13,310 bases of DNA, from assembly GCA_029856525.1 (NCBI GenBank), contig JAHQXC010000031.1:1-13310 (forward strand), in the 5' to 3' direction. The notes under the pieces were generated by a model. It did not search any database. It saw only the letters and a list, made by a program, of their open reading frames with translations, and was not told the DNA's origin. Origin of the DNA: Candidatus Odinarchaeia archaeon (lineage in GTDB: Archaea > Asgardarchaeota > Odinarchaeia > Odinarchaeales > Odinarchaeaceae). Every line of letters begins with the position of its first letter. Position 1 is the stretch's first letter. A program made the position numbers and the translations under genes. Positions 1 to 13,310 of this stretch are shown piece after piece.

Positions 1-240
1 TTGACAATCGTTTTCATCCATTTGAAAGTTACCCCTAGTAAGATAGGCTCTGTTTTAAATGAAATTAAACGGATAGAGTATATTAAGGAGGCTCATGTTG
101 TCACAGGCGACTATGATATAATAGCGAAACTTGAAACCCCTGACGCTTCACTGGCTTCAAAAATAATAATTGAGAGAATCCTTAAACTAGACGGTGTGGA
201 AAGATCTTCATCTTCAATTGTTTTACCCCAAGCTGATTAG
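1..240 (+). CDS. Stand-alone Lrp/AsnC ligand-binding (RAM) domain protein
   Basis: 79 aa with the HVVTGDYDIIAKL motif typical of Lrp/AsnC effector domains and no N-terminal HTH. The TTG start sits on the window edge, so the true start could lie upstream. Confidence 0.85.
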   Translation: MTIVFIHLKVTPSKIGSVLNEIKRIEYIKEAHVVTGDYDIIAKLETPDASLASKIIIERILKLDGVERSSSSIVLPQAD

Positions 241-308
241 CATTCTCTTCTCAACTGTGATGCTACTCTTCACCGGGTGAAATATCTAATAAACTTTATA
301 TTTTATGA

Positions 309-503
309 GTGTTAAATATTTTACTGGTGACAATTTTGTGCACCATATTGGATCTATTACCATGTGATAGAGTACCTATACAGCAATGTTTAACAGACGG
401 TTGCAACCAGTGTCTTAAAATAAAGGGCGAGAACGTTATCGAACCTGAATCTGGTGAGATAAACGTTCTACCCTTCTTGAAGTCAACTATGCCAACGATT
501 TAA
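309..503 (+). CDS. Possible small Cys-rich hypothetical protein (dubious)
   Basis: 64-codon ORF with GTG start and 5 Cys. It has a TTTATA at 295-300 upstream and a T-tract at 522-536 downstream. No recognisable family, and a start-less 67-codon open frame overlaps it on the minus strand (499-296). Confidence 0.2.
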   Translation: MLNILLVTILCTILDLLPCDRVPIQQCLTDGCNQCLKIKGENVIEPESGEINVLPFLKSTMPTI

Positions 504-521
504 CCTATAATCCTACTATCC

Positions 522-536
522 TTTTTTTATTTTTTT
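522..536 (+). terminator. Oligo-T tract, probable archaeal intrinsic terminator
   Basis: TTTTTTTATTTTTTT downstream of the Lrp gene and the small ORF. Archaeal RNA polymerase is known to terminate at oligo-dT. Confidence 0.5.
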
Positions 537-620
537 AAAAATATTAGAACCGTGTATTTTAGAGAATATTTTCTGATTCTATAATTTTATATTCTACTTG
601 GAAATATTTATTAAACTTCA

Positions 621-641
621 TTATTATATATAGTATATACT
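621..641 (+). promoter_or_regulatory. TATA-like region upstream of phoU
   Basis: TTATTATATATAGTATATACT about 60-80 nt upstream of the TTG start. It includes the palindrome AGTATATACT (632-641). A GGTGA RBS lies at 689-693. Confidence 0.35.
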
Positions 642-699
642 TAATCTTCATTAACAATTAAAAGTTAACCACATTATATTCATGGCATGGTGATCATGA

Positions 700-1698
700 T
701 TGGAGTCGCGTAAAATAATTAAACTAGGCTCCTCTACACTTGTAGTATCACTTCCAAAGGAATGGGTTGAAAAATTTAATGTTAAGAAAGGTGATACTGT
801 AGATTTTGAAATAGGAGCTGAAGGCGCTCTTACAATTATCCCGAAACATATATTAGAAAACACTGAACAGGAAGTTGAAATAATCGCTTCCCCTGATTTC
901 AAACCAGGGCGTCTTGAAAGAGAGCTAATAGCCGCTTATTTAGGGAACTACTCTACTATAAAGGTGAAGGCTGAAGACAATTTTACTAAAGAGCAGCAGT
1001 TAGAAATTCGCACCAGAGTGAAGAGACTAACAGGCTGTCAAATTATCGAGTCAAGTTCTAGTGAAATCGTCATTCAAAATCTTCTAAGAATAGATGAATT
1101 AAACGTGGATAAAGGAATTTATAGAGCTTATTTAATCACGCTTTCTATGTTAAAAGACTGCATCACAAGTCTACGAGAGTTGAAACCTGAAATTCTAGAA
1201 AACCTTCCTCAAATCGATGACGACGTCGACCAGTTCTATTTTCTAATTCTTAAACAATTAAGATCAGGGCTACTAGACTATAGGGTGCTACATAGGCTTA
1301 AACTAAAACCCGTCGACTGCTTAGACTATTTTATGGTAACTCAAAGAATAGAGCATATAGCGGATCACATACACAGAATCTCAGATCAACTAAAGCTTTT
1401 ATTATCTTCAAAATACGGGAATATTATAAAAGAATTATTAGATATGTTAACTACCGTGTATGATATATTCGAAGGCGCTATGGACTCCTTTTTAATAGGG
1501 AACATCGACATAGCTAATAGAGTGATAAACGATAGCATCTCTTTTAAAAATAGAAAGGAAACTCTTAGAAAGTGGGCTGAAAGCGAAAAATTATCTCCTG
1601 AAATATTAGTCTCATTAAATTTCCTAGTCGACAGCATCTTCAGGATTTCAGATTACGCTACTGATATCGCTGAAGTCGCTATTAATAAATTAATATAG
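700..1698 (+). CDS. phoU: Phosphate uptake regulator, archaeal AbrB/MazE-like DNA-binding domain + PhoU domains
   Basis: N-terminal RKIIKLGSSTLVVSLPKEWV (AbrB-type), followed by PhoU repeats DDDVDQFYFLILKQL and QRIEHIADH, and C-terminal RISDYATDIAEV. RBS GGTGA lies 6 nt before the TTG. Confidence 0.9.
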   Translation: MESRKIIKLGSSTLVVSLPKEWVEKFNVKKGDTVDFEIGAEGALTIIPKHILENTEQEVEIIASPDFKPGRLERELIAAYLGNYSTIKVKAEDNFTKEQQLEIRTRVKRLTGCQIIESSSSEIVIQNLLRIDELNVDKGIYRAYLITLSMLKDCITSLRELKPEILENLPQIDDDVDQFYFLILKQLRSGLLDYRVLHRLKLKPVDCLDYFMVTQRIEHIADHIHRISDQLKLLLSSKYGNIIKELLDMLTTVYDIFEGAMDSFLIGNIDIANRVINDSISFKNRKETLRKWAESEKLSPEILVSLNFLVDSIFRISDYATDIAEVAINKLI

Positions 1699-1816
1699 AA
1701 AGTTAAAATACATGGTAGCTTCGAAATATTTCAAGATAATATTAAATGTGAAATATTTTTAAAGAATAAAATACAATTTACTTTAGTTTAATAACCCTAG
1801 CATCGGAGGGATTGCT

Positions 1817-2968
1817 TTGTTAAAGATAGAGTTATCTAAGCCTGCGCGAAAGGATACATATCTTTACCCGATAGCTAAAATGCTTAAAGACGTCGTGAAA
1901 ACTGAGAGATGTATGCTGTGCGGTGGTTGCGTTGCAGCATGCCCTGTCTCCGCTATAGGAATCAAGGATTATAAGCCTACTCTTATTTCAACCTGCTATG
2001 TATGCGGGATTTGCTACACTCACTGCCCTAGGACAGGGTTGAATTTTGACGAAGTAGAGAAACACGTTTTCGGCCGTGTTAGAAGCCCTGAAGATAAAAT
2101 AGGTGTTTATTCATCGATAGCTGTAGCTAGAGCTAAAGACCCGGGTCTAAATAAACTAGGCCAGGACGGCGGCGTTATCACAGCATTGTTAAAATACGCA
2201 TTAGATAAAGGTTACATAAAAGGAGCTATAACCACTAAAAGAATTAACTCCACTTCATGGGAGCCTATCCCCTTCTTCGCAAATTCGAGTAATATTCATG
2301 AAACAGCAGGATCAGTGTATTCTGTTTCAGCTAGCAATCAACTATTAGGTAAGATATATCATGAATACGCGAACTTCGTCGGCTGCAACTTGTGTTTAAA
2401 CAGTATCGCCTTAGTCGGCACCCCCTGCCAGATAGAGTCCTTTAGAAAAATGCAGTTCTCAGATCACGGGAAGCTTAAAATCACCGATATCGTAAGTTTA
2501 ACAATAAGTATGTTCTGCTGGGGTAACTATCACTATGATAAATTAAAAGAGTTTTTAGAGTCAAAAGGATACGATCTGTCGAAGATAACAAAATTCGTTA
2601 TTAAGAAGGGTGTTTTAGCAGGTTACGATAACGGTAAAGAACTTTTCGCTTTTAAAATAAGCGAGCTTAAAGATATTAAAATGCCTGCATGCAATGAGTG
2701 CATGGATCTAACAGGTGAACTGGCTGATATTTCAGTAGGCGGTCAAGGGGTATCTGAAGGATGGTCGTTTGTAATACTCAGAACAGAGCTTGGGGAAAGA
2801 ATATTTAATGAAGCGGTGAGTGCAGGGTATTTAGAGAAGGGTTCATCTGAGATCGCTAGTAAAGCGTTAAACGAGGTTATCGAATCATCTGAAAAGAAAA
2901 AAGCCCAGAATAAAGTGTATATAGAAAACTCTCAGGACCCCCTTGTTAAATTAAGCCATAGACTTTAA
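1817..2968 (+). CDS. Coenzyme F420 hydrogenase/dehydrogenase beta subunit family (FrhB/FdhB/FpoF-like) with N-terminal 2x[4Fe-4S] ferredoxin domain
   Basis: Two CxxCxxCxxxCP motifs (CMLCGGCVAACP, CYVCGICYTHCP) plus GQDGGVIT, VGTPCQI, MFCWGNY and CNECMD..ADISVG family motifs. RBS GGAGGGG precedes the TTG. Confidence 0.88.
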   Translation: MLKIELSKPARKDTYLYPIAKMLKDVVKTERCMLCGGCVAACPVSAIGIKDYKPTLISTCYVCGICYTHCPRTGLNFDEVEKHVFGRVRSPEDKIGVYSSIAVARAKDPGLNKLGQDGGVITALLKYALDKGYIKGAITTKRINSTSWEPIPFFANSSNIHETAGSVYSVSASNQLLGKIYHEYANFVGCNLCLNSIALVGTPCQIESFRKMQFSDHGKLKITDIVSLTISMFCWGNYHYDKLKEFLESKGYDLSKITKFVIKKGVLAGYDNGKELFAFKISELKDIKMPACNECMDLTGELADISVGGQGVSEGWSFVILRTELGERIFNEAVSAGYLEKGSSEIASKALNEVIESSEKKKAQNKVYIENSQDPLVKLSHRL

Positions 2969-3009
2969 TACTTTAAACGAATCTATCCTCCGGGTTAATA
3001 AACTTAATA

Positions 3010-3197
3010 GATGCGACCAGGACTATAAGCGTCAGCTGAGTTAAAGCCGAAATACATATATCCGTTCTTATAATATTATTCTATTATAGGTGAAAGAATA
3101 GGAGTCTTAGCAAGCGTAACTCCACTATAAGATTCTAGGCTATCATAGGTATTGTGGAATATGCTGGTCGGGTGCCTGTTAAAACAGTGAACGCATC
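3010..3197. ncRNA. Candidate structured RNA, family unrecognised
   Basis: Nested complementarities: 3010-3015/3192-3197, 3016-3020/3164-3168, 3055-3063/3156-3163 (1 bulge), 3066-3072/3126-3132, 3077-3082/3095-3100, 3101-3105/3119-3123 and 3176-3180/3183-3187. No credible ORF in this 275-nt gap. Confidence 0.25.
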
Positions 3198-3243
3198 GAA
3201 CGCGGTGATCTAAACCCCGTTAACATTGTTATAGGGGAGCTTT

Positions 3244-3903
3244 ATGAGTGATCGAATGATTTTAGGTATAGATGAAGCTGGAAGGGGGCCTGTAGTCGGC
3301 CCTATGGTTATATGCGGCGCGCTTATAAGAGAGGGTAAGCTGAACGAGCTAGCTGATTTAAACCCCGTTGATTCTAAAAAGCTCACCCCCGATCAACGCG
3401 AATGGTTCAGGGAGAGATTAGAGAAAATATTGGACGGTTATAAAATAGTGATTGTAGAGCCTCGTGAAATAGACGCATACGTTGTTAGAAGCCGATTAAA
3501 CCATCTAGAAGTGGTTAAATTCTTAGAGATAATAAGTTTCTTTAAACCTGAAGCTGTTTACGTGGACGCGCCTGTTCTGAGAACAGACAGGTTTGCGCGT
3601 ATATTAAGCTGTAAATTAGATTATAAACCCCGTATTATCGCCGAAAACAAGGCTGAAAGATATCATATCGTAGCCGCAGCCTCTATACTAGCTAAAACTA
3701 CACGGGATAGATTAATAAATGAACTAGAGAAGGTTTACGGCGAATTTGGAACAGGTTACTGTCATGATCCGAAAACTATAAATTTCATCAACAACTGGCT
3801 TCAAAAAAATCATAGTCTCCCAGATATAGTTAGAAAATCCTGGGTTACCTCTAAAAATTGGGTGAACCGCTTCCTTCAAACTAAACTACCAGTATATCTA
3901 TAA
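3244..3903 (+). CDS. rnhB: Ribonuclease HII
   Basis: GIDEAGRGPVVGPMV, DSKKL, VDA and AAASILAKTTRD motifs, plus a C-terminal PIP-box-like QTKLPVYL. RBS GGGGAG. Confidence 0.97.
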   Translation: MSDRMILGIDEAGRGPVVGPMVICGALIREGKLNELADLNPVDSKKLTPDQREWFRERLEKILDGYKIVIVEPREIDAYVVRSRLNHLEVVKFLEIISFFKPEAVYVDAPVLRTDRFARILSCKLDYKPRIIAENKAERYHIVAAASILAKTTRDRLINELEKVYGEFGTGYCHDPKTINFINNWLQKNHSLPDIVRKSWVTSKNWVNRFLQTKLPVYL

Positions 3904-3972
3904 AAATTTTTATAGAAAAAATTATAAACGGCTTGAATATCCTATTTTAAAAATTAGAATTTTTTAAAATAG
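3897..3972 (+). promoter_or_regulatory. Promoter/operator region of the ABC exporter operon
   Basis: Perfect 20-bp palindrome at 3897-3916, TATA-like TTATAAA at 3922-3928, and a perfect 12-7-12 inverted repeat at 3942-3972 spanning the expected transcription start. Confidence 0.55.
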
Positions 3973-3989
3973 ATTTCTAGGTGGAGATC

Positions 3990-4946
3990 ATGGAAGTCGC
4001 TGTGAAAGTAGATAATCTTACGAAACGATTCGGCGGCTTCCTCGCAGTAGACCATCTAAATTTCGAAATTTATAAGGGTGAGATATTCGGTCTTTTAGGA
4101 CCGAACGGTGCGGGTAAAACAACAACCCTTCGAATGCTTTGTACGCTTCTACCCCCATCAGAGGGAACCGCGTTAATAGAAGGCTTTGATATAAGAAAAG
4201 AGTCTAGTAAGGTTAGACGTGTTTTAGGAGTTGTATCTGAAGGAATAAACCTATATGATGACTTAACAGCTAAAGAGAATCTTGAACTCCTAGGTAGATT
4301 ATATAATATTCCGCGTAGAATATTAAACTCTAAAATAGAAACCTCTCTTAACTTAATAGGGTTATCTGAAAGAGCGGATAGTCTGGTTAAAACATTCTCA
4401 ACAGGTATGCGGAAAAAACTGCATATAATAGCTGCGCTACTTCATAATCCGAAAGTTTTACTTTTAGACGAAGTTACAAGCGGGTTAGACCCTCAGACCG
4501 CTGTTAGTATAAGAGAGTTAGCTAAAACATTAAGCAAAGAAAATAATATAACAGTCATCTGGACCACTCACTATATTGAAGAACCTGAGAAAATCTGTGA
4601 TCGAGTGGCTGTCATCGACCACGGTAGAATTCTAGCGTTGAATACTCCTGAAGAAATAAAACAGATGGTGATGGATGAGACTATAATCGACATCGCCTGT
4701 AAAACCTACGTCGAATCCAGTGTTATCGATCAAATAAAACTGTTAAACCGCAAGTTAAAAGTTTATCCTAAACCAACCGGTTTAACAATCCTATATGAGA
4801 AGGATGAAAATCTTTTACCGGATGTACTAAAAATCCTCTCTGAAAACAATATACCCGTAGTCGACGTTAAAAAACACATCCCAAGTCTTGAAGAAGCATA
4901 CCTGCATCTTACAGGAGATAATTTAAAAGGGGGTGTTAAAGTTTAA
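3990..4946 (+). CDS. ABC-2 (DrrA/NodI-like) exporter ATP-binding subunit
   Basis: Walker A GPNGAGKT, signature FSTGM, Walker B LLLDE, D-loop SGLDP, H-loop TTHY, and C-terminal SLEEAYLHLTG. The ATG at 3990 follows an RBS GGTGGAG and is preferred over the GTG at 3981. Confidence 0.95.
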   Translation: MEVAVKVDNLTKRFGGFLAVDHLNFEIYKGEIFGLLGPNGAGKTTTLRMLCTLLPPSEGTALIEGFDIRKESSKVRRVLGVVSEGINLYDDLTAKENLELLGRLYNIPRRILNSKIETSLNLIGLSERADSLVKTFSTGMRKKLHIIAALLHNPKVLLLDEVTSGLDPQTAVSIRELAKTLSKENNITVIWTTHYIEEPEKICDRVAVIDHGRILALNTPEEIKQMVMDETIIDIACKTYVESSVIDQIKLLNRKLKVYPKPTGLTILYEKDENLLPDVLKILSENNIPVVDVKKHIPSLEEAYLHLTGDNLKGGVKV

Positions 4947-6708
4947 TCTAATAGCTGATTCCATTCTAATCGCTAAAAAGGAGTTAATTCAACTATGGCG
5001 TGATAAAGCCTCACTCATATTTACTTTTCTAATCCCAATCACGATAATGGCTGCTTTCACATTCGCGATACCTAAAGCTTACTCTCAGGTCACTCTTCAA
5101 ATAGGGGTTTACGACGCTGATAAAACATCTCTCTCAGATAATATGGTGACCGTGTTAAATGCTTCTAATCTCGAAGTAAAATACACGGCTGAAAGCTTTG
5201 AAAGCCTCAAAGGCATGGTTGAAGAGGGGAGAATCGCTGGGGCTGTAATGATTCCAGCCGGATTCGCTGATGCTTTAAAACACGGGGAGTTAATGAATTT
5301 AACCGTTATAGTCGATAATAGTAAACGCGAAGTGTTAACTATTCTACTAAGCGATATTCAAAAGAAATCTGGTCAGCTCCTCCAGGTTTTTAAAGACTAT
5401 TTAAGAGATAGTGTATTAGAGAATATAACAAGTCTACACCAGCAATTATACGATTTTAAAGATAATATTTCACTAGCAGTGTTCCTAGTCTACGGTATAC
5501 CCGCCGTATATATTTCAGGTAATTCAAGTATCGGTGTCAAAGGATGGGAGCAGTTTTACTCAGATTATAAAGCTCAGATTGAAGCAGGTTTAATCACTAT
5601 TTACGATGTTAACAACTTTGCGAATCAAAGCGTATATACATATCTTCACGCTGTTCTATCAAATTATCCTAGTGAAATACAAGCTTGGGCGCTCGGATAC
5701 CTGGAATTATTCCACTATAACTGGAATATTACATTTACGAATCCTTATCCATCTCAAAGCGAGGTATACAGTGTTATCCCTAGATTCAGGGGGGAGAGTG
5801 TGCTCTCGCTTGTAACCGCGGGCTATATTAATTCAACGCTCTCAAACAGTGAATTAAATCTTTTCTATAATGTTTATTCAAATTTCTCTCTCTCAACTTG
5901 GAATGATACTAGTTCACTCGACGGTTTTATCATCAGGTATGCTGCTAAAAACCTGTCTTTAAACGAGACATTAATTGAGAAGATTTACAGTTTAGGAGCC
6001 CACCCCTCTGAAGATGATATTAACAGGGTGGTGGATGATGTTTTAAACACTATGTTTAACAGCCAGAGTAATCTGATAGGCGTCAACGAGGTGAAAATCG
6101 GCGGGGACATAGAGTCCGGTGTAGCTACTGGTATAATGGTTTTAGGTTTCGCACTTATTTTCAGCTGCTTTGACGATATAGCTGGTGCGATGGCTAGGGA
6201 ACGTGAAAAAGGCACGATGCCCCGCCTGTTTCTAACACCTATGAATAAGCTGAGCTTCTTTCTAGGTAAGACTATTGCAAGCATCACTTTAACGTTGGTG
6301 AGAGCTACGATCCTTCTATTAATGTATCTTTATGTTTTAGGCGGCGTGATGGTCGGTAGCATCCTCTTATTCTATTTAATTTCTATAATGATAGCTATAC
6401 TCACTATTTCATTAGGGTTCGTGATCTCGGCTAGAAATATTAGCTCACGGGGTGTGATTATACTGGAAATAGCGTTAATGGTTCCATTAATATTCTTCAC
6501 AGGTATTCTAATGCCTAAAGAGTTGATGCCGCCGATAGCTCAAACATTTCAAGAGCTCTTACCCTACTGGTATACTAATGATGCGCTTAGAAGAGTGGCT
6601 TTACTCGGTCAAGGATTAGAGTATATCGGATTCAACTTAATAATAGCCGCAGTCTCCTCTATTATACTATTTACAATAGCGGCTATCCTTACGAAGAGAA
6701 GCATATGA
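4933..6708 (+). CDS. ABC-2 type exporter permease with greatly enlarged extracellular domain
   Basis: N-terminal IAKKELIQLWRDK plus TM1, and AREREKGTMPRLFLTP, FFTGILMPKELMP and LPYWYTNDALRR ABC-2 motifs with a C-terminal TM bundle. 591 aa, overlapping the ATPase by 14 nt. Confidence 0.92.
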   Translation: MLKFNLIADSILIAKKELIQLWRDKASLIFTFLIPITIMAAFTFAIPKAYSQVTLQIGVYDADKTSLSDNMVTVLNASNLEVKYTAESFESLKGMVEEGRIAGAVMIPAGFADALKHGELMNLTVIVDNSKREVLTILLSDIQKKSGQLLQVFKDYLRDSVLENITSLHQQLYDFKDNISLAVFLVYGIPAVYISGNSSIGVKGWEQFYSDYKAQIEAGLITIYDVNNFANQSVYTYLHAVLSNYPSEIQAWALGYLELFHYNWNITFTNPYPSQSEVYSVIPRFRGESVLSLVTAGYINSTLSNSELNLFYNVYSNFSLSTWNDTSSLDGFIIRYAAKNLSLNETLIEKIYSLGAHPSEDDINRVVDDVLNTMFNSQSNLIGVNEVKIGGDIESGVATGIMVLGFALIFSCFDDIAGAMAREREKGTMPRLFLTPMNKLSFFLGKTIASITLTLVRATILLLMYLYVLGGVMVGSILLFYLISIMIAILTISLGFVISARNISSRGVIILEIALMVPLIFFTGILMPKELMPPIAQTFQELLPYWYTNDALRRVALLGQGLEYIGFNLIIAAVSSIILFTIAAILTKRSI

Positions 6709-6734
6709 TGGTTTTTATAAAATTGATAAGTTTA

Positions 6735-6827
6735 CGGTGGCATGCTGCAAACTATTAACCTGCAGGTGAGGGGAGGGCTGGGCTGCTCTCTCAAGGAAGC
6801 TGGTGTTTCACATACTTGAAACCGCCA
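6735..6827. ncRNA. Candidate GC-rich three-hairpin RNA (or MITE-like element) between convergent genes
   Basis: About 55% GC by hand count (51/92 over 6735-6826), well above the AT-rich surroundings. Hairpins at 6741-6768, 6768-6792 and 6801-6827, bracketed by an 11-bp inverted repeat (6711-6721/6832-6842). Confidence 0.4.
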
Positions 6828-6861
6828 AGTATTTATAAAAACTGTATCATAGTTGCTATAG

Positions 6862-8250
6862 CTATTTTAAGAACAGTCTTGTTTCCCCGCTTTCAAATAT
6901 TTTAGTCGAGCTGATTTCAAGTATTAAAGGATAGTTTTTTGTTAATTCACCTGTTACAAGGCATCTTCTGAAAGGTAGAGATTTAACTATATAATTCAAT
7001 GTTTCACAGTCTAGATTCGCGGCGGGTGAGATGTATTCGATATCTCTTTTATCAACTAATTTAAACAGGAACAGATTATCCGCTTGTCTTATTATCATCT
7101 CAGGTAGGAATTGAGGGCTATTAGTTACATATATCTGATAGAGGCCTATATGTCTTATTCTACTAACTATGTCTTCTAGAGAGGCTTTAGGTATATAGAA
7201 ATGTGCTTCCTCGGCTATTAACCATACAGGGGGCTCCCCCTTCTCTAACATGTTCTGGAGTTTGCTGAGTATCGTTTGCACTGTGATTATTCTAGCTATT
7301 TGATCAGTTTTCTTAAGATTTACTATTAAAGCCCCTCCATTATTTATCTCATTTATTAATCGTTGGAGAACAGGCTCCTTTTCATCATCATTGAAGATTC
7401 CGGTTTCAACTATTTGCCGTATTCTCCTGTATAAGGCTTCTCTCACATAAGGATTATTCTCAGAGTTAACTGCTTTCACCAACTCCGTGATTTTAAGAGA
7501 GTTTTTTCTTTCAAGACTACTCCAAATATTTCTGAAAGCTATAGCGGATATCTCTGGTAGTCTAAGCGGGCCTGTTAACACATCGTAGATAACATCCATG
7601 CCGACATATTCTAGATTGAATTTCAGGTTTTCCCCCGGGTTAAGTCGAGTAATCCTCTCAACGTTTTCCCCTCTATCCCCTTCAATCTGAGCTGTTAAAC
7701 TACTATATTCATCGTTAATATCGAAAACAATCATTCTACAGCCTTTCTTAACCAATTCTTTTAAGATCAGCTTCGATAGATGGCTTTTACCACTGCCTTT
7801 TTTACCTATTATTAACGTGATCCCTTGAAAATAATATGCGTCGAAGACTATTCTTTCACGTTGAACGGTGTTACCTAGATAAACAGGATACTTTGGTTTA
7901 CCTCTTATATTTTCAAGAAGCCACTGTAATTTAATTTTCACAATTTCAGTTATATTCGCCGGGATCCATCCACTCCAATCTGATAGCTTAATCTTTTTAT
8001 TCTCTTTTTTAACCTCCATAAGTATTTTATATCTGAGACATCTCTCCCCGTAAGGTAGCTTCTTATAACTTATATTCTGATCCAGCTCCGGGTGCATATT
8101 CACTGTGAAATTAACTTCCACTAATTGAACTAATATACCTCGATTGTTTTTATCGAATAAAATGAAGTTTTCACCTATCTCCATGTCGCATTCTGCTTCG
8201 CTAAGTATTATTTCATCACCTTTTTTCGCTATTATCCGCATATTCTTCAC
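6862..8250 (-). CDS. HerA/DUF87-family (FtsK-HerA superfamily) ATPase
   Basis: N-terminal beta-rich HAS-barrel-like region, Walker A IIGKKGSGKSHL, IVFDINDEY, Walker B LIAEEAH, SRIRHIGL, and QADNLFLFKLVDKRDIEYI. The GTG start overlaps the upstream gene's stop (GTGA). Confidence 0.88.
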   Translation of the reverse strand: MKNMRIIAKKGDEIILSEAECDMEIGENFILFDKNNRGILVQLVEVNFTVNMHPELDQNISYKKLPYGERCLRYKILMEVKKENKKIKLSDWSGWIPANITEIVKIKLQWLLENIRGKPKYPVYLGNTVQRERIVFDAYYFQGITLIIGKKGSGKSHLSKLILKELVKKGCRMIVFDINDEYSSLTAQIEGDRGENVERITRLNPGENLKFNLEYVGMDVIYDVLTGPLRLPEISAIAFRNIWSSLERKNSLKITELVKAVNSENNPYVREALYRRIRQIVETGIFNDDEKEPVLQRLINEINNGGALIVNLKKTDQIARIITVQTILSKLQNMLEKGEPPVWLIAEEAHFYIPKASLEDIVSRIRHIGLYQIYVTNSPQFLPEMIIRQADNLFLFKLVDKRDIEYISPAANLDCETLNYIVKSLPFRRCLVTGELTKNYPLILEISSTKIFESGETRLFLK

Positions 8251-9110
8251 ATTTTTAAATTAAATTTATCAGCTGAAAGCTGTGTTATAACAAGATCGTG
8301 AACGTATATCGCTTTAAATACTCTCTTATGAGCTTTTATATGCCCGTATATTAAAAAATCAGCTCCATAGCTTCTAAGCAATATATTTAAAGCCGTATCA
8401 AAAGACTTATAATTTTTACCTATAAAATCAGGGTTTTTCCGCTTTAAAATATATGTTAAATTGCAAGGAGCACCGCCCACAGGGAGATTCCACCGAGTTT
8501 TCACATATTTGAAGGTTTTAATAACCTCCGCTAGCGAGTTGATATCAGTTATAGCGCAGTCTACGATCATATTAATTATACTCGAATCTTTCAACTTCTC
8601 AAGTATCCTCTCTAATATTTTAATCCGTCCCTCTGCACTCGCATCCTGTGGGTTAAATATTTGTATTATAGCATTTTGAACACCGTATCTGGTAATGTTT
8701 TTTAATAAATCTTCTGTTAGACTATAATTGTTAACAGAGTTTATAACTAATCGCTCGACGACGCCTATTCGAAAAGCTGCTTTAATCGCAGACTCTAAAA
8801 TATGCGGGGACCCGCTGTCAAAAATAAAAGGATTATTATTAACAGACGTTAATATTTGAATACACTTGTCTATATCTTTCTCTCTTTCAACTATTACATC
8901 ATAGAAATGTCTTATACCTAGTTTCTTAGCCTCTTCTTCTACTTCAAGTATCTTACTGTGGAGTGTATTATTTTCGAGACTGCTGCTTGTAAGCTGAGAG
9001 GAGTAAACGCTACCTATGAGAAGAGTGTTCGCTTCTAAGCTACTGAAGCTATTTATATTAATCCTCTCCTAATAGCCTATCCTTCTCTCTGAGTAACTAT
9101 AAAATTTCAT
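8247..9110 (-). CDS. MtrH-family (methyltetrahydromethanopterin/THF:corrinoid methyltransferase-like, pterin-binding TIM barrel) protein with in-frame UAG at codon 14 or non-canonical start
   Basis: The frame of the listed 8247-8594 ORF is open from 9068, with no ATG/GTG/TTG for 158 codons. It reads ...NTLLIGSVY...PFIFDSG...RLVINSVN...NMIVDCAI...WNLPVGGAPCN...GADFLIYG, matching MtrH motifs (PTVLxGSIFY, PFLxDS, RxIYNSIN, LID, GxPxGxxxHN, GADFxLYG). An in-frame ATG at 9110 (MKFYSY...) is separated from it by TAG at 9071-9069. Confidence 0.78.
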
Positions 9111-9120
9111 CCCGGCCTAT

Positions 9121-9180
9121 CGGTCATTGAATATTCTCGTCATCGAGTTTCAGGGGCTAATTTTGTAAACGCTCATCGAA
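9121..9180 (-). ncRNA. Candidate C/D-box sRNA or K-turn-containing 5' leader
   Basis: The minus strand reads TCGATGA-19nt-CTGA-AAC-TCGATGA-12nt-ATGA, i.e. C, D', C', D-like boxes in the canonical order over about 56 nt. The C/C' boxes and the D box deviate from the consensus RUGAUGA/CUGA. Confidence 0.35.
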
Positions 9181-9223
9181 TATAAAAGTTATTATCCAAT
9201 AAATTAGTAACTAAGAACGCTGG

Positions 9224-9237
9224 CTATAAATTTTTAT
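9224..9237. promoter_or_regulatory. Near-palindromic TATA element, possible divergent promoter for hisG (+) and the MtrH-like operon (-)
   Basis: CTATAAATTTTTAT reads as a TATA-like box on both strands and lies in the gap between the divergent genes. Confidence 0.35.
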
Positions 9238-9298
9238 TGTTGTTATGATAAGTTAACTACTGACATCAGCTGGATGGATAATATTAGAGGTAGCTTAA

Positions 9299-10270
9299 AT
9301 GAATATATTAAAAATAGCTTTACCGAAAGGCTCTCTATTAGATGCAACTCTAGAATTGTTTAAACAAGCCGGTTACGAAATAAAAGCCTCTGATCGTTCA
9401 TATAGACCTTGGATTAACGATCCAGAGATTTCGCTTAAACTTCTCCGCCCTCAAGAAATACCAAGACTTGTAGAGCAAGGTACCTATGATTTAGGTATAT
9501 CAGGTTTAGACTGGATAAATGAAACAATGTCGAATGTTGTTAAAATAGCGAATCTTGAATACGGACTCGTGCGTATAATTTTAGCTGTCCCAGCGAATTG
9601 GAGTGAAATCCAATCTCTATCAGATTTAATAGAATACTGCTATAAGCAGAATAAACCTTTACGCATCTCTACAGAGTATATTAACTCAGCTAAAAATTAT
9701 TTAATGCAGAATCCGCTTTACAAAAAACTTTACGGTGAAGCTGAGCCTGAAGTTATAACACCATGGTATAAGTTTGGGAGTAATCCTAATGTGAGAATAA
9801 TATTATCTTTCGGCGCGACTGAAGCTAAACCTCCAGATGAAGCTGAAGCTATTATCGATAATACGGAAACAGGCACAACTATTCAAAGCAATAATTTAAA
9901 GATTATTGAAACTCTCTCTACTTCCAGCGCCCTGTTAGTGGCTTCCGAGAATGCTATGAATGATTCATGGAAGAAAGAGAAAATTATGGATGTAGCTATG
10001 TTACTTAAAAGCGTAGTCAACGCTAGAGGTAAAATTCATATTTTCGTGAATGTTCAAGAGAAAAATCTGCCTAAACTTATGGAGAAGCTCCCAGCTTTGA
10101 AAAAACCCACGATATCTAAGCTCGCGGGTACAGATGACTGGTATTCTTTAAATACAATCATCCCTAAAGAATATTTTATATCAATAGTTCCATTGCTTAG
10201 AAAATACGCGCAGGGTTTAGTAGTCCACGTGCCAAGGCAGGTGCTACCTTTAGAAGGGTTTAACGAATAA
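9299..10270 (+). CDS. hisG: ATP phosphoribosyltransferase, long form
   Basis: KIALPKGSL, LRPQEIP, DLGISGLDWINE, SFGATEA and AIIDNTETGTT motifs, plus a C-terminal regulatory domain (LPALKKPTISKL). RBS GAGG. Confidence 0.97.
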   Translation: MNILKIALPKGSLLDATLELFKQAGYEIKASDRSYRPWINDPEISLKLLRPQEIPRLVEQGTYDLGISGLDWINETMSNVVKIANLEYGLVRIILAVPANWSEIQSLSDLIEYCYKQNKPLRISTEYINSAKNYLMQNPLYKKLYGEAEPEVITPWYKFGSNPNVRIILSFGATEAKPPDEAEAIIDNTETGTTIQSNNLKIIETLSTSSALLVASENAMNDSWKKEKIMDVAMLLKSVVNARGKIHIFVNVQEKNLPKLMEKLPALKKPTISKLAGTDDWYSLNTIIPKEYFISIVPLLRKYAQGLVVHVPRQVLPLEGFNE

Positions 10271-10288
10271 TTATTATTTAAAGAAGGT

Positions 10289-11596
10289 GTGCGAATGAAT
10301 TTTAAAATATATTCTTTAAAAGAAGCTTCCAGTTATCTTAAAGATAAGCTTGGAAATCGAGGGCGGGTAAGATCTATTGAAGTAATGGATAAAGTCACTA
10401 AAATTATATCAGATGTCCGTAAATATGGGGATACAGCTGTAATCGGGTTCACAAAGGAATTTGACAGAGTGGAGTTAACACCTCAAACTATGCGAGTCTC
10501 GGTAAGAGAGATAGAGAACGCGTACAATCAGGTTAGTAAAGAATTTATTAACGCTATTAAAATCGCTAAAAACAATATTGAAAAATTTCATTCTCTTCAA
10601 TTAAGATCTCTCTGGTTCACTGAGACTTCTAAAGGTGTATTTGTAGGCCAGAAATATTCTCCTATATCATCTGTAGGGATTTATGTTCCTGGGGGTAGAG
10701 CCAGTTATCCTTCAACAGTTTTGATGGCGGGGATACCTGCCAGAGTAGCCGGTGTAAGCGAGATCATTTTATGCTCCCCTCCAGCCTTGAACGGTGAAAT
10801 ACCCCCTCCAGTATTAGTGGCTGCTAATGAAGTCGGTATCACTAAAATATTTAAAGTAGGTGGAGCTCAAGCCATAGCTGCTATGGCTTATGGAACTGAA
10901 ACAATTCCAAAGGTTGAAAAAATAGTCGGCCCGGGGAATATATATGTTACTACAGCGAAGTTGATTGTTAGCGGTGATGTTAGAATAGATCTGCCGGCAG
11001 GCCCATCTGAAATATTAGTATTCGCTGATTCGACGGCGAATCCCAGTTTTATCGCCTATGATTTAATAGCTCAAGCCGAACACGATCCTAACGCCTACTG
11101 TATACTCCTATCAGACTCGGAGACCTTAATTAACCGTGTTATAAGAAATTTGGAATCTCTAGTATCCTCAGCTGAGAGAAAAGAGATTATTGAGAGAGCT
11201 TTAGATTCTAATAGCTTATTTATTCACGTAACGAATTTAGAGGATGCTCTAAATTTCATCAACGAATTTGCACCCGAACACCTCGAGTTAATGGTTAAAG
11301 ACCCTTTCAAACTCATCCCTCATATTAGAAATAGTGGAGCTATATTTCTAGGTGAAATGGCGCCGGTAGCTTTAGGTGATCTTATAGCCGGTTCTAATCA
11401 TATTCTACCAACAGGCGGTTACGCTAAAACATTTTCAGGATTATCTGTAAACGATTTCATTAAATCAATAGATTTAGTTTACGCTACTAAAGAGGGGCTT
11501 AAAGAAATCAGTAAACCTTTATCAGAGATAGCTGAATCAGAGAAGCTTTTAGAACATAAAAGATCAGTTGACGTGAGGATCAAAGATGAACAGTAA
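10289..11596 (+). CDS. hisD: Histidinol dehydrogenase
   Basis: GIYVPGG, VGGAQAIAAMAYG, KIVGPGNIYV, IDLPAGPSE, QAEHD, APEHLEL and AGSNHILPTGG motifs. The start is GTG 10289 or ATG 10295. Confidence 0.98.
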   Translation: MRMNFKIYSLKEASSYLKDKLGNRGRVRSIEVMDKVTKIISDVRKYGDTAVIGFTKEFDRVELTPQTMRVSVREIENAYNQVSKEFINAIKIAKNNIEKFHSLQLRSLWFTETSKGVFVGQKYSPISSVGIYVPGGRASYPSTVLMAGIPARVAGVSEIILCSPPALNGEIPPPVLVAANEVGITKIFKVGGAQAIAAMAYGTETIPKVEKIVGPGNIYVTTAKLIVSGDVRIDLPAGPSEILVFADSTANPSFIAYDLIAQAEHDPNAYCILLSDSETLINRVIRNLESLVSSAERKEIIERALDSNSLFIHVTNLEDALNFINEFAPEHLELMVKDPFKLIPHIRNSGAIFLGEMAPVALGDLIAGSNHILPTGGYAKTFSGLSVNDFIKSIDLVYATKEGLKEISKPLSEIAESEKLLEHKRSVDVRIKDEQ

Positions 11597-12677
11597 ACTT
11601 GTTAGAGGCTTCCTTAAAGAATTTGAAAAATACACCAGCGAAGTTCACTTTAAGAAAATAGCCTCTGATTCAGGCAGAGTGCTTAAACTAGACGGTAATG
11701 AGAATCTTTTCTTAAATAATAATCATATTAATCGAATAATACGCGATTCATTAAATGAAATTGAAACAAATATATATACTGACACTTTATGCCAGGATTT
11801 AAGAGAATCGATAGGCAGACACTTCCACCTGCCAGCTGACTATGTTATGGTTGGAAACGGAGCTGACGGGGTAATCGATACAATTGTTAAAACCTTCTTA
11901 GAACCAGGGGTTAACGCCATAGTGGTTGAACCGACATATTCTATATACAAGTTTTTTATTAAAATTATGGGAGCGGTTTATAGACCAGCTCTCTTAGAAG
12001 ACGATTTCTCTCTTACTTCAGAAAAAATTATTGAATTATGCGATGATAAAACGAAGCTTATATTCTTATGCTCGCCTAATAATCCTACAGGTAACCAATT
12101 CAATTATGATGAGATTATCAATCTCCTTGAAAAATCGCATTCCATACTTGTAGTGGATGAAGCTTACGCTGAATTCGGAAATTATTCTCTAATACCTGCT
12201 CTTAGAAAATACCAGAATTTAATAGTTTTGAAGACGATGTCGAAGGCTTACGGTTTAGCGTCTCTGAGAGCAGGCTACTGTCTAGCAAACCCGGAGATAG
12301 TAGAAGAGCTTTTAAAAGTTTCACCGCCATACCCGGTTAATATAATCGCGCAGAAAATTATCCCAAAAATATTCGCGCAAGTTAAGTTAATTCTCAACGC
12401 TATTAAAAAAATCCAGGTACAAAGATCTAGACTGGTTAAACAATTAAATAATATTACAGGTGTTGAAGCCTATCCTAGTGATGCAAACTTCATATTATTT
12501 AGAATAACAGATAAAAAACTTACAGGTAATATTGTCCATGAAAGACTTTTAAAAAAAGGTATAATTCTACGTAATAGAGGTTCTCTTCCAAAACTAGAAA
12601 ACTGTTTAAGAGTTACCGTATGTCCTCCTATGGAAAGCGAGATTTTTATTGAAGCGCTTAAAGAATGTATGAGTTGA
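11586..12677 (+). CDS. hisC: Histidinol-phosphate aminotransferase
   Basis: LDGNEN, GNGADGVI, CSPNNPTG, VVDEAYAEF, PLP-lysine motif TMSKAYGLASLRAGY and NCLRVTV. Overlaps hisD by 11 nt. Confidence 0.97.
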   Translation: MNSKLVRGFLKEFEKYTSEVHFKKIASDSGRVLKLDGNENLFLNNNHINRIIRDSLNEIETNIYTDTLCQDLRESIGRHFHLPADYVMVGNGADGVIDTIVKTFLEPGVNAIVVEPTYSIYKFFIKIMGAVYRPALLEDDFSLTSEKIIELCDDKTKLIFLCSPNNPTGNQFNYDEIINLLEKSHSILVVDEAYAEFGNYSLIPALRKYQNLIVLKTMSKAYGLASLRAGYCLANPEIVEELLKVSPPYPVNIIAQKIIPKIFAQVKLILNAIKKIQVQRSRLVKQLNNITGVEAYPSDANFILFRITDKKLTGNIVHERLLKKGIILRNRGSLPKLENCLRVTVCPPMESEIFIEALKECMS

Positions 12678-12683
12678 TGAATT

Positions 12684-13310
12684 ATGGTCGGCTATGGGTT
12701 TTTTAATCATAGCGCCGGGAATATAATAATTAATTTAGATATCCCGCCTATTTTAAAAAAATTGGACACCATCATATTCGACTGCGACGGTGTTCTTTTA
12801 AACACTTCACGCTCTTATGACATTGCTATAAAAAAATGCGTTAACTTTATTTTCTCTAATGTTTTCGATCAACAAAACCTTGATCTCATCTCTGATAAAG
12901 ATATTTTAATGATTAGAAATACAGGGGGATTCAACAATGACTGGGAGTTAACCTACGCATTCATCCTCTATTATTTCTTTAAATTATCTGTTTTCCTTTC
13001 AAAAAGAGTGCAGATCAATTTCCCAGAAAACACTGGTGTTAAAGACGCTATAAATTTTTTAAAAAACTTAAGAAGTATGTTAAATCTTTCAAATATTCGC
13101 TATGAGAAAATAATTTCGATGAAAGATTATACTTTAGAAGAGTATATCTCCTATCTTGATGTTTACGGTTTAAAAACAGCTCGCAAAGTGTTATATTCCT
13201 GGGCTGAAAACATGGCGCAGATTAATTTCATGCAGAGAATTGAAAAATATTTATGCTTTCAGAAAGATCTAACTCATGATGTAGTAACTAGAGTTTTCCA
13301 AGAATTCTAT
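12684..13310 (+). CDS. HAD-superfamily hydrolase, probable histidinol-phosphate phosphatase (partial, runs off window; absent from ORF track)
   Basis: Open for 209 codons to the window end: MVGYGFF...TIIFDCDGVLLNTSRSYDIAI...GGFNNDWELT. It has HAD motif I DxDGV, and GGFNNDW is typical of the his-associated HAD subfamily IA. It directly follows hisC. Confidence 0.85.
   Translation, partial: MVGYGFFNHSAGNIIINLDIPPILKKLDTIIFDCDGVLLNTSRSYDIAIKKCVNFIFSNVFDQQNLDLISDKDILMIRNTGGFNNDWELTYAFILYYFFKLSVFLSKRVQINFPENTGVKDAINFLKNLRSMLNLSNIRYEKIISMKDYTLEEYISYLDVYGLKTARKVLYSWAENMAQINFMQRIEKYLCFQKDLTHDVVTRVFQEFY

Follow-up and report, generated by a model that had tools for sequence, protein, structure and literature searches.

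A conserved, putative box C/D sRNA and a probable AUA start codon at the front of an mtrH-like gene in Odinarchaeia

The stretch of DNA analysed here (the window, 13,310 nucleotides from a Candidatus Odinarchaeia archaeon) carries on its minus strand an mtrH-like gene that lies between a divergent hisG and the gene for a HerA/DUF87-type ATPase (6862-8250, minus strand), whose GTG start overlaps the TGA of the mtrH-like gene in the tetranucleotide GTGA; the order mtrH-like/HerA is also found in L004, L006 and L007. The frame of the mtrH-like gene is open from 9068 to 8250, up to a TGA at 8249-8247 (273 codons), and the 158 codons at its front are free of ATG, GTG and TTG, a stretch that is the second longest of its kind among the ORFs of the window's genome that span 200 codons or more from stop to stop (806 in all); the output of an ORF lister was confined to the final 115 codons, from TTG 8594. 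Further upstream on the same strand, an ATG at 9110 opens 13 codons that run into a TAG (9071-9069), which overlaps a Shine-Dalgarno (SD) motif, AGGAGAGG (9070-9063), and this is followed by an ATT at 9062 and an ATA at 9056. All these features were found on re-reading just as the original prediction had them when it proposed one full-length gene, either interrupted by an in-frame amber codon or begun at ATA or ATT, and its remark that Lrp, phoU and HerA in the window end in TAG holds as well: the genome uses TAG as a normal stop, at the end of 162 of the 806 long ORFs (20%), these three included.

The mtrH-like coding sequence (8247-9056, minus strand; 269 codons plus TGA) yields a product that matches the Pfam MtrH family PF02007 over profile positions 56-292 of 299 (E 2.5e-28; 99.5 bits, against a cut-off of 22.8) and the MtrH chain 8z9u_B of the PDB (E 5e-21), so the family assignment made from motifs alone was sound. 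With the corrinoid:pterin methyltransferases MtrH and MtgA (PF02007; 8z9u, 9qtp, 6sj8) it shares the TIM-barrel match and a conserved Asp/Asn/Asp/Asn set in DS, NS, VDC and PCN motifs; these residues, D80, N106, D166 and N199, are invariant in a seven-sequence alignment, align with the D/N/D/N of 8z9u_B and may serve in pterin binding. The differences are that it scores far under both the equivalog cut-off of TIGR01114 (90.6 versus 271.4 bits) and the subfamily cut-off of PRK00979 (139.7 versus 287 bits), that its gene is paired with one for a HerA-like ATPase, with no mtrA-G or corrinoid-protein gene found nearby, and that it lacks the N-terminal hairpin of canonical MtrH (..F-x-I-x-G-x-K-I-G-G.., before beta-1). 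Judged by these scores, the product is a divergent paralogue and not subunit H of the Mtr complex. The hairpin occurs in the proteins of L007 and genus g2, but none of the four proteins of the window's genus has it, these being without some 15-17 N-terminal residues of canonical MtrH; the argument that an ATG-started product would have the expected N-terminal length finds no support in this genus-level shortening. The gene nevertheless looks intact, as had been proposed, with neither frameshifts nor internal stops and a dN/dS of 0.12-0.20 at dS of about 1 or more. An AlphaFold2 model (pTM 0.71, mean pLDDT 67.6) has alternating beta and alpha elements, the first strand being formed by residues 12-18 and residues 1-11 being disordered.

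The leader in front of this gene, about 75 nt long, shows a mean column identity of about 92% across five Odinarchaeia sequences, in which the mtrH-like proteins are 49-74% identical to that of the window and the adjacent coding sequences have a dS of at least 1; within its 13 'codons', third positions vary no more than first and second ones. Read as RNA, it has the layout of a box C/D sRNA (9085-9147, minus strand) in the order C-D'-C'-D, closed by a terminal stem of CUC (9147-9145) and GAG (9087-9085) and with tandem G.A pairs in both K-turn motifs. The C box, AUGACGA (9143-9137; consensus RUGAUGA), lies on the bulged strand of the terminal K-turn and is invariant in the genus; after it come a D' spacer of 9 nt (9136-9128), a D'-like box AUGA (9127-9124) and an internal stem-loop, CCG/CGG (9123-9112), which closes the C'/D' K-turn and whose stem is kept while its loop varies. 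Then follow a C'-like box, AUGAAAU (9110-9104), which contains the ATG at 9110, the 12-nt D guide UUUAUAGUUACU (9103-9092) and the D box, CAGA (9091-9088; consensus CUGA). The boxes are off consensus, the C box matching it at six of seven positions and the D box at three of four, and the two aberrant bases, A in the D box and C in the C box, face each other; a canonical CUGA is found in the G040 homologue. The D' spacer differs in sequence between species and in length too, being 10 nt in L007 and 12-13 nt in g2, g12 and G040.

Homologues of this element are widespread, a covariance model (R1) detecting it in 30 of 151 Asgard genomes, and none of the 21 aligned homologues departs from the GAUGA core of the C' region. 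The alignment has 95% of its cells paired, a share that drops to 22-51% once the partner columns are slid, and compensatory changes affect five of ten pairs, in the terminal stem, stem II and the internal stem, with the qualification that they represent few clade-level events and that the alignment was fitted to the model. The stem II pairs beside the tandem G.A covary from one clade to another (G-C with A-U, A-U with G-C), and the internal stem of genus g2 shows a compensatory change from G-C to A-U, that of g12 a fourth pair. Genus g12 also has stand-alone copies of the sRNA with no gene downstream, which appear to show that its ancestral role was that of a guide RNA. The genome encodes fibrillarin, Nop5 and L7Ae, and a strict C/D pattern scan of it returned one canonical sRNA. 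A permissive Rfam scan of 8950-9300 gave nothing near the gathering score, only weak look-alikes of C/D snoRNAs; an nhmmer search of the window's genome with the leader detected no second copy; and exact-pattern scans matched Odinarchaeota only in the genome collection and only high-GC coding DNA, by chance, in the metagenome collection. An alternative fold from RNAalifold and single-sequence prediction, in which the C-box region pairs with the guide, was rejected in favour of the K-turn model (no covariation, z-score -0.8). On this comparative evidence, the stretch from ATG to TAG is best described as non-coding and as consisting of the C' box, the 12-nt guide and the D box of a box C/D sRNA, which likewise lends no support to the expected-length argument for an ATG-started product.

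The D guide is complementary to the loop of 23S helix 69 over 11 contiguous Watson-Crick pairs, its target being AGUAACUAUAAC at G000:C11:17934-17945(-), LSU rRNA positions 2019-2030; an 11-bp match was reached by one of 5000 shuffled guides. The fifth pair from the D box holds the A equivalent to Escherichia coli A1913, and the sRNA is thus predicted to direct 2'-O-methylation at LSU A2023, the site of Am2256 in yeast (E. coli 1915 is the counterpart of yeast Psi2258 (PMC2794176), which makes A1913 that of Am2256). In hyperthermophilic archaea, helix 69 is known to be a hotspot of methylation (PMC4644070). In the G040 homologue the D guide pairs with helix 69 of its own genome and the D' guide with 23S rRNA about 30 nt downstream, and in other Asgard clades the equivalent 12-13-nt D' spacer is complementary to 23S rRNA some 25-35 nt downstream of helix 69; the D' spacer of the window's genus gave no convincing target in rRNA. 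An exact search for the complement of the guide gave total counts equal to those of the control, the rRNA match being recognised through rRNA coordinates, and in other assemblies the helix-69 pattern had a 23S match in G040 only. A genome-wide scan for 10-mer guides beside C[TA]GA and a C-like box gave similar counts with real and reversed rRNA (4 versus 3); for this reason the helix-69 match has no more than the weight of one single test on a candidate chosen in advance. The element resembles archaeal helix-69 box C/D sRNAs (Dennis et al., 2015, PMC4644070; Lui et al., 2018, PMC6009581) and yeast snR63 (PMC2794176) in its length of about 56 nt, its C-D'-C'-D order with two K-turns, its 12-nt guide beside the D box and its target in the helix-69 loop, where the predicted nucleotide is the position methylated through snR63 in yeast, and the copies in other Asgard clades are dual guides whose two sites are separated by about 25-35 nt within one domain. 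It differs from them in its non-consensus boxes (AUGACGA, CAGA), in a D' half of 9 nt without a target, in belonging to no Rfam family, its likeness to snR63/SNORD46 being one of target, and in its position, 16 nt before the ATG of the mtrH gene in L007 and 29 nt before the AUA in the window. This closeness, in the genus as in L007, suggests that the sRNA probably forms the 5' leader of the protein gene.

Where the mtrH-like gene begins is most likely at the ATA at 9056 (9056-9054, minus strand), to judge from its conservation and its distance from the SD motif. That motif, AGGAGAGG, faces a 16S 3' end of GGAUCACCUCCU, and the aligned spacing from it to the ATA is 8 nt, where the genome mode is 7-10 nt. 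Between the stop and beta-1, apart from the ATA, no near-cognate codon in frame is shared by all four species of the genus, and synonymous changes (AAT/AAC, TTC/TTT) begin directly after the ATA. The non-canonical start that the original prediction had listed as an option is thereby favoured in its ATA form and not in its ATT form: in place of the ATT at 9062 two species have GTT and AAT, and this codon is only 2 nt away from the SD-aligned position. L007, a more distant relative, starts its mtrH gene at an ATG of its own, 16 nt after the D-box region. Two other genes of the genome point the same way. A TupA-like gene (C112) has ATA at the exact codon where G001 has GTG, and the ATG of its orthologues in G005 and G006 is about equally far ahead of the membrane anchor. 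In a NuoL-like gene (C54), an ATA lies one or two codons at most from the point where the orthologues start with GTG or ATG. In a crude genome-wide test, AUH triplets behind SD motifs were not in significant excess (22 of 402 were ATA, against a background of 5.3%), and a second, equally crude test of AUA, AUU and AUC behind SD motifs was likewise non-significant (Fisher p = 0.2); support for AUA starts therefore comes case by case, the automatic start picker being too crude for a genome-wide count of AUH starts.

Rare starts other than AUG, GUG and UUG have bacterial precedents, such as the AUU starts of infC and pcnB in E. coli. AUU and AUA have been studied in vitro as initiation triplets (PMC5499595), and a literature search returned no published report of AUA starts in Asgard or other archaea. 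Like the bacterial examples, the case described here has a near-cognate AUH codon, a good SD motif, normal spacing and conservation in relatives; it differs from them in concerning an Asgard archaeon in which several unrelated genes are alike, and in that, from one sister species to another, the codon is exchanged for ATG or GTG. We infer that the initiator tRNA reads the AUA at 9056.

Taken together, conservation, covariation, the guide-target match, purifying selection and the conservation and spacing of the AUA make it probable that two genes lie here in a row, a box C/D sRNA and then an AUA-started mtrH-like gene, and that they are not one interrupted gene. The sRNA, 56-63 nt long (about 9147-9085), would be transcribed, probably, from the TATA-like box TTTTATAT (9187-9180, minus strand), which was recognised by eye about 32 nt upstream of the terminal stem; A/T boxes stand at the equivalent distance in relatives and in the stand-alone g12 copies, and the box presumably serves as promoter for a transcript comprising both the sRNA and the mtrH-like mRNA, which we infer to be co-transcribed. 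The C/D and C'/D' boxes would fold into two K-turns on which L7Ae, Nop5 and fibrillarin assemble, and the D guide, paired with the helix-69 loop, would place a 2'-O-methyl group on the A1913 equivalent. The C' box, guide and D box happen to read as the codons of 'MKFYSYSERR', and the TAG after them would be a stop triplet in a non-coding RNA. The mtrH-like gene would begin 29 nt past the 3' strand of the terminal stem, where the SD motif places the start at AUA 9056, giving a 269-aa protein without the canonical N-terminal hairpin, presumably expressed at a low level, and the HerA-like gene would follow through the stop/start overlap. A bolder extension, that initiation at AUA (and at AUU, AUC and CUG) is regular in Candidatus Odinarchaeum, with ATG/GTG-ATA swaps, and that the transcript of the mtrH-like/herA operon carries at its 5' end a working helix-69 guide sRNP whose assembly or processing gates translation of the weak-start gene behind it, is conceivable, though we hold it doubtful.

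One other reading is that the leader acts mainly as a K-turn switch, bound by L7Ae, on translation of the mtrH-like and herA genes, its guide role being secondary or lost in the genus. It has a precedent in the 5' UTR K-turns that mask the SD motif and repress translation in Sulfolobus (PMC5539422), and it would suit both the degenerate D' half in the genus and L007, where the 3' strand of the terminal stem lies inside the purine run that serves as SD of the ATG. The K-turn of the Sulfolobus l7ae 5' UTR (PMC5539422) shares with ours the GAU bulge, the tandem G.A and a short stem beside the SD, whereas our K-turns are part of a complete guide RNA with an rRNA target and the working SD of the window's genus (9070-9063) is outside the structure. 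A pure switch would need neither an invariant 12-nt guide nor its perfect pairing with helix 69, and the stand-alone copies speak for guiding as the older function; we consider a predominantly regulatory leader unlikely, and the two roles are in any case compatible with each other.

It is also rather improbable that translation starts elsewhere, at the ATT at 9062, at another nearby non-AUG triplet or at the TTG at 8594. In favour of this, G004 and L005 have an in-frame ATG six codons past the ATA, where translation could begin, and public gene calls use various downstream starts; against it, the ATT, besides being replaced in two species, is 2 nt from the SD-aligned position, where the genome mode is 7-10 nt, and purifying selection and MtrH homology span all 269 codons. 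A start at TTG 8594 would leave 115 residues, which by the structural model lack five of the eight barrel strands. Still less credence can be given to the 13-codon ORF as a translated uORF whose termination at TAG or TGA would allow re-initiation at the AUA and thereby make a weak start tolerable. This ORF is kept intact across the genus and its stop, overlapping the SD, comes 12 nt before the ATA, but no SD precedes the ATG at 9110, which is itself the bulge and part of the tandem G.A of a K-turn that L7Ae should occupy; conservation is equal upstream of that ATG, the stand-alone RNA copies of g12 have no gene downstream, and the AUA-started C112 and C54 have no such uORF.

A pseudogene in decay, or an assembly error at the TAG, would fit the loss of a canonical start and N-terminal hairpin relative to L007 and genus g2, but is very improbable given that the stop and the missing start are common to four independent genomes, one of them closed, which equally disposes of the suggested recent nonsense mutation, and that the low dN/dS, the undisturbed frame and the D/N/D/N positions are those of a conserved gene. 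A TAG in frame and close to the beginning of a gene from a methyltransferase family recalls the pyrrolysine UAG of methanogen methylamine methyltransferases; the window differs in that its genome showed no Pyl machinery, that its stop is not conserved as TAG and that its upstream 'codons' belong to an RNA gene. The search for that machinery left PylS and PylB below cut-off (best profile matches 39.9 versus 178 bits and 43.5 versus 348 bits) and found no tRNA-CUA among the only 20 tRNAs detected. Read-through of the TAG from ATG 9110, by pyrrolysine or a suppressor, into a 287-aa protein is accordingly scarcely credible, for although the ATG is in frame with the coding sequence, with one stop between them, in all four species of the genus, these cases are not independent because the leaders are near-identical and without indels, L006/G005 have TGA as the stop where three other sequences have TAG, L007 has the ATG in another frame than the gene, TAG is a common stop, and the 13 codons, which make up boxes and guide of an sRNA, do not vary at any of their three positions.

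If a box C/D sRNA followed by an AUA-started gene is the right description, a widely conserved guide RNA is added to the Asgard repertoire, with a predicted target in the helix-69 adenosine that is methylated in eukaryotes, and an rRNA modification shared between archaea and eukaryotes becomes directly testable. Conserved AUA starts in Asgard archaea would bear on the start-codon stringency of archaeal initiation, which is eukaryote-like in its factors. The locus would also illustrate that an ATG with an in-frame stop, before a gene seemingly without a start, can be an RNA gene and not a case of recoding. Gene finders restricted to ATG, GTG and TTG will go on missing the beginning of the mtrH-like gene, and several other genes, in these genomes: all the public calls of the mtrH-like gene that were found in the genus are too short (200, 229 and 263 aa, against 265-269), and in the closed reference genome the gene is called from an internal ATT.

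The mtrH-like gene has the layout described in the original prediction: an ATG at 9110 (-) is the first of 13 codons (MKFYSYSERRIGY) that run up to a TAG at 9071-9069, after which the same frame is open again from 9068 to a TGA at 8249-8247 (-). The first ATG, GTG or TTG in this frame after the TAG is TTG 8594, so that the ORF listing gives only 115 codons, and the start-less 5′ part, 158 codons long, is the second-longest when the genome's 806 stop-to-stop ORFs with 200 codons or more are compared. The proposed MtrH family membership is confirmed by matches to Pfam PF02007 (E 2.5e-28, profile positions 56-292) and to PDB MtrH chains (E 5e-21 to 1e-13), as is the view that the gene is not decayed: dN/dS of the coding sequence is 0.12-0.20 over four species of the genus, frameshifts are absent and the candidate pterin-binding D/N/D/N positions are kept, and hence the gene must be translated. 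Judged by its sequence, the product belongs to the MtrH-like pterin-binding barrels as a divergent member and is distinct from subunit H of the Mtr complex: its scores fall well short of the NCBIfam cut-offs for MtrH proper (the equivalog) and its named subfamily, mtr neighbours are absent, and the N-terminal hairpin is missing. As a best guess, it binds methyl-pterin or transfers methyl groups, working with the HerA/DUF87 ATPase, whose GTG start overlaps the mtrH-like TGA (GTGA, 8247-8250 (-)).

The window is contig C41 of an assembly of 1.32 Mb (93% complete), and the closest named protein to the mtrH-like product is from Candidatus Odinarchaeum yellowstonii LCB_4. Of the seven genomes that sample the class, three fall in genus g2 and four in that of the window (G000, the window's own; G004; G005; and G006, which is the closed LCB_4 chromosome); a more distant orthologue, 49-51% identical in two alignments, is carried by the metagenome contig L007. 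Common to all loci with flanks is a hisG gene divergent from the mtrH-like gene, which is followed by the HerA-like gene, and in all relatives with flanks this pair adjoins a divergent hisG-hisD-hisC cluster. Public calls for the mtrH-like gene in the genus are all too short (P0003, P0004 and P0005, at L005:205, L006:626 and L004:3001, with 263, 229 and 200 aa, respectively), and that on the closed LCB_4 chromosome takes an internal ATT as the start, translated as Met.

Amber recoding is the wrong reading of this gene. With five distinct sequences lined up, the upstream DNA (about 9165-9079) is almost invariant, at 92% mean column identity, and in the adjacent coding sequence synonymous sites are near saturation (dS about 1 or more). 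Three observations exclude a coding role for the DNA between ATG 9110 and the TAG: its “codon” positions 1-3 are equally conserved, in a block that runs about 40 nt further upstream of the ATG; in L007 the upstream ATG is out of frame with the gene, whose own ATG lies 16 nt after the conserved block and whose canonical N-terminus is complete; and the stop after 13 codons, TAG in three relatives, is TGA in G005 (locus L006). Read-through by pyrrolysine or suppression, which would join the 13 codons to the open frame, is rejected on the TGA, on the failure of profile searches to find PylS or PylB above cut-off and of a search for a tRNA with anticodon CUA in this genome, and on the use of TAG as a common stop (it ends 20% of long ORFs, as fits the earlier doubt about genome-wide amber recoding). 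A sequencing error at 9071-9069 is rejected because the stop is common to four genomes.

The other option put forward, a non-canonical start at ATA 9056 or ATT 9062, stands for the former codon and falls for the latter. ATT 9062 is GTT in LCB_4 and AAT in G005 and lies 2 nt from the position aligned to the Shine-Dalgarno (SD) sequence; ATA 9056 lies 8 nt from it, and the distance from the GGAGG equivalent to the start peaks at 7-10 nt among 225 SD-led canonical starts of this genome, in which the 16S rRNA has the 3′ end GGAUCACCUCCU. ATA 9056 is also the only near-cognate in-frame codon that the four species share past the stop and ahead of the first barrel strand (TLLIG); synonymous differences (AAT/AAC, TTC/TTT) set in directly past it, and the length difference among species between stop and strand is a multiple of three. 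These comparisons point to ATA 9056 as the most likely start. The resulting product has 269 aa (265-269 aa in relatives), and its AlphaFold2 model, from a shallow alignment (pTM 0.71, mean pLDDT 67.6), alternates beta and alpha elements after a disordered head of 11 residues, the first strand spanning residues 12-18. G004 (locus L005) has an extra ATG six codons past the ATA, with the SD positioned for the ATA.

In the window's genus the N-terminus is about 15-17 residues shorter than in L007 and g2. The L007 start (ATG, L007:3001-3003) aligns with ATT 9073-9071 (-) in the window and with TCT or GTT in other species, and the old L007-type frame is closed by a TAA in the window, which suggests that the AUA was recruited after the original start and the N-terminal hairpin had been lost in the ancestor of the genus. 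Over the 269-codon gene (8250-9056 (-)), ATG, GTG and TTG are absent from the first 154 codons; the genus orthologues are also very Met-poor, against five Met in the L007 orthologue with its ATG start, and this scarcity could stem from selection that disfavours internal starts where a gene's own start is weak.

The upstream ATG is, as read from conserved sequence, part of a box C/D guide RNA of typical form that had not been filed before, and the peptide “MKFYSYSERR”, formerly taken as the MtrH N-terminus, can with high confidence be read as its C′ box, guide and D box. By eye, the conserved block holds two K-turn consensus motifs arranged like an archaeal box C/D sRNA, and the box model was fixed before its tests were run. 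All on the minus strand, its terminal stem (CUC, 9147-9145; GAG, 9087-9085) encloses a C box (AUGACGA, 9143-9137), a 9-nt D′ spacer (9136-9128), a D′-like box (AUGA, 9127-9124), an internal stem-loop (CCG/CGG, 9123-9112), a C′-like box (AUGAAAU, 9110-9104), an invariant 12-nt D guide (9103-9092) and a D box (CAGA, 9091-9088). The D′ half is degenerate in the window's genus, where its 9-nt spacer is variable and no rRNA target for it was found, and no Rfam family matches the sRNA. A second TCGATGAG at 9172-9179 (-), between the TATA box and the sRNA, is probably outside the latter, as it is not conserved in LCB_4, L006 or L007.

From the D box, the D guide forms 11 contiguous Watson-Crick pairs with the helix 69 loop of the genome's own 23S rRNA (LSU 2019-2029), a match found also in G004 and G006 and a length reached anywhere in 16S plus 23S by 1/5000 shuffled guides. 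Since box C/D methylation as a rule falls on the fifth pair from box D, the predicted target is the second A of GUAAC, equivalent to E. coli A1913. The yeast equivalents of E. coli 1915 and 1917 are Psi2258 and Psi2260; yeast Am2256, which is guided by snR63 and conserved in humans (PMC2794176), is therefore the same position as A1913, and the sRNA is predicted to target a helix-69 nucleotide whose methylation is conserved in eukaryotes. In hyperthermophilic archaea, a methylation hotspot is predicted in helix 69 around A1912 (PMC4644070). Genes for fibrillarin, Nop5 and L7Ae are present in this genome.

Of 151 Asgard genomes sampled, 30 have the sRNA according to a covariance model built from the five sequences (every genome of the window's genus, 2/3 in g2, 14/15 in genus g12 and 6/6 in genus g25). 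In a 21-sequence alignment, compensatory changes occur in the terminal stem, the internal stem and the stem beside the tandem G.A; pairing holds in 95% of cells, versus 22-51% with partner columns slid, and 5/10 pairs change on both sides. As few clade-level events in a model-fitted alignment, this covariation supports the sRNA model and is not statistical proof. The homologue in the complete genome G040 has a canonical CUGA D box, a D guide that pairs with its own helix 69, and a D′ guide complementary to 23S about 30 nt downstream of that target; in g12 the D′ guide has its complement in CAAAUGCCUU, which lies 26 nt downstream of the helix-69 target, as in the typical dual-guide arrangement (PMC6009581). 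The window's genome also has a fully canonical box C/D sRNA at C11:5559-5615 (-) (ATGATGA ... CTGA ... ATGAGGA ... CTGA) and a second candidate at C8 ~15665-15730 (+), with GTGATGA, a CAGA D box and a 10-nt guide matching 16S near 1495.

Placement of the sRNA varies. In g12 it stands alone, has an A/T box of its own and is not followed by an ORF, and in g2 some 110 nt separate it from the downstream ATG of a canonical MtrH-family gene; in L007 the gene ATG is 16 nt past the D-box region, and a purine run that takes in the 3′ strand of the terminal stem, just past the D box, serves as the SD; in the window's genus the stem-to-AUA gap is 29 nt. A TATA-like box at 9187-9180 (-), about 32 nt before the terminal stem, and the lack of room for a second promoter make co-transcription of the sRNA with the mtrH-like/herA mRNA likely. 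Co-transcription or overlap of C/D sRNAs with protein genes is known (PMC6009581), and K-turns in 5′ leaders can repress translation via L7Ae (PMC5539422), so a regulatory side-role of the sRNA as a K-turn leader, instead of or on top of the guide role, is possible. Nothing in the predicted guide RNA and start is categorically new; the unusual variant lies in their combination, a conserved AUA start behind a guide RNA that probably forms the mRNA leader.

Two further start-less genes with probable AUA starts were compared with their orthologues in this genome's relatives. A TupA-like gene (C112:2326-3282 (+); L037:327-1283) lacks ATG, GTG and TTG for 190 codons and has an ATA start directly past a stop, 8 nt after a perfect GAGGUGAUC; G004 likewise has ATA, the exactly aligned codon of G001 is GTG, and in the G005 and G006 orthologues an ATG precedes the membrane anchor by a similar distance. 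A NuoL/Mrp-like membrane-subunit gene (C54:3260-5260 (+); L038:261-2261) is without a canonical start for 154 codons and has ATA ATA 10 nt after GAGGUG, and its orthologues start with ATG (G006) or GTG (G005) one or two codons from the ATA position. Two crude tests for genome-wide enrichment of non-canonical starts in this genome were not significant, and we therefore claim recurrence of AUA starts case by case, not a quantified genome-wide rule. Nine more candidates picked by eye (C82:14325 (+), C3:4523 (-), C111:21691 (-), C80:10184 (-), C80:8703 (-), C29:6310 (+), C14:41603 (-), C121:696 (+) and C47:12199 (-)) have conserved-looking N-termini upstream of any canonical start and a good SD 5-9 nt before ATT, ATC, ATA or CTG, among them a CinA-like ATT, a signal-peptide protein ATC and a HisH-like CTG. 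SD-led canonical starts in this genome include threefold more TTG than GTG (64 vs 21); near ORF 5′ ends a preceding SD is no commoner for GTG than for interior codons, whereas for ATG and TTG the enrichment is about sixfold. This genome also holds another MtrH paralogue, more canonical and split over two contig ends (C45:1-90 (-) and C32:5-505 (+)), which starts MIKFSIPQRIFEIGGVKVGG... with an ordinary ATG and without an sRNA leader.
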